Shown one piece after another: positions 1 through 64,000 of a DNA stretch of 64,000 bases. The stretch spans positions 1-64,000 of the forward strand of contig JAVCBU010000016.1 in the NCBI GenBank assembly GCA_037917685.1, given 5' to 3'. The position numbers and the translations under genes are program-made. Below the pieces are notes generated by a model. That model saw nothing but the letters and a program-made list of their open reading frames with translations. It had not been told where the DNA came from and did not search any database. The DNA comes from Thermoproteota archaeon (GTDB lineage Archaea > Korarchaeota > Korarchaeia > Korarchaeales > JAOZGB01). Position 1 is the stretch's first letter; each line of letters begins with the position of its first letter.

Positions 1-137
1 CTCCTACTTCGGAGCCTCCTGAAACTACTCCTCCCCCGACGTCAACACTTCCTCCCTCCACGCCTCCTACAGAAACGCCAACACCTACTTCGCAGCCTCC
101 TACTTCGGAGCCTCCTGAAACTACTCCTCCCCCGACG
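1..137 (+). repeat. 41-bp exact direct repeat (1-41 and 97-137) encoding PTSEPPETTPPPT
   Basis: ctcctacttcggagcctcctgaaactactcctcccccgacg occurs twice. Confidence 0.9.
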
Positions 138-248
138 CAGAAGGTCCCAGGCGAAAATGTGATCATCGCAGTCGAAATAGCATTGGTAGGCGTGATAATG
201 GCTGCTTTAGTAACGATCCTGCTGAAGAGAAGACAAAAGAAAGCCTAA
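3..248 (+). CDS. 3' end of a Pro/Thr-rich cell-surface protein with a C-terminal anchor (partial, runs off the window start)
   Basis: Manual translation gives PTSEPPETTPPPT...QKVPGENVIIAVEIALVGVIMAALVTILLKRRQKKA*: low-complexity linker, VPG, TM helix, basic tail. Not in the ORF track. Confidence 0.85.
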   Translation, partial: PTSEPPETTPPPTSTLPPSTPPTETPTPTSQPPTSEPPETTPPPTQKVPGENVIIAVEIALVGVIMAALVTILLKRRQKKA

Positions 249-370
249 ACCATCTTTATCTTATAGAGTCCACGTGACGTCCTATCATACATTGGAAGAT
301 ACAAGTCTTAAGCGCGCAACGCCTCCAGAAGGTAAAATTTATATGTTTCATAGCCCCGTAGATTTTAACG

Positions 371-529
371 TTGAGTGTAACGCTGGAAATGATATTTGAC
401 GAGATAAAGAAGATCAACAAGAGGCTTGAAACAATAGAGTACCTATTAGTAGAGTGTGAAGAACCCAGGAGGATTGATTTGAAAGGGAACTTTAGAGAGC
501 TCAAGGAACTCATAAACAGGATGAAATGA
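371..529 (+). CDS. Small 52-aa coiled-coil protein, antitoxin-like
   Basis: TTG start; MSVTLEMIFDEIKKINKRLETIEYLLVECEEPRRIDLKGNFRELKELINRMK; TATA-like tttata about 30 nt upstream. Below the ORF-track size cutoff. Confidence 0.5.
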   Translation: MSVTLEMIFDEIKKINKRLETIEYLLVECEEPRRIDLKGNFRELKELINRMK

Positions 530-583
530 TCTACAAATCGTTGAGAAATGTTAGTTTTAATTCTTATCTTCGCCTACATAGGC

Positions 584-1778
584 CTATAAGTTTGTATGGA
601 CATCTACTAGGAATCTTGGTATATCACCTTTCTTGAGTACTGTTACATTCCTGGGGTATTTTCTATGAGGCTTTCCAGCCTTCACCTCAACTCTATGTTC
701 TCCAGCTATGCAGTCGATTTCGTAGGAGTTCCTATAATAGTATATTTCTCCGTACTTTCTGAATAAGTGTTCTTGGACTATCCCCTCATAGAGTGCGGCA
801 TCTAGATACTCGGTCAGTGTCCAATTGGAGGTTGTCCTCAGAATGAAGGGGTCCCTGAAGAATATCTTCTTCTCCTTCCTATAATACACCTTGTCGGACT
901 TATAATAGGCTGTCTTAACCAGCATACAGTCCTCCATAAACTCTAAATATTCCCTAACAGTTCTGTGTGAAACACCCACATCCACTGCTATTGAATGATA
1001 TGACAATGCGGAAGGTATCTTCCTTAGGAGAGAGTAAAGTATGCTCTTGAATATTTGGAGGCTTCTCCCATGCTTGTATACCTCGGATGTTATCCCAGCT
1101 ATTAGATCATCCATAGCCCTATCCTTGCCGTTGATTGAAGATGGGAATCCGCCTGCCACCAAGTATTTCTCCCAGAGATTAGCCAGCCTATCCTCATCAT
1201 AGAGGATTTGAGAGGGATTCTCCCCGTGGACCAGTATAAACTCGGGGAAGGAAAGCGGGAGAACCTTTACTGTTACGCCTCCTCCTCTCCTACCAGGGAA
1301 TCTCTCGGGTGACTTTAAGATTCCAATTGTTGAGGAACCTAGCACCGTAACCACGTCATGCTCCAGCATGCCCTGGTCGATAAAGAACTTCACGATTCTC
1401 CACCACCCATCAACAGATGTAACCTCATCCAGGAATATGTAGGAATTCTTAATCCTGTATTTGCTCTTCTTCTGCAGGTACCATGAGACGACATGTCTAA
1501 GCTCCCTGAGGGTTGAAATTACTTCAACATCAAAGTAGAAGATAGCCTGAGGGTCCACTCCGTCCTTGATAAGCCTTTTAATAAGAAGCTTAACCCCAGT
1601 AGTCTTACCCGTTTGCCTAACTCCATATAAAGTTCAAGCTGAAGGGTCTAGTGGAAACCATGTTGATCCACGCCGGAATCCACCGGATCCCAGCCTCCAA
1701 ATAGGATCTTAACTCTCTATCCCTCTCCTCCCAGTGTTCGAAAACCCACCACGGATTCTGCCTATAGGCAAATTCCAT
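584..1778 (-). pseudogene. AAA+ ATPase (AAA_14 + DUF4143 type), frameshifted just before Walker A
   Basis: ATG at 1778 gives MEFAYRQNPWW...FSLNFI. The frame then shifts near 1626 to GVRQTGKTT (Walker A), FLDEV (Walker B), GGFP and YEIDCI...VEVK (PD-(D/E)xK-like C-terminus). Confidence 0.8.
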
Positions 1779-1817
1779 ATTGATACTATAGTATCAATGA
1801 TTTAAATATATTTAAAT
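1779..1817. promoter_or_regulatory. Two adjacent perfect palindromes upstream of the AAA ATPase (operator plus TATA region)
   Basis: ATTGATACTATAGTATCAAT (1779-1798) and ATTTAAATATATTTAAAT (1800-1817). Confidence 0.6.
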
Positions 1818-2201
1818 AAAATATCAAAATGTTAGGAGGGCCTTCAAGCTCCCAGGTCAATTATCATGTTTAGCATAGCAGACCACCTATCCACCATCCC
1901 GAATCATGTTAGACCTACCATATGAGCCGGCTCCCCATAGTAGTGAAGTATGTTTTAGCCCAGTTAAACATACCATAGAAGATTTAAGACACTATATATG
2001 ACACTGTATATATTATTAATTCCTCCTAACCCCCAACTCATTATCCGGATCATGAAAGAACTTAACGGAGAAGAACTCTTAAATGTAAATTGAGGTAGCT
2101 CTCAGGTAGCTCTCCACTCTTATCTTTCGAAATTTATGAACAGATAGGAACATCTTATTTTAGTATGACTATATTGGTCAAACCCTTACGCCTTCTCTCT
2201 A

Positions 2202-2338
2202 CTAGACCCTTGCTTTCTTAGATGTTCCTATTATTTCTGAGAGGGGTGCTGGCATGTTCCCTGCTAATGCCTTGCCTGCTGCTATGGATATTATTCCGCA
2301 TGCCAGTAGTGCTATTATTTGGGCTATTTTTCGTTCAT
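2202..2338 (-). pseudogene. Remnant N-terminus of a secreted protein
   Basis: GAGGAG RBS, ATG, a 1-nt frameshift, then RKIAQIIALLACGIISIAAGKALAG (signal-peptide-like) and an early stop. Confidence 0.35.
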
Positions 2339-2472
2339 TGTATTGCTCCTCAAACTAGTATGTTGGTAGCTTGTTGGTTCAATAAGGTTTATGGAAACTG
2401 CTTGGAAACTGGTTGGGAACTAGTTTAAAACTTGGTTGAGAATGGCTGGCTGAGTATAGGGGTTTGATCTGA

Positions 2473-2904
2473 TTATTTTATTGTAGCTAGGACTATGTGG
2501 GATGTTACTCTTTCTACACCTTTCATTGACGAGATTTTTTTGAGTAGGTGCTAGGCTTCCTTGTTGTCTCTGCAGTTTGCTATTATGGTTAGCTCGTAGT
2601 CTCCTGTAACTAGGTTTACAGACTCGACTGAGTCTATCTTTGCTATTTCCTCCCCTACGGTTGCGGGGTCAAATCCTGTTTTGACCCTTACCAGGGCGCA
2701 TACTCCACTTTTGAAGCCTAGCTTATCCTTATCTACTAGTATGGTATATCCTTTTAACGCCCATTTTTCCATCTTTTTTATTCTTCTTTGGATGGTCATT
2801 ACACTCTTGTTTAATCTTCTAGCGATTTCTCTGAGAGATAGTCTAGCGTTTTTCTTTAGAATGTTGATTATCTCGAGGTCTGTGGAGTCTAGCAAGTTTT
2901 TCAT
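2473..2904 (-). pseudogene. Lrp/AsnC-family transcriptional regulator with one in-frame TAG (2551-2553)
   Basis: N-terminal HTH LDSTDLEIINILKKNARLSLREIA and VTGDYEL motif. Past the TAG the frame continues HLLKKISSMKGVERVTSHIVLATIK*, the normal Lrp C-terminus. Confidence 0.8.
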
Positions 2905-3015
2905 TTTGTGTATATTTTACGTGATTCTTTTAAATTCACATGTCATGCAGGTTTATTGTTTAAACCGATTTAAAATATGGTTGGAGATTTGATTTTTATG
3001 GGAAATAAAAAAGGA

Positions 3016-3951
3016 TTAGGGAGGTAGGAATTCTACGGGTACGCCTCCGAGGAGTATTGTGTGCCTCAGCATTATCCCTCCGAGGATTATTAGTGTTGCT
3101 GCCACTATTGGAAGAATGCACTGGGTTGATACTTTTAAGGGCTTTCCTGCTTCCTTATTTGCTGCCCTGATGTGGGCTATGAGCGCTAGGAGTGCTGATC
3201 CAACTATTACAAGGTCGAGGTATGCTGCGAATGATCTCTTCGCCCCACCGAACAGTAGTGTTTCGACGCCCGCTCTCGCCCCAACTGGCCCTAAACTCAT
3301 CAGGTAGAAGTATACTAGGAGTATGAAGAGCTCTGCGCCGACAATAATTGCTCCCCAATGTGAGAGTTGGTGACAGTAGTGTAGGAATCTCGGCCTCTCA
3401 TCGTCTGATGCCTTTAAACCATAGTAGACGTTTACTAAGAGTACCGTGGCTATTCCCGTCGCTATACCAGATGCTACGAATAATGCTGGTAGGGCTGGGC
3501 TGTTCCAGAATGGGACAGCTTTAACGGAGCCTATCAGTATACCAGTATACGTTGTTGTTAGGAAGCCGAATGCGGATGCCAGTAGGCCGAGAAGATCCAT
3601 CGCAGCCTCGCTCCTAGTCCATGGGAGCCATTTAAACCATTTCAGGTAGCCGGCTACGAAGAGAAGACTAAATAGGATGAAGCCGCTTAGGATTAAGGTT
3701 CCTCGGAGCACCCATGATGAGAAGTTGATGTTAGGGCTCAGCATCACCAAGTAAAACTTTTCAGGCTTCTCTAGATCTAGGATTAGGCATAGGACTCCAA
3801 GTATTACTGATGCAACTGCAATCATGGATCCTAGGCCGGCAAGTTCCTTCACCCTCCTCTTGTGATAGTAATATGCAATTATCATTGTTGATCCTCCAAG
3901 ACCGCCTAGGAACAGGTAAAAGGCTATAAGCCAACCCCATACATGTTCCAT
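3016..3951 (-). CDS. NrfD/PsrC-family membrane anchor subunit
   Basis: WGWLIAFYLFLGGLGG, LDLEKP, SSW, YTGILI, PFWNSP; about 8 TM helices. Confidence 0.92.
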   Translation of the reverse strand: MEHVWGWLIAFYLFLGGLGGSTMIIAYYYHKRRVKELAGLGSMIAVASVILGVLCLILDLEKPEKFYLVMLSPNINFSSWVLRGTLILSGFILFSLLFVAGYLKWFKWLPWTRSEAAMDLLGLLASAFGFLTTTYTGILIGSVKAVPFWNSPALPALFVASGIATGIATVLLVNVYYGLKASDDERPRFLHYCHQLSHWGAIIVGAELFILLVYFYLMSLGPVGARAGVETLLFGGAKRSFAAYLDLVIVGSALLALIAHIRAANKEAGKPLKVSTQCILPIVAATLIILGGIMLRHTILLGGVPVEFLPP

Positions 3952-3964
3952 AATCTTTCACCTC

Positions 3965-4537
3965 CTATTTCAGCTTAACCTTGGGTATATACAGGACTTT
4001 CGGCTTCGTGCCTAGGTCTGGCCTCAGGGGCTTAGCCAAACCTGACGTTGCTATCTTTCCGGCCTCGGTTTCAGGATTGTCAAGGTCACCGAATATTCTT
4101 GCTCCTCCTGGACATGTTGCGGCGCACGCTGGAAGTTCTCCCTTTAAGACTCTATTTTCGAAGCAAAACGTGCACTTGTCGATTGATTTCTTTCGTTCAT
4201 CGACGTATCTGGCATCGTAGGGGCATGCTATTATGCAGTATTTGCATCCTATGCAGAGTTCATACTTCACAAGGACAACGCCTTGGTCATTCTTGTAGCT
4301 TGCCCCAGTTGGGCATACGGACACGCAGGGTGGGTTTTCACAGTGCATGCATAGCCTCGGGACATAGAGAACGGTGATGTTTGGGTAGCTTCCAAAGTCA
4401 AATCTTGGTACGTGTGTTCTCCTCTTACCCTCCTCCCATGGGGTTTCGTTTTCCATGTCGCATGCGGCGATGCATGCGCCACAACCAATACAAGATCTAA
4501 GGTCGATAATCATACCATATCTTGCCATCACCACCAC
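3965..4537 (-). CDS. 4x[4Fe-4S] electron-transfer subunit (PsrB/DmsB/NrfC type)
   Basis: CIGCGACIAAC, CMHCENPPCVSVCP, CIGCKYCIIACP, KCTFC...PACAATCP. Confidence 0.95.
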   Translation of the reverse strand: MVVMARYGMIIDLRSCIGCGACIAACDMENETPWEEGKRRTHVPRFDFGSYPNITVLYVPRLCMHCENPPCVSVCPTGASYKNDQGVVLVKYELCIGCKYCIIACPYDARYVDERKKSIDKCTFCFENRVLKGELPACAATCPGGARIFGDLDNPETEAGKIATSGLAKPLRPDLGTKPKVLYIPKVKLK

Positions 4538-4540
4538 CTC

Positions 4541-7036
4541 CTATGCTTTTTCAACCTTTACAAGCACCTCCTGCGTCATAGCATTTGGAAGCATGTCATC
4601 GCATTGCAGAGGCCAAAGCTTGTTTAGTGCTAGGCCTCCGATTTCTTTAGCTACCGTGAGCTTCTCACTCTCGGCTCCCCATGCCGATACTATGAAAACT
4701 GTGTCAGGCCTTATCGCATCTGTGACATAGGCCTTTGTCACGCCTCCTCTCCCGGTCTGGAGGCTTGTCACCCTTACAAGGTCTCCATTAGATATTCCCA
4801 GTTCCTTAGCCTTCATACTGTTTATCCAGAGTCCAAAGTGTTCCGGCCTTCCCACCGTGTATAGCAGCTTGTTGTCCGTTGTCTGCGTATGCGTGGTAAT
4901 GGGTGATCTTCCGTAGGTCAGGTAGAAAACGTTTGACTCTGAAATCTTACCGTATACCTTTGGCGGCACCCATTCTGGAAGCGGCTCCCACTTCGGGTTT
5001 GGCCCCTTCATAGACTTTATCCCATTCATCTTCAAGCTGAATATTTCCACCTTACCCGTCATTGTTCCAAGTGGCTTCTGGTAGGGCATCGTACCTATAA
5101 GCTGGTCCCTTGTTTTCAGGATTTTCACACCTTTTGTAAGCATCTCATCCAAGTCTAGACCTTTCGCCTCGATCTGTGCCTTCCTTATTCCAGCTATGCC
5201 CTCTCTCTCAATATACGACTTAAGCTTCTCCTTGTCTGGTAGCCCGAGCACGGATGCGAGTACTTCAACGAACTTGTCAAACTTTCCAATCCTCTTAACG
5301 ATCTCTATAATTAATTCTATCATAGGCCTGCCATAGAGCGGGTCGACAGCTTTAACCCCGGTTGCAACCGCCGCCTCAGGGACGTATCCGACGCCGAACA
5401 GTATGTCATCCCTTTCAGGATAGGTTGTGTCGGGTAGGATAACATCTGCGTAAGCTACCGTGTCGTTTGGAAGGATATCTATCACTATCACATCTTCCAG
5501 CATGCTAAATACTTCCTTCCATTTCTCATCGTCGCTGAGCGTTCTAATCCAGTTAGCCCCGAGAAGTATGAACGCTTTGATTTTACCCTCCTTGACAGCA
5601 TCGTAGAAAGCTATATAGTTCGCTTGAGCCGTCGCTACGGGAATACCCTTCTCCATGGCCCATTGGACGTCAACCCTAACATCTGGTAGCGGGCTTGACT
5701 TGAAATTCCTGCCGGCATTGTTCAGTATTAGTCCTCCGGGTCTGTCTATGCTTCCTACGAGTGCGTTGAGTATTGCAACCATTCTCCATGTTTGAACACT
5801 ATTTTCATATTTGGGATCATGCCAGCCAGGGTCTATGACCGCGGGCCTGGTTGTGCCAAACTCTTCAGCTATCCTTCTTATGGTCTCGGCTGGAACGTCG
5901 CATATTTCAGCCGCCCACTCTGGACTATAGGATTCCAATTTCTCCTTCAGCATTTGGAGTGCAGGTTTGGCTCTCACCGTCTGACCGTCCACTTCAACCT
6001 CGTACTCGCCGAACAAGGCTGGATCGTATGCTTCATCATGGCTTTTCGCCTCGCCTGCTGCAAGGTCATAGACAAGGTATTTCTTCTTACCGTCATCTCC
6101 ATCCCACAGCTTGACGGGAGCCCCCGTATCAGCGTCTAACAGCATAGGAGCATTGCTGTACTTCTTCAAGAACTCCTCGTCTATTAGCTTCTCTTCAAGT
6201 ATTACGTTTCCCATGGCTAATAGGAACGCTAGGTCTGTGCCTGGTCTAAGTGGAACCCACTCATCAGCTATAGCAGCGCTTTCTGAGAGCCTCGGATCTA
6301 AGACGACTACCTTAGCCCCTTTCTTCCTAGATCTTGCAAATGTCCCTGCATAGGGTACACCGATGCTTCCCGCCAGGTTTCTCCTGAGAAGTATTATGTA
6401 ACGGCTGTTTTCATGGTCAGCTCTGATATGGGGATGTGCTCCACATCCTATGGTCACGGACCACGCGAAGGCCTTGGGGAAGAAGCACTGTGACGGTGGG
6501 CTTCCAAGGGAATGGGGTGTTCCAATAGTCTTCGCGAATACATTCATTATAGGCTTGTAGACTCCACATGGAAGCCACCCTCCACCTATTACTATCGCAC
6601 TAGCATTGCCGGCGTTAATATAGCTTTCCAGCCTTTCAGCGATGTAGTCTAGGGCTGTGTCCCAGTCTACGGCTTCAAATCCCTCCCATGTTCCCCTTTT
6701 ACTCTTATCCCTTCTCAGAAGAGGCTGCTTAAGCCTGTTCGGATTATACACCCTATACACTCCTGATTGTCCCCTTGCACATATGTTCCCCCAGTTCGCC
6801 GGGTGTTCAGGGTTGCCATCTATCTTATGTACTTTCCCGTCTTTCACCTTGATTAGGATTCCACAGCTGTTAACGCACATTCTGCATATCGATGGCACAG
6901 TGTACTCTCCCAGCTTTGGCTTAGCCCTTGCAGGCGTAAGTATTCTTATGGCTGCCTCTCCGGTTTTTGGAAGAGAAGCTACAACGCCTGTAAGGATCGA
7001 CGCCTTGATAAAGTCTCTCCTGCTGACGTTTACCAT
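4541..7036 (-). CDS. Tat-exported Mo/W-bisPGD oxidoreductase catalytic subunit, polysulfide/thiosulfate reductase-like
   Basis: Tat signal SRRDFIK; CRMCVNSC...C FS0 motif; probable Cys ligand in PPSQCFFP; PGTD and ADVILP motifs. Substrate not determinable. Confidence 0.88.
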   Translation of the reverse strand: MVNVSRRDFIKASILTGVVASLPKTGEAAIRILTPARAKPKLGEYTVPSICRMCVNSCGILIKVKDGKVHKIDGNPEHPANWGNICARGQSGVYRVYNPNRLKQPLLRRDKSKRGTWEGFEAVDWDTALDYIAERLESYINAGNASAIVIGGGWLPCGVYKPIMNVFAKTIGTPHSLGSPPSQCFFPKAFAWSVTIGCGAHPHIRADHENSRYIILLRRNLAGSIGVPYAGTFARSRKKGAKVVVLDPRLSESAAIADEWVPLRPGTDLAFLLAMGNVILEEKLIDEEFLKKYSNAPMLLDADTGAPVKLWDGDDGKKKYLVYDLAAGEAKSHDEAYDPALFGEYEVEVDGQTVRAKPALQMLKEKLESYSPEWAAEICDVPAETIRRIAEEFGTTRPAVIDPGWHDPKYENSVQTWRMVAILNALVGSIDRPGGLILNNAGRNFKSSPLPDVRVDVQWAMEKGIPVATAQANYIAFYDAVKEGKIKAFILLGANWIRTLSDDEKWKEVFSMLEDVIVIDILPNDTVAYADVILPDTTYPERDDILFGVGYVPEAAVATGVKAVDPLYGRPMIELIIEIVKRIGKFDKFVEVLASVLGLPDKEKLKSYIEREGIAGIRKAQIEAKGLDLDEMLTKGVKILKTRDQLIGTMPYQKPLGTMTGKVEIFSLKMNGIKSMKGPNPKWEPLPEWVPPKVYGKISESNVFYLTYGRSPITTHTQTTDNKLLYTVGRPEHFGLWINSMKAKELGISNGDLVRVTSLQTGRGGVTKAYVTDAIRPDTVFIVSAWGAESEKLTVAKEIGGLALNKLWPLQCDDMLPNAMTQEVLVKVEKA

Positions 7037-7118
7037 TTTATATCAGGACATATCAAACAATCGATAAATATATAATTTTCGCTTAAAAATGTATAACATC
7101 GTTATTTTATTTTTATAA

Positions 7119-7136
7119 TTAAGATATACATCTTAA
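7119..7136. promoter_or_regulatory. Inverted repeat in the divergent promoter of the molybdoenzyme operon
   Basis: TTAAGAT-atac-ATCTTAA. Confidence 0.35.
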
Positions 7137-7183
7137 ACCACTCTTGATGTCTTATCAATTTAAGATTTTACCAGTGAATTTAC

Positions 7184-8677
7184 ATGGTTAGAGAATTCTT
7201 GCGTGTTCCACACCTGGTGGTCTGCAACTGCGATAGAGGGCTATATTTCAAGGCTGAGTCTCTAGAAAGAGTTAAAGAAAGACTTAGAAGAGAGGGGTAC
7301 AAGGTCCACGAGTACAGGGGGCTTTGTCATTCTCTAAAGTTATTTAAAGAGCTTAGAAGGGAATGTGGCAGGATTGTTATAGGTGCATGTTACGAGTATA
7401 TGTATGTCCTACTTCAAATGGCTGTAGATGCAGGGTTTAAGCCGTTTAATGTGCGTATTACACCAATATACGACTTTGCTCTGGCATACGGAGACCATGT
7501 CAAAGCATTAACCATGCTTCTCGAATACTACGACGGTCTATCAGCTGGCCCTAAGCCCCCAGAGTCAAGCGTAAAGCTCAATCTACCCCTTATAGGTAGG
7601 AAGATGTCCAGGAGGCAGCTTCTAACATCAATCCTAAAGCCATCTGAAACCTCGATTCCCTGGGTACTAGATAGTTGCAATGGGTGTGGGATATGCATTG
7701 ACATATGCGGCGAAAATGCAATATCAACAGGAGAGAATGGGGCAATAATAGACGATCTCAAGTGCTTGGCATGCGAATGCTGTGTCGGATCCTGCCCGTC
7801 AGGCTCTATAGCCTCTGTACAAGCCAGCCCGGCAGTTGTTCATGCGAGGCTCAGGAGAGTCGCCCTTTCAGGCTACAGGTCAGTCTTATTTTACTGTCCA
7901 AAGACGAGGAGCGAAGTTTTAACATGGTGGAAGCAACAGCCGCCCGGTGTAGAGAGCCTTTACCCATTTGAGCTTCCCTGTCTGACATCTTTAAACCCGC
8001 AAGTAATGATGTCCATGGTATACTCCGGGTTTAAGAACCTTTACGTTGTTAAGTGTGTAGATAACTGTTACAAAGCAGCAGTTAACCTTATCAGAGGCTA
8101 TGTGAGTGACACGTCTAAAGTAGCTAGATGGGACCATAGAAACATTTCCATTGTGTATGGTAGTATTCAGAATGTTAAACCCGCTCCTCCCGGCCGGCTG
8201 GAAGAGTTTGAGGCTTTATTCAAGCCGTTAAACGAAATATTTACCTCGAACGTTGAAAATTCCGGAATAATACTCTTTGAAGCCACCCCCGTAGGATTCC
8301 TTGAAATCTCCGATAACTGCACGGCCTGTGGTGTGTGTGCTGACGCATGCCCCACAGGCTCTCTCATGGTGGAGGAGGGCGGATCCTATAGGGTCGTCTT
8401 TAAACATGATACGTGTATTGCCTGCGGCAAGTGCGTGCAAGCCTGCCCTGAAGGATCAATTAGGATGGTAAGGGGGTTAAATACCAGGCTGCTCGGCAAG
8501 AACATAGTTCTCTTTGAGATCGGGAAAGCTAAGTGTAGGAGATGTGGGAAAGCTTTAGGACCAGCTACCATGCTGGAGAAGGTCTCAGCTAAGCTTAAGG
8601 AGTCCGGGTTTGAGGATAGCTATGTTTACCTCTGCACCGAGTGTAGAGCTAAAGCCCTGCTTGACCTTGCCGAGTGA
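7184..8677 (+). CDS. Polyferredoxin (four CxxCxxCxxxC motifs plus a C-terminal CxxC...CxxC)
   Basis: CNGCGICIDIC, CLACECCVGSCP, CTACGVCADACP, CIACGKCVQACP; internal MSRRQLL. Confidence 0.85.
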   Translation: MVREFLRVPHLVVCNCDRGLYFKAESLERVKERLRREGYKVHEYRGLCHSLKLFKELRRECGRIVIGACYEYMYVLLQMAVDAGFKPFNVRITPIYDFALAYGDHVKALTMLLEYYDGLSAGPKPPESSVKLNLPLIGRKMSRRQLLTSILKPSETSIPWVLDSCNGCGICIDICGENAISTGENGAIIDDLKCLACECCVGSCPSGSIASVQASPAVVHARLRRVALSGYRSVLFYCPKTRSEVLTWWKQQPPGVESLYPFELPCLTSLNPQVMMSMVYSGFKNLYVVKCVDNCYKAAVNLIRGYVSDTSKVARWDHRNISIVYGSIQNVKPAPPGRLEEFEALFKPLNEIFTSNVENSGIILFEATPVGFLEISDNCTACGVCADACPTGSLMVEEGGSYRVVFKHDTCIACGKCVQACPEGSIRMVRGLNTRLLGKNIVLFEIGKAKCRRCGKALGPATMLEKVSAKLKESGFEDSYVYLCTECRAKALLDLAE

Positions 8678-8711
8678 AAAATATTAAAGTATTTTGGAAG
8701 CGTAGAATTCT

Positions 8712-9380
8712 GTGAAATTAAGGGAAACACTGAAATATAGAGCTACGATATACAAGTTCTTATCAATAGCTCTAAGCTATATGGATGATAAACTCTTCAG
8801 AGAGTTGAAAGCTATGCTTGACAAGGTTTCAGAGGCATATCTTAATCTAAATATTCCGGAAAGTGAGATAATAGACCGGTTTAAAGCTGACATCTTAAAT
8901 GACGAGAAAACCGTTCTGAGGCGTCTCAGACAGGAGTACACTAGGCTCTTCATAACATCTATTCCTTTGCCATGCCCCCCGTATGAGAGCGCAATTCTAG
9001 AGGGGAGACTGGCTGGAGAGTCGACGACAGACATCCTCAAATATTATCAGAAGCTTAATGTCGAGGTATCTGATGAGTTTAGAGATATGCCTGATCATAT
9101 AGCTGCTGAGCTAGAGTTTCTATACTACACCACCCTACTTATCCTAGAACACTTAAGAAATGGTAGAGTGAGGGATGCAGCTCAAATATGTGAGATTCAA
9201 TCTTCGTTTCTTGAGAATCACGTGTTCCGCTGGGTTGACAAACTTTCAGACTGCATGGTTAAAAACTCCAAGGTGAACTTTTACGAGGGAATAGCGAGGC
9301 TTGTCAGCAATTTTATGGAGTGGGAGAGAATGTTTGTCAAAAAATTGAAGGCAGAGTTAGACTTTAATATGCTGGAATAA
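8712..9380 (+). CDS. TorD/DmsD-family molybdoenzyme maturation chaperone
   Basis: EYTRLF, PPYES, MPDHIAAELEF, FLENHVFRW. Confidence 0.92.
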   Translation: MKLRETLKYRATIYKFLSIALSYMDDKLFRELKAMLDKVSEAYLNLNIPESEIIDRFKADILNDEKTVLRRLRQEYTRLFITSIPLPCPPYESAILEGRLAGESTTDILKYYQKLNVEVSDEFRDMPDHIAAELEFLYYTTLLILEHLRNGRVRDAAQICEIQSSFLENHVFRWVDKLSDCMVKNSKVNFYEGIARLVSNFMEWERMFVKKLKAELDFNMLE

Positions 9381-9729
9381 GTGTTTCAAAATTCTTTATT
9401 GCTTCGATAACTTTCTTATCTGCAAGACAGTAGACCGTAAGTCTTTTCACCCTCTTACCCTTGATGAGACCTGCAAGTTCGAGTATCCGTAGGTGATAGG
9501 ATATGGTTGGCTGAGAAATCTTAAGTGCAACCTCGAGTTCGCAGACAGCGAGGTCCATATGGCTGAGCAGCTTTAAGATTTTAAGGCGGATAGGATCTGA
9601 GAGCGCCTTATAGATCCTAGACTCCCTCTTAAGCTGTTCAACAGGGTACATTGATGCTAACTCGTTGATTTCCGATACAAACTCGTTGTCGTCAGCCCGA
9701 CAGGTTCTCTCCTCATCAGACATTTGCAT
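9364..9729 (-). CDS. ArsR/SmtB-family regulator
   Basis: YKALSDPIRLKIL, LAVCEL, SQPTISYHLRIL. Confidence 0.92.
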   Translation of the reverse strand: MQMSDEERTCRADDNEFVSEINELASMYPVEQLKRESRIYKALSDPIRLKILKLLSHMDLAVCELEVALKISQPTISYHLRILELAGLIKGKRVKRLTVYCLADKKVIEAIKNFETLIPAY

Positions 9730-9942
9730 TCAGAATATTAATGATTGAAATATTTATAAGATTTATGAGGGGATAAGCAGTGTTAAACAACCCTATTTAT
9801 ATTGAGTAATATGATAGCTAATTTTCTAACTGAAAAACTACATAATTTATACCATCATGACATGGTTTAACCCGAGCTCTATATGCGTTGTTCCAGAAAC
9901 ATTGGGGCAATATTTAAAGTATGCTGATATGGATGGGTAGAA

Positions 9943-10734
9943 ATGGAGGAAGGCTTGTCGCAGGACAGGGAGATGTCCATTTGGGATCACATTGGCGAGC
10001 TTTCAGAGAGGCTTAAAATAATCCTGATAGCCGTTGGGATAGCGTCTTTACTAGTTGGGACTTTACCAGCAAACCCCTTCAACCTGTCATCGTATAGGAT
10101 AGGAAACTACACAACCATAGTCTCCCACATAATTAAAACACTTGAGGAGAACCTCCTGCCAGAGGAGGCGGAGATAATAGCTGGCGGCTGGATCGATGCC
10201 ATTAAAGTATATTTAACGGCGTCGCTGGCAATAGGTTTCGTGTTAGCCTCGCCAGTTGTCGCATATGAAACATGGATGTATATAAGTCCAGCCCTGTACT
10301 CGCATGAGAAGCGTGCTTTAACATCCTTCGTTATAGGATTTGTATTACTGTTTCTTTTAGGCGCGGTCTACACCTACTACCTTATAGTCCCAATAAGCTT
10401 CAAAGTCGTCCTCTGGATAGTTGTCAAGAGCGGGGCTGTCCCCACATTCACCCTAAGTGACTTCATAAACTTCATATTCTTATCTCTCGTAGCCACTGGC
10501 CTATTCTTCAACTTCCCCCTGATACTGCTTCTGCTTGTAAAGCTTGGAGTTATAAGCACCGAAACCCTGACGGGTAACGTGAGAAAAGTATTCCTGGTGA
10601 TACTTGTAGTAACAGCTGTGCTTACACCAGATCCCTCCCCCTTAAGCATGCTCCTTCTATCAGTACCATTCATGGGACTTTATATGCTAACAATACTAAT
10701 AGGGAGAAGGTTTGAAAGAGGTAAAATTGAATAG
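9943..10734 (+). CDS. tatC: Twin-arginine translocase subunit TatC
   Basis: MSIWDHIGEL, YISPALYSHE, AVLTPDPS; 6 TM helices. Confidence 0.93.
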   Translation: MEEGLSQDREMSIWDHIGELSERLKIILIAVGIASLLVGTLPANPFNLSSYRIGNYTTIVSHIIKTLEENLLPEEAEIIAGGWIDAIKVYLTASLAIGFVLASPVVAYETWMYISPALYSHEKRALTSFVIGFVLLFLLGAVYTYYLIVPISFKVVLWIVVKSGAVPTFTLSDFINFIFLSLVATGLFFNFPLILLLLVKLGVISTETLTGNVRKVFLVILVVTAVLTPDPSPLSMLLLSVPFMGLYMLTILIGRRFERGKIE

Positions 10735-10975
10735 GGGTTTAGGGATAACCCAGGTAGCTTTTCTCCTATCCAAGGAGGGATTTACTTTTAGAATACACGG
10801 GTACGAGGTGATCTCCCTTTCTCCGACGGGTGGGCTTTACATCTCAGTCTTGGAGGGCTGGAATCTTGCAATAATAAAAGTTTATAATTGGAGCAACATT
10901 AGCCTTGAGAAAACAGTCGATAAGGTTCGCAACCTTCTCCAGGAGATGGGGATGAGAGTTGAAATTTACTGGTGA
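10712..10975 (+). CDS. Small hypothetical protein (start may be TTG 10727)
   Basis: Overlaps both neighbours in operon fashion. Confidence 0.55.
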   Translation: MKEVKLNRGLGITQVAFLLSKEGFTFRIHGYEVISLSPTGGLYISVLEGWNLAIIKVYNWSNISLEKTVDKVRNLLQEMGMRVEIYW

Positions 10976-11711
10976 AACAGCCAAGAAACTGTTATATTAT
11001 TCGTCCTTAGGGTCTGCTCTCCTGTCCCTGGTTCTTTTAGCATACTTCTCAGTTTCAGGGGTAAGCTTATACCTATACACCTTTCTGGTTTTGCTGCTGT
11101 TTTTCTCATTGGTTGCTGAGATGCTTGTTAAAGAAGGATCGTATGGGGTGTTGTTCTTAGCGTACGGTTTGGGAGTGGGATACCTTTTCGAACTTATAGG
11201 GCTTAGGATAGGGCTTCCGTTTGGCAGGTACAAGTATAGCAGAGTATTACTACTTCCAGGCGGAGTCTTCGCGTTTACCCCTGCATTCTGGTACATGTTC
11301 TGCTACTCCTCTCACAGGGTTTCCACAGCGTTTAAAGGCCCAGGTAGGATTGTTTACTCGGTGTTCCTATCATTAGGCTTAGACTTAATAGTGGACCCGG
11401 CTATTTCAACCCTATTTGGCATACGCGTATGGAGCAATATGGGCTTACATTTTGGGGTTCCACTGTCCAGTTTCGTAGGTTGGATCCTGGTTTCAACGAT
11501 CATAATATTGCTCTACCATAGGCTTGGAAGGGAGAAGGGAGATGTCACTATACCTATAATAGTATATTCCGGGGTTTCCATAATATTTATAGTTATAGCT
11601 TTTAAGCTTAAAGCCTATATTATGTCGCTATTTGGAGTTGGGGTTTATCTTACTGCTATGGCGCCCTTAATAATTGAGAGATTGAATAATTTTATATTAG
11701 AAAAGACTTGA
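10959..11711 (+). CDS. Carotenoid-biosynthesis-family (CruF-like) membrane protein
   Basis: ELIG...PFGRYKY, DLIVDP, FGVPLSSFVGW. Confidence 0.7.
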   Translation: MKFTGETAKKLLYYSSLGSALLSLVLLAYFSVSGVSLYLYTFLVLLLFFSLVAEMLVKEGSYGVLFLAYGLGVGYLFELIGLRIGLPFGRYKYSRVLLLPGGVFAFTPAFWYMFCYSSHRVSTAFKGPGRIVYSVFLSLGLDLIVDPAISTLFGIRVWSNMGLHFGVPLSSFVGWILVSTIIILLYHRLGREKGDVTIPIIVYSGVSIIFIVIAFKLKAYIMSLFGVGVYLTAMAPLIIERLNNFILEKT

Positions 11712-11729
11712 ATATGGGACGGGATAGAC

Positions 11730-12074
11730 ATGTGGCAATTCGGCTTGTTATCCATCCTTGCCGTTCAATCTATAATATCGATAGTGGCCATTACGATAGC
11801 ATTATACCTTGCAGGTAAACTTCTAGCAGAGACTGAGAATATACTTTATGCCCTTGTAGCTGCCATAGTAGGCACCGTCATTGTCAGTGTAATAAGAATG
11901 TTTGTGAGATTCTTCGGCGTGCTGGTTGCCATAATAGCTTGGATTGCGATAATCAAGTACCTTTACAGGACTAGCTGGATTAAGGCTTTCGTCATGTCCA
12001 TAATCGCCGGGATAATCTATCTGTTCATATACGGCTTCCTCTTGCTAATCCTTGGACTATCGGCGGTTCTATAG
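11730..12074 (+). CDS. Small 4-TM membrane protein
   Basis: Hydrophobic 114-aa ORF with a plausible RBS. Confidence 0.7.
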   Translation: MWQFGLLSILAVQSIISIVAITIALYLAGKLLAETENILYALVAAIVGTVIVSVIRMFVRFFGVLVAIIAWIAIIKYLYRTSWIKAFVMSIIAGIIYLFIYGFLLLILGLSAVL

Positions 12075-12695
12075 TGGGTATATCTTCCTGCCGAAGCCGG
12101 TACCGGTGTTAGAATTATCATAGATTTCAAGGATGCGGAACAGGTAGGCCGGCCTCTGAGGCCAGCGTTCGACGTTAGGCTTGTGGAAAACGTCGTGTTG
12201 GGCATTGGCGTACCTATGGATTATACCTGATGTGTGGATTTCGACACGGCATCTAACCTCGTAGCTTATAACTGGTGGCTGGTAGAATAGGAGCGTTGCC
12301 TCTCCATTACTCTTTATGTTTTCCCAGCTATGTTTCATTGCCAGCTCAAGGCTTACCAGCTTAGTGAAGTCAATCCTCTCCATGCAGCCTTCACCATAGA
12401 TGTGCTTTACCAGAAGCTTTAACCCCTCTATGCTGTACCCCTCTCTCCATCCTGCGTTTATATGGTTCATGTAGTCTTCGAGGACCCCGTCGATGTATTC
12501 TCGTTTTGGTATGAAGCCTACGCCCTTAACCGACCCATTTAAGCCTGCAGGGCCGTGTGAGATAACTGTCGGCGTATGTCTTGTAAATCCGAGAAACATC
12601 TTTGCAGGCTCTACGATTTTTCCTTCAAGCTGGTTTTTGACCAGCTTGGCTCTACCCTTATAGATCCAGTTAATAAACTCCTCAGGTAATTCCAT
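12069..12695 (-). CDS. Conserved protein, possibly pyridoxamine 5'-phosphate oxidase-like split barrel
   Basis: NGSVKG, KHSWENIKSNGEATLLF, SYEVR resemble FMN split-barrel proteins. Confidence 0.55.
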   Translation of the reverse strand: MELPEEFINWIYKGRAKLVKNQLEGKIVEPAKMFLGFTRHTPTVISHGPAGLNGSVKGVGFIPKREYIDGVLEDYMNHINAGWREGYSIEGLKLLVKHIYGEGCMERIDFTKLVSLELAMKHSWENIKSNGEATLLFYQPPVISYEVRCRVEIHTSGIIHRYANAQHDVFHKPNVERWPQRPAYLFRILEIYDNSNTGTGFGRKIYPL

Positions 12696-12728
12696 AATCC
12701 ATCATCCTCATACTACATTTATATTGTA

Positions 12729-13187
12729 TTGCTGGAGTATTGGATTGGTAATTTTATGATAGGGATTGTTGAGCTTATAATTATCCTGTTGAAAATCATA
12801 GTTTTCTCAGCTATAATCTCGATACTGCTTGTTGTCGCCGGCGGCCTTGGAGGTTTCAGGAGTGTTCTACTTCTTCTGGGTGGCTTTATGCTATGTATGG
12901 GCCTCCTAATCCTTCTTAGGAGTGTGGGGTTCCTATCCTATTGCACGGTGACTGGGCTGGCTTGTCTTGTTCTAGGATTGCTTTACCTTACTGTCAGCCT
13001 TCTTGTCGGGCTCTTCCGGGTGGAGGGAAGGTTTCTACTCGTTACTTCAGTGAGTCTCCTACTCTACTTCGTGGGTGAGGTTTTCGGCTATTATGGTGTG
13101 ATAAGACTCAGTAGTTTTACTCTGTCATTTTCGTCGTTTCTTGTTCTCACTGGTATCCAGGTGATTCTTGAAACTTCTAGGAGATAG
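12729..13187 (+). CDS. Hypothetical membrane protein
   Basis: About 5 TM helices; ends 2 nt before the methyltransferase start. Confidence 0.6.
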   Translation: MLEYWIGNFMIGIVELIIILLKIIVFSAIISILLVVAGGLGGFRSVLLLLGGFMLCMGLLILLRSVGFLSYCTVTGLACLVLGLLYLTVSLLVGLFRVEGRFLLVTSVSLLLYFVGEVFGYYGVIRLSSFTLSFSSFLVLTGIQVILETSRR

Positions 13188-13189
13188 GG

Positions 13190-14368
13190 TTGAAACTGTT
13201 TAAGGTTAGAGGCAAGGTTTACATCGGCGGAGAAGGGGTAGAAAGGGTTGAAAGGGGGGAGCTCAACATATATCTGAAGTGGCTGAGGAAGGTTGAAAAT
13301 GCAAAGCCTGGTGACTACGTTGAGGTTAGAAGCGAGAGAGGGAAGCATCTCGGCTACGGTTTTTACGAGTCGATAGGAGCTATAGCTGTAAGAATCCTTT
13401 GCTACGAGAGAATAGATGATCCTGTTAAGGAAAAGCTTGGGGAAGCCCTGGAGAGGAGAAAAAATCTTAATCTTGGCAGCTTTTACAGGCTTGTCCACAG
13501 CGAGGCTGACGGTCTCCCCGGCCTGATCGTAGATGTCTATAACGATATTTGTGTGGTGTCATCCGCTTCGCTTGGCTTCGATAAAGTACTGGATCACGTG
13601 GGTTCAGTGCTTCAGGAGATGTTGGGGGTAAGGGTATATGCTAGAAACGATAGTAGACCTAGGAGAGAAGTTGGCCTAGAGACTTGGAGAGGCTGGCTAA
13701 GAGGTAAGGGAAAGCCGTGGACTATTATAGAGGAGAAGGGCGTGAAGTTCAAGGTTGATGTTGAGAAGGGCCAGAAGACGGGGTTCTTCATAGACCAGCG
13801 GATGAATAGGATACTTCTTGAAAGCCTAACACCGCCTGGAGCTAGAGTTCTCGACTTGTACTCTTATACCGGGGGATTCAGCCTTCACGCGTTAAAGGCG
13901 GGTGCAAGCCACGCAACCCTGGTGGACGAGTCTGAGGTAGCACTTAAGCTGGCGTATGAGAGTGCGGCCCTCAACCAGGTTGAGGGGCGGATCCTAACCC
14001 GTAATTTGAGGGTGAAAGAATTCCTTGAGAAAGCAATCAGGCGTGGGGAGGAGTATGACATAGTTATCATAGATCCTCCAGCTTTGGCGCCCTCCAGGGA
14101 CAGGGTCAGGGAAGCTGTGAAAACATACTTTTCAGCTAACCGGGATGCCTTCAAGGTTGTGTCGCGCGGAGGACTTGTTTTCACTTTTAGCTGTAGCAGG
14201 TTTATATCTGCGAGAACTTTTAGAAACATTGTTCTAGACGCTGCGAGGAAAGCCGGTAGAAGGATATGGTTTCTTGGAGGGGTTTATGGTCAGTCGCCGG
14301 ATCATCCGGAAGACCCTTTACATCCGTGGACATCGTACTTGAAGGGCTTTTTGCTCTTAGTTCATTGA
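13190..14368 (+). CDS. rlmI: RlmI/YccW-like class I SAM-dependent rRNA m5C methyltransferase
   Basis: PUA-like N-terminus, RLVHSEADGLPGLIVD, GQKTGFFIDQR, LYSYTGGF, DPP, SCS. Confidence 0.88.
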   Translation: MKLFKVRGKVYIGGEGVERVERGELNIYLKWLRKVENAKPGDYVEVRSERGKHLGYGFYESIGAIAVRILCYERIDDPVKEKLGEALERRKNLNLGSFYRLVHSEADGLPGLIVDVYNDICVVSSASLGFDKVLDHVGSVLQEMLGVRVYARNDSRPRREVGLETWRGWLRGKGKPWTIIEEKGVKFKVDVEKGQKTGFFIDQRMNRILLESLTPPGARVLDLYSYTGGFSLHALKAGASHATLVDESEVALKLAYESAALNQVEGRILTRNLRVKEFLEKAIRRGEEYDIVIIDPPALAPSRDRVREAVKTYFSANRDAFKVVSRGGLVFTFSCSRFISARTFRNIVLDAARKAGRRIWFLGGVYGQSPDHPEDPLHPWTSYLKGFLLLVH

Positions 14369-14377
14369 CATTAGAAT

Positions 14378-16051
14378 ATGGAGTTGGAATTTAACTATGT
14401 AAACTTTCAAATGGGAACTCGTCTTCCGACTGAGCTCTCTGGACACTTATCTTTATTTTTTATCACTTCCGTTATTACTACTGTGAGTAAAACCCTTAAA
14501 AGAAGCATTGCTGGTGGAGCGACCGTCATTCTTGCAGGGAATGTGATAAACATAATGTTTTCAATGCTTGCTGTAAAACTTTTGGTTAGGGGGCTTGGAA
14601 GCTCCGGGTACGGCTTATATTCCAAGATTATATCCCCTATACTCCTTTTACAGCCGTTAATCATAATATTTGGAGAAAGATACTATGCGTTCAGACATCT
14701 TTCGGCGTATATCGCCGGCGAAAACCATTCCGAAGCTTCAAATGTTGCTATGTTCCTTCTCCTTCTAAGGGTAAGCTATGGTTTCCTATTAACCATAATA
14801 GTCTACCTCTGTAGAGATTTTCTCGCTGCATATATAGGACATCCTGAGCTTAAAGGCCTGGTCGGGCTTGCATCCTTGTTGATTTTTCTAAATGGGATTT
14901 ATGAGATAGGTTACTCTTTTTCTATAGTTGAGGAGAGAGAGGAATACGTAGTTGTGAGCTCTGTTGTGTTAAACATCGTTAAGATTTCAGCCCTATTAAT
15001 TTTTCTTTTAACGTCGAATTTAGACCTTTACCAGGCCCTAATCTCTATAATATTAGGGTATGTCTCCAGCGATATAGTTCTTTTATTCCTATCGTCGCTC
15101 AGAGTTAAGCCCAAGCCTATCCACATAGGGGTGTACGCAGGCTATTTTAGGTCTATGCTCTCCTATAGCTTACCAATAGTATTTCATGTTTTAGCATTTA
15201 ACATGTGTCTCGAATTCCCGCTCATGATCTTCGCGCACCTAGGCTCAAATCTTGAGAATGCAGTCCTGAGAGTTTCAAATAGGTATTTTAAGATATTAGG
15301 AACTGTGGGGTCTGCTCTTACCTTGTCGATGATACCTAAAATAAGCGCTGAGGAGTCTCAGGAGGTCAGGCTTTCAGTTATTAGGGAGAGCATTCCGTAT
15401 TTCGGTTACGTCGGCTCATTACTTTCAGCATTTATGATAGGGTTACCTAGAAGTCTTCTAAGCATAATATCAGCTGCCTATATCAACTATTGGACTGTAA
15501 TAGCTATCATGGGGCTTTCAATGATCTTTACAATCTTTATCCCCCTTAGGACTCTCCTGGTAGTTAACTCTGGAAAAAGCCTAATACTTATAGGATTATC
15601 ACAGCTCCTATACACAGTAGCACTCTCATACCTCTTAAGTAGAAGCCTTATTTTAATTTCAGCTGTGTACCCACTGCTCTATGCCTTATACCTTTTATTG
15701 ACCGCTATCCCCCTCAGTAGACATATAAGTCTAGGTTTCATTCTGAAATTCGCTTCTATAAGCCTAGAGGCAGCTTTGATACCTGCCTTAATAGGCCAGG
15801 TAATGGATGTTTTCCTGGTGAAATATCAGTCTTACTTTCCATTCTACAGTCTAATTGTGGTATTTATCCCCTTCCTTGCGCTTCTTATCTTCATAATCCA
15901 TGTAAACGTTTACGTCTGTCTTAAAGGCTTAGCCCCCCAGAAAATAGTCAACATGTACACAGCCGTAAACCTACCTTCGAAGCTTAAAATGATCATTGTG
16001 GAACTGTTAAAAACTATAATAGTCGGTTTTGAAGATACTAAAGACCTCTAA
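14378..16051 (+). CDS. Wzx/RfbX-like oligosaccharide flippase (start probably GTG 14483)
   Basis: RGLGSSGYGLYS first-loop motif, about 14 TM helices, SMLSYSLP. Confidence 0.78.
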   Translation: MELEFNYVNFQMGTRLPTELSGHLSLFFITSVITTVSKTLKRSIAGGATVILAGNVINIMFSMLAVKLLVRGLGSSGYGLYSKIISPILLLQPLIIIFGERYYAFRHLSAYIAGENHSEASNVAMFLLLLRVSYGFLLTIIVYLCRDFLAAYIGHPELKGLVGLASLLIFLNGIYEIGYSFSIVEEREEYVVVSSVVLNIVKISALLIFLLTSNLDLYQALISIILGYVSSDIVLLFLSSLRVKPKPIHIGVYAGYFRSMLSYSLPIVFHVLAFNMCLEFPLMIFAHLGSNLENAVLRVSNRYFKILGTVGSALTLSMIPKISAEESQEVRLSVIRESIPYFGYVGSLLSAFMIGLPRSLLSIISAAYINYWTVIAIMGLSMIFTIFIPLRTLLVVNSGKSLILIGLSQLLYTVALSYLLSRSLILISAVYPLLYALYLLLTAIPLSRHISLGFILKFASISLEAALIPALIGQVMDVFLVKYQSYFPFYSLIVVFIPFLALLIFIIHVNVYVCLKGLAPQKIVNMYTAVNLPSKLKMIIVELLKTIIVGFEDTKDL

Positions 16052-16078
16052 GCAATAGTAACGGTTTTAGCGTATTTT

Positions 16079-16118
16079 AACAGGAAATTCTGACTTTTAA
16101 CAAGAAATTCTGACTTTG
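16079..16118. repeat. 20-bp imperfect tandem duplication
   Basis: aacaggaaattctgactttt / aacaagaaattctgactttg. Confidence 0.8.
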
Positions 16119-16163
16119 GATGTAACATTTAAGTCTATCCCTAATGTTATTAGAGAGGTTAAA

Positions 16164-16933
16164 ATGCGTGTTGCTGTTATTGGGCTCGATGGCGTTGCCT
16201 GGCATGTTCTTAAGCCTTTAATCGATAGAGGAGCTATGCCGGCTCTTGGTAAGTTAGTAGGAGGATCTTTGAAGGGGTTTTAAGGTCAACCATGCCGCCA
16301 ACACCACCAGCATGGACGAGCATAGCTTCAGGGGTTAACCCTGGTAAACACGGCATTTTCAGCTTCGTAAAGATGAATAAAGAGGGGAAGGCTGGAGTTG
16401 TGATCTCCCTGGATGTGAAAGCGCCTAGAATTCATGAAATGGTTGCTCTTAGAGGTTTAAGGGCTGTCTGCGTGAACCACCCATTAACATATCCGGTGTT
16501 TAAACTCAGAAATCTATATACGATTACAGACTGGCTAGGGCCTGAAATTCAGTTTCACCCTAAAGGAATTGAGAATTATGGGGCGAGATTTAAACCATAT
16601 GAGACCTACAAGTATACCGTTAGGGAAGAGTTCCTTAGAAACCTATATAGAAACTCTCAGAGCAGGTTTAGAGTAATAATTGAAATGATGGAAAATCTTG
16701 ATTGGAATCTCTTTTGGGTGGTTCTCAGCGAGCCAGACCACATCCTCCATAGATGGTATGAGGAAGCTCTTAAGGGCTGCGAAGAAGTAGATCTGATCTT
16801 CAAAAATATGGATGAAGTGATAAAAGCCGCAGTTGAAATTTCAGGCTATGTCGTCATTGCTTCCGACCACGGCTTTTATAGATACAAATACTTAGTATAT
16901 GTATATGGATTCTCTGATACTTTACGTCGATAG
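16164..16933 (+). pseudogene. AlkP-superfamily (type I phosphodiesterase/NPP-like) protein, frameshifted and C-terminally truncated
   Basis: MRVAVIGLDG from ATG 16164; frameshift in aaggggtttt near 16275; then STMPPTPPAWTSIASGVNPGKHGI, DHILH, SDHG and an abrupt stop. Confidence 0.85.
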
Positions 16934-16974
16934 ATGTGTGAATTTTTGCCTCAAAGGAGGAGGTAAAAAGAAAG

Positions 16975-17040
16975 TAAAATATAGAAAGTCAGATATACCA
17001 TGCTTCCCCAGGCTTACCCCTGTTGAAATACTAGCGCGCT
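16975..17040 (-). pseudogene. Fragment of a second AlkP-superfamily gene
   Basis: ASISTGVSLGKHGISDF matches the WTSIASGVNPGKHGIFSF motif of the neighbour. Boundaries approximate. Confidence 0.55.
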
Positions 17041-17136
17041 TGTCGTGGGTACGGTAGGATTCAAGTGTGGCTAAAAGCTTCTGGAATGTTTTGTAGCTAG
17101 TTTTCTGACATCTATCTGTTAAGTAGCTATTTTCTA

Positions 17137-18028
17137 TCAAGCAACAATAGACTTAATATGCAGTCCTGCATGGGCATATTCGTATGGTTTGTTAGGGTCT
17201 TTGTATTTATGTAGCGGATGTTTCTTCCAGGGTAAAAGACCTATGTGATGTCTGGTTAATTCCTCCATCATTTGATGGTGGGGAAGAAAGCCTAAAGATA
17301 TTATAGGCATGTTGGTTAGTAATTTATTATCTCCTATTACTGTTAATTTGCCCACTTTATTCTGTTTGAATATTTCGATCAAGCCACTAACGTTTCTATA
17401 AGGTTGTGGACGTGATTGGGAGAGATCATTACCCACGTACACTGAGGATAAATGTTTACTTTCTATTTGACTCACTTTCAGCGTCTCACTTTCTATCAAC
17501 GAAGGAAAGTTTGGAACTACAAAAACGTGGCTGTTGTGCTTTCTATGTTCTTTCGCTACGGTTTCTGTAGTTGTTATAACTGCTGAAGCTTTTTCTAATA
17601 TCTCTTTTTCCCACCTTTCCATTAACCAACTCTTGTAGGTGTGGGAAAGTGTATTGTAAAGTTTCGTCTTTACCTGACTCTTCGAGGAAATAGACCAGTA
17701 CTCATGATCATCATAAATAAAGGGGATATTTGATTCGCAGGCTAGTTTGCCAGCAATGATGTTGTGGGCATGAATCAAATCAGGTTTACACTCTGAAATT
17801 ACTTTTTTAGGCTTTTTTAAGCCGTTTCCAATATGGGGGGATTTTTAGATTTGCTTTTCCATTAAATGGAATAGAATACGTTTTTTCAAAAGTTTTGAGT
17901 GGGAAAGCGAAACTACGTATTTGAGGACCTGCGAAAAAGACGGTATGTCCCTTCTTTTTCGCGGTATGTGCTGCCTTTTCAACCCGTGAATCTGGCAATG
18001 GATCGTGCGAGAGACTTAGAATTCTCAT
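17137..18028 (-). pseudogene. GT4-like glycosyltransferase, frameshifted near 17805 and truncated
   Basis: MRILSLS...DSRVEK, then KPDLIHAH, YDDHEY, PNFP, PNKPYEYAHAGL in the next frame across an A6-GCCT-A6 tract. Confidence 0.85.
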
Positions 18029-18080
18029 ACATGCTCTTTTAAATTTTGCATGTATTTCTATTTAAACATAGTGTAGGATT

Positions 18081-18360
18081 ATGAAGCTTAACATAGGCTG
18101 TGGTTCTTCATTTGAAGGTGACGTTCGGATAGATATGAGATAAGTGTAATGCCGTTTAATGCCGTTTAAAGCCGTCTAAAGAGATTAAGCGAGTTATGAG
18201 GGATGATGGATTTGCTCTTATAACAGTTCCAAACTTAACTGAATTAAGAAGAATACTCTCAATAGCAAAAATCCTTTAAAGGTTCGTTATGTTGAAATAG
18301 ATCATAAGCAAGGCTGGAATGCCATTGAATTTACTCGCTTGGCTTTTCAAGCTGGGCGCG
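18081..18360 (+). pseudogene. SAM-dependent methyltransferase (Methyltransf_11-like) remnant with an internal deletion
   Basis: MKLNIGCG...RID* then EIKRVMRDDGFALITVPN; the middle motifs are missing. End approximate. Confidence 0.7.
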
Positions 18361-18498
18361 TATAATGGCTATTGATCCTTATGGTAACTGATGAATAGTA
18401 GCGTAGGGTGTGATGTAGACTATCCGAGATAAGTGTAATGCCTTTAAACAGCTAACAAAAACCTTCTTTAAATATTTGGATGAAGATCTGTTCCATAA

Positions 18499-19695
18499 TC
18501 AGCCATAGTATATGCCGCCTGCTATTATTCTTCCATTCTTCTGGAGTACAAATCTACCAAGTTCGGGAAGTATTGAAACTTTTTCTAAAACCACTGGCTT
18601 CTCAAACTCTAGATAAACGGTACCTATTTCCGCCTGCCTTATTACACCTTTGGATGGTAGCTTTTCCAAGCTTTCAACGTCAACTTTATCCTCTACCCTA
18701 CTAATCCTACATTTTACTTCCTGGGTGGCGCATCTGAACAGGTAGCTTTCACCCTCCTTCACCTCCCCTATAAGGCAGAGCACGGAAGACTTCACATTGT
18801 CGGTAACTACCGGGTTTCCACCTCTTGCTATAACGTCTCCCCTGCCTGGGCTGAACCCTGATAGGATTAACCCGACAGCCTTTGGCCTACAGGCTCTTCC
18901 AAGCCTTCCTTCAAAGGTAACTATGCCTTTTACGGTTGCATTTACCCCTTCAGGGTAAACTGTAACCTCAGATCCCTCTGAGATACATCCGGAAAGGATG
19001 TTTCCTACATAAACCCTTTCTCCCTTTAATATATACTGGTCCTGCACCGGCATCCTGAAATCATACTCTGTTTTTGTAACGTTTAGAGCGTCTAGGGCTT
19101 GGAGTAGGGTTGGACCCCTATACCAGCCCATTCTTGGAGAGGGTATTACCACGTTGTCCCCATTATAGGCTGACACCGGTATAACGTGGGTTGGTGGTAT
19201 GCCTATAGCTTTAAGGTACTTTTCGCATTCCTGAGCTACTCTAACATATTCATCCTTGTCATAGTTTATAAGGTCCATCTTGTTAACCGCAAGGATTACT
19301 TGCTTTATTCCAAGAAGTTTGAGAATGTAGGCGTGTCTCCTGGTTTGCTCCTCAGCTTCACGGGTTACGTCTACGATGAGTATTGCAGCCTCAGCCTGGC
19401 TTGCACCTGTAACCATGTTTTTAAGGAACTCCTTGTGGCCTGGGGCGTCTATAATGGTGTAGCCTCTCTTTCCGCTTTTGAAGAACGTCTGTGTTGTTTC
19501 AATGGTCATCTCCCTCCTTCTTTCCTCCTCGAGAGCGTCTGCGATGTAGGAGAATTCCATTTTATGTCCAAGCATGCTGCAGGTGTTCTCTATCTCCCTT
19601 AGCTTCTCCTCGGGGACGGATCCGGTGTCGTAGAGCAGCCTCCCTATAAGGGTGGACTTCCCATGGTCCACATGGCCTACAATAACAATATTCAT
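18499..19695 (-). CDS. cysN: Sulfate adenylyltransferase GTPase subunit (no APS-kinase fusion)
   Basis: [47 protein letters not shown]; directly downstream of cysD. Confidence 0.9.
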
Positions 19696-19705
19696 GCCTT
19701 ACACC

Positions 19706-20521
19706 CTACATGTAGCCTAGAGCCCTAAGCTTCTGCATCATATATGCTTTCTCCTTATCCTGGGCTCTACCAGCCCTCTCTGGGATCTTCGTGGTCTCTA
19801 TCTCCCTTATGATCTTGTCGATCGTGTCGGCCTCCGAGGCGACGGGTACGCAGCAGGTCTCACATCCTATGCTTCTATACCTGTAGCCTGGCTTCCTTGC
19901 ACCAGAGAAGTATAGTGGAACGACTGGTATCCCTTCCCTCTTAATGTAGCGCCAGATGTCTATCTCCCGCCAGTGGAGCATTGGGTGGATCCTCATATGT
20001 GTCTCAGCATCCTCGACCTGGTTAAACTGCTCCCAGAGCTCGGGGGGCTGGTTAATATAATCCCACTTAAAGTCCTTGTCTCGCCAGGAGAAGTATCTCT
20101 CTTTAGCCCTTATGCCATGCTCATCTCGCCTAATAGCTAGGAGCAGCGCCTTGAAACCATGCTTCTCGATAGCCTGCTTCAACGCTTGTGTTTTAAGGGC
20201 TGTACAACACTCGAATCTCCCCTTGGACGGTCCCATCCCATTTCTAAGGGCTTCCTCATTTCTTGCAATTATCAGCCTCAGCTTCCAATCCTTGGTTAGT
20301 TTGTCCCTGAACTCGTAGATCTCCCTGAACTTGAAAGACGTGTCTATGTGTACCACTGGGATGGGTACTTCCCCGAAAAATGCCTTCCTAACCATGTAAA
20401 GGAGTGTTGTTGAGTCCTTCCCCCATGAGACGAGAACTGCAAGCCTGTCCCGATAGCTATGATAGGCTTCCCTTATGATGTAGATGCTCCTGGCCTCAAG
20501 CTCATCAAGATAATCGTACAC
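19706..20521 (-). CDS. cysD: Sulfate adenylyltransferase subunit 2
   Basis: LDELEARSIYIIREA, SWGKDS PP-loop, RAKERYFS, YRSIGC, ERAGR. Confidence 0.95.
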   Translation of the reverse strand: MYDYLDELEARSIYIIREAYHSYRDRLAVLVSWGKDSTTLLYMVRKAFFGEVPIPVVHIDTSFKFREIYEFRDKLTKDWKLRLIIARNEEALRNGMGPSKGRFECCTALKTQALKQAIEKHGFKALLLAIRRDEHGIRAKERYFSWRDKDFKWDYINQPPELWEQFNQVEDAETHMRIHPMLHWREIDIWRYIKREGIPVVPLYFSGARKPGYRYRSIGCETCCVPVASEADTIDKIIREIETTKIPERAGRAQDKEKAYMMQKLRALGYM

Positions 20522-20529
20522 GAAACCAC

Positions 20530-20551
20530 TGACACTCTAATTGGAGTGTCA
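20530..20551. promoter_or_regulatory. Near-perfect 22-bp palindrome between the TATA box and the cysD start (putative operator)
   Basis: TGACACTC-TAATTG-GAGTGTCA; minus-strand TTTATATTT at 20552-20560. Confidence 0.65.
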
Positions 20552-20739
20552 AAATATAAACCTTTCCATAGTTTTCAGGTCCAGTTAAAATTCTCTCTAA
20601 TAAGTTCACCTTCTCGAGTTCACATATCCCCTCAAGAAAGGAAAGAGTGCACATGGTCTACGATCGCATAGTCGAGGACCAAGATATTTCTCAAATCGTC
20701 AAGAAATGATAATCTTTCCGAAATATGGCTCCAAATCTG

Positions 20740-20958
20740 TTAATCGAAGTATCCAAGCCTCTTGAGCCTTTCCCTAACCTCCTTTATCATATGCTTCTCC
20801 AATGATTCCTCTTCCACCAGCTCACCCCCGGTTACGACCATCCTCATTATGAAGACGATGAATTCTGTGACACTTGAGAACCCCGTGTCTCTGATTGTCT
20901 CTTTAAGCCTAAGATAGAGCTCCCTTGGGATCTTAATCGTTACCTTCTCACCAGCCAA
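20740..20958 (-). CDS. CopG/ribbon-helix-helix protein with C-terminal ERLKRLGYFD
   Basis: KVTIKIPRELY...GFSSVTEFI RHH pattern. Confidence 0.85.
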   Translation of the reverse strand: MAGEKVTIKIPRELYLRLKETIRDTGFSSVTEFIVFIMRMVVTGGELVEEESLEKHMIKEVRERLKRLGYFD

Positions 20959-21032
20959 GGGGACACCAATTTATGGACAGCTAGAGTCCAATAAAAGATT
21001 AACTTAATATTTTTAACAGGCTTCTCAAATGT

Positions 21033-21248
21033 ATGCCTTCAGGAGAAAAAGTGGCTGTGAAACTAAGCAGGGAAATCTACGAGAGGGCTAAAAGATACAT
21101 TGAGAAAGAGGGAGGATTCGACTCTGTAGACGAGTTCGTGGAGTTCGTGGTTGAGCACGTACTTGAAGAGGAGTCCCCCCAGGCAGCGTACACACCTGAA
21201 GAAGAAGAAAAAATAAAAGAGAGGCTGAGAAGTCTAGGATACCTATAG
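21033..21248 (+). CDS. CopG/ribbon-helix-helix protein with C-terminal ERLRSLGYL
   Basis: KVAVKLSREIY...GFDSVDEFV RHH pattern; paralogue of the divergent gene. Confidence 0.87.
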   Translation: MPSGEKVAVKLSREIYERAKRYIEKEGGFDSVDEFVEFVVEHVLEEESPQAAYTPEEEEKIKERLRSLGYL

Positions 21249-21286
21249 TCTCATCTTACAAACACCGAGTTAAGGGAAAGCCTTGG

Positions 21287-22009
21287 GTGTGGGGGTTGCT
21301 CGTAATACTTGGCCTTGACGGATTAGAATACGAGTACGTCCTAGAGTTCAACTGTAAAAACCTCATGCAGGAACATTATGGGAAGACAGATATATCCATG
21401 TTTAAAGAGCCGAGGACAGTTGTAATATGGTCCTCATTCCTAGCGGGCAGAAACCTTGAAAACGAAATACTGAAGCACGAAGACCTCTGGAGCTTCAGGT
21501 TGAAGCCCGAGCAAACCTTCTTCTCCAAGTACAAGAAGTGGGAAGCCATAGACGTCCCAGGCTTCACCCATAAATACGAAGAGCACAAGCAGGAGAGAGA
21601 ACTTCTGAAAGGCTTCTTCGACGGTACGGTCACGGTTCAAGAATACGATGAGGCAGCCTTTAGGCATCATAGGCAAAACAAGCAAGAGTTCAACGAAGCA
21701 CTGCAGCAGGACCTGGAAATACTGATGGGCTACTTCCCCCTAGCAGACACAATTGGACACCTAAGCTTCGGAGTTAAAACGAAGATGAAAATAATCTACA
21801 GGGAGCTTGACAGCATCGCTGGAAAAGTGAGACTGGCAGGGCACAGGCTCCTAATAATATCAGACCACGGTATGAAGCCTGTCGGGAGATTCGGAGACCA
21901 CACAAACTATGGCTACTACTCGACGAATTTCAAAATAGATCTAGGTAAGCCAGGAATAACCCAGTTCAGGAAAATTATAGAAGACTTCACGTATAAAAGT
22001 AGGGAGTGA
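21287..22009 (+). CDS. Compact AlkP-superfamily (NPP/phosphodiesterase-like) enzyme
   Basis: LGLDG, PRTVVIWSSFLAG (Thr nucleophile position), DTIGH, SDHG, GDH. Confidence 0.85.
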   Translation: MWGLLVILGLDGLEYEYVLEFNCKNLMQEHYGKTDISMFKEPRTVVIWSSFLAGRNLENEILKHEDLWSFRLKPEQTFFSKYKKWEAIDVPGFTHKYEEHKQERELLKGFFDGTVTVQEYDEAAFRHHRQNKQEFNEALQQDLEILMGYFPLADTIGHLSFGVKTKMKIIYRELDSIAGKVRLAGHRLLIISDHGMKPVGRFGDHTNYGYYSTNFKIDLGKPGITQFRKIIEDFTYKSRE

Positions 22010-22014
22010 TGGGG

Positions 22015-22357
22015 TTACCTCCTCCTTTCCATGTATACGGCGAATGAAGTAGCACACCTTGTTGGGTCTGTTCCAACCACTGTGAGAGGAGTATCCAGCA
22101 AGTAATCGCCTATGGATAGGTCGCTTGTAAGTCCATCATGGAATATGTGATACCTTCCCCACCACACATTCTCAGTGGTTCCGGGATACTCAAAGTCCTA
22201 AACGTTTACTCTTATAAGGTTGTTAGTCATCCATTAGTTTGTAGGCGTCCTTGAAGTCTCAGTATCCTGCTTCTCAGGCGGCTGACTAGCCATCATCCCT
22301 ATCTGCAGCAATAATACCACTACCATTAGAATTAGTAAGGGTAACACTTCTCCTCAT
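22015..22357 (-). pseudogene. Decayed secreted/surface protein
   Basis: MRR(fs)VLPLLILMVVVLLLQIG signal peptide, two in-frame stops, ends AVYMERRR*. Confidence 0.45.
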
Positions 22358-22444
22358 AGGCCTCGAGGCTATGTAGTTGACCCTTTTTAATTTTTCGCGT
22401 TTACGGTTAGACCCCGTATTTGAGATTTAGACTATCTCAGCCTC

Positions 22445-23152
22445 CTATATGCTTTTCTCCAAGCCTCTTATATATTCCTCCACTATCTTCACTCCAGAAC
22501 TCGTGCCGATCCTATCTGCTCCAGCCTCGACCATTTCGAGTGCTTGTCTAAGATTTCTTATCCCCCCTGCGGCTTTAACCTTTGCTTTACCCTTAACCGT
22601 CTTCTTCATAAGCCTAACATGTTCAGCTTTTGCACCTTCAGGCCCGAAGCCTGTTGAAGTCTTAACGTAGTCCGCCCCTGCATCCACCGCTATTTCGCAG
22701 GCTCTAACTATTTCTTCATTGGTGAGGTAACATGTTTCTATAATAACCTTGACCGGGACCCCTACCTCCACAACTCCTTTGATGTCGCTGAGGACGGCTT
22801 CGTAGTCTCTCGACTTGAAAGCCCCCAGGTTCATAACCATGTCTATTTCATCGGCGCCATCCTCAACCACACGGGCGGCTTCGAAAGCCTTAACCTCGGG
22901 CTTAGCCATCCCAAGGGGGAAGCCTACCACTGTTACAACCTTAACCTTCGAGCCCTTAAGCCTCTCCTTGCAAGTTTTAACCCAGTAGGGGTTAACGCAG
23001 ACCCCTGCGAATCCATACTTCAAGGCATCATCGCACAGTTTTAGAATAGAGTCTAATGGTTCAAATGGTTTAAGAAGCGTATAATCAATCATCCCGGCAA
23101 GCCTCTCCAAGCTAAGCCTGATTTCAGCCATCAGAAATGAAATACCTTGCAT
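22445..23152 (-). CDS. deoC: Deoxyribose-phosphate aldolase
   Basis: IDYTLLKP, VVGFPLG, ADEIDMV, KVIIET, VKTSTGF, KAAGGIR, RIGTSS. Confidence 0.97.
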   Translation of the reverse strand: MQGISFLMAEIRLSLERLAGMIDYTLLKPFEPLDSILKLCDDALKYGFAGVCVNPYWVKTCKERLKGSKVKVVTVVGFPLGMAKPEVKAFEAARVVEDGADEIDMVMNLGAFKSRDYEAVLSDIKGVVEVGVPVKVIIETCYLTNEEIVRACEIAVDAGADYVKTSTGFGPEGAKAEHVRLMKKTVKGKAKVKAAGGIRNLRQALEMVEAGADRIGTSSGVKIVEEYIRGLEKSI

Positions 23153-23453
23153 ATTTTAAAATCCACTACTTAACTAAACCTTCAGAAAAACTCTGCTGAA
23201 CACCAGACCGTAGATCATGAGTATAATAGAGGTGAGGGAGAGTAGGCTTCAATCGAAAGGAGTGCAGCAAAAGTTGAAGTAACGGACGCAGAAGCGTGGA
23301 TGCTTTAAACATCAGGAACTACACATAGGGATATGTCCTCCATAGCAACCCCCAGATAGAACGCGTATTGGAATCCATGCTGTAGGCTGAGATTTTAAGT
23401 GTCTGTTGATGAGGTTACCTCCAGCATTAAAAATGTAATTCTGGGAACGTCTT

Positions 23454-25754
23454 ATGATGATCAACCTTTATAAGTGCCAGAATCCTACCTCATTAAGGAT
23501 GCAGATGGTCAAGATACGAACTACTACCCTTATTATAGCCCTTCTACTCCTAGCAGGCAGCATTGTAGGAAGCTTGCATGTGGAATCCTCAACTTCAACC
23601 CCCATGGAGACAGTTACGATCTTCGCTGATGCCGATGCCCTCATAACAGAGGCTGTTCCCGATAATAATTGGGGTGATTATGAGTATTTAAGCGTGGGGG
23701 TAGGAAGCAATAATAAGAAGATTAGGACACTCCTGCACTTTGACTTCAGCGTTATACCGGAGGGTTCAACTATAGTTAGCGCCGAACTTCACCTTACATT
23801 TGCAATGATGTATTTCGGCACAGGAGCAGCAAACATAAAGGTTTATTGGTTAGTAAACGGCGGGTTCGACGAGGACTGCGTAACATGGTATAGGAGGACC
23901 TGTACGGAAAACTGGCCGGATCCCGGGGGAGAGTACAGCTCAGCAGTCCCACCCCTAGATTCAGTTCAAGTGTCAGCGAATAACAATGCATGTGATGATA
24001 TAGTATTCAATATTAAATATTATGTTGATAAAGTGGTTAACCATGGCTGGAGCGGTTTCGGACTCATGCTTACAGCTGATGATGCCAACGACTTTGCAAG
24101 GTTCTACTCGAAGGAAGGTGCCTCTGGAAGCGGCTGCTCCGGCGAGGCAAGGCCAAGAGTTGTAGTAACCTATACACCCCCGGGCTACAGTATAAACCTT
24201 ATTCAGCCATCCGGGGGAGAAGTACTCACTGCAGGCCAAACTTACCAGATTAAATGGCAGTCATCCGCCGCAATCGGAAAAATAGTAATATTATTCTCCC
24301 CAGATGGAGGTGCCACATGGAATGCGGTAGACTGTGTAGACAACACGGGGGGAGTAATGACCTACACATGGCATGTTCCAGAAATAGAGTCAAGCCAATG
24401 CAAGATATGGGTAAGAATGCTATCCAGTTGCAGCGGCCCGGCAGTTCTATACGCTGAAGATCAAAGCGGACTGTTTACAATTACGATCCCCGAAGAAGCC
24501 GACTTCACAATAGACTTATCACCTGATGAGATAAGCGTCCAGGCTGGGGAGCAAGCGTCATTCACCATAACAATCACCCCGACAGGGGGGTTCTCAGCAA
24601 CATTATACTTCTCTGTCTCAGGCCTACCCCTAGACGCCTCCTACAACCTAGTGCCAACAGGCCCCTACACCATAACCCTACTAGTGCAAACCGGAAGCAC
24701 AACAGGAACCTTCACAATAACAGTTACAGCAACGGGAGGCGGGAAAACCCATAGCGACACGGCGACCCTAATAATAAACCCGCCTCCTACGACTACTCCT
24801 CCGCCTACGACTACTCAGCCTCCTACGACTACTCCTCCGCCTACGACTACTCAGCCTCCTACGACTACTCCTCCGCCTACAACCCCTGCACCATCCTTCG
24901 ATTTTACAATTAGTGTCCAGCCATCTACTGTAACAGTTAGCCCCGGTGACACCGTATCATTTGCTGTGACCGTTGAGCTTGTATCTGGAACCGCGGAGTC
25001 CATCTCTCTATCGGTGGCCGGGCTTCCGTCAGAGTTTACCTGGAGCTTTAACCCACCCTCCGTGACGCCAACTGGCGTTTCAACACTAAATATAAATGTT
25101 GGGGACAAGCCGGGCACTTATACCTTTGTTGTCGCGGCTACGGGTGGCGGGGTAACTAGAACAGCAACGGCGACAATCACAGTCGAGGAGGGGAAGAAAT
25201 GTATTATTGCAACCGTCACCTATGGCGGTGAACTTTCTGACGAGGTACAACTGTTGAGAGGTTATAGAGACAGATTTATAATGAAAAGCTTCCTTGGAAA
25301 GAGCTTCATGTACGCATTTAACAAATTCTACTACTCATGGAGCCCAGCGGTGGCATCGAGGATAGATGGAAACGAGATTCTCAAAGGCTACGTGAGGGTA
25401 TCGCTGTATCCATTAATATACATTCTTCAGGCTACGAACTGGCTGACCCTACATATGGTAGGCATAAGCCTTGAAGCTGCTGTTTTAGTGGCAGGGATGC
25501 TGGCCTCAGCCCTAATAGGAATAGTGTACTTGGCCCCAACAATATACCTAATAGGGACGATATGGAATCTGAGACCGTCAAAGAAAACGATTCTAATCAT
25601 AGCCTCCAATGTAGCCCTATGGACTGCTATAAGCCTATTCTCAATCCTTACATGTGCCAATGGCATTGCAGTAATATCTACGTCCCTTCTCGTGCTATCA
25701 ACGATTGTTCTTAGCTCAACAGCAGTCGCAAAAGCAACTATGAAAGTTCTCTAA
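23454..25754 (+). CDS. Secreted surface protein: DNRLRE-like domain, Ig-like domains, Pro/Thr linker and CFI-box-type C-terminal domain (start probably 23499-23505)
   Basis: Signal peptide; ADADALI...NNWG...RTLLHFDFS...IVSAELHL; KKCIIATVTYG...VQLLRGYRD...FYYSWSP; 3 C-terminal TM helices. Confidence 0.85.
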   Translation: MMINLYKCQNPTSLRMQMVKIRTTTLIIALLLLAGSIVGSLHVESSTSTPMETVTIFADADALITEAVPDNNWGDYEYLSVGVGSNNKKIRTLLHFDFSVIPEGSTIVSAELHLTFAMMYFGTGAANIKVYWLVNGGFDEDCVTWYRRTCTENWPDPGGEYSSAVPPLDSVQVSANNNACDDIVFNIKYYVDKVVNHGWSGFGLMLTADDANDFARFYSKEGASGSGCSGEARPRVVVTYTPPGYSINLIQPSGGEVLTAGQTYQIKWQSSAAIGKIVILFSPDGGATWNAVDCVDNTGGVMTYTWHVPEIESSQCKIWVRMLSSCSGPAVLYAEDQSGLFTITIPEEADFTIDLSPDEISVQAGEQASFTITITPTGGFSATLYFSVSGLPLDASYNLVPTGPYTITLLVQTGSTTGTFTITVTATGGGKTHSDTATLIINPPPTTTPPPTTTQPPTTTPPPTTTQPPTTTPPPTTPAPSFDFTISVQPSTVTVSPGDTVSFAVTVELVSGTAESISLSVAGLPSEFTWSFNPPSVTPTGVSTLNINVGDKPGTYTFVVAATGGGVTRTATATITVEEGKKCIIATVTYGGELSDEVQLLRGYRDRFIMKSFLGKSFMYAFNKFYYSWSPAVASRIDGNEILKGYVRVSLYPLIYILQATNWLTLHMVGISLEAAVLVAGMLASALIGIVYLAPTIYLIGTIWNLRPSKKTILIIASNVALWTAISLFSILTCANGIAVISTSLLVLSTIVLSSTAVAKATMKVL
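24780..24887 (+). repeat. Six 18-bp tandem units (PPPTTT/QPPTTT) with a 36-bp higher-order period
   Basis: ccgcctcctacgactact / cctccgcctacgactact / cagcctcctacgactact... Confidence 0.95.
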
Positions 25755-26211
25755 CCCCTCTTTCTTTCCAATAAATGTACTTGAAAGTCTCCACCAGGAT
25801 GGAGCCAGCGTATAACAGGATAAATGATACAGCGAAGAACCTGAAATTCAATCTTAGCATTACGTTCCCCCTCCTATGTTGATCATTAACATTGCTACAA
25901 TAGTAAATTTTGACTCTTTGGAGATCTCCAGTGTCAGGATTTTCCACATAGAACTCTTCAACTTCAACCTTGACACCTGAGTAGTAAACCTCCCATCGCC
26001 TTAAATTTGTGACATTAACACTTCTGATACCCCTGTAGACAGCCATTAAAATTAAGGAGATGGAACCTGCTAAGATAAGTAAGAATAATAGGAAAGTTCT
26101 CGACCTCACTGTTATCAGAGGTAAAGAGATCTCTAGAATTACAAAGAGTAGGGACAATAGATATAGATCAATCATCAACCTCATAAGTAGAGTAATGTTG
26201 CAGGGAAACAT
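25738..26211 (-). CDS. Hypothetical membrane protein (possibly 5'-truncated)
   Basis: 3 TM helices; no family recognised. Confidence 0.45.
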   Translation of the reverse strand: MFPCNITLLMRLMIDLYLLSLLFVILEISLPLITVRSRTFLLFLLILAGSISLILMAVYRGIRSVNVTNLRRWEVYYSGVKVEVEEFYVENPDTGDLQRVKIYYCSNVNDQHRRGNVMLRLNFRFFAVSFILLYAGSILVETFKYIYWKERGVRELS

Positions 26212-26333
26212 TCATAAGGAAAGCAGTCTTATGACTCCGTGGGATGATGAGTACATCGAGTATGCGGATGATCCGATGAAGATCAGAGGGTCACCTGACT
26301 TATCCCATCCCTTAGATAACAGTTATCATAGAA

Positions 26334-27311
26334 CTAGGCTGTTACTTTAACCTCCTCGACTACTACTCTTCTATAGTTTTTGTCCTCTGTCTCCACATCT
26401 TCGAGAACTCCTGTTGCAATCAGCCTTTCACCTTTAGATGCAATCCCACAGTACCTTCCCCGATACCACGCGATCTCCGTGATTTCATCATCGTCGCACT
26501 CAACTTTCACCCAGCCTGGAGTAAATATGGAGTAGCTGTCCTCTACGACTACACAGTTAACAGTGGCTCTTCCTATTCTTCTAAATCTAACCATGCCATA
26601 CTTCCACCTGTACTCCTGAGGTTCAAGTATGAATTTGACGAAATACTCTGATCCCCTATATGTACCCTGGAATAACCTGTCGGATTCAAATGCGCAGAAC
26701 TCTCTGAATCCCATATATCTGTAGGCCATCCTTCTCATATAGATCCTCCTTAACATCTCTTCGGTGAGGGGTTGAATTATACCTTCACATCTTAGTTTGA
26801 GCAGGGCTCTGTAAACCCTCCAACAGTTCTGGTATCCATAGACGTTTACGTCAATGTCTGATAGCGGTTGTTCAAGTCCGAGCAAGATGGACCCGGAGAC
26901 TCCGAAGCATCCGGCGCAGGCGCTGGCCTCCACTCTAAGGGTCCTGATAAACTCTACAGCCTTGGATCTGAGAGCTGTTATCTTAGCATTAGAGCAAAGC
27001 TTCAGATAGCCTTCCTTTGGCTTGTAAACTTTTACAACCTCTACCAATGGGATTAGAGGGACTGTCATCCCCAAGTACGGGTCTTGTCTCAAGTAATGAG
27101 GATAATTCTCTCGTAAAAACTTAAGCCGGGCTCTTAGGTCGTTAATCCTTATATATCTCCTTCCCTCTCTTATTCTCTCACCCTGAGGTGACGGTACATA
27201 CTTGGGGTATGCTAGAACAGTGCCAGGTGGATGAAGGAACCCTCTAACATCAAAGATAACTCCAGATCTTACTTCTACGTAGTCTCCCTCAAATATCAAC
27301 TTGAACTTCAC
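26334..27311 (-). CDS. Archaeal predicted nucleotidyltransferase (COG1665-like)
   Basis: GVSGSILLGL...SDIDVNVYG pol-beta motif; GFLHP...PKY. Confidence 0.8.
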   Translation of the reverse strand: MKFKLIFEGDYVEVRSGVIFDVRGFLHPPGTVLAYPKYVPSPQGERIREGRRYIRINDLRARLKFLRENYPHYLRQDPYLGMTVPLIPLVEVVKVYKPKEGYLKLCSNAKITALRSKAVEFIRTLRVEASACAGCFGVSGSILLGLEQPLSDIDVNVYGYQNCWRVYRALLKLRCEGIIQPLTEEMLRRIYMRRMAYRYMGFREFCAFESDRLFQGTYRGSEYFVKFILEPQEYRWKYGMVRFRRIGRATVNCVVVEDSYSIFTPGWVKVECDDDEITEIAWYRGRYCGIASKGERLIATGVLEDVETEDKNYRRVVVEEVKVTA

Positions 27312-27357
27312 CGGGATGCTTGGACATAAAATTTTTGCGTTTTAAAAAATAGATAAT

Positions 27358-28104
27358 ATGAAGATAATGAGTAGTGATATTAGAATCTTCTTTGTGATAA
27401 TGAAAGATCAGAAATATGGGAGGAGGATTGTAGAGAACATAGCTGTTAGAGGCTTCCCACACTGGATCTACGGTGTACACGAGTTCGACAAGGTTCCACC
27501 TGCGAGTGTCCTGTTAGACGAGTCTCCTGAGCTTGACAATTATCTCCCAGATAGCTTGCCCGAGTGCGACCTTGTCATATCCCTCGGCCTCCCAAGCGAG
27601 CTACAGGCCACTGTTCCGATAATAGTGGAGAGATGCAAGGCTAAAGCCGTAATAATAGCTGTTGACGACTCATCCTGGGTTCCACCAGGCCTGAAGAGAC
27701 AGCTGATAGATGAGTTTGAACGCCTAGGCGTAGGCTACGCCTTCCCAAAACCCTTGTGTAGCCTAGAAGAAACAGGAGATCCTATAATAGACATATTTAC
27801 TAGGCACTTCGGAAAACCAAAGCTAAAGATAGAGCTGGAAAAAGGAGTAATACGGCGTATAGAAGTGGTCAGGGGAGCCCCTTGTGGTTCAACATGGTAC
27901 ATAACAGATAAGCTTGTAGGAACACATATCAATCCTAGGGAGAAACTGTGGAAGGAGCTTGCAAAGGCTCACCACGTATACCCGTGTCTTGCAAGCATGC
28001 AGATTGACCCCGAAATAGGGGATGCTATACTTCACAAGTCTCAATACATTATCAGGGAGGCCGTCGACCAAGCTTTAAAACAAGAAAAGAAGTTAAGCGT
28101 GTAG
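27358..28104 (+). CDS. DUF166-family protein
   Basis: PKPLCSLE, FGKP, VVRGAPCGST, HHVYPCLASM, LHKS. Confidence 0.8.
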   Translation: MKIMSSDIRIFFVIMKDQKYGRRIVENIAVRGFPHWIYGVHEFDKVPPASVLLDESPELDNYLPDSLPECDLVISLGLPSELQATVPIIVERCKAKAVIIAVDDSSWVPPGLKRQLIDEFERLGVGYAFPKPLCSLEETGDPIIDIFTRHFGKPKLKIELEKGVIRRIEVVRGAPCGSTWYITDKLVGTHINPREKLWKELAKAHHVYPCLASMQIDPEIGDAILHKSQYIIREAVDQALKQEKKLSV

Positions 28105-28133
28105 CTATATTTTAAAAATATCGATACATAGAA

Positions 28134-28847
28134 TTGGTTGTGAGTAGAACCAAACTTTACGCTTACTCAGCAATATTCGCTTCCCTGCATGCGATCCTAT
28201 GCTTTATGGAGTGGCCATGGAGAAGGTGGTCTCTTTACATTGAGCCTTTAGAAGCTGTTGTTCTAGGACCGGTTGTAGGTCCCATAGCTGCCTTTGTAGG
28301 TTCGATACTTGGGAGGGCAATATTCATGCCTAACCTCTCGTCGTTCGCCTTCGGAGTACCAGCAGAAACAATAGGAGTCTTCACAGCTGCTAGGGCATGG
28401 CGTGGAGATTACAAAACACCCCTAGCCCTTATGGGTGCGATGCTGATAGCCTTCTATCTTCACCATGTTGGAAGGTCGATGCCTCCATGGACGCTTGCAG
28501 ACATATACCTAGCTTTAATAATTTCTCTACTCCTAATCGTTGGCAAAGGGATTTACGGTAAGCTCAAGGGAGTTGTTAAATCCAGCATTACAGGTTTTAT
28601 AGCGGCTACAGCGGATGCGATGGTAAGAGTGACGATACTTATCCCAGCCGGGGTCTATTCTCTCTTTGGCCTTGACACGGAAGCTCTAAGACTAATCTTC
28701 ACGGCAGGAGCTATATACTCCTTCGCGGAAGATATAATCATAACCATAATATCTACAGTAATCATCGTCGCCGTAGTTAGAGTGGTTAAGGAGGTGGAAG
28801 GAGCCTATACAGACGTTTCACAAAGGATTGAAGATATAACTTGCTAA
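28134..28847 (+). CDS. Membrane protein resembling an ECF transporter S-component
   Basis: AYSAIFASL, VLGPVVGPIAAFVGSILG; 6-7 TM helices. Confidence 0.6.
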   Translation: MVVSRTKLYAYSAIFASLHAILCFMEWPWRRWSLYIEPLEAVVLGPVVGPIAAFVGSILGRAIFMPNLSSFAFGVPAETIGVFTAARAWRGDYKTPLALMGAMLIAFYLHHVGRSMPPWTLADIYLALIISLLLIVGKGIYGKLKGVVKSSITGFIAATADAMVRVTILIPAGVYSLFGLDTEALRLIFTAGAIYSFAEDIIITIISTVIIVAVVRVVKEVEGAYTDVSQRIEDITC

Positions 28848-29010
28848 TTGTATGCATCCGGAAGGGCAGCAGCCTTTCCATAGGAAATTTAGGTTGAACC
28901 CCCTAGGTATCGATCTACTTTCATGGCCACTGTACATTCTGCTATGGGAATCTTTAGGCTAGAGTTCCCTTGGACGGCTGCGAATCTTCTAAAACGCGAA
29001 ATTGTTAAGG

Positions 29011-30207
29011 CTAAGTTCTGTAACTTTTTGGCATCCCTAGGACATGCTCGCCAACGTATGCTAATGCCATCTGCTGGGTTACCGGTGCAAGTCTTATCAG
29101 ATTTATTTCTCTCCACCACCTTTCTACGTCGTATTCTTTAGCGTAGCCGTAGCCACCGAAGCACTGCATGGCCCAGTATACAGCTTTAATCCCGGCTTCG
29201 ACGGCTACTATTTTAGCCATGTTTGCGTATCTTCCAACCTCCCTGTAGTGTGCTTTTTCATCGAAGAGCACCGCTGCCTTGAAGTTCATTAGTCTCGCGG
29301 CCTCCAGGGTCGCATATGCCTCGGCTAGGGGGAACTGCAGTGCTTGATAGCTTCCGATAGGCTCGTCCGCGAACACTCTTCTCTGCTTCGTGTATTCGAC
29401 AGCCTTCCTGATCGCTGCTTTGCTTATTCCTATCGCTGCAGCTGCGAAACTCATTCTCTCCGTGTTAAGGGTATCTAACAGTGTATACCAGCCTTTATCG
29501 AGTGGAGGTATTAAGGCGTTCTCAGGCAGTCTAAGATCATTGATGCTAACTTCGCAGCTCTTAGAATAGTTTATTCCATGCTTTGGTATAGGGCTGACCT
29601 CAACAGCGGGATTGGGCAGGTCTGCAATGAACAGGCTAAGCCCGTGCGTCTTCTTCTCCGCTTTATCCCTTGGGGTCGTCCTCGCTATTATCAGCATTCC
29701 CTTTGCCCTATCTGCACCGCTGATGAAGATCTTGGTCCCATTTATAACCCATTCATCCCCTTCTTTAACCGCTGTCGTTTGAGTGTTAAGCGTATTAGTC
29801 CCGGCGTCAGGTTCGGTTAGGGCCATGCAGAACTCAACCTCGCCCCTGGCTATTCCCGGTAAATATTTCTCTTTCTGTTCCTCTGTCCCATGTCTAACTA
29901 TGGTTATCCCTCCTAGAACCTCAGTTAGAATAAGGTACCAGGCCCCAGCCATTCCACATCCGCCGGCGCAAAGCTCTTCCATAGCTATTAAAAGTTCAGT
30001 TATGCCCATCCCAGCGCCTCCATACTCTTCAGGGATAACTATACCTGTAAAGCCGGCATCACCTAGTACCTTCCAGAATTCCTCGGCGAACTCACCTTTT
30101 TCTTCCTTCTCGCGCCAGTACTCCGGGGGAAAGCTTTCAGCAATCTCCCTTGCGGAGCTTGCAATCATCTCCTGCTCCTTGTTAAACCTGAAATCCACAT
30201 AAACCAC
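29011..30207 (-). CDS. Acyl-CoA dehydrogenase
   Basis: ALTEPDAGT, INGTKIFIS, LNTER, QCFGGYGY, VERWWRE. Confidence 0.95.
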   Translation of the reverse strand: MVYVDFRFNKEQEMIASSAREIAESFPPEYWREKEEKGEFAEEFWKVLGDAGFTGIVIPEEYGGAGMGITELLIAMEELCAGGCGMAGAWYLILTEVLGGITIVRHGTEEQKEKYLPGIARGEVEFCMALTEPDAGTNTLNTQTTAVKEGDEWVINGTKIFISGADRAKGMLIIARTTPRDKAEKKTHGLSLFIADLPNPAVEVSPIPKHGINYSKSCEVSINDLRLPENALIPPLDKGWYTLLDTLNTERMSFAAAAIGISKAAIRKAVEYTKQRRVFADEPIGSYQALQFPLAEAYATLEAARLMNFKAAVLFDEKAHYREVGRYANMAKIVAVEAGIKAVYWAMQCFGGYGYAKEYDVERWWREINLIRLAPVTQQMALAYVGEHVLGMPKSYRT

Positions 30208-30369
30208 CCAGCATTTAAACCTATTAACACAAAATAATAAGCTATCTACAAACCCATAACCCTATGTCACTTTGAATACTAACCTAATAAACAACACGAT
30301 AACCTTACATGGTTTAATTAGGAGTTAGAGGTGTCAATATAAAATGGGGATGGTTGGAGTCTCTGCTTG

Positions 30370-31095
30370 CTATATTTCTATTGAGGGCTGCGCTTCCTCC
30401 CCAAATTTCCTGATAACCCAGTCTCTAACGATACGCATGTCTTCCTTCAGCCTTTCTATCTCTTCATCCGTCATTATTCTCTTCTTAGGGTCAGGCTTCT
30501 CGGCTGGCGTACAGTAGATGTCCATCATGTCGCCTTTCGGCTCGTCCACGAAGTGCAGTTTCACTTTAAGACCCGGGTAGACATCCCATGGGTTGATGTC
30601 TAAGAGTCTTGTGGTTATGGTTGTACAGCATCCTTCAACTCTTACATAGGCTAATATGAATGGTAGAGTCTTTAGAAACGGTGTTGCTGAGAAAGCCATC
30701 ACGGAGAAAGTGAATACTTCTCCTCGCAGTGGTAGTTCAACCCACTCCGTCTCTTTCAGCTTACACCCAGGGTTCCAGCAGTGTGCCCTAGGTGGGCAGA
30801 ACGTTAATCCGCAGCTTGGACATCTAGTTCCGTACAGCTTCTTCTCCAGTAATCCTTTAAAGAACTTTGAGATCAGACCGTAGCTGTGATGGTATAGTGT
30901 TCCATGGGGCCTTTGTATGATGAGATATTCTCCCGTTGTTAGCTGGTCAAGCCTGTATCCTCTAGGCCCTTCAGCCAGCCTCCATCCCACTGGAGACCAG
31001 TTCCCCTTAAGCGACCAGGAGTCCCACTCCTTTTTGTACTCCTTGGATTTCAATACCTTTCTCGGCCTATATGCCATTTTAATCACCCCTTTCAA
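30370..31095 (-). CDS. DUF35 Zn-ribbon/OB-fold acyl-CoA-binding partner of the thiolase
   Basis: LYGTRCPSCG...PPRAHC...C, GEVFTFS, PFILAYV. Confidence 0.9.
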   Translation of the reverse strand: MKGVIKMAYRPRKVLKSKEYKKEWDSWSLKGNWSPVGWRLAEGPRGYRLDQLTTGEYLIIQRPHGTLYHHSYGLISKFFKGLLEKKLYGTRCPSCGLTFCPPRAHCWNPGCKLKETEWVELPLRGEVFTFSVMAFSATPFLKTLPFILAYVRVEGCCTTITTRLLDINPWDVYPGLKVKLHFVDEPKGDMMDIYCTPAEKPDPKKRIMTDEEIERLKEDMRIVRDWVIRKFGEEAQPSIEI

Positions 31096-32368
31096 ATATT
31101 ATTACTCCGGACTGACAGCCGGTACCACCGTGGCCTTGGAGAAGAGCTCTTCTAGCTCCACTTAATGCTCTAGCCTTCGTCTTCCACTTATTAGCCGTCT
31201 GCTCGGTTAGCTGCCAGTAGATCTGGACAGCTTGAGCTATCGACGTTGCCCCCACAGGGTGTCCAGCGGCTGTATGGGCTCCACTTATCTGGCATGGAAG
31301 TTCCCCTCCCCATTCCGTCACACCCTCCCTGACAAGCTTCTTACCCTCTCCTCGCTCGCAGAACCTCAGATCTTCGTATATGCAGAGCTCAACACCATCA
31401 TAGGGGTTAAAGAGCTCGGCGAAGTCCAGCTGCTTTACCGGGTTATCTATCTTAGCCATCTTGTAGGCCATGTCTCCTGAAACCCTTATAGAGCCGAAAT
31501 TAGCCATTTCAGGATATGGACTGAGAGGCTTAGTAGCTACGTCCGGATATTTCTCTTCATCCTCAGGGTATAATCCCTTATACATTGGATTGTCAACCCT
31601 GTCCCCGGGCCTCATCGTGTCTGTGCCAAGTCCTACACCTGTAATCCATACAGGTGTGTCTGTGAACTTCCTGGCGTTTTCCTCGCATGTTAGCAGGATG
31701 CATGCGGCTCCGTCACTTATCATCGCACAGTTAAGTGCACGGTAGGGCCATGAGATAAGCCTCGACTTAAGCACATCATCGACTGTTATGAATCCTGTTC
31801 CGTGCTGGCTTCTCCACTGGGAGTAAGGGTTGAAAGTTGCGTTATTATGGTTCTTTACAGCTATCATGGCTAAGTCCTCAATCGTTTCACCATACAGGTA
31901 CATGTGCCTAACCTCAAGTGCAGCATAATATCCGGTGTAATATCCCCCAACTGGGAAGTCGAAGTCTGTATCTGAGGCTGAAGCTATAAATTCATTCACT
32001 TTCGCGGTGTCAAGCTCGCTCATCTTCTCCCAGCCGACAACCAGGACATTTTTGAAGGTACCGGACTTTATGAAGAGGAAGGCGTTGATTATCGCATCTA
32101 CCGGTGTTGCCCCACCAGATTCAACCCTGTAAGCAGGCTTAGGCAGGAGACCTAGATAGTCGTGAACAATCCAGTGGAAACAAAGCTGCTGCTCAAGGTG
32201 ATCGCTGAAGTATGAGTAGATCACCGCATCTATGTCTTCGGGATAGTTTATGTTTGGGTTATCGTTAAGCATCTCCAACACTGCTTCCGCACACATCTCC
32301 TCTTGAAGCTCATAGCGGGGAAGGTCGAACCTCGAAATTCCCCCGCCCACTACGGCTACACGGCCCAA
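31079..32368 (-). CDS. SCP2-type thiolase-like protein lacking the N-terminal catalytic Cys
   Basis: RVESGGAT in place of the usual xCAS; VGWEKM, KNHNNA, ISDGA, GHPVGATS. Confidence 0.88.
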   Translation of the reverse strand: MGRVAVVGGGISRFDLPRYELQEEMCAEAVLEMLNDNPNINYPEDIDAVIYSYFSDHLEQQLCFHWIVHDYLGLLPKPAYRVESGGATPVDAIINAFLFIKSGTFKNVLVVGWEKMSELDTAKVNEFIASASDTDFDFPVGGYYTGYYAALEVRHMYLYGETIEDLAMIAVKNHNNATFNPYSQWRSQHGTGFITVDDVLKSRLISWPYRALNCAMISDGAACILLTCEENARKFTDTPVWITGVGLGTDTMRPGDRVDNPMYKGLYPEDEEKYPDVATKPLSPYPEMANFGSIRVSGDMAYKMAKIDNPVKQLDFAELFNPYDGVELCIYEDLRFCERGEGKKLVREGVTEWGGELPCQISGAHTAAGHPVGATSIAQAVQIYWQLTEQTANKWKTKARALSGARRALLQGHGGTGCQSGVIIFERGD

Positions 32369-32480
32369 AAACTCACCTCAAAACTCCCCACCGACATTTA
32401 AATATAAATTTTGTCTCAAAGCCATCGGCCAAAACATGAGGGGAAGTAACCAAGCCAAGCAATAGCTTCAAGTAATGTTG

Positions 32481-32510
32481 CAAATGTCCTATTCTCAAAT
32501 GTCCTATTCT
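32481..32510. repeat. 15-bp exact tandem duplication in the divergent promoter region
   Basis: caaatgtcctattct x2. Confidence 0.9.
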
Positions 32511-32557
32511 TTTTGTTGTGGGAGTGTTTGTTTTATGCGTAAAAGTAATAAGTAAGA

Positions 32558-33586
32558 GTGACATGTGAAGGCTTGGTGTCCGTGTTGGAGCTGTTGGATA
32601 CCGGTGAGGGGGAGCTCCTCGCCTGGCTTGACCCGGACGAGCGTAGGAGGTTCGTTTCGACTAAGCGGAGGGATCTTTTTGACAAGCGTATGAGCGTTAA
32701 GGATGCTGTCTCAAAGTTTGTTTCCAACGGCTGTTACATCGCCATGGGGGGTTTCGGGCATGTAAGGATCCCGATGGCAATAATATACGAGATTATTAGG
32801 CAGGGGAAACGCGATCTGATTATGGCTGGTAAGACTGCGGTCCACGACTCAGACATTCTGATAGCCTCGGGGTGTGTTAGCAAGATAGAGGTTGCATACG
32901 CCTTTGGGCACGAGTTAAGGGGGCTCTCGCCGGCTTCTCGAAGAGCTGTTGAGGAGGGTAGATGCAAGGTGGTAACTGAATGGTCTAACGCCGCATATCA
33001 GTGGAGATTCCTAGCTGCAGCCATGGGGGTGTCCTTCATCCCGACCAGAGTTACCCTTGGCAGTGACACGTTTAGGAAGAGCTCGGCAAAAATCGTTAGG
33101 GACCCATTTAGCGGTAAACCCGTGTGTCTTGTCCCAGCATGCTATCCAGACGTGGTCTTCATACATGTGCATCGCTGCGATATTTATGGGAACGCGCAGA
33201 TAGACGGTATTCTATGTGAGGATTTTGAGCTTGCAAGGGCGGCTAAGAGGCTGATAATAACAACGGAGGAGATAGTGGATAGTGAGGTGATTAGAAGGGA
33301 GCCGTGGAGGACTGTGATACCTTACTTCCTTGTCGACGCAGTAGTGGAGGTCCCCTACGGGTCTCACCCGTGCAACATGCCGTACTTGTACTACTTTGAT
33401 GAGGAGCATATTGGAGAATGGCTTAAACTTTCAAAAACAGAGGAGGGTGTGCAGAAATACCTTGACAAATATGTGTATGGAGTTGAAGACTTCAGCGAGT
33501 ACCTGGATCTTATTGGAGGTGTCAAGAAACTCAACTACCTTAGAAGACTTGAGCAGTTGAGGGAGGAACTGAGGGTACCATGGTGA
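32558..33586 (+). CDS. Family I CoA-transferase subunit A (glutaconate CoA-transferase-like)
   Basis: GGFGHVRIP, AAAMGVSFIP, IHVHRCDIYGNA, VPYGSHP. Confidence 0.92.
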   Translation: MTCEGLVSVLELLDTGEGELLAWLDPDERRRFVSTKRRDLFDKRMSVKDAVSKFVSNGCYIAMGGFGHVRIPMAIIYEIIRQGKRDLIMAGKTAVHDSDILIASGCVSKIEVAYAFGHELRGLSPASRRAVEEGRCKVVTEWSNAAYQWRFLAAAMGVSFIPTRVTLGSDTFRKSSAKIVRDPFSGKPVCLVPACYPDVVFIHVHRCDIYGNAQIDGILCEDFELARAAKRLIITTEEIVDSEVIRREPWRTVIPYFLVDAVVEVPYGSHPCNMPYLYYFDEEHIGEWLKLSKTEEGVQKYLDKYVYGVEDFSEYLDLIGGVKKLNYLRRLEQLREELRVPW

Positions 33587-33592
33587 TCTGAG

Positions 33593-34363
33593 ATGGGTGA
33601 GAAGAAGTATTCTACTATAGAGCTTATGGCCTGTGTAGCGGCAAGGATCTTGGAGGATAGGAAGTCTGTGTTTGTTGGTACAGGCCTCCCAATGATCGCC
33701 GCTATGCTTGCTCAGAGAATGCATGCACCCAACTTACTAATAATTTTTGAAGCAGGAGGGATAGGTCCTCAGATACCTGTCCTGCCGATTTCAGTTGGCG
33801 ACTCAAGAACCTTCTACAGGGCTGTATCGGCGTCGAGCATGCATGATGTAATGATGCTTGCACAAGCAGGCTGGGTTGACTACGGATTCCTAGGTGCGGC
33901 GCAGATAGACATCTACGGAAACATAAACACAACAGTTATAGGCCAATGGGATAGCCCTAAGGTTAGGCTGCCCGGGAGCGGAGGTTCTAATGATGTCGGC
34001 AGCCTCTCACACAGGATAATAGTGCTCATGAAGCAGGATAGGAGGAGATTCGTTAGGAAGGTTGACTTCATAACAACCCCCGGCTACCTTAACGGTCCAG
34101 GGGCAAGAGAGAGAGCTGGGTTGCCTGAAAATAGTGGGCCCTACAGGGTTATAACCCAACTCGGTATCTATGGCTTCGACGATGAAACTAAGAGGATGAA
34201 GCTAATCTCCCTACACCCAGGGGTAACCATTGAGGATGTGAAGAAGAATTCCCAGTTTGACATAATAATACCTGAGAAAGTGGAAACAACGGAGCCACCT
34301 ACAGATGAGGAACTAAGGATACTTCATGAAATAGATAAAAGCAGGATAATTCTCCGGAAGTAA
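33593..34363 (+). CDS. Family I CoA-transferase subunit B
   Basis: VGTGLP, IFEAG (catalytic Glu), GAAQIDIYGNIN, RLPGSGG. Confidence 0.93.
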   Translation: MGEKKYSTIELMACVAARILEDRKSVFVGTGLPMIAAMLAQRMHAPNLLIIFEAGGIGPQIPVLPISVGDSRTFYRAVSASSMHDVMMLAQAGWVDYGFLGAAQIDIYGNINTTVIGQWDSPKVRLPGSGGSNDVGSLSHRIIVLMKQDRRRFVRKVDFITTPGYLNGPGARERAGLPENSGPYRVITQLGIYGFDDETKRMKLISLHPGVTIEDVKKNSQFDIIIPEKVETTEPPTDEELRILHEIDKSRIILRK

Positions 34364-34763
34364 GTGAACCAACGGGAAACGTGGAATTCTGACTTTAAGC
34401 TCGCCCAGGACAGGGGCAGGGCAGTAGCAACAGGTAGCTTAGTCATACATTTAGAGGAGCAAATGTTCTTTAACTCTTAGAAAGCGGGTAAAGCACGATT
34501 AAAAGCGAAACTTCAATTCTTGTTCCTGTAGGAAGATATAAATCAAGGATTTTAGATTACTACTTGTCATGTGTAGTGACCACGTTTTGGCAAATCATCC
34601 AGCTTTGTTTATATTTCGATTTGCTGGTGAGTGTGAGCCCTTCTTTTCATTGTTTAAAGATGCTAGCGTTTTGTCTGAGATAAATTATTAACATTTCAAA
34701 TTCAATATATAGTGTATATTATCTCAATTAGAGAGGTGCCATCAATTGCATCAATCGGGAGAG

Positions 34764-36632
34764 ATGGTAACCATTGTTTTCCAGCCTTTTGGTAGGAGGG
34801 TTAAGGTTAGGAGGGGGGTAAACCTTCTCGATGCAGCCATCTCCTCTGGGATTAGTATCAGAAGTATATGTGGCGGGAAAGGTAACTGCGGAAAATGTAA
34901 GGTTATTGTTAGAAGGGGTAATGTTGACTTCATATATAATCCCAAGGAGAAGCTTCTCACTGTTGAGGAATTAAAGGCTGGATATGTACTTGCATGTTTA
35001 TCTCTTGTAAACTCAGACTGTGAGGTTTTTGTTCCGCCTGAGAGCAGACTTGAAGGCCAGAGAATCCTGTCAGACGCCCTACTGCCAAAGGTGAAGCTTG
35101 AACCTATAATTAGGAAGATCTACATTCCAGCGGATAAGATAACGGATCTCCGCAGGGAAATGTTGAAAATGGATATACCCATGGATATGGTTAGGGAAGC
35201 TGTAGAAAAGGTTCCAGAATGTGGCCTCTCAGGTGCTTCCCTCACCTACAGGCAGTGGGACGGGAACGTTGACCTTATAGATTTTGAATGTGAGGATACA
35301 GCCGATGAAAATTACGGCCTTGCAGTTGATATTGGAACGACGAAGATAGTGGCATACCTTGTTAATCTGAATAATGGGGAAATCATAGGTAAAGCCTCTG
35401 ACTACAATAAACAGCTAATATACGGTGAAGATATAGTCTCAAGGGTTGGCTATACCATAGAGAAGAAGGATGGAGCCAAGGCCGTGCAGAGGGCTGCTGT
35501 TGAGACCATAAACAGCCTAATACTGAAGCTTATGGCAGAGCATGGTATAAACTGGAGGCACATCTACGATGTGGTGGCAGCTGGGAATACTGTGATGACC
35601 TACCTATTTGCGGGCATCAACGCCCAGCCCCTGCTTGACCCTGGGACACGTGTCCCCCCAGACGCGATTACAATCGACACTGCAGGCATCGATCTAAGGG
35701 TGAATGAGAAGGCCCAGGTATACCTTCTACCATCGGCTGGGAGGTTCCTGGGGGGAGACGCCATAGGAGACATACTTGCTTCAGGGATCTTCAAGGAGGA
35801 TGATGTCTGTGTAATAATAGACATCGGGACGAATGTTGAAGCTATTATGGGGAATAAGGAATGGTTCATAGCTACCACCGCCGCTGCTGGCCCCGCATTC
35901 GAGGGATGGGGCATCCGTTTCGGGATAAGAGCTGTTGAAGGAGCCATTGACAGTGTTAAGATAGACCCTGAAACATTGAAGGCTAAGTATACTGTTATCG
36001 GCGGGGGTAAGCCTAAAGGTATATGTGGCTCAGGCCTGATAGACACTCTGAGTGAACTCTTCACCAACGGGTTAGTTGACAGGCTTGGGAAGATAAACCG
36101 TGAAATAGTAAGCGAGTATATTAGGGAGGGCGAAGATGGGTACGAGTATGTCGTTGTCCCGGCTGAGGAGACCGAGATAGGGAGAGACATAGTAATAACC
36201 GAGAAGGACATTGCAAACCTAATAGATTCTAAGGCGGCAGCCTGCGCTGCTGTTGGGGTGCTTCTGAAAAAGATGAATCTAACTGTCTATGACGTGAAAA
36301 AGATATTTATATGTGGGGCGTTTGGAAGCTACCTAAACCTCAACAGTGCTATAGCTATAGGGCTTATACCCGAGTTTCCAAATGCCGAAGTAAAGTATAT
36401 CGGAAACGGCTCCGTTGCAGGGGCATATCTAAGCCTTGTATCCAAATCTTACCGTAAGATAGCTGAGGAGGTTGCACGAAATATAGCATATATAGACCTT
36501 CTCAAGGACAGCGATTTCATGGATGAATATACAGCAGCCTACTTCCTACCGGGGAAGAAGGAACTATTCCCAACATGGTGGGAGGCTAGCAGGAAGATAA
36601 GGAACAAGACAGCTATGATGGGTGTACACTAA
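34764..36632 (+). CDS. acsV: Reductive activator of corrinoid proteins (RACo/AcsV; 2Fe-2S + ASKHA ATPase)
   Basis: CGGKGNCGKC...LAC, DIGTT, GEDIVSR, DIGTN, AGPAFEG, GICGSG, GAFG. Confidence 0.92.
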   Translation: MVTIVFQPFGRRVKVRRGVNLLDAAISSGISIRSICGGKGNCGKCKVIVRRGNVDFIYNPKEKLLTVEELKAGYVLACLSLVNSDCEVFVPPESRLEGQRILSDALLPKVKLEPIIRKIYIPADKITDLRREMLKMDIPMDMVREAVEKVPECGLSGASLTYRQWDGNVDLIDFECEDTADENYGLAVDIGTTKIVAYLVNLNNGEIIGKASDYNKQLIYGEDIVSRVGYTIEKKDGAKAVQRAAVETINSLILKLMAEHGINWRHIYDVVAAGNTVMTYLFAGINAQPLLDPGTRVPPDAITIDTAGIDLRVNEKAQVYLLPSAGRFLGGDAIGDILASGIFKEDDVCVIIDIGTNVEAIMGNKEWFIATTAAAGPAFEGWGIRFGIRAVEGAIDSVKIDPETLKAKYTVIGGGKPKGICGSGLIDTLSELFTNGLVDRLGKINREIVSEYIREGEDGYEYVVVPAEETEIGRDIVITEKDIANLIDSKAAACAAVGVLLKKMNLTVYDVKKIFICGAFGSYLNLNSAIAIGLIPEFPNAEVKYIGNGSVAGAYLSLVSKSYRKIAEEVARNIAYIDLLKDSDFMDEYTAAYFLPGKKELFPTWWEASRKIRNKTAMMGVH

Positions 36633-36643
36633 AAAGGCTATAC

Positions 36644-36961
36644 TTATGTGAAAACTTTATTTCCTGCCCTTACAAGCTTTTCCCATGCTAACTTCGCGTC
36701 CTCCAAGCTTCCGCCTCGCTTGTAATTCCTATAGGCCTCTAGAAACTCCATGAAGGATGTAATTAAACCGGATTTTTCCAAGGTGATGGTTTCATTGTTA
36801 ACGTTTACTTCGCCTATAATGGCGCCTTCAAGCTTTTTTTCAAATCCTAACACGTCTTTCAGGACGATTTTTCCTCCATCTATCCTGGCGACAACGATGT
36901 CTTCTCCTACAAGTTCCTCCGTGCCTGCTTCACTCCTCAAGTATACCTTATACTCGCACAT
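36644..36961 (-). CDS. cooT: CooT-family nickel-binding protein with a C-terminal helical extension
   Basis: MCEYKVYL start (Cys2), EDIV...DGGKIVLKDVLG; located at the end of the cdh locus. Confidence 0.8.
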   Translation of the reverse strand: MCEYKVYLRSEAGTEELVGEDIVVARIDGGKIVLKDVLGFEKKLEGAIIGEVNVNNETITLEKSGLITSFMEFLEAYRNYKRGGSLEDAKLAWEKLVRAGNKVFT

Positions 36962-36981
36962 AGGATCCCCCCTAGCATACA

Positions 36982-37031
36982 TCTCACGGATGGTTTAATA
37001 TTTTGCTCTCACGGATGGTTTAATATTTTGC
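36982..37031. repeat. 25-bp exact tandem duplication upstream of cooT
   Basis: tctcacggatggtttaatattttgc x2. Confidence 0.92.
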
Positions 37032-37104
37032 TTAAACCCCAAAACCTGCAAATAAACGGGATGTCGGATAGAATATGTATAAAATTGGGTGGAGCATCGG
37101 TAGT

Positions 37105-37890
37105 TTATAGTAGGCCTATTTTCCTGGCTATCTTCTGGGCTGCGATTACGGATGGAGAATCCGCTGGGAGCTTTAAAAGAGGTATCCCTTGCATGTTATA
37201 TTTTTCAATGTTTTGGTCGTAGGGGATGTATCCTCCATATTTTACCTTCATTTTTTTGGCTGCATCTATCAAGATTTCGGATAGGTTTTCGTTAAACTTG
37301 TTTCCAACAAGATATAGCTCTTTCACGTTTATATGAACCTCCTCAGTGAGATCTCTAATCCTTCTCGCGGTGTTCAGCCCCATCTTGGAGGGGTCTGTGA
37401 CTATTATCATCTTGTCCACATCATGGTCTGTCCTCCGGCTTATATGTTCTAAGCCAGCCTCCATGTCCATCAGCACTATGTCATAGTTCTCTACTATCGT
37501 GTCAAGAATTCGTGATAGGACACTGTTCACATAGCAGTAACAGCCCTCCCCCTCAGTTCTCCCCATTACAAGCATGTCAAAATCCTGTAGTTCAACCAGT
37601 GTCTCGAATACCCATGCCTCTAAGAGTTCAGACTTTGAAACATCAAGAGGGAAGGTTCCTTCCTCTATTCTCTTCTTTAATAGTGTAGCCATCGATCCTA
37701 CTGTCTTCTCTATCTCAACCCCAATGGTGTCAGGAAGATTCGTAGCGGGATCGGCATCCACTACTAGGATGTCCCCTTTAACCCCTTCTTCAAGCAGAGT
37801 TTTCAAAAGTAAAGCTGCTAGGGTTGTTTTCCCAGCTCCTCCCTTTCCTGAGACTGAGATTACTATGGTCATTAGTCTTCTCCGGGCCAC
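37105..37890 (-). CDS. cooC: CooC/AcsF nickel-insertion ATPase (start probably ATG 37872)
   Basis: GKGGAGKT, DADP, GEGCYC, DMEAGLEHISR. Confidence 0.93.
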   Translation of the reverse strand: MARRRLMTIVISVSGKGGAGKTTLAALLLKTLLEEGVKGDILVVDADPATNLPDTIGVEIEKTVGSMATLLKKRIEEGTFPLDVSKSELLEAWVFETLVELQDFDMLVMGRTEGEGCYCYVNSVLSRILDTIVENYDIVLMDMEAGLEHISRRTDHDVDKMIIVTDPSKMGLNTARRIRDLTEEVHINVKELYLVGNKFNENLSEILIDAAKKMKVKYGGYIPYDQNIEKYNMQGIPLLKLPADSPSVIAAQKIARKIGLL

Positions 37891-39278
37891 TTTTCTGCCA
37901 AGAACTTAGGTATACCTGAAGAGTCCAGCGGCCCCACTAGAACCTTCCATCCTGAGACTTCCTCTATTTCGCCTGATAGTCTCGAAGCACGGCCTGGGAT
38001 TATCAGCTTTCTATGCTTAACCTTATCTCCGACACCTGACTCCTTAAGCGCCTCAGCCACGAGGTCAGCGGTGAGCTTCCTCCCGGCAACAGCACTTTCA
38101 ACAGATAAGCCTTCTGTGTCAACCACCAGTAGATAGCAGTTTATCTTCGCTGCTTCCAGGTCTGAGAGTACAGTATAGTATGTTAGGGCGAAGTTTGTTG
38201 TGAACATTACTGGTGAGTTCTCGTCGGGGTCCCCTACAACTCTTAGCCCTGGCTCAACTGAGACAGGCTTTCTCGGGTCGGTGTATATGTTATCCCTAAG
38301 GATTAGTAGAGGCAGTATAGCCCATCCTTCGATGCTATGCATTATTATCAGGTCTACGAATCTTACTATTAGGTTGGCTGCTGTACATGCCTCCCACCAG
38401 CTTTTCTCATTCCTGTCTCCATCTACCACGAGCCATGTGGTAACTGTGGATCCTACAAGTGGGTGTCCCGCAAGCTCGTATCCCTCTTTACATGCTTTCC
38501 ATCTAAGCATTGTATACGCGTTTAGGCTATGGCTTAGATACTCCCTCGGGAGCGTGCCTGGGTCAAGAGCTATTTCTTCAAGTCCCATGGAAGTGGCTGT
38601 CTTAGCTAGCGACACAAGCTTGTCGAGGTCGTGGGATAGCAGGGTTAGGGGAACCTTGTATTTTAGGCTGAGATCCATCATTTCAGGCCAGTTGTCAGCG
38701 GTTGCAGCGTATACGAGTGGCTTTTTGTCTGCTATAATTTTGAGGGCTTCCTCGATTGCTTTAGGGTTCAGGCTGCAGAGTACTAGGGGCCAGCTGGTCT
38801 GGTCTGCCACTAGCTTAACTGTCTTAGAGAAGAGTTCCGGGTTATTGCTTGTGCATCTAACAGCAAACATGTCTAGCATTATATCCTTCCCGATGTAGTT
38901 GTACTTTAGGCTTTCAACCTTCCTTATTCTCTCTACTACCGCGTCGTCGGGCATGGTGTCCGGGATATCTATGGCTATCGGGGTAGGGTTGAGATAGGTG
39001 AGTTCATGCCTGTACATTATGTATTCTCCGCCTATTTTAACGGCTTTCTCGCCGACTCCTACTGTGATCTCTGCGACTGCAGGCTTCAATATCGACTTTA
39101 TCTGCTCGTATCCAGACTTGTACTCAGGGGTTAGCAGGGGCTTGCACTGCTCCACTATTGCCTCCATGTTTACAAGCTTTATGGCGAGTGCCATGCAAGT
39201 TGATTCTCCACATTCTCCACAGTTCGTCCTTGGGAGAAGCTTGTATATGTCCATTGGGCTTACTCTCTTAATAGACAT
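37872..39278 (-). CDS. cdhE: ACDS gamma subunit (corrinoid Fe-S protein large subunit)
   Basis: LPRTNCGECGESTCMALA, IYTDP, TTNFALTY, AVAG. Confidence 0.97.
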   Translation of the reverse strand: MSIKRVSPMDIYKLLPRTNCGECGESTCMALAIKLVNMEAIVEQCKPLLTPEYKSGYEQIKSILKPAVAEITVGVGEKAVKIGGEYIMYRHELTYLNPTPIAIDIPDTMPDDAVVERIRKVESLKYNYIGKDIMLDMFAVRCTSNNPELFSKTVKLVADQTSWPLVLCSLNPKAIEEALKIIADKKPLVYAATADNWPEMMDLSLKYKVPLTLLSHDLDKLVSLAKTATSMGLEEIALDPGTLPREYLSHSLNAYTMLRWKACKEGYELAGHPLVGSTVTTWLVVDGDRNEKSWWEACTAANLIVRFVDLIIMHSIEGWAILPLLILRDNIYTDPRKPVSVEPGLRVVGDPDENSPVMFTTNFALTYYTVLSDLEAAKINCYLLVVDTEGLSVESAVAGRKLTADLVAEALKESGVGDKVKHRKLIIPGRASRLSGEIEEVSGWKVLVGPLDSSGIPKFLAEKWPGED

Positions 39279-39283
39279 CTCGC

Positions 39284-40516
39284 TTACACCTCAGCTGTTA
39301 TCCAGTCATATACTATATCCTTCGGTATCTCCTCGACCCTCTTTGAGAGTGAGTCTATCACTGTACGCACAGTTTCTGCGGCTGTTGGGTGCATCATCAT
39401 GAAGAAGTCAACGCCTGCAAGGAGAAGAGTTAAAGCCGTGACCGCCTCCCACAATGGGCCGCGGAGAAGCTTATCCCCCCACTCCGGTGGAAGCGCCTTC
39501 CAGGCCTCTCTTGCAGCCCACGCGTTCGTTGAGCCGGATGATATTGGATGTTGTAGTTCTTCGTCTCCCATAAGCGCTGCCAGCCTGGCTCTCTCCATGA
39601 TGGTGAATGCGTAGTCAAGCCCGTACCCAAGGGCTGCGGTTGTGGTGTCCATAACTATGCTGTCCTTTGGTACATAGTCGTATAGCTTTCTGTTTAGCTC
39701 TCTAGCATGGTTAAGGTCCATGGAGGTGAATGCGATAACGGCATGTCCGGTTTCACCTATGATCTTGCCTGCCTTCGCGATATCCATGTCAAGTGTTATT
39801 GAGTTTATGAGCAGTCTTTCCCCCTTGAAGTCTTCAGCTATTTTTTCGAAAACCTTCAAGTCTTTGACGGGGTCTCCACACCCACCGACAGATAGTGGCA
39901 CACTTACAGCTTCCAGGACTTCCGCAACTGTTTCGGCAGCCTTGCTGGGGGAAGTGTCCTCGATGAGAGGGTCTGTGCTAACCAGGTGGAGGTTAACCAT
40001 GTCGGCGCCGTACTTCTCAACACACATTCTCGCCCATTCCGGCGGGTTATCGAGTACATCCTGGTACTGGAGCCTAACAGCCTTTGCAAGCCTTACCTTC
40101 GTGTCGAATATGTCCAGGGATATGGCTGGCCTATGCTTAGGGTTTTCTATGAAAGTATAGAAGGCTGGGGCCCTTTCACCGCCTATGACTATTGTGTTTC
40201 CCCTTGTTCCACCCTCAGACCTGGTGGCTCCAAGCTTCACCTCGACTATTCTCCCGGTCCACTCCATGGTGGGGAGTTCAAACTTTTCGGTTAGAAGCTC
40301 ACGTGGCCTTGCTACAACCTCTGGTTTAGGTATGACTTTAGGCACGGCTGTCGGATGTATTAGGAGTTCGAGTTCATCAACGTTTATTTCAACATCCTCG
40401 AGGACGAGTTCGTTTTCGGCAAGGTTTCCAAGGGCCTTTGCGAGTTCCTCCCCTATTATGGATGCCAGAAGCTCCCCGAGTTCGCCACCGGCCTTTTTGG
40501 CTTCCTCTTTAGCCAC
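39284..40516 (-). CDS. cdhD: ACDS delta subunit (corrinoid Fe-S protein small subunit)
   Basis: GATRSEGGTR, ALGYGLDY, NAWAAREAW, RGPLWE, MMMHP. Confidence 0.96.
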   Translation of the reverse strand: MAKEEAKKAGGELGELLASIIGEELAKALGNLAENELVLEDVEINVDELELLIHPTAVPKVIPKPEVVARPRELLTEKFELPTMEWTGRIVEVKLGATRSEGGTRGNTIVIGGERAPAFYTFIENPKHRPAISLDIFDTKVRLAKAVRLQYQDVLDNPPEWARMCVEKYGADMVNLHLVSTDPLIEDTSPSKAAETVAEVLEAVSVPLSVGGCGDPVKDLKVFEKIAEDFKGERLLINSITLDMDIAKAGKIIGETGHAVIAFTSMDLNHARELNRKLYDYVPKDSIVMDTTTAALGYGLDYAFTIMERARLAALMGDEELQHPISSGSTNAWAAREAWKALPPEWGDKLLRGPLWEAVTALTLLLAGVDFFMMMHPTAAETVRTVIDSLSKRVEEIPKDIVYDWITAEV

Positions 40517-41909
40517 TTTTCTTCACCTTTCTAATCGTAAGCTTCTTAACATGTATCCTGGCGTTCACAAGTTTAATCTTGAAGCCCCCTATGCCGACGC
40601 CGACTGGCACAGCCTCAGCTGGCACCTCCAACACGGCCTCCGGCGCCTCTGCTGCTTCCACTTCGGCTGGTATCTCTTCCTCCTTCCACCTTGAAACAAC
40701 AGGGTGCTCTTTCTCTTTGAGGAATGCCTTAAGCTCTTCGATGTTTGTAGCCTCCTTCTCTGTCGCGATCTTATCCACCAGCTCCTTTGGAATGAAGTCT
40801 TTAACCCTTTCTTTAATCTCTGAAGGGAGCCACACAATCCTCTCCCATCCACCGTCTGCCTGGAGGAATTTTGGAGACCTCATGTACTCTATGGAGAGCC
40901 CGTGGAAGCCGTCAACCTGTCTTCCACCAGCTGTTGAGTCAGCTATCACCGTGAAAGGTAGCCCGTTCACGGCTACGCCTTTAAATCCTCTGTGCACAAT
41001 ACCTATACCATCAACCTCGGGGATATAGAATGCTGAAGCCTCAAAGCATCCGCAGGATGTATGTGGGTAGCCGAAAGCCGTGTAGAGCCAGACTCTTGTG
41101 ATCTCGCCAAGACTCTTCTTCTTAATAGCCTCATTTACACCTGTGAATTCGCCTTTCAGCTCGTCTATACATTCACCTTTCTCGATCCTGAACAGTGGCC
41201 CCTTGGGGTCAACCCTAGCGGCGGCTCTAGCGTCGAACCATGATATTGCGCCGCAGTTGGCATATCTTTGAGGTGTGATGACGCAGACATGGGTTGGTGC
41301 GAAGGACTGGCAAAGGGTGCAACCGTAGAATGCGTCAACCTCCTCATCTTTTAAACCTCTAGCCCTTGCATCCCTTGCTTCGTAGATCTTTAGTGCCTCC
41401 TGGTATCTTCTCTCCACCTCCGCTGGATCCGTTATGAATGTTACCTGTATCTTCTCTATTATTGGGAGTTCGCTCTTGTACAGTCTCTGGAGAACCTTAC
41501 CTATTATCTTGAAAGAGTTAAGCCCCTTCTTACATGATTTTTCGCTTATTCTGATCCATATGTCATATCTCTGGTTTAGGTGCATAACTCCCTCTATGTA
41601 GTTGAAATATGGATGTATCTTCCTCTCAAACACGCCTTCAAGGTCTTTCTCTAACTCTTTACCTGCTACCTCAATGTATATTCCAAGCGGGTAGCTCTTC
41701 TTAGGCTCAAGCTTGTCTAGGTCTGGACCTATAATTGTTATTTTGCCGTCTTCAACCTCCTCCATTGGTTTGACACGGACAAGCTCAAACTTGTAGGGAA
41801 CATTTATCCCGCCGAACTCTACGTACATGTACTTTTTCCTAATCCTTTCACCCTCATATATGACTCCAACATCTACAGGGATATCCTCAAACATTGACAT
41901 TCCTTTCAC
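40509..41909 (-). CDS. cdhC: ACDS beta subunit (acetyl-CoA synthase, A-cluster)
   Basis: YEGERIRK, CTLCQSFAPTHVC, HTSCGCFE. Confidence 0.97.
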   Translation of the reverse strand: MKGMSMFEDIPVDVGVIYEGERIRKKYMYVEFGGINVPYKFELVRVKPMEEVEDGKITIIGPDLDKLEPKKSYPLGIYIEVAGKELEKDLEGVFERKIHPYFNYIEGVMHLNQRYDIWIRISEKSCKKGLNSFKIIGKVLQRLYKSELPIIEKIQVTFITDPAEVERRYQEALKIYEARDARARGLKDEEVDAFYGCTLCQSFAPTHVCVITPQRYANCGAISWFDARAAARVDPKGPLFRIEKGECIDELKGEFTGVNEAIKKKSLGEITRVWLYTAFGYPHTSCGCFEASAFYIPEVDGIGIVHRGFKGVAVNGLPFTVIADSTAGGRQVDGFHGLSIEYMRSPKFLQADGGWERIVWLPSEIKERVKDFIPKELVDKIATEKEATNIEELKAFLKEKEHPVVSRWKEEEIPAEVEAAEAPEAVLEVPAEAVPVGVGIGGFKIKLVNARIHVKKLTIRKVKKSG

Positions 41910-42433
41910 CTCTTTAATGATTCGATCATAGATTTAAGGAAGGACTCCCACCTGTCAAGGGGCATCGACATAAGCGAATACGATGCGTGAGGCTGATAGT
42001 ATGGGTCGAGGCTTAAAGTTTTAATCTCAGAGTAGTGTTTGAGCCCAGATAGGATAAGCCAGCCATAGTAGTATTTGAATCCTACTGTAACGAGTAAACT
42101 GTAATTTCCTGCGCCGTCAAATCCAGGCCACTCAGGATCTTCAAGTCTATCAGCAAGCTCGAAGGCGGAGATTGGATATACGTTTTCGTAGCCCATCTCA
42201 CTGAACCTTCGGAGAGTCGCCCCCGTTACGGCGACGTGGGCCCCGGTAAGCCTAGAGAGTTCCAGAAGGAGTGCTATGTGATCTGTATCTTCTTTCATTC
42301 TAAATATTTCCGAGCCTATAGCAATTACAGTTCTATGCCTCTTAATTATTTGTGCAATAGCATTCGGCCTATCAAGGATCACAGCCTTAGTTGGACCTGG
42401 AATTTCAGCTATCTGCCAGGATTCAGCTTTCAA
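41906..42433 (-). CDS. cdhB: ACDS epsilon subunit
   Basis: Lies between cdhA and cdhC; DPEWPGFDGAGNY, LSGLKHY. Confidence 0.92.
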   Translation of the reverse strand: MKAESWQIAEIPGPTKAVILDRPNAIAQIIKRHRTVIAIGSEIFRMKEDTDHIALLLELSRLTGAHVAVTGATLRRFSEMGYENVYPISAFELADRLEDPEWPGFDGAGNYSLLVTVGFKYYYGWLILSGLKHYSEIKTLSLDPYYQPHASYSLMSMPLDRWESFLKSMIESLKR

Positions 42434-44771
42434 CCTTCTTCACCCTAACAAGTTCTTCTAGGAGGGTTGGATCAGGGATCTCTGATTCCTTCCATCCCCT
42501 CCTCTTCAGTTCTTCTACTATCTCATCTTTCATAGTTATCGGGATATCCGCCTCCCTCCTCACGAACAGGTGTAGATCATCTGGCAGTCGTCCGAAATAC
42601 TTCTTGTACAAGTCTACGTAGTGTGTGAGCTTTATAGCCCTTCCCTTTGTGGTGTCATTTGCACGCATACAAAGCTTTGTAGCCATAACCATTGCCTCCT
42701 CCTTTGTTTCGGCAGCGTAGAATAAGTGTTCTGGAACTGGACCTACATAGACCCTCTTCCCTGTTCTAGCATCGTACACGTACCAGTCCTCCTCCTTGTC
42801 CTTCCTTCCCAGTAGCATTCTTCTATATTTCGCCCCATGCGGGCCTACTATTACTGGTACCCCGAGCCTCCAAAATCCTGATGCGATTGACGCTGCTTTC
42901 TGGCTCATTGCTCCCCACGCTACTCCCACAGCGCCAACCCTATTAAGGATGTAGTCTGCAATCTCCTTATAGTTTGCTCTCAGGTTTCTCTTGGCGAAGA
43001 TGTTTGCAATCTTTATCGCTGCCCCAGATATGTGAGAGTTCGCGACACACGATCCAACGTTAACAAGGCAGCCTGCATCGAAGTCTCCAGGGTACAACTC
43101 GTACAGTGTTTTACCCTCCTCATTCTTATACATACCTATCGTCATGGCTGCACATCCTGAAACCACAACTATAAACCTCCTCTTAAGGAACTCCTCAGCC
43201 ATCTTCACCAGCTCTTGGCCGCCCTCCGCATAGTTGGCACAGCCGACGAAGGCTATCACCCCTGGTATCTCACCGAGAACTATCGGTCTACCAACATTCC
43301 TAATCTCAGTATCCTGGATGGGTCCCCTTCCAGATCTAATGTTAAATATTTCACTCTTGAGCTTGTGCTCAGCAGCCTTATCAATCATGGTGAACACAGG
43401 CAGGCCTGCAGGACAGGCGTGCTCGCATCTGCCGCATGCAATGCAGTAGTCATATATCTCGGCAAGCTTTGAAAGGTCACCCTCTGCCGCATGCTTCATC
43501 CCTTCAGGTATTGGGAGAGTATTTGGGCAGGATCTCTGACACATCCCACATTGTCTGCAATCACCTGCAAGCTTTATGAGCTCCTCCTTGCTAGGTAGTC
43601 CCTTCATCCCCTGCCTCCTGGGCGAAAGCTTCATAGCAAGTTTAACGGCCACCTCTCCAACCTTCTCAGGGTCTAAGATTAGACCTCCAGGCTCCTCGCC
43701 GTTAGAAAGCTTTGAAACTATAGTTTCAACATCCCAGTTTGTCATGTCCTTAAGGCCGTGGCATGCCTTCTCACTAGCAGCTATCAGGGGAGCCCCGATC
43801 TTCTGCGCCTCTAGGAGAATATCTGTTCTAATACACTGTTCGTCAACGACTATAACGTCTGGGACACCGGTGCGTATGAATCTTAGCTGCCATGAAATTG
43901 GGCCGACAATCTTTGCCGCTGTAGTGTAACGTGTCATGTCATGGGCTGTGCAGCAAAGCCCGCACACCTCAACTTCGCCTGTAAGCCCTGTCATGTTCAA
44001 ATAGTCTACGATGAACGTGGCGGGAATGACATTGTGTCCTACTACGAGGATTACTGGTTTAGAAGTGTTTACAGTTCCGTATCCGAGGGGTACTATTGGA
44101 GCCTCAGGGTCTGCCTTAGGGAATCCGAATGCTGACACCTGAGCGATGTCAGCGACTTCCATTGCTACGTGGTCGAGCATTCCAGCGTGGAACACTTTAG
44201 ACTCCAAGTCTATGTTTGATCCTTCCTGACCGGTATGTGTCGCGGAAAGTAGAGCTGTAATCTGTTCCTCCACGTAGTCAAGGACATATGCGAGGTCCCC
44301 TAATGTTTTAGGCTTTATCCCACAAACCAGCCGAATGTTTGGCGCTTCCAGGTTGACTTGCCCTCCAAGGTCAAGGGGGTAGTCCGGCCCATGCCTTTCA
44401 ATCAGGAAGTCAACGATCTCTCTCGCGTGATGGGTGTGGGTGGATACCCCTATGCAGCAGGCTAGGAGAACTATTCTTGATTGTTGCGCGCTCATGTCTA
44501 GGCCGCAGGCGCCTCTCTTATTTTTCGTCAGGTCGCATTTTCCGAAGGTGCATAGGCAGCAAAGGTCACAGAACGGTAGGTATAGTGGCTTGAACCTTTG
44601 GAGCAGTTTAAGATCCCAGTCTCTAAGGGTTGTTAGTGAAGGCATCGGCGTAGGGCCTAGTGGCTCCTCCCACTCCTCTTCAACCCTGCCTATAGTGATT
44701 TGTAGGTTTTTAAACAGGGCAGTACCTGTCTTAAGCTCACCAACCTTAATTGACAAGTCTTTTTTGACCAT
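42423..44771 (-). CDS. cdhA: ACDS alpha subunit (CO dehydrogenase)
   Basis: CDLCCLCTFGKC, GHN, GLCC, DEQC, two extra ferredoxin motifs, VGC, SGC, GSC. Confidence 0.98.
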   Translation of the reverse strand: MVKKDLSIKVGELKTGTALFKNLQITIGRVEEEWEEPLGPTPMPSLTTLRDWDLKLLQRFKPLYLPFCDLCCLCTFGKCDLTKNKRGACGLDMSAQQSRIVLLACCIGVSTHTHHAREIVDFLIERHGPDYPLDLGGQVNLEAPNIRLVCGIKPKTLGDLAYVLDYVEEQITALLSATHTGQEGSNIDLESKVFHAGMLDHVAMEVADIAQVSAFGFPKADPEAPIVPLGYGTVNTSKPVILVVGHNVIPATFIVDYLNMTGLTGEVEVCGLCCTAHDMTRYTTAAKIVGPISWQLRFIRTGVPDVIVVDEQCIRTDILLEAQKIGAPLIAASEKACHGLKDMTNWDVETIVSKLSNGEEPGGLILDPEKVGEVAVKLAMKLSPRRQGMKGLPSKEELIKLAGDCRQCGMCQRSCPNTLPIPEGMKHAAEGDLSKLAEIYDYCIACGRCEHACPAGLPVFTMIDKAAEHKLKSEIFNIRSGRGPIQDTEIRNVGRPIVLGEIPGVIAFVGCANYAEGGQELVKMAEEFLKRRFIVVVSGCAAMTIGMYKNEEGKTLYELYPGDFDAGCLVNVGSCVANSHISGAAIKIANIFAKRNLRANYKEIADYILNRVGAVGVAWGAMSQKAASIASGFWRLGVPVIVGPHGAKYRRMLLGRKDKEEDWYVYDARTGKRVYVGPVPEHLFYAAETKEEAMVMATKLCMRANDTTKGRAIKLTHYVDLYKKYFGRLPDDLHLFVRREADIPITMKDEIVEELKRRGWKESEIPDPTLLEELVRVKKVES

Positions 44772-44850
44772 TTTTCCATGTTTCCAAACTCATCTAAAAA
44801 TTAAAAATTTTAGCTGTCAGAAATCTTCAAAATCAATTGGAGATTGGAGA

Positions 44851-45645
44851 TTACCGGTCTCCCGGGGAAATATTTCTTATTATTTTGTTCTTGATCTCTT
44901 CTATAGCCTTCACAGCCATACTTTTAGAGTTATAGTCTATGGGAGGTACTCCCTTGTACTCCGCCGTAATAACTGTCTCGTCGTAGGGAATTAAGCCGAG
45001 CAAGCTTAACCCCAGCTTTAACGATCTCTCCCTGATAAACTCAGCCTCAGACTCGCTTCTAACCTTGTTTCCGACGACTTTAAACTCTTTAATGTCGATC
45101 TGTCTTGCCAGCCTGTGTATTCTAAAAGCTGTTTCAACCGACTTCAAGGTTGGCTCCACTACGCATATCATACAGTCTACCCCTCTAGCCGTTCCCCTCC
45201 CCAGGTGTTCAAGGCCGGCGGCCATGTCAAGGATAAGAACGTCCTTCCTACCCATGATGAGATGTGATAGTAGACTTCTCAGGAAGGCGTTTTCAGGGCA
45301 TAAGCATCCGGAGCCGCCGCTCCTCACAGTGCCCATAACCAGAAGCCGGACATTGTCCGGGCATTTCACCGCGTACTTGTCCACGAGATCCGCAACGGAG
45401 GGGTTCATCCTAAGCAAAGCTCCGTATCCAGTGCCGACTCTTTCCCTTATAAGCTCTTTCATCTCCGAAATAGGCTTTATTTTTGACGCTTCACCCCAGT
45501 CTAGCCCTAGGGACACTCCAAGGTTTAAATTAGGATCTGCGTCGACCGCAATCACACTATAACCATCTCTTCCTAAAAGCCTTGAAATGGTGGCTGCAAG
45601 CAGGGTTTTCCCAACTCCACCCTTTCCCACAACGGCCAACTTCAC
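44851..45645 (-). CDS. cooC: CooC nickel-insertion ATPase
   Basis: GKGGVGKT, GSGCLCPE, DMAAGLEHLGRGT. Confidence 0.94.
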   Translation of the reverse strand: MKLAVVGKGGVGKTLLAATISRLLGRDGYSVIAVDADPNLNLGVSLGLDWGEASKIKPISEMKELIRERVGTGYGALLRMNPSVADLVDKYAVKCPDNVRLLVMGTVRSGGSGCLCPENAFLRSLLSHLIMGRKDVLILDMAAGLEHLGRGTARGVDCMICVVEPTLKSVETAFRIHRLARQIDIKEFKVVGNKVRSESEAEFIRERSLKLGLSLLGLIPYDETVITAEYKGVPPIDYNSKSMAVKAIEEIKNKIIRNISPGDR

Positions 45646-45668
45646 AGTTTACACCTTGGCATCGCTGT

Positions 45669-46247
45669 CTATCCACTAATCTTGAAGCCGAGCGATTCAA
45701 CAGCGGTTTCTCCGTATAGTTCCACAAGCTTGTTGATCATAGGCGTCCCATCAGGCCCGGCCAAAGGCTTACACTCGTCAAGCCTTCTTTCACCTGTGAG
45801 TACCCTTGCGGCGAATGCAATGCACGTTTCCTCTCCGCACTCGCCACAGTTTGTTTTTGGAAGGTACTTGTATAGCTCTAGGGGTTGAAGCCTGGACCAG
45901 GCGTCTAGGACACGGCTGTCAGGCTTCTTTCCCTCCGTAAGATCCTTTCTTGCCTCGTCTATCAAACCCTGAAGGTATTCCAGTATCTTCTTAGCCTCCT
46001 CTATGTCCCTTGCTTCGAAATACACCTTTCCAGACTCGCTTATACCTATTATCCTGTTGAAAGCTCTTAGCGTCACGGTCTTACTGGCCTTCGAATACCT
46101 AACTTTCATAGGTGGAAACTTTAGGGTTAGAATCTCAATAAGCCCCCTAAAGTCTTTCTCAGATACAGCTTCGATAACAATTCTGATGGACGACGCTGTT
46201 CCACACGCGGAGCCTGTTACATTAACTTCAAACTCCCCTACTTTCAT
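45669..46247 (-). CDS. Protein with a C-terminal CdhE-type [4Fe-4S] domain and an unassigned N-terminal domain
   Basis: LYKYLPKTNCGECGEETCIAFA...C; ATG 46247 chosen to avoid overlap with the divergent gene. Confidence 0.82.
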   Translation of the reverse strand: MKVGEFEVNVTGSACGTASSIRIVIEAVSEKDFRGLIEILTLKFPPMKVRYSKASKTVTLRAFNRIIGISESGKVYFEARDIEEAKKILEYLQGLIDEARKDLTEGKKPDSRVLDAWSRLQPLELYKYLPKTNCGECGEETCIAFAARVLTGERRLDECKPLAGPDGTPMINKLVELYGETAVESLGFKISG

Positions 46248-46300
46248 CAAAATGTATAAGCTTGGGAAAATAATTAAGTTTAGGGTGTAGATCCTAATAT

Positions 46301-47356
46301 GTGGAGTTTTCGACATATCTAAATGTAAAAACATGCGATGTAGGCAGCCTTCCAGACCCCTTCCCCCTACAATACCCTGTAAGGGGATTTGAAGGAACCG
46401 CTTTCGAGAATGCTGTTATTAAGGGTTTCATAGACAAGATAGAGGCGGGAATCCATGTTCCAACCTACCCGCAGTTTCGGGATATGAACGAAATGTTCCT
46501 GGAAATGATAGATGGGGTGGGCAGGGCCAGGGGAGGATACATGATTCTTGAACCGTTAAGCCCAGGAAAGCTTGTGATACCAGAGATTAGAATACTCGCC
46601 GACAATATCGACAAAATAAAGGATAAGGTTGGCGAGAAACCATCCATAAGGATATGTATTACAAGCCCATACACCCTTTCACACAGCTTTACAGGGATTC
46701 AGGATAAACTATGGCTTTGGGAGGAGCTGGGCAACATACTTTCCGAGATAGCGGGGGAAACATTGAAGGTTGCAGCAGTATTTAAGAGTGTAATGGTTAG
46801 CCTTGACGAGCCCGTTCTAGGTGTGGTTGACGATCCTCTGCTTGACATCGGATCTGAGGGCTCCCGGGTTTTAGCCAGCGTTATAGACAAGATCTTGTCG
46901 GCGTGTAAGAGTAGGGGGGCCGAAACATGTATGCACCTTCACAGTACATCTAGCAGCGTGATCTGGGAGCTACATAGCCTTGACGTGATAGAGTCCCACG
47001 TTGACGACCCCCTTTACAATAGTAGCGAGCTGATAGATAAGGTCTCCAGGATGGGCTTAAACGTTAAGGCAGCTATCTGCAAGACAAACTATGACAGGCT
47101 TCTAGATTCAAAGCTGGAAACATATGGGTTGACCGTTGAGACGGCGTGGAAGAGGATCAGAAGTGGAGATTTAAATCCTGTGCTGTTTCTGGAGGATGTG
47201 AATCTTATGAGGGAAAGGCTGGAAAAAACAGTTAGAGCTTATGGTAGCAGGGTTAAATATGCTGGCCCGGAGTGCGGGCTGAGATCTTTCCCAACCTACG
47301 ATGCTGCAATTAAATATTTAAGGATGGTCTCCGAGGCTGTTGGACTTGTCGGCTAG
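46301..47356 (+). CDS. Core (folate-independent) methionine synthase, MesC-like
   Basis: DVGSLP, PTYPQFRDM, SLDEP, HLH in place of HxC, GPECGL. Confidence 0.72.
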   Translation: MEFSTYLNVKTCDVGSLPDPFPLQYPVRGFEGTAFENAVIKGFIDKIEAGIHVPTYPQFRDMNEMFLEMIDGVGRARGGYMILEPLSPGKLVIPEIRILADNIDKIKDKVGEKPSIRICITSPYTLSHSFTGIQDKLWLWEELGNILSEIAGETLKVAAVFKSVMVSLDEPVLGVVDDPLLDIGSEGSRVLASVIDKILSACKSRGAETCMHLHSTSSSVIWELHSLDVIESHVDDPLYNSSELIDKVSRMGLNVKAAICKTNYDRLLDSKLETYGLTVETAWKRIRSGDLNPVLFLEDVNLMRERLEKTVRAYGSRVKYAGPECGLRSFPTYDAAIKYLRMVSEAVGLVG

Positions 47357-47418
47357 GAGGCGGCAGGGAATAAAACATTTTAAATATTTTGAGGCCGGTG
47401 TCAAACGGTGGTTGTAAG

Positions 47419-47664
47419 ATGGAGCTACCTGGAAACCTAACCTCGGAGGAGAAGAGGGCTCTCGCGGATAAACTTGTAGACGTGGTGCTAGCCCTCAAAC
47501 CAAAAAAGGCTCATAAGGTTCCAGCCGAGCCTGTTAAGAAGATGCTGGAATACTGGAGGGATGAACTCCTATGCTCCGATAAAGGACTCAAAGTCCTCCT
47601 GGAAGTTGCCACTGCTGCAAACGAGGAGAAAACAGCTGAGATAATAGAAAGTTTTAAGAGGTGA
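47419..47664 (+). CDS. Small helical hypothetical protein coupled to mer
   Basis: 81 aa; GGTGG RBS; stop overlaps the mer start (GTGA). Confidence 0.7.
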   Translation: MELPGNLTSEEKRALADKLVDVVLALKPKKAHKVPAEPVKKMLEYWRDELLCSDKGLKVLLEVATAANEEKTAEIIESFKR

Positions 47665-48659
47665 AAGGGATGTTTGGGATAGAGTTTATACCTCAAGAGC
47701 CATACTGGAAGATTGTTTACTACTCGATTCAGGCTGAGAAGCAAGGTTTCAGCAGCATATGGATAACAGACCACTTTATGAATAGAAACCCCTATGTGAC
47801 AATGGCAGCCATATCCATCTACACAAGTAAAATTAACATAGGAGTTGGCGTAACAAACCCCTACTTGGCCAACCCAGTGGTTACAGCGCAGGCCATCGGA
47901 AGCTTGGACGAAATAGCCCCAGGTAGGATAATGCTTGGGATAGGCGCTGGAGACAAGACAACACTCGGAATGCTAGGTGTCAAAGTTGGAAAACCTCTTA
48001 CAGCTGTAAAGGAATGCGTTGAGATATGTAGAGGCCTGCTCTCCGGGGAGAAAGTGAGCTACCAGGGTAAAATATTTGACATTAAGAGCGCAAAGTTCGC
48101 TTTCAAGACCAGTGGGAAGATAAAAATCTACGTTGGAGCTCAGGGTCCTAAGATGCTACGTCTAGCAGCCAGGGTTGGAGACGGAGTATTAATAAACGCC
48201 TCTCACCCGAGAGATGTTGAAGACGCTTTGAAACATGTGGATGAAGGATTAAAGGAGGCAGGGAAGACGAGGGAGGATATAGACATAGCCATATATACGT
48301 CTTTCTCCATCGCCGAGGATGAGAAAGAGGCCATAAAGGCTACTCTTCCAGTTGTAGCGTTCATAGTCGCTGGAGCACCGGACTTCCTACTGGAGAAGCA
48401 TGATATACCGCTTGACCAGGCAAGGACGCTTAGAGAACTACTAGACAAGGCTACATGGGGAGAAGCCTTCTCAAAGGTTACGCCGGAAATGATAGAAGCA
48501 TTCTCAATCGCCGGAACACCTGAGCAGTGCCTGGAAAAAGTTGAAAGACTCTTCAAGCTCGGAGTAAGCCAGTTCGTAGTGGGATCTCCCATAGGCCCAA
48601 ACATTAGAAAATCGATAGACTTGATATCTTCGAAAATAATATCAGCCTTCACAAGCTGA
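47661..48659 (+). CDS. mer: F420-dependent 5,10-methylene-H4MPT reductase
   Basis: FGIEFIP, WITDHFMNRN, GVTNPY, GAQGPKML, LINASHP, VGSPIGP. Confidence 0.93.
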   Translation: MKGMFGIEFIPQEPYWKIVYYSIQAEKQGFSSIWITDHFMNRNPYVTMAAISIYTSKINIGVGVTNPYLANPVVTAQAIGSLDEIAPGRIMLGIGAGDKTTLGMLGVKVGKPLTAVKECVEICRGLLSGEKVSYQGKIFDIKSAKFAFKTSGKIKIYVGAQGPKMLRLAARVGDGVLINASHPRDVEDALKHVDEGLKEAGKTREDIDIAIYTSFSIAEDEKEAIKATLPVVAFIVAGAPDFLLEKHDIPLDQARTLRELLDKATWGEAFSKVTPEMIEAFSIAGTPEQCLEKVERLFKLGVSQFVVGSPIGPNIRKSIDLISSKIISAFTS

Positions 48660-48765
48660 CCTACAACTCCTCTAACTCATTTTTATCTTAAACCGGATTC
48701 GCTTTCAGCTTAGATCAAGAGGAATAGAATAGCCTTATTAACATGCAGGCCTCTTAAATATATGG

Positions 48766-50718
48766 ATGGGCTGGCTCAGTAGGAGGATTCTATCTTTCAT
48801 ATCCACCGCTATACTTATCTACCTGTTAGATTTTATACTCCTTGCATATAAACCCGGCCTTCCATTTTTCCTCTCACAGTGGGAGCACAGAGGAGAGCAA
48901 TTCTCAATCGCTCAGCAGTTTTTAATGTTTTTAAGGCTTACCCTCAACGGCTTCGGCTACAGCAGGGTTGGAGAGGACAAGGTTATTACCGCGGTACTTG
49001 AAAAGCTTCCATGGAGCCTCCTCCTTCTATCTTCAGGAATAATAGGCGGTGTATTGATGGGTGTAACCCTTGGGATAGTGGCCTCCAAGTACAAGGGTAA
49101 AAAGCTGGAGAAACTGCTAACAGTGATGGTAGTCGCAACCTATTCTATACCCCCCTTCATAACAGGTCTAATACTTTGGAAAGGGCTTGCAGTAGGACCA
49201 GGGCTCTTCCCAATAGCCCATAAGAGAGGAGAGAAATACGCTTTCATGGATAAGCCACTGTTGAACGATCCAGTAGGATTTCTCATCGATGTAGCTTGGC
49301 ATCTCTTCCTACCAGCCCTAACTGTTTCACTAAGTATAATGGGACTCATATATCTAATCGTCAGGTCTACAATGGTCGACGTTCTCAAAGAAGACTACAT
49401 ATTGACAGCGAGAGCTAAAGGTGTCAAAGACTATAAAATACTGGTTAAACACGGGCTTAAAAATGCGATGTCAACGGTAATAGCCTCTTTCCCCTATCTA
49501 CCTGTCATGACGATAATACCTATGACGCTGGCAGAGGTAGTATTCTCCTACGGAGGCCTTGGAAACATGATCTACAAGGCTCTCCTATACTATGACTATC
49601 CTGTTTTAGAGGCGTCGTTCCTCACCATAGGCATAACAGTTGCAGGGGCAACCCTAATAGTGGACATACTCCACCGAACATTCTACCCTCACCTATATCC
49701 CCATTACACAGAGGCGATCAAACCCTCAATAATCATGGAAAGGCCTAGACTAAGGCTTCCAAGAATAAAACAGCTACTCTGGAAGGCAAAGCAGGGTGTA
49801 ACAAAAGCCCTATCCTCCGGCAACTTTAAACTATCTCTAACCATAATACTGTTTTTCACCCTAATGGCGTCAGCCGCCCCATACCTGGGCGATCCGGAAA
49901 AAATTAGAGCAGGAGAATACGAGCTGCCTCCCTCCTCAAGCCATCCTCTTGGAACAGATGAATATGGAAGGGATGTACTTTCAAGGCTGTGCTGGGCGTC
50001 AAGGTCAAGTGTTACCGAAGCCTTAGGATCGGTGGCGTTCGCACTAATCCTAGGTGGAGTAGTAGGCCTAGTATCTGGCTATTGGAAGGACACCCCAATA
50101 TCCTACCTTATCGACAGAATCGCAGACGTTTTCCTATCAATACCAATAATAATCTTTGTGGGAATATTTCCAGTATCCTTCGAACAGACAATAATGACAA
50201 TGATGAGCGGGATACCGGGGATCTCCGGGGTATCAATATTGATGGTAAACCCAACACTTAGGTCAATAATAGTGGCGGCACTTTCAAGCTGGGCGGTAGT
50301 AGCCAAACTTGTGAGAAATAGGGTTATAGAGGAGAACTCCAGGCTATACGTAGAATCAGCGAGGGCTATAGGCGCTGGAAGCCTCCACATACTGAGGAGA
50401 CACATATTACCAGCGGTAATGCCTATACTGGTTTCAAGCATAACCTATACAGCGGTGGTATCAACAACTCTTCAATCAACCCTTGACTTCCTAGGATACA
50501 GAAGACTTGTTGGAACAGCCGAGGAGACCAGGATATCGCCAGTCTTAACATGGGGAAGCATGATATCATACTCCACACTTTACTCCACGAAAGCATTCTC
50601 TAGGGGCTGGTGGATGCTACTACCCCCAGGCGTATGCCTAACCCTCATGACGCTAAGCCTTATACTCATAGGCCTTACAGTAGAAGATACACTGAAACCT
50701 AAACCACTAAGCCTTTGA
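48766..50718 (+). CDS. Fused DppB-DppC/OppB-OppC ABC permease
   Basis: First half EDYILTARAKG...KHGLKNA...DYP; second half HPLGTDEYGRD...YVESARAIG...RHILP. Confidence 0.9.
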   Translation: MGWLSRRILSFISTAILIYLLDFILLAYKPGLPFFLSQWEHRGEQFSIAQQFLMFLRLTLNGFGYSRVGEDKVITAVLEKLPWSLLLLSSGIIGGVLMGVTLGIVASKYKGKKLEKLLTVMVVATYSIPPFITGLILWKGLAVGPGLFPIAHKRGEKYAFMDKPLLNDPVGFLIDVAWHLFLPALTVSLSIMGLIYLIVRSTMVDVLKEDYILTARAKGVKDYKILVKHGLKNAMSTVIASFPYLPVMTIIPMTLAEVVFSYGGLGNMIYKALLYYDYPVLEASFLTIGITVAGATLIVDILHRTFYPHLYPHYTEAIKPSIIMERPRLRLPRIKQLLWKAKQGVTKALSSGNFKLSLTIILFFTLMASAAPYLGDPEKIRAGEYELPPSSSHPLGTDEYGRDVLSRLCWASRSSVTEALGSVAFALILGGVVGLVSGYWKDTPISYLIDRIADVFLSIPIIIFVGIFPVSFEQTIMTMMSGIPGISGVSILMVNPTLRSIIVAALSSWAVVAKLVRNRVIEENSRLYVESARAIGAGSLHILRRHILPAVMPILVSSITYTAVVSTTLQSTLDFLGYRRLVGTAEETRISPVLTWGSMISYSTLYSTKAFSRGWWMLLPPGVCLTLMTLSLILIGLTVEDTLKPKPLSL

Positions 50719-50814
50719 TGCAAATAAACTAGCATCTGCTATGAATATCTTAACAGGATAAACATCGGGTGTAAAACTTATAAAGAAGTACGAGTCTAAA
50801 ATCCCGATTCCCGT

Positions 50815-51735
50815 ATGAAAAAGTATGGGCTTATTATAGGACTGGTGCTACTAATATCTTCAATAGCTATACATACCTTCATTGCTAGAAGCAATGGAAC
50901 TGTAAATGTGCTTTTAGTAGTCGACGATGACGGTGCAAGACCAACAGAAACAGTGGAGAAGGAAAATGGAGAAATCCTATCAGTCCCAGAAGAGATGACT
51001 GTAGATGTAACACCCTATCACGACGCCTTCTCACAGCCTGCAATGGCGGGATACAGCTTAACAGAATGGCATACCCTTACAAGCGGGTCTCCCTCCCTTT
51101 CAGACCTACAGGGATACGACGTAGTGATATGGGTCACTGGCAACGAGGCTGTCGCCATAAACTCAGCGGAAGCATCAACACTCGCAGACTACTACTACAA
51201 TAATGGAGACCTAATACTAGAGGGCGGAGAAATATTCTGGGACCACCAATGCGATGCAGGTGACCCCCTAGCATGCGCAGTAGGTGTATACGACTGGGAT
51301 TATGATTCAACATCTTATAATAACCAGCTTTTAGCGTGGGATCCAGCACATCCGCTATTCAACACTCCAAACACAATAAGCTTCCCAATAACGGGGACAT
51401 GGAACGACCAGTACACCAAAGGTGATGGTTTTAACCTCGTCACAACAGATCCTAATGCTCACGGGATAGCATATTGGGATGGCGGCAGCCCGACAAGCGA
51501 CAAAGGGCCGGATCTGGCAATTTCAGTACACGAAAACCCCACATATGGAAATAGAGCCATATGTGTTGGAGCAGCGATAAGCGGAACATGGGATGACCCA
51601 GTTCCATTTATAATAAACATGCTCTACTGGGTTGAACCTGCACAGCCGCCAGGTCCAATTCCAGAGGTACCGATCTCAGTGTCAGCCGCCGCACTTGGCG
51701 TAGCTATAATACTTGCCTCTGTAAAGAGGCGCTAA
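50815..51735 (+). CDS. Secreted protein with a glutamine-amidotransferase-like domain and a C-terminal IPE-TM-KRR anchor
   Basis: Signal peptide; VLLVVDDD, LQGYDVVIWVTG, GDLILEGGE; ends PPGPIPEV-TM-KRR. Confidence 0.78.
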   Translation: MKKYGLIIGLVLLISSIAIHTFIARSNGTVNVLLVVDDDGARPTETVEKENGEILSVPEEMTVDVTPYHDAFSQPAMAGYSLTEWHTLTSGSPSLSDLQGYDVVIWVTGNEAVAINSAEASTLADYYYNNGDLILEGGEIFWDHQCDAGDPLACAVGVYDWDYDSTSYNNQLLAWDPAHPLFNTPNTISFPITGTWNDQYTKGDGFNLVTTDPNAHGIAYWDGGSPTSDKGPDLAISVHENPTYGNRAICVGAAISGTWDDPVPFIINMLYWVEPAQPPGPIPEVPISVSAAALGVAIILASVKRR

Positions 51736-51747
51736 CCCCTATTTTTT
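51736..51747 (+). terminator. Pyrimidine/oligo-T terminator
   Basis: cccctatttttt immediately after the stop codon. Confidence 0.5.
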
Positions 51748-51860
51748 ATAATGCTCTTTAAACCTCCACTTAAACCCAGGCTGATACAGAGCCTCCAACT
51801 CTTCCTTCCCAGGAGAATTTCTACAAGCATTGTTTAAATACTCTAAACGCTATTACTTCA

Positions 51861-52646
51861 TTGTTGGAAAGGCTCAGTACCGGCGTCGATGGCATTGACA
51901 GCATGCTTCAAGGCGGCATCCCGAAAGGATTCCTTGTCTGCGTTGCAGGTGAGCCTGGAACCGGGAAGACTGTTTTCTGTCTTCACTATGTGAATAATGG
52001 CGTTGCAAACAGGGAGAAAGCGATCTACATTACAACCGAGGAGGACATAGACTCCATTCTAGAACAGGCTGACCAGTTTAACATGAAGCTTAGAGATGCA
52101 TATCTGAGAGGGAACCTTGTAATGATAGATTATCTAGGCAAAGGGGAATGGTCCCTCCCCTCGCTAAACATGGAGGATTTAATCTCAAAGGTCGTGGAGG
52201 CTAAGAAGAGGCTTGGCTACGGACATGTCAGATGTGTGATAGACTCGCTCTCAGCCTTTTGGCTAGACAAGCCTGCAATGGCAAGGCACTACAGCTATCA
52301 GCTGAAGAAAAGGTTAAAGCCATGGCACCTAACAGTTCTTGCGGTTACACAGTATGCTGTGACCACAAGTCAGGCCTTCGGATTCGGCTTGGAACACGTT
52401 GCAGACGGGATAATAAGGTTTATAAGATCGGTAAGGGCTGGGAGGCTTAACAGGTACGTCCTCGTGGAGAAGATGAGAAACACCAACCACGACCTAAGAC
52501 TCCACAAGGTAAACATAACAGACGGCGTAGGCATGTCCGTAAAACCACTTCCATTGACAGCTAGGAGAGAAGACATAGCCCTCCCAAACCACGTATACAG
52601 GAAAATCCTAGAAGCCCACACCCAGAAAGAAGACATCATCCCATAA
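51861..52646 (+). CDS. Single-domain archaeal KaiC/RecA-superfamily ATPase
   Basis: LSTGVDGID, GEPGTGKT, TTEE, IDSLS, EHVADGII, VEKMRNT. Confidence 0.93.
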   Translation: MLERLSTGVDGIDSMLQGGIPKGFLVCVAGEPGTGKTVFCLHYVNNGVANREKAIYITTEEDIDSILEQADQFNMKLRDAYLRGNLVMIDYLGKGEWSLPSLNMEDLISKVVEAKKRLGYGHVRCVIDSLSAFWLDKPAMARHYSYQLKKRLKPWHLTVLAVTQYAVTTSQAFGFGLEHVADGIIRFIRSVRAGRLNRYVLVEKMRNTNHDLRLHKVNITDGVGMSVKPLPLTARREDIALPNHVYRKILEAHTQKEDIIP

Positions 52647-52711
52647 CACAGGGGCGTTCCCTCCATGAATGTTTATAACTTACCAGAATCAAATACAATA
52701 CGGGGACAAGA

Positions 52712-53611
52712 CTGCACATAGCCATAGTCGGAGTCGGAAGGGTTGGGAGCACTCTAGCACTGCTAATAGCCAGGGAGAAGATAGCGGACACAATCTCCCT
52801 CGTAGACATCTACCCAGGCCTAGCATGGGCCATAGCAAGAGACCTCGAGACAGCGGCCGCCTCCTTCACCTCAGACATAGAGGTGGAAGCCTACCAGGAC
52901 GCATCAGCCGTCAAAGGTGCAGACATAGTCGTGGTAACAGCCGGCAAGCCCAGGAAGCCCGGTATGACAAGAATGAACCTCCTAAACGCAAACAGTGAAA
53001 TAATAAGGGATATAGCCCTAAAAATCTACCCAGCTAACAAGGACGCAGTATATCTTATCATAACCAACCCAGTCGATCACATGGCAACCCTATTCAAAAA
53101 GTATACAGGGGGAAACGTAATCGGGAGCGGATGCCACCTGGACACTCTCAGGTTCAAAGTAGTTCTAGCAAAGATGCTAGGGGTAAAGCCGGCGAAAGTA
53201 GAGGCATACGTAGGTGGAGGACACGGGAGATACATAGTCCCGCTCTGGTCAACAGTAAAAATCCAGGGAAAACCCCTCCATGAATGGCTAAAACAAGAGG
53301 AGAAAACAATAAACAAGGAAGAAGCCAGAAAAAAGACCATTCAGATGGCAGACCAGATAATACAGAAAGCAGGCGGCACGATGCTTGGCCCAGCAGCAGC
53401 CTTCACCGAAATAATAGAAACAATAGCAAAAGACCAGGGCAAAATACTAAGCATAGCAACACCCCATCAAATAGACGGAAAACTCATCTATTTAAGTAGG
53501 CCAGTCAAGGTCTCAAAGGAAAAAGTTGAACCAATAGAAACACTATCACAAAAAGAAGTAGAGGAAATAACAAGAACAGGGAAAAAACTCCTAGAAATAC
53601 TAAATTCCTAA
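52712..53611 (+). CDS. mdh: LDH-like malate dehydrogenase (probable CTG start)
   Basis: HIAIVGVGRVG Rossmann motif lies in frame upstream of the ORF-track start; TAGKPRKPGMTR (Arg indicates malate specificity), TNPVD, LDTLR. Confidence 0.85.
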   Translation: MHIAIVGVGRVGSTLALLIAREKIADTISLVDIYPGLAWAIARDLETAAASFTSDIEVEAYQDASAVKGADIVVVTAGKPRKPGMTRMNLLNANSEIIRDIALKIYPANKDAVYLIITNPVDHMATLFKKYTGGNVIGSGCHLDTLRFKVVLAKMLGVKPAKVEAYVGGGHGRYIVPLWSTVKIQGKPLHEWLKQEEKTINKEEARKKTIQMADQIIQKAGGTMLGPAAAFTEIIETIAKDQGKILSIATPHQIDGKLIYLSRPVKVSKEKVEPIETLSQKEVEEITRTGKKLLEILNS

Positions 53612-53744
53612 AACAACCCTAAATCACAGAACATACCCAGCAATCCGATGAGGACACGTAAACCGGTAGAAGGCAGAGCTACTGTAAACCCCATAGACCC
53701 CGATCTTTCAACTCAAACCACGATCACTGAGAATATAAGGTTTC

Positions 53745-53912
53745 AAAGACCAGGGCAAAATACTAAGCATAGCAATAACCTACAAGGTAAACAACCGCTA
53801 ATACGCCTAAGCAGCCGTTAAACTCCGCCGCAGAGAATAACACCTCTAGAAATCCCAGACCCCTCATGGCAAGAGGGGAAATAGAGGAGGCTAGGGATAA
53901 AACTCCTTGCAA
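53745..53912 (+). pseudogene. Degenerate second copy of the mdh 3' end, starting with a 31-bp exact repeat
   Basis: aaagaccagggcaaaatactaagcatagcaa at 53429-53459 and 53745-53775; the following sequence loosely parallels the MDH C-terminus with stops and indels. Confidence 0.6.
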
Positions 53913-53997
53913 AACATGATCAACCAAACATCTAGAATATTTTACAACCTAATAGAAACTTTTATATAATATTAATTGTTAATAAGCCTGACCGAGA

Positions 53998-55884
53998 ATG
54001 AAAGAGAAGACGGTCCTAAGTCTAATAACACTCCTGCTACTCATACCCGCAGCCCAGGCAGCAGCCCAGCCCAAACAGCCTAAGCAGCCCCGCGGACCCT
54101 CAGACCCAATAGTTGACATAAAGGGCTATCCACCTGCCCCCCTCCAGGTTCCGGCCGCCGTTTTATGGACCTACGACCTCTCCACCATACAAAAGTCTAC
54201 ATGGGACATGGCCTCAGGAGACCTCGACAATGACGGACTCATGGACGTCGCAATAATACCCTATGATGAGGTACACGCAGTATTCGGTGACACAGGCACA
54301 GCAGCCTGGACACTAACCCCTGCGACAGGCAGAAATTCCGCTGTTGCCATGGGAGACCTTGACGGAGACGGAATAGATGACGTAGTTGTAGCAAGCCACG
54401 ACTATAATGTGTACGCGATTAACGGGGCCACGGGCCTGTCTATGTGGAACTACACATGCGAGGACTGGGTTATGGACGTAGCCATCGGAGACATAATACC
54501 AACAGAGCCCGGGTTAGAGGTTGCGGTCGGCGTAGACTTTTATGCTTCTACAAAAGATCTGATAGTTCTTCGGGGATCGGATGGGGCAGAACTTAGAACA
54601 TACTATACCTATGACGGAGACGGGTGTGAAACTGTTATCCTGGAAGACCTGAACGGCGATGGGGCGCTAGACGTCATAACCGCGACCTACTATATAGGAG
54701 ACGTCTACGCATGGGATGCAAACAATAACGTACTACTCTGGCGGTCAACATCACCCTCATGGACCTTCCTGACTGATTGTCTAGCGTCGGGAGACCTTAA
54801 CGATGATGGCACACCCGACATTGTATACGCATGTTACGGTGACGACAGAGTTTGGGCACTTAACGGAGCTGATGGGTCAGTGCTCTGGTCAGACACGCAG
54901 GATAACGGTTTAGTGAGCAGGGTTTGGGATGTTGACAATGACGGTGAGAACGAGGTGGTAGTGGGGTGGGATGGCCTCGTAACAGTATACAGCCGAACTG
55001 GAACCCTGGAGTCCCAGTTCACCACCGGGGATTGGAACATGGACTTGGATATAGGCGAATTTGACCCTAGTAAGCATCCGGGTCTTGAAATAGCAATTGC
55101 ATCATACGACGGGAGGGTGTACATCAACAGTGCAGAAGACATCTCACAGTGCCTGTACATCCATGTGGCACCGCCAGGAGGTTGGTATGGAAGCCTTGAG
55201 ATGGGGGATGTCGACGGAGACGGCTTAGACGAGGTTGTAGCAGCGGGATACCCAGACATGGTCTGCCTTGAGAACTTTACAGCTGTGTGGCAGCGGGTTT
55301 TCCAGGACGATGTTGAGTCTGGGGCTGGGGCGTGGACTTCTTCGGGACTCTGGCACATAACTACGAGGAGAGCTTCAAGCCCAACCCACAGCTGGTGGTG
55401 CGGAGACGAGGGGACAGGCGAGTACACGAATAATTTGAACGATACTCTAACGAGACGTGTAAACCTTATCGGATACACCTATGCCCTACTCAACTTCTCA
55501 ACATGGTATGAGATAGAGTCGGGATATGACTTTGGATACGTAGAAGTTTCAACCGATGGAGGATACACGTGGACAACCCTTGCTTCGTTTACCGGGACAT
55601 CTAGGAGTGGCGGTAAGAAGCTCTCGAAAGGCGCTTGGACCCCATCTGAGAGACAGGTGTGGACAACGGCTTTCGTTGATCTTTCAGCTTACACGGGTAG
55701 GGTAATCCTTATAAGGTTCAGATTTGAATCAGACTACTCCGTAACCTATGAGGGCTGGTATGTAGACGATATCGGAGTATTCGCTGGGCCACCAAGGCCT
55801 ATTCCCGAATACGATGGATACGGGCTTGCGCTGGCCTGCCTGCTAGCTTTCGGGGTTGCAGTAGCAGTTCTGAAAAGAAGATAA
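53998..55884 (+). CDS. Secreted FG-GAP/integrin-like beta-propeller protein with a jelly-roll (immune inhibitor A-like) domain and an IPE-TM-KRR anchor
   Basis: Repeated GDLDxDGxxD Ca-binding motifs; WYEIESGYDFGYVEVSTDGG, RFRFESD...GWYVDDI; ends PPRPIPEY-TM-KRR. Confidence 0.87.
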   Translation: MKEKTVLSLITLLLLIPAAQAAAQPKQPKQPRGPSDPIVDIKGYPPAPLQVPAAVLWTYDLSTIQKSTWDMASGDLDNDGLMDVAIIPYDEVHAVFGDTGTAAWTLTPATGRNSAVAMGDLDGDGIDDVVVASHDYNVYAINGATGLSMWNYTCEDWVMDVAIGDIIPTEPGLEVAVGVDFYASTKDLIVLRGSDGAELRTYYTYDGDGCETVILEDLNGDGALDVITATYYIGDVYAWDANNNVLLWRSTSPSWTFLTDCLASGDLNDDGTPDIVYACYGDDRVWALNGADGSVLWSDTQDNGLVSRVWDVDNDGENEVVVGWDGLVTVYSRTGTLESQFTTGDWNMDLDIGEFDPSKHPGLEIAIASYDGRVYINSAEDISQCLYIHVAPPGGWYGSLEMGDVDGDGLDEVVAAGYPDMVCLENFTAVWQRVFQDDVESGAGAWTSSGLWHITTRRASSPTHSWWCGDEGTGEYTNNLNDTLTRRVNLIGYTYALLNFSTWYEIESGYDFGYVEVSTDGGYTWTTLASFTGTSRSGGKKLSKGAWTPSERQVWTTAFVDLSAYTGRVILIRFRFESDYSVTYEGWYVDDIGVFAGPPRPIPEYDGYGLALACLLAFGVAVAVLKRR

Positions 55885-55896
55885 CCCCCCTTTTTT
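55885..55896 (+). terminator. Pyrimidine/oligo-T terminator
   Basis: cccccctttttt after the stop codon. Confidence 0.5.
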
Positions 55897-55934
55897 AGCA
55901 TTTAAGCGTTCCCAGTCTTCCTTTGATTATGCGG

Positions 55935-57065
55935 CTATATGTCTATGGTTGGTAGGATCTCCGCTATCCTGTCAGCGTTCTTGGTCGGCTTTTCTATTTC
56001 AATGTTGGTTCCTGGTGTTTTCAGTTTAACTCCTGTTAGGACGACGAGTATCTTTACCTTACTTTCAAGGCTTCTGTGAATGTCCGCGCCCCATTTCAGG
56101 TTTGCTTCTCCAACCATTTTTGACGCTATTTGCATGGTTACATTTTTTATCTCGCTAAGGGTGAGGTCTGGCCCCCCTCTGACAACGATTAGTGCTCCGT
56201 TAGCCCCGGTAGGATCTACCTCTAATAGTGGATTTCTAAGGGCCATTCTCAGGGCTTCCATACACCTATTTTTGCCTTCAGCGTAGCCGATGCAGATCGC
56301 AGCCATTCCGCCCTTGCTCATCAAAGTCCTTAGGTCGGCGAGGTCTATGTTCATGAGGGCTGGCTTTGTTACAAGCTCTGTGACTCCCTTCACCATTAGC
56401 GCAAGGATTAGGGTTCCTACTTCTAATGCTTTTACTAGGGGTAGGTGGCCTGCTACCTGGTTTAGTCTTTCATTAGAGATTGATGCAACGGTGTCTGCGT
56501 GTTTCCTAAGCTTTTCAAGGCCTTTCAATGCTACCTGCATCTTCCAGTTTCCTTCTCCCTCGAATGGGAGGGTTACGCAGCCGATTACCATCGCGCCCTT
56601 CTCCTTCGCGGCTTCAGCTATCACGGGGCCTGCCCCGGTCCCCGTTCCTCCGCCCAGCCCGTAAGCTATGAATACGAGCTCAGCGTCTCCTATGGCGTCT
56701 ACTATCTTTCTTATGTCCTCCCTTACACATTTTTCTCCTAGCTCCGGGTCTCCACCGACGCCCCTCCCGCCTGTTATGTTGTAGCCTATTAGAATCTTCT
56801 TATCTGCGAGGGTTAAATCTAGATGCCTTGAGTCTGTATTTACAGCTATACATTCAGCGCCCTGGACTCCCATCTTTTTGAGGAGTGTTACCATGTTGGA
56901 GCCGGCTCCCCCAACCCCGAAGACTTTAACAATATTTTTGCATTTCTCACTTACCCTGTCTTCCTCAAAGATTACCTCATAATACTTTAGGATTGAGTAT
57001 AAGTCTGACATGTCAGCATCATCCTGTTTTCTAATCCCCTGTTTGGGGTTTATCATCACTTTCAC
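55935..57065 (-). CDS. ftsZ: Cell division protein FtsZ
   Basis: GVGGAGSN, NTD, GLGGGTGTG, PFEGEG, T7 loop NIDLAD, VLTG. Confidence 0.93.
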   Translation of the reverse strand: MKVMINPKQGIRKQDDADMSDLYSILKYYEVIFEEDRVSEKCKNIVKVFGVGGAGSNMVTLLKKMGVQGAECIAVNTDSRHLDLTLADKKILIGYNITGGRGVGGDPELGEKCVREDIRKIVDAIGDAELVFIAYGLGGGTGTGAGPVIAEAAKEKGAMVIGCVTLPFEGEGNWKMQVALKGLEKLRKHADTVASISNERLNQVAGHLPLVKALEVGTLILALMVKGVTELVTKPALMNIDLADLRTLMSKGGMAAICIGYAEGKNRCMEALRMALRNPLLEVDPTGANGALIVVRGGPDLTLSEIKNVTMQIASKMVGEANLKWGADIHRSLESKVKILVVLTGVKLKTPGTNIEIEKPTKNADRIAEILPTIDI

Positions 57066-57370
57066 CTACTCCTGGTATGATGGTAGAGGTTAATGCTTGT
57101 TAAAAGCAAGAGAGCTGGAAATCTTTATATTGGTATCTTGCCAGGCTTACTATCAAATATTAATTCCGCATTTTCAGGCTTTCTATTCTCTCATTATAAA
57201 TATTCACCTCTGTTTTCATCATGGTTTCACACGGTGTGCTTTCAGATATTAGATAGGCACCCTCTAAGGGTATAATTCTCTTGTCGCTACGCTTTTTAGA
57301 AGAGTATTTCCACTCGAATTTTGACTTGGATGGCGTGGGGTTATAATTATAGTGTGTCTTATGGTTTCAT

Positions 57371-58069
57371 GTGGCCCTTGTAAGCGATGTTTTAAAATAC
57401 GTGTTTGACGTCGCCAAGGATGAGAGGGTTAAGGGACTCTGCGTAGGGCTTAAGTATAGTTGCGTTCTGCTAGAGGACGGTAGGTGTGGTGTTGCGTTTC
57501 GGTTTAGGAATTGGATGTCTGCTGTGGAAGACTATAGAACGACGTCTGGCTTTGATGTTGCAAGGCTTTGCCTAGAATGGGATCTTAATGCTGCGTCGCT
57601 TGGGACTGCAGCCGTAAACTCGCTTTTACCTGATCCTGGGGGTGTAAAGGTTGATGGGTATGCGAGGGTTAAGGAGCTTTGTAGGGATGCAGGGCTTGTG
57701 GTTTTCATAGGTTATTTCAAGCCTTTTCTTAGTATTCCCAACCGTTATGTTGTGATTGAGAAGTCTTTTCATGATGGCGTGCTTCCTGATGAGGCTTTTC
57801 AGGAGTATTTGCCTAAGGCTGATCTTGTAGTGATCTCCGGGTCTGCCTTTGTTAACAAGAGCCTTGAGAGGTTGCTGAGGATTTCAGGCGGCTACAATCT
57901 TATAGTAGGGCTTACTACTCCTCCGTGTAGTGTTCTCTTTGAGTACGGGGCTGATGAACTTCTGTACTCCAGGATCGTTGACGGAGGGGAAGTATATCGG
58001 ACGGTATGTCTCGGAGGAGGTAGTAGTCTCATTAAGAGGTATTCTGTTCAGCTTTCGGTTAGAAGGTAG
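57371..58069 (+). CDS. DUF364 (Rossmann-like, putative metal-related) protein
   Basis: ASLGTAAVN, IGYFKP, VIE, ISGSAFVNKSL. Confidence 0.8.
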   Translation: MALVSDVLKYVFDVAKDERVKGLCVGLKYSCVLLEDGRCGVAFRFRNWMSAVEDYRTTSGFDVARLCLEWDLNAASLGTAAVNSLLPDPGGVKVDGYARVKELCRDAGLVVFIGYFKPFLSIPNRYVVIEKSFHDGVLPDEAFQEYLPKADLVVISGSAFVNKSLERLLRISGGYNLIVGLTTPPCSVLFEYGADELLYSRIVDGGEVYRTVCLGGGSSLIKRYSVQLSVRR

Positions 58070-58421
58070 GTGTCCCCACTTCAAAGCCCAACATTCTTAC
58101 ACTTTTCAGCGTAGCCTTCAAGATTGTGGAATAACTTTCCAACAGTTTTAAGCCTTCCCTGGTTAGGGTTGTCCTGCCCCCTCCTCCGTATCCTCCTCTG
58201 GCAGCTGCCACAATTTTCCTGCCATATGCTTTCTCTATCTCTCTTATTATTTTCAGAGCTTTCCCGTAGGATATGCTAAGTTTTCTTGATGCTAGTGTCA
58301 GGCTTTCGGTTTCTGCGAGGGTTTTCAGAAGCTGGTATCCCCCATATCCTATTATTGTCTCTCCTCCAGGATTTTCAAACCAGACTTTCACCTTTACAAC
58401 TATTTTCCCGGGTGATTCCAA
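58059..58421 (-). CDS. ModE N-terminal-type winged-helix regulator without a molybdate-binding domain
   Basis: KVWFE, GYQLLKTL...SLTLASRKLSISY, RGGYGGGGRTTLT. Confidence 0.85.
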   Translation of the reverse strand: MESPGKIVVKVKVWFENPGGETIIGYGGYQLLKTLAETESLTLASRKLSISYGKALKIIREIEKAYGRKIVAAARGGYGGGGRTTLTREGLKLLESYSTILKATLKSVRMLGFEVGTPTF

Positions 58422-58520
58422 GACTTACACCGCTGTTTAAGCTGTGTTTCATACCCCTGTTGTCTATTTAATGTTCAGCCTAGTCTTGTGTCGTCGGACA
58501 TTAAGGCATAATTTTTTATT

Positions 58521-58556
58521 TTCAGAAATTTCATAAATTATTGAAGAATATGAAAT
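58521..58556. promoter_or_regulatory. Symmetric operator upstream of the GbsR-like regulator
   Basis: TTCA-N5-TTCA-N8-TGAA-N5-TGAA, including ATTTCATA/TATGAAAT arms. Confidence 0.55.
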
Positions 58557-58566
58557 GGTGTTCTAG

Positions 58567-59055
58567 ATGAGCAAAATAGTGGACGCGAAAGAAAGACTTA
58601 TAGAAGCCTTCGGCAGAGTCTTCAAAGAATGGGGATTCGGATTCACATCTGGAGTAATATTTGGAACATTATACCTCTCAGAAAAGCCATTGACAATGGA
58701 TGAAATAGCAGGTGAAACAGGCTACAGTCTCACATCGGTACACAACTCCCTTAGAATACTGTTAAGACTCGGCCTCATCACCAGGCGTAGAATCGCAGGC
58801 CTTAGAAAAGCAAAATTTAAACCTATAGAGAGCGAGAGACATCTGATCTCCCTATTCATGAACAAGGTGAAGGAGAACATTAAAATAATGATCTCAGCAA
58901 CCGAGTACACTATTAACCTCCTCAAAAACGATGACAGCGAAATTGGAAGATTCTGCCTTAAAAGGGCTGAGCGGCTGAACAGGTTCTACAGATTCCTTTC
59001 CCAGAAGGTGGATGAAGCTGAGAGAAGTATGGAGGTGGACAAGATTGAATGGTAA
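58567..59055 (+). CDS. GbsR/MarR-family transcriptional regulator
   Basis: WGF...GVIFGTLYLSEKPLTMDEIA...S. Confidence 0.87.
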   Translation: MSKIVDAKERLIEAFGRVFKEWGFGFTSGVIFGTLYLSEKPLTMDEIAGETGYSLTSVHNSLRILLRLGLITRRRIAGLRKAKFKPIESERHLISLFMNKVKENIKIMISATEYTINLLKNDDSEIGRFCLKRAERLNRFYRFLSQKVDEAERSMEVDKIEW

Positions 59056-60859
59056 ACGGGTAATTTCTGCTACAATACTGTTAGTATTGCTGGTTCTACC
59101 CATACCAACCCTAGTTTCATCAGGGTTAAGCGTATACGATGTCTACTGGGAAACCCCCGGCTATACGGCATATCCAGGTCAGACTGCACCTCTAAAAGTT
59201 ATCCTGATAAACTCTGAGTTCTACCTAGCCCAGATAAAAGCGGTACTAGAGCTTAATGGTGTCCCGATAAGTGCCGTAGACGGGTCTAAAACCGCCACTG
59301 GGATTACACCTAGGAACGTAACGCCCGGTCAGCCTTTCCAGATAACCTTCATGTTGAGGATTGATGAGAAGGCCCAGGAAGGGGTGTACAATGTAAACTT
59401 GAAGGTAGAATACCTTTATTACAGGTTGAGAGGTAAAAACTCAGGTAAAGGTAAAGACGAATTTGTACTTCCAGTCAGGATCGGGCTAAGCCAGGGAGTT
59501 TTAACGGTATCTTACTATTCAAAGCCGGGAAGACCAGGTGACACAGCAGCAATAATAGTGACGATGGAGAACAGGGGAAATCTGCCTGTCTACTCCCTAA
59601 GGGTGTCGGCATATCCCCTCTCCCCCGTCGCTGAGGTTGATCTAAGCCAGCTTATGGGCACTGAAACCGAGGAGTCAGGCCCACCAGTAGGACTCTACGG
59701 GGGGCAAAGCTTCTACTATGAGATGCTTGACCCTGGAAAGTTTGTAAGCTTTCCACTACTATTTCACATCGCTGAAACAGCAGCCCCAGGAGCTTACCCG
59801 GTTCACATCTCAGTAAGCTACATAAGAGAAAGGGGAGACCAGGTCAAGGAAGCATACAAGGCATATGTAATCGTCCTCTCACCATACGAAAAACCAGGCA
59901 AGCTGCCCGCACCAAAAGCGTACATATCAGTAGTAGGCGTAGAGCTAAGCCCTAATCCAGCTTTCACCGGCGAGCCGGTAAACCTCACTATCACATTATC
60001 CAACGAAGGAGGCACCGACGCCCTAAATACATATTTAAACCTTATGATAATCCCAGAGGAAGAGCAACAACAGGAGATGGTTGAAGTAGTGCCTGGAGTA
60101 TCTATACCCACAACTACAACAAGCGAAACGAAACCTGTTGAATCACCGTTCGTGCCCTATGAATCCTCAAACAGGCTTTACATTGGAAGAATAAACACAG
60201 GCACCACACTCAACATTAGTTTCACCCTTGTCGTCAAGCCTGACGCTGAACCTAACGTATACCTGCTGCCTTTCAAGCTTGAATACGCCGACCCCATGGG
60301 TAACAAATACGAAGAAATGCACTACATCGGGGTCTACGTTGTAAGAAGAAGCATGGTTAGAGTTTACGACATCGAAACAACTCCAACGCCATTAGCAGTC
60401 GGGGAGGCCGGAGAGATTTCTGGAACAGTTGCTAACATAGGCCTAAGCGATGTTAAAGCGGTGAGCATATCAATTCCGCAGGGACAGCCAGTAACAGCCC
60501 TGACACCCACATATATCGGCGACATAACCGCCGGGCAGGCCGGCGACTTCGTACTACCAGTATCAGTAGGCCCTGTAGAGCCTGGGCTTTACAACATTAC
60601 AATCGTTGTCTCATACATGGATAGTCTAGGCGTAACACATGAAGAGACACTATCAATCCCTATAAAGGTTTCAAAATCTAAATCTACAGGTAGCGAGGGA
60701 GAGGAAGGCTTCAAATTCTCGTATAAATTGGTGATTTCAATCTCAGCCCTAGTTATAGGACTATTACTGGCTCTATCTTTCCTAAAGGGTAGGGAAAGTA
60801 TTAGAACCCCACACTACGAGCCGAAGATTGATATTTCAAGCCTGGAGGGAGAGAAGTGA
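59012..60859 (+). CDS. COG1361-like S-layer/CARDB-domain membrane-anchored protein (start probably TTG 59045)
   Basis: Signal peptide, repeated Ig-like NxG motifs, YIGDI, C-terminal TM helix. Confidence 0.82.
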   Translation: MKLREVWRWTRLNGKRVISATILLVLLVLPIPTLVSSGLSVYDVYWETPGYTAYPGQTAPLKVILINSEFYLAQIKAVLELNGVPISAVDGSKTATGITPRNVTPGQPFQITFMLRIDEKAQEGVYNVNLKVEYLYYRLRGKNSGKGKDEFVLPVRIGLSQGVLTVSYYSKPGRPGDTAAIIVTMENRGNLPVYSLRVSAYPLSPVAEVDLSQLMGTETEESGPPVGLYGGQSFYYEMLDPGKFVSFPLLFHIAETAAPGAYPVHISVSYIRERGDQVKEAYKAYVIVLSPYEKPGKLPAPKAYISVVGVELSPNPAFTGEPVNLTITLSNEGGTDALNTYLNLMIIPEEEQQQEMVEVVPGVSIPTTTTSETKPVESPFVPYESSNRLYIGRINTGTTLNISFTLVVKPDAEPNVYLLPFKLEYADPMGNKYEEMHYIGVYVVRRSMVRVYDIETTPTPLAVGEAGEISGTVANIGLSDVKAVSISIPQGQPVTALTPTYIGDITAGQAGDFVLPVSVGPVEPGLYNITIVVSYMDSLGVTHEETLSIPIKVSKSKSTGSEGEEGFKFSYKLVISISALVIGLLLALSFLKGRESIRTPHYEPKIDISSLEGEK

Positions 60860-62022
60860 GCATCTACATGGTGTCAAGGCGGGAAATCCTGGAGAGGAAA
60901 AGCAGAAGCATGCTTACAATCCTAGGAATAGCTGTTGGTGTAGCTACGATAGTAGCCCTCCTATCCATAGGGTTCGGGATGCAGGAGCAGGTAAGAGAGT
61001 CACTAGACAAGATCCTGGGGGCGGGATTCATCGTGATAAACGAGAACCAACTCATATTTTCAACAGGCGGACAGATGGATGCAAGCCTTGCAAGGGAGAT
61101 CAACAGGATAGAAGGCGTAGACGCGGCGGTTCCAATCCTTACAGAACACGTTTACATCCCTGAATACAGTATTCTCCCAATAAGTGTTATGGGGGTAGAT
61201 CCAAAAGAGGCGGATAAGATATCTAATGTAGAGCTTGCCTCTGGCAGGGACTGGCTTCCAAAGGATGAAGGTAAACTTTCTGCAGTGGTAGGCTACAGCA
61301 TAGCTGATGCACTAAACCTAGAGCCTGGGGACACCTTAAAGGTGAGACTTGATGTCGAAGGGGAGAAATACGTGACCTTTAAGGTAACAGCTATAGCAAA
61401 ACCAACAGGCTTCGGTGACCAGGATCAGACAATATACCTGCCATACAGCTCTGTGGAAAAACTCTACGAAGAATACGGAGAAGCTACAATGATACTTGTG
61501 AAGCTTAAGAATGAAAAGTACGCTGACTACGTAAAGGCTCAGATTGAGAAAAAGTTTAAAGGTCTAAGGGTTGTCGAGAAGAAATTCCTAATGGAAGGGG
61601 TAAGCCAGATAATGGGTACAATAAACAGTGTACTTCTAGGGCTCGGAGCCATATCCTTGCTTGTAGGGGGGCTTGGTGTGATGAACACGATCATGACCTC
61701 AGTGCTTGAGAGAACAAGGCAAATCGGAATCCTAAAGGCTATCGGGGCAAGCAGAAAGAAGATCCTAGCAATGTTCCTCTTTGAAAGCGTCCTCTTAGGC
61801 ATGTTAGGTGGAGCCATAGGTTGTGTTGGAGGAATAGTGATGACGAAGATAGCCTCAATGATAATATTCAAGTGGACCGGCATATTTCTACCATTCAAGC
61901 TATACAGCTGGGTTTTCATCTTCGCCTCGGGGGTCTCGATACTTGTGAGCATCGGGGCAGGATTATACCCTTCATATAGAGCTTCAAATCTCAGACCAGT
62001 GGAGGCGCTCCGCTATGAGTAG
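60856..62022 (+). CDS. MacB/FtsX-type ABC permease
   Basis: RSMLTILGIAVG, SVLERTRQIGILKAIGA, YPSYRAS...PVEALRYE. Confidence 0.95.
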   Translation: MSIYMVSRREILERKSRSMLTILGIAVGVATIVALLSIGFGMQEQVRESLDKILGAGFIVINENQLIFSTGGQMDASLAREINRIEGVDAAVPILTEHVYIPEYSILPISVMGVDPKEADKISNVELASGRDWLPKDEGKLSAVVGYSIADALNLEPGDTLKVRLDVEGEKYVTFKVTAIAKPTGFGDQDQTIYLPYSSVEKLYEEYGEATMILVKLKNEKYADYVKAQIEKKFKGLRVVEKKFLMEGVSQIMGTINSVLLGLGAISLLVGGLGVMNTIMTSVLERTRQIGILKAIGASRKKILAMFLFESVLLGMLGGAIGCVGGIVMTKIASMIIFKWTGIFLPFKLYSWVFIFASGVSILVSIGAGLYPSYRASNLRPVEALRYE

Positions 62023-62716
62023 GCCAGCCGTTGAACTAAGAAAAGTATACAAAGTCTACTTGCTAGGAAAGGTTAAAGTCGTAGCCCTAAGGAACATAAA
62101 CCTCAAAATAATGCCTGGAGAGTTCGTAGCCATTATGGGGGTGTCAGGCAGCGGGAAAACCACACTCCTAAACATAATAGGAGGCATTGATAGGCCGACA
62201 TATGGGGATGTGCTAATAGACGGAGTCAATACAATATATCTTAGCGAGGACGAGCTTGCAAGCCTCAGGGCGAAGAAGATAGGATTTGTCTTCCAGTTCT
62301 TCAACCTTATACCTGTCCTGAACGCTCTTGAAAATGTGATGCTTCCAATGAGCTTCAACGGGGGCCTTTCGAAAGCCGAGATGCGGGCTAGGGCTAAGAT
62401 GTTGCTAAACCTTGTAGGGCTTGGTGACAGGCTGTACCACAAGCCGACAGAGCTTAGTGGTGGGCAAAGCCAGAGAGTAGCGATTGCAAGGGCCCTAGCC
62501 AACAACCCTGCAATAGTCCTCGCAGACGAACCAACTGGAAACCTAGACTCCAAGTCAGGCAAGGAGATAATGAATCTTATGAAGAAGCTTAACAAGGAGC
62601 GAGGCCAAACCTTCATCGTTGTAACCCATGACCTTGAAGTTGCCAGCTACGCAGAAAGGATAATAAGGGTTAGGGATGGGAGAATAATCGAGGATAAAAG
62701 GAATATTAAAAGATGA
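62015..62716 (+). CDS. LolD/MacB-type ABC ATPase
   Basis: GVSGSGKT, LSGGQ, ADEPTGNLD, VTHD. Confidence 0.96.
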   Translation: MSRPAVELRKVYKVYLLGKVKVVALRNINLKIMPGEFVAIMGVSGSGKTTLLNIIGGIDRPTYGDVLIDGVNTIYLSEDELASLRAKKIGFVFQFFNLIPVLNALENVMLPMSFNGGLSKAEMRARAKMLLNLVGLGDRLYHKPTELSGGQSQRVAIARALANNPAIVLADEPTGNLDSKSGKEIMNLMKKLNKERGQTFIVVTHDLEVASYAERIIRVRDGRIIEDKRNIKR

Positions 62717-62749
62717 AAGCTTAAGGCTGAAACCCTGTAGTTTTAAACT

Positions 62750-64000
62750 GTGAAGGTACCCCTACCCCTGTTTTTAATCCTTCTCCTATACCCCATAATC
62801 CCCACGAATCAGGCTTTAACTGTTTCCTACGGCGGCTTCGAAGTTACCTTTACAAGGCAGGGGGCTGTAGAAAGCATTAAGTGTAACGGTACAGAGCTAC
62901 TAACAAATGTAGGCATTGGTATATGGGGTCCTGGCTGGTCCAGCTTCCACCATCAGGCGTGGATGGACGGCGACTCCTGGCTTGAGGATAAAGGAGAACT
63001 AAAAATACTACACTCAACCTTCAACTTTAGGGATGGAGGACTATACCTCGAGGGAACAGCAGATATAGAAGTGTGGAAGCATGGAATAATATTCTTTAAT
63101 GTTTCCGTAAGCTATTCAAAGAATGCAGAGTCGGTTGCATGGGGAGGGTGGGGGCTACCCACAGGCCTCTATAGGGGGCTAAATATCCACATCTACAATG
63201 TTACTTACGGACCCTACATAGTCGAACTCCCTTATAGCCTGACCACCCCCTATATCTGCTACGACGAGTCTGCAGTACAGTTTAGCCTGAAATACGGGGA
63301 TATAGAAGTCTCAGTTGTCCAGCTTAACCTTACACTACCACCACTAAGCATCGACGATGAAAGAGCCTGGGGAGGATCAGAGTATGGGTTTAAGTGGCAT
63401 ATAGGCGGTAAGGCTTCTGGTGAACGGTTCTCTACACGATGGAAAGCCAAGTTCGAAGCAGCCATACTTGTCGGCAGCGACGCAGCCAGCAAGTCCGAGG
63501 TTCTAAGGCTGTACAGAACTCTAAACATGATCTCTCACGCCTGGCCTGAGCTTAGGGACGAATGTGAACAGATGCGCACCAGCATAGCTAGGGGGAAACT
63601 TCAGGATGCTCGTACCATCTTTAACCTGAGTATTGAGAACATTAGAAAAGCCAGGACTACCCCCAGGGGATACTGCTTTTCGAAGCTTAGATCCGATGAT
63701 GGAAAAATCGTTGAGGAGGACGGTACACCCATAATTCTAAGAGGCATCGACTATTCAGGGCTGGAATGGGGTTTTTTGCACCAGTCACCCGGAGACTTTT
63801 CATGGATGGCCTCTAAGGGCTTTAACGTCCTTAGGCTTCCAGTTTCGATGGGATACCTTATACCTGAGAAGGGGCGTGTAAATAGGGACTATCTAAACCA
63901 TGTCATAACAGTTTTCTACTGGGCGAAAGCCTACGGCCTATACATTGTTCTAGATATACATCAGTGGAGATGGAGCCCAGCATACGGTGGCTGTGGGCTT
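62750..64000 (+). CDS. Secreted glycoside hydrolase family 5 protein with a long N-terminal domain (partial, runs off the window end)
   Basis: Manual translation from GTG 62750 is open to the end: signal peptide, then IILRGIDYSG, GFNVLRLPVS, YGLYIVLDIHQ (GH5, endoglycoceramidase-like). Not in the ORF track. Confidence 0.85.
   Translation, partial: MKVPLPLFLILLLYPIIPTNQALTVSYGGFEVTFTRQGAVESIKCNGTELLTNVGIGIWGPGWSSFHHQAWMDGDSWLEDKGELKILHSTFNFRDGGLYLEGTADIEVWKHGIIFFNVSVSYSKNAESVAWGGWGLPTGLYRGLNIHIYNVTYGPYIVELPYSLTTPYICYDESAVQFSLKYGDIEVSVVQLNLTLPPLSIDDERAWGGSEYGFKWHIGGKASGERFSTRWKAKFEAAILVGSDAASKSEVLRLYRTLNMISHAWPELRDECEQMRTSIARGKLQDARTIFNLSIENIRKARTTPRGYCFSKLRSDDGKIVEEDGTPIILRGIDYSGLEWGFLHQSPGDFSWMASKGFNVLRLPVSMGYLIPEKGRVNRDYLNHVITVFYWAKAYGLYIVLDIHQWRWSPAYGGCGL

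Follow-up and report, generated by a model that had tools for sequence, protein, structure and literature searches.

Why should three neighbouring genes, coding for proteins of two unrelated folds, share one and the same ending? This question is raised by a stretch of 64,000 nucleotides from a korarchaeal genome, referred to here as the window. The initial annotation had described like endings on CysD, the catalytic subunit of sulfate adenylyltransferase, and on two small CopG/RHH-like regulators, RHH-1 and RHH-2, and these were indeed found as KLRALGYM, RLKRLGYFD, and RLRSLGYL, respectively. The CysD tail, YMMQKLRALGYM (19709..19744, minus strand), is native to its family and tag-like, with L at positions -4 and -1, and the RHH-1 tail, VRERLKRLGYFD, lies at 20743..20778 on the same strand. 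RHH-2, whose C-terminal end is KIKERLRSLGYL, carries the tail module YTPEEEEKIKERLRSLGYL in residues 53-71 (21189..21245, plus strand). An acidic spacer had been described ahead of both RHH tails; it stands out in RHH-2 (EEESPQAAYTPEEEE) and is less marked in RHH-1 (GGELVEEESLEKH).

The shared ending at this locus exceeds chance. A search of the whole 1.81 Mb genome for [RK]L[RK]xLGY picks out just 4 of 8877 ORFs (minimum length 40 aa); in all 4 the pattern lies at the extreme C-terminus, and 3 of the 4 belong to this locus. When ORFs were scored with an HMM of the tail derived from 58 relatives, RHH-2 (50 bits), RHH-1 (11.4 bits), a protein from contig C9, and CysD took ranks 1, 2, 3, and 5 among 4835 ORFs. 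The motif L..LGY is also a common helix-end motif, and weak sub-threshold Pfam echoes of the first helix of PG_binding_2 were seen.

The genes of the locus form 2 divergent groups. On the minus strand, RHH-1 (20740..20958, 72 aa) lies upstream of and co-oriented with CysD (19706..20521, 271 aa), and CysN, the GTPase subunit of sulfate adenylyltransferase (18499..19695; Pfam GTP_EFTU and NCBIfam CysN/EF-1alpha models), follows 10 nt downstream of CysD on the same strand. CysN comprises 398 aa and bears neither an APS-kinase domain nor the tail. CysD is a clear member of the CysD/PAPS-reductase fold represented by 1ZUN and 2OQ2: it matches PAPS_reduct (PF01507, 6.3e-42) and NF003587 (320.7 bits versus a cut-off of 195), falls below the cut-off of TIGR02039 (242.7 versus 396.6), and aligns structurally with 1zun_A (Z 24.5, rmsd 1.8 over 193 residues). 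On the plus strand, RHH-2 (21033..21248, 71 aa, type A, 33 homologues) is followed by a short enzyme of the AlkP/NPP family (21287..22009, 240 aa), for which the match to Phosphodiest (PF01663) is marginal at 23.8 bits versus a cut-off of 23. The ORF coordinates agree with the earlier description of this enzyme as compact, tailless, and co-oriented with RHH-2, starting 38 nt past its end. A frameshifted and truncated remnant of a long AlkP/NPP gene was additionally recognized at 16167..16933 (plus strand); 2 tblastn pieces in different frames correspond to residues 3-32 and 39-254 of a 511-aa relative, and against the A3 profile the remnant gives a match at 3e-42 across positions 37-272. Neither Sat nor APS kinase was found in the genome, which is 95% complete; CysD-CysN stands in for Sat at this locus. 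Likewise, the locus lacks a DHH gene, and only weak DHH matches occur elsewhere in the genome.

The assignment of the 2 small proteins as RHH regulators draws on several lines of evidence. RHH-1 aligns with the RHH-2 family (A1 profile match, 1.4e-22) and scores 18.3 bits against RHH_1, below the cut-off of 20.5; RHH-2 has no Pfam match, and 2 of its 33 homologues are named CopG family transcriptional regulator by NCBI. In a fused relative, P0178, the N-terminal copy reaches RHH_1 at 27.5 bits. The alignment reveals an RHH core of KVxVxIS, helix A, G-x-F-x-S-V, and helix B, i.e., a strand-helix-helix arrangement with a G-x-S/T turn. The AF2 monomer of RHH-2 has helices at residues 13-26 and 32-46, a disordered segment at 47-54, and a tail helix at 55-68, with the strand unformed in the monomer. 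A reading as a type II toxin-antitoxin system with an RHH antitoxin was rejected, as no toxin gene is adjacent and the neighbours are CysD, CysN, and AlkP; in 59 related loci, the Pfam-matched ORFs flanking the RHH genes code for enzymes or transporters. Candidate operators were also found. In 1.05 Mb of loci, 20 copies of the 16-bp palindrome TAATTA-N4-TAATTA were counted, compared with 0-2 in 20 block shuffles, and 18 of the 20 copies precede a type-B RHH gene with a tail by no more than approximately 130 nt, a placement that would fit DNA-binding autoregulators. Allowing up to 2 mismatches, this palindrome is absent from the window, including the 74 bp that separate the divergent genes of RHH-1 and RHH-2 (20959..21032) and are presumed to hold promoters and operators. 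The window does contain a 22-bp palindrome, TGACACTCTAA/TTGGAGTGTCA (20530..20551; inverted repeat I1, 91% complementary), which lies 9 nt upstream of the CysD start and is a candidate operator. A scan for sigma-70 promoters and terminators was set aside as meaningless for an archaeon.

Within the regulators, the tail is the most conserved part and is conserved above the RHH domain. The module spans about 19 residues, Y-[TS]-P-EEEE-x-IK-x-RL-[RK]-x-LGY-[LI], and is read as an amphipathic helix with an acidic N-half and a basic C-half, in which an acidic N-cap precedes a hydrophobic stripe of I(-8)/L(-4)/L(-1) that leads into G-Y-hydrophobic. In the alignment of 34 sequences of the RHH-2 family, R64, L65, L68, G69, and Y70 are invariant. 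The Tyr, whose conservation had been singled out for checking, is present in 58 of 58 tails and in each of the 115 CysD ends for which an alignment on GY was possible. The motif is firmly tied to the protein end: G-Y is followed by 1 to 3 residues in sampled tails, GY lies within the last 6 residues in 146 of the best 150 matches of a tail-only profile, and a stop codon follows within 5 codons in 112 of 121 matches of a DNA-pattern scan.

In a search of 1.84 billion proteins, the carriers recovered by the tail-only profile were small RHH proteins, APS kinases, and AlkP/NPP-family enzymes only. Among its 21 matches of at least 100 aa, 7 belong to Phosphodiest/Sulfatase and 2 more are AlkP-like by sequence, without a Pfam match; 5 are APS kinases and a further 2 (P0248 and P0268) are CysC-like by sequence, without an APS-kinase match; P0178 matches RHH_1, and P0174, P0177, and P0288 are RHH-like by eye, without an RHH match; 1 is false. 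The stop-terminated matches of the DNA-pattern scan comprise 89 small RHH-like proteins, 11 AlkP, 6 CysC, and 6 others, 4 of which are RHH-like by eye. Both searches thus bear out the idea of a portable module, and, in line with the initial annotation, some AlkP/sulfatase-family proteins do end in this motif. A word-index search for longer proteins with the RHH-2 tail gave 10 candidates, none of them scored, and was of no help, since exact words of 5 residues vary from one tail variant to the next. The tail-bearing regulators are CopG/RHH proteins of at least 4 RHH subfamilies that head sulfate-activation clusters, with 2 tail-bearing paralogues encoded in many loci. In some lineages the tail is fused to APS kinase or to AlkP/NPP-family enzymes, and in some bacterial loci CysC is its sole carrier.

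For CysD, the view of the tail as an acquired tag did not hold up: among its best 120 homologues, 115 end in ...YMMQKLR[SA]LGYM, an ending that is native to a large CysD clade and invariant in it. In this respect, the protein resembles CysD of Pseudomonas syringae, where the native family C-terminus also ends in GY[FM]; in contrast, canonical CysD proteins have K and Q (P. syringae) or S/A/D/K at -1, where the clade of the window has L-4 and L-1. This difference follows the gene content of the loci. CysD tails with L-4/L-1 have AlkP in 57 of 67 loci and CysC in none of the 67, whereas those without L-1 have AlkP in none of 10 loci and CysC or a CysN-CysC fusion in all 10. The tag-like CysD end is confined to CysD clades whose genes lie with AlkP and not with CysC.

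The nativeness and invariance of the CysD ending within its clade raise the prospect that no shared partner exists, and that CysD and RHH proteins converged on a helix-capping motif, L..LGY-hydrophobic, each for the benefit of its own fold. This would be in line with the PG_binding_2 echoes and with untagged APS kinases, whose native ends frequently read ..L...GY[LI]. However, the CysD and RHH consensus sequences agree at 8 consecutive positions, the motif is nearly absent from the rest of the genome, and a near-identical module with an acidic cap is found on 3 unrelated folds that all belong to one pathway; moreover, the tail is conserved above the RHH domain and follows a disordered linker. 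We consider convergence improbable; in the explanation that we favour, the shared ending is a conserved amphipathic C-terminal helix belonging to sulfate-activation clusters.

The tie to such clusters, for which enrichment near sulfate-activation genes had been suggested as a check, is strong in both archaea and bacteria, as judged from locus counts and the pattern scan. Sat, CysC, CysD, or CysN is encoded within 4 kb in 39 of 59 RHH-tail loci. In the class to which the window belongs (40 genomes), the RHH protein is present in 18 of 19 genomes with Sat, CysC, or CysD compared to 3 of 21 without, and AlkP is present in 19 of the 21 genomes with RHH, both exceptions being less than 90% complete. 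Approached from the enzymes, 63 of 80 loci picked by AlkP alone contain a tail-bearing ORF, and 80 CysD loci contain small tail ORFs in 34 cases, AlkP in 61, and TauE permeases in 19. Most RHH-tail loci encode the long form of AlkP. The link between tail and AlkP is not obligate in the searched genomes: of 5 genomes with an AlkP-less RHH locus, 2 lack AlkP anywhere, and in a sample of 41 Nitrososphaeraceae genomes, the sole RHH-tail genome has no AlkP match and 2 genomes have AlkP without a type-A RHH.

These loci also bear on the proposal that the RHH tails copy a mobile C-terminus of CysD and bind CysN or the CysD active site. In PAPS reductases, a mobile C-terminal segment closes on the active site. 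The corresponding part of the CysD of the window (residues 251-271) has low AF2 confidence (pLDDT 65/59/40), the region matching its tail is absent from 1zun_A, in which 204 of 325 residues are modelled, and the yeast PAPS reductase 2oq2_A aligns as far as model residue 268; together with the near-identity of the tails over 8 positions, all this would suit mimicry. Nevertheless, a CysD mimic that senses CysN, as envisaged in the initial annotation, is unlikely because the same tail consensus is found at Sat-type loci without CysD and CysN, and CysD was found in a single genome among the 40 of the class, compared to 21 with an RHH tail. Mimicry of CysD as a whole thus appears still less probable than convergence. 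Since the tail consensus is identical in Sat-type and CysDN-type loci, its receptor must be common to both, and AlkP is.

Our preferred reading, to which we would give an even chance of being right, is that the tail docks as a helix on the AlkP enzyme, so that regulation would be coupled to the enzyme. The short AlkP falls in an archaeal Phosphodiest cluster of the protein atlas, and all 28 sequences of the short form share D11, T/S44, D154, H158, D193, H194, and H205; by their order relative to the NPP ligands, which is canonical, we take these to be the bimetal ligands and the Thr/Ser nucleophile. Searches of NCBIfam and PDB sequences with the AlkP and RHH families gave no informative match. 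In complex predictions of the short AlkP with RHH-2 residues 38-71, ipSAE, a measure of model confidence obtained here for the short AlkP only and for a kind of helix, amphipathic, that docks easily, reached 0.88, 0.88, and 0.90, compared with 0.14 for the best of 3 controls. The ipSAE mark was reached by 116 of 157 solved complexes versus 2 of 215 mismatched pairs, counts that calibrate the prediction only roughly because own alignments were used. Contact agreement between the runs was at least 62% and partner pLDDT at least 72, and recall of a known complex is unlikely because neither chain has a solved sequence relative. The model thus lends support to a docking helix supplied in trans to the tailless enzyme, as had been suggested earlier.

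In the predicted complex, the RHH-2 tail docks on the catalytic face of the adjacent short AlkP. RHH-2 residues 51-54, 57-58, 60-62, 64-65, and 67-71 are in contact with AlkP residues 41-44, 67-68, 104, 107-108, 111, 158, 162-163, and 199-205, an interface that is more conserved than the protein overall (0.81 versus 0.61). Prominent contacts are predicted between I61, L65, L68, Y70, and R64 of RHH-2 and H158, D204/H205, R43/T44, R104, L107, and F111 of AlkP, with Y70 touching H158, L107, and R104 next to the metal site. In the long AlkP, the motif L...GY[LM] is found with its G exactly 17 residues past SDHG in 49 of 76 sequences, compared to 0 of 28 for the short AlkP. The enzyme's own helix may fill the tail site in the long form, and in the short form the tail may replace that helix, which bears the same signature ([IV]N-x-WL-xxx-GYL).

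The predicted position of Y70 beside the metal site would also accommodate a chemical role, in which the Tyr is phosphorylated, sulfated, or adenylylated by AlkP or by a pathway intermediate and serves as a flux-sensing switch or a carrier. AlkP-superfamily enzymes act via covalent Thr/Ser intermediates, and through such a Thr intermediate an invariant Tyr on a flexible tether could accept phosphoryl from PPi or, from APS, either sulfuryl or adenylyl. If this were true, the covalent marking of RHH regulators, CysD, and CysC would scale with sulfate-activation flux, a pathway-private post-translational feedback with an alkaline-phosphatase-fold transferase as the writer and the mark on a shared C-terminal tag. 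However, the neighbours of the Tyr are basic or hydrophobic rather than acidic, and a characterised family member is cited as a plain pyrophosphatase in PMC4463584; we give a covalent role of the Tyr a very slim chance. This protein, the NPP homologue TON_1705 of the published Thermococcus onnurineus cluster, is cited as a pyrophosphatase in both PMC4463584 and PMC8268124, and the AlkP partner is probably not a sulfate-transferring enzyme, contrary to what had been proposed; judged by family, the short AlkP is probably a pyrophosphatase.

Two further roles can be weighed against the docking model. As a short, cationic, amphipathic helix at the extreme C-terminus, the tail might target membranes in the manner of the MinD C-terminus, placing regulators and enzymes near sulfate or TauE transporters and glycan machinery, and TauE permeases do occur in some of the CysD loci counted above. 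However, the sequence identity is much stricter than membrane helices require, the neighbouring poly-Glu would repel anionic lipids, and the predicted docking on AlkP is specific, so that we regard membrane targeting as very improbable. Self-association, for which the C-terminal tetramerisation helix of the P22 Mnt repressor is a model, is unlikely as well, yet deserves more weight than the readings discussed above as alternatives to docking. The tail would then join RHH dimers on tandem operators and, on enzymes, zip these to each other or to the regulator via tail-tail contacts. The self-complementary charge pattern and the many loci with two tail-bearing RHH paralogues would fit, and RHH tails in genomes where AlkP was not found would be explained. 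Nonetheless, self-association leaves unexplained both the invariant G-Y and the confinement to sulfate-activation proteins, fits poorly with bacterial loci in which CysC is the sole carrier, and is disfavoured by an AlkP docking prediction that beat its controls.

Returning to docking on AlkP, the helix would bind through its invariant hydrophobic stripe and Tyr to the catalytic face of the AlkP/NPP enzyme (for the window, the RHH-2 tail to the short AlkP) and would thereby make the regulator responsive to how much enzyme is present or to how far it is occupied, much as RHH antitoxins are held by their toxin or CysE-like tails sit in CysK. Pyrophosphate or sulfate-activation flux could then feed back on transcription, and the same handle on CysD or CysC could tether the PPi- and APS-handling enzymes together. 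This regulatory logic is one that we purely infer. In thermodynamic terms, the activation of sulfate is an uphill process that is drawn forward as PPi is removed and APS is consumed.

Known systems offer partial parallels. The tails of RelB/ParD-type antitoxins wrap the toxin, and the regulators described here share with RHH antitoxins and Mnt an N-terminal RHH domain, a flexible linker, a C-terminal helix with a partner-binding or oligomerising role (predicted in our case), and a gene that heads its own operon; unlike in those systems, the neighbours are metabolic enzymes instead of a toxin, and these enzymes can themselves carry the tail as a fusion. Another comparison is offered by the cysteine synthase complex, to which the CymR-CysK repressor complex of Bacillus can be added. 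In the cysteine synthase complex, the C-terminal tail of CysE, with an essential terminal carboxylate on its last Ile, enters the CysK active site and is copied by the CdiA-CT toxin (as described in the available part of PMC6829319). Common to both cases are sulfur metabolism, a flexible C-terminal peptide on an enzyme active site, unrelated look-alike carriers, and a regulatory read-out via the enzyme, with the docking predicted and the read-out presumed in our case. In contrast to CysE-CysK, our model has a 4-turn helix, G-Y is followed by 1 to 3 residues in the sampled tails, and the receptor would be an AlkP-fold metalloenzyme instead of a PLP enzyme.

The gene cluster as such is already published: PMC8268124 and PMC4463584 report a copG-sat-pApase(DHH)-NPP-cysC arrangement in Pyrococcus yayanosii (PYCH_17520-17560) and in Thermococcus onnurineus (TON_1704-1707). 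The same gene order was seen in most of the loci L141-L220, and no Thermococcus or Pyrococcus loci were among the 80 loci kept from the AlkP-profile contig scan. The published cluster and the window have in common a small copG/RHH gene in the leading position, an enzyme that adenylylates sulfate, an NPP/AlkP enzyme taken to remove PPi, and TauE and glycan genes nearby. They differ in that the window has CysD-CysN for Sat, a 240-aa short AlkP, and 2 divergent RHH genes, whereas APS kinase is missing from its 95%-complete genome and a DHH gene from its locus. Searches of the literature gave no account of the tail: the available parts of PMC8268124 and PMC4463584 are silent on it, with nothing on the regulator beyond the "putative copG transcription factor" of PMC8268124, and PMC5770160, PMC6286981, and PMC10322725 contain no relevant statement on the CysD tail or AlkP. 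A plant sulfite reductase with an RHH-like C-terminus (PMC4898807) is unrelated.

The finding bears on how enzymes are coordinated in prokaryotes without fused PAPS synthases and on how the archaeal cluster is regulated. One conserved peptide on regulators, CysD, CysC, and AlkP enzymes, in archaea and many bacterial phyla, is a concrete and cheap handle on both, and TAATTA-N4-TAATTA is a candidate operator for the copG gene of the published cluster. Furthermore, CysDN is widely encoded with an AlkP enzyme instead of an APS kinase, including in DPANN archaea and Omnitrophota, which raises the question of how APS is used in these organisms.

The products of three genes in the window end alike: CysD (19706-20521, minus strand) in YMMQKLRALGYM, and two small CopG/RHH-like regulators, RHH-1 (20740-20958, minus strand) and RHH-2 (21033-21248, plus strand), in VRERLKRLGYFD and KIKERLRSLGYL. 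The shared ending, as reported in the initial annotation, is real, and sequence inspection likewise bore out its description of an AlkP/Phosphodiest-like ORF of 240 aa (hereafter short AlkP) that starts 38 nt past RHH-2 and carries no such ending. Family scans confirmed the identities of CysD and CysN, gave a marginal Phosphodiest match for the AlkP ORF, scored RHH-1 slightly under the RHH_1 cut-off, and returned no family match for RHH-2. The window corresponds to contig C18 of a 1.81 Mb archaeal genome in 22 contigs, in which 4 of the 8877 ORFs of 40 aa or more contain [RK]L[RK]xLGY, each time at the extreme C-terminus and 3 times in the CysD/RHH locus. The fourth ORF (contig C9:2089-2517, minus strand; L140) encodes a protein of 142 aa with a CPNC/C-x-P zinc-ribbon-like motif and the end RRRLRELGYLEM, for which no Pfam family was found; it precedes a weak GT4-like gene by 24 nt, near the contig end.

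When RHH-2 is aligned with its 33 homologues (64-79 aa), conservation is highest in the tail TPEEEEKIKERLRSLGY[LI], where R64, L65, L68, G69, and Y70 are invariant. Scanning species-representative genomes yielded 59 RHH-tail loci from many archaeal phyla as well as from Aminicenantes, Acidobacteriota, Poribacteria, Verrucomicrobiota, and Nitrospiraceae, all of which end in ...EEEEEIKxRL+xLGY[LI], except for one with LDY. Counting the Gly of GY as position 0, residues E-13, I-8, L-4, G0, and Y+1 are invariant across 58 aligned tails, including the tyrosine whose conservation had been anticipated in the initial annotation. The AF2 model of RHH-2 has helices at residues 13-26 and 32-46, disorder at 47-54, and a tail helix at 55-68.

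Carriers of the tail were searched for independently of the N-terminal domain with a tail-only profile, a degenerate DNA pattern, and a tail HMM inside fetched loci. The profile (30 columns), run against 1.84 billion representative proteins, gave 465 matches with E <= 0.001; among the best 150 of these 465, GY lies inside the last six residues in 146, and 129 are shorter than 100 aa. The 21 proteins of at least 100 aa among these best 150 were checked against Pfam: 7 are Phosphodiest/Sulfatase proteins, with 2 more being AlkP-like in sequence without a Pfam match; 5 are APS kinases, with 2 more being CysC-like in sequence without an APS-kinase match; and P0178 matches RHH_1, with 3 more being RHH-like by eye without an RHH match. 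One protein is a false, internal match. The DNA pattern, a degenerate encoding of EEIKx[R]L[RK]xLGY, gave at least 121 matches; among those listed, a stop comes no more than five codons later in 112, made up of 89 small RHH-like ORFs, 11 ends of AlkP-family proteins, 6 ends of APS kinases, and another 6 of which 4 are RHH-like by eye; the 9 non-terminal matches belong to unrelated proteins. In many fetched loci, the tail HMM detected an additional small RHH paralogue, the second or third of its locus.

By sequence, four types of RHH tail carrier can be distinguished. Type A, which includes RHH-2, has a KVxVxIS strand and a long acidic linker; type B has a [YF]T[TS][VI]SIP strand and is encoded directly upstream of Sat or CysD, RHH-1 being a diverged relative; type C is short, with a YVNIPIP strand; and a fourth, bacterial type with a KVKLDKDL strand is common in Acidobacteriota. 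The tail-bearing consensus of the latter, MFGSxKVKLDKDL...AGYSSxEEFITHALEKEL...SEEEIKKRLxGLGYIS, was found in L224-L340 (loci with 300-nt flanks), many of them from Acidobacteriota, Thermoanaerobaculia, and Vicinamibacteria. Unbiased searches upheld the proposal that the tail is a portable, sulfation-linked module. As counter-evidence, an L..LGY-hydrophobic sequence is also a common helix end, which untagged APS kinases have as well, and echoes of PG_binding_2 were seen below threshold.

The flanks of the 59 RHH-tail loci encode ATP sulfurylase, APS kinase, Phosphodiest/Sulfatase, TauE, DHH, CysN, and glycan genes according to Pfam, and phmmer placed Sat, CysC, CysD, or CysN within 4 kb in 39 of the 59, many contigs being short. 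Among 80 loci picked solely by a profile of long AlkP, the longer relatives of short AlkP, 63 contain a tail-bearing ORF, the usual order being RHH-tail, Sat, (DHH), AlkP, CysC. A further 80 loci, picked solely by CysD, contain AlkP in 61, small tail ORFs in 34, and CysC in 2 cases; their order is RHH-tail(s), CysD, short AlkP (230-240 aa), CysN, and often then TauE in archaea, and CysD, CysN, and then one or two long AlkP genes in Omnitrophota and Brocadiia, where some long AlkP proteins end in E+LRSLGY... Counting against a fixed link to AlkP, five genomes whose RHH locus is without AlkP include 3 with a strong AlkP elsewhere and 2 where none was found. Likewise, among 41 Nitrososphaeraceae genomes, AlkP was absent from the only one with an RHH tail, and type-A RHH from the two that have AlkP.

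Within the window's class (40 genomes), the RHH tail and long AlkP are each found in 21 genomes (19 common to both), Sat in 16, and CysC in 17. The tail is present in 18 of 19 genomes with Sat, CysC, or CysD versus 3 of 21 without, counts that are descriptive because related genomes are not independent; the latter 3 genomes are all at most 78% complete. CysD and short AlkP were each found only in the window's genome, relatives using Sat, long AlkP, and CysC, and therefore the CysDN-AlkP module of the window (18499-22009) looks laterally acquired. APS kinase was not found in this 95%-complete genome. CysD-CysN with an AlkP-family gene, often with TauE, and without APS kinase is widespread (L060-L132), the hosts being DPANN archaea, Omnitrophota, Brocadiia, Dependentiae, and one Giovannonibacteria MAG; no paper on this arrangement was found in the literature searched.

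The surroundings of the locus suggest a glycan-modification island. What remains of a long AlkP/NPP gene (16167-16933, plus strand) has the N-terminal 30 residues, including GLDG, in one frame and the counterpart of residues 39-254 of a 511-aa relative in another, the rest being absent; a pseudogene or an assembly error may explain this. Between a Polysacc_synt flippase gene (14378-16051) and CysN, a GT4 glycosyltransferase is seemingly split into minus-strand ORFs of 213 and 73 aa (17137-17778 and 17807-18028) and is probably broken. A large CBM96/disaggregatase-repeat surface protein is encoded at 23454-25754.

The ending of CysD is native to this protein. CysD of P. syringae (1ZUN_A) ends in ...SMEEKKRQGY(F), and among the 120 homologues closest to the window CysD, 115 end in ...QDKEKxYMMQKLR[SA]LGYM. 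The AF2 model of the window CysD has a high-confidence core, with only 65/59/40 for residues 251-271, and the C-terminal region is unseen in the only solved CysD, because of the 325 residues in the 1ZUN chain only 204 (4-211) are modelled. A tag-like ending, defined by Leu at -4 and -1, correlates with gene context. The end is visible in 77 CysD loci (3 others, where it was not seen, were dropped). Of these 77, 67 are tag-like, and AlkP accompanies 57 of them, an RHH tail 33, and CysC none; the 10 without Leu at -1 have neither AlkP nor RHH, and all 10 have CysC or a CysN-CysC fusion, a split that is partly phylogenetic because these 10 belong mostly to one alphaproteobacterial group.

The tail consensus is identical in Sat-type and CysDN-type loci, and Sat and CysD have unrelated folds; therefore, a common receptor should be present in both operon types, a role that the AlkP core fits. 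A complex prediction for short AlkP and RHH-2 residues 38-71 (alignments of 28 and 33 rows, respectively), a check proposed in the initial annotation, gave scores of 0.88, 0.88, and 0.90 versus 0.14 for the best of three controls, a model result that supports binding of the RHH-2 tail to short AlkP without demonstrating it. Among solved complexes, 116 of 157 reach the score mark, as do 2 of 215 mismatched pairs, counts that hold only roughly because our own alignments were used. At least 62% of contacts are shared between the runs, and the partner pLDDT is 72 or higher. Residues I61, L65, L68, Y70, and R64 of the tail are predicted to contact H158, D204/H205, R43/T44, R104, L107, K108, F111, and 199-203 of AlkP, which places the predicted interface on the bimetal catalytic face. 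All 28 short AlkP sequences conserve D11, T/S44, D154, H158, D193, H194, and H205, and mean conservation is 0.81 for interface residues versus 0.61 overall. No solved sequence relative was found for either chain. The predicted pose agrees with a tail-like segment of long AlkP that short AlkP lacks: F-C-[IV]-N-x-W-L-xxx-G-Y-L, with its Gly exactly 17 residues past SDHG, is found in 49 of 76 long AlkP sequences (L141-L220), its -8/-4/0/+1/+2 signature being identical to that of the tail; the whole post-SDHG insertion is present in 0 of 28 short AlkP sequences (alignment A4), and the tail is predicted to lie beside residues 199-205, just past SDHG.

The exact palindrome TAATTA-N4-TAATTA (16 bp) occurs 20 times in 139 loci (1.05 Mb) versus 0-2 times in 20 shuffles keeping local composition. 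Eighteen of the sites precede, by up to about 130 nt, a type-B tail-bearing RHH gene heading Sat or CysD, and the remaining 2 lie upstream of CysD in L079. Conserved across several archaeal phyla (L006, L016, L021, L026, L031, L037, L039, L046, L057, L058, L067, L079, L095, L100, L106, L110, L111, and L122), the palindrome is a candidate operator for the regulator published as "copG". The window contains no such site, and the strand of its RHH-1 differs. For RHH-1 and RHH-2 themselves, a candidate operator is a near-perfect 22-bp palindrome, TGACACTCTAA/TTGGAGTGTCA (20530-20551), which precedes the CysD start codon by 9 nt.

The gene cluster itself is already known. The order copG-sat-pApase(DHH)-NPP-cysC is described in P. 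yayanosii and other archaea (PMC8268124, section 2.1), and TON_1704, TON_1705, TON_1706, and TON_1707 are listed as APS kinase, pyrophosphatase, PAP phosphatase, and ATP sulfurylase, respectively (PMC4463584, section 2.6.4, citing Lee et al. 2009); going by these sections, the cluster and the likely pyrophosphatase role of AlkP were therefore known. According to the same citation for TON_1705, a putative family member, a pyrophosphatase is likelier than the sulfate-transferring enzyme, or sulfotransferase, envisaged in the initial annotation. The copG-cluster passages of these two papers make no mention of the C-terminal tail, and no description of it was found in the literature searched; what appears to be new is the tail, with its distribution and predicted landing site, and the candidate operator.

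Of the roles initially proposed, a sulfate-carrying tyrosine and CysN sensing by tail-bearing RHH proteins gained no support. Docking of the tail as a helix on the AlkP/NPP pyrophosphatase is the most likely mechanism, with about an even chance of being correct. The docking helix would couple CopG-type regulators to this pyrophosphatase, following a regulatory logic that we infer, and in some lineages the same helix may couple CysD or CysC to it.
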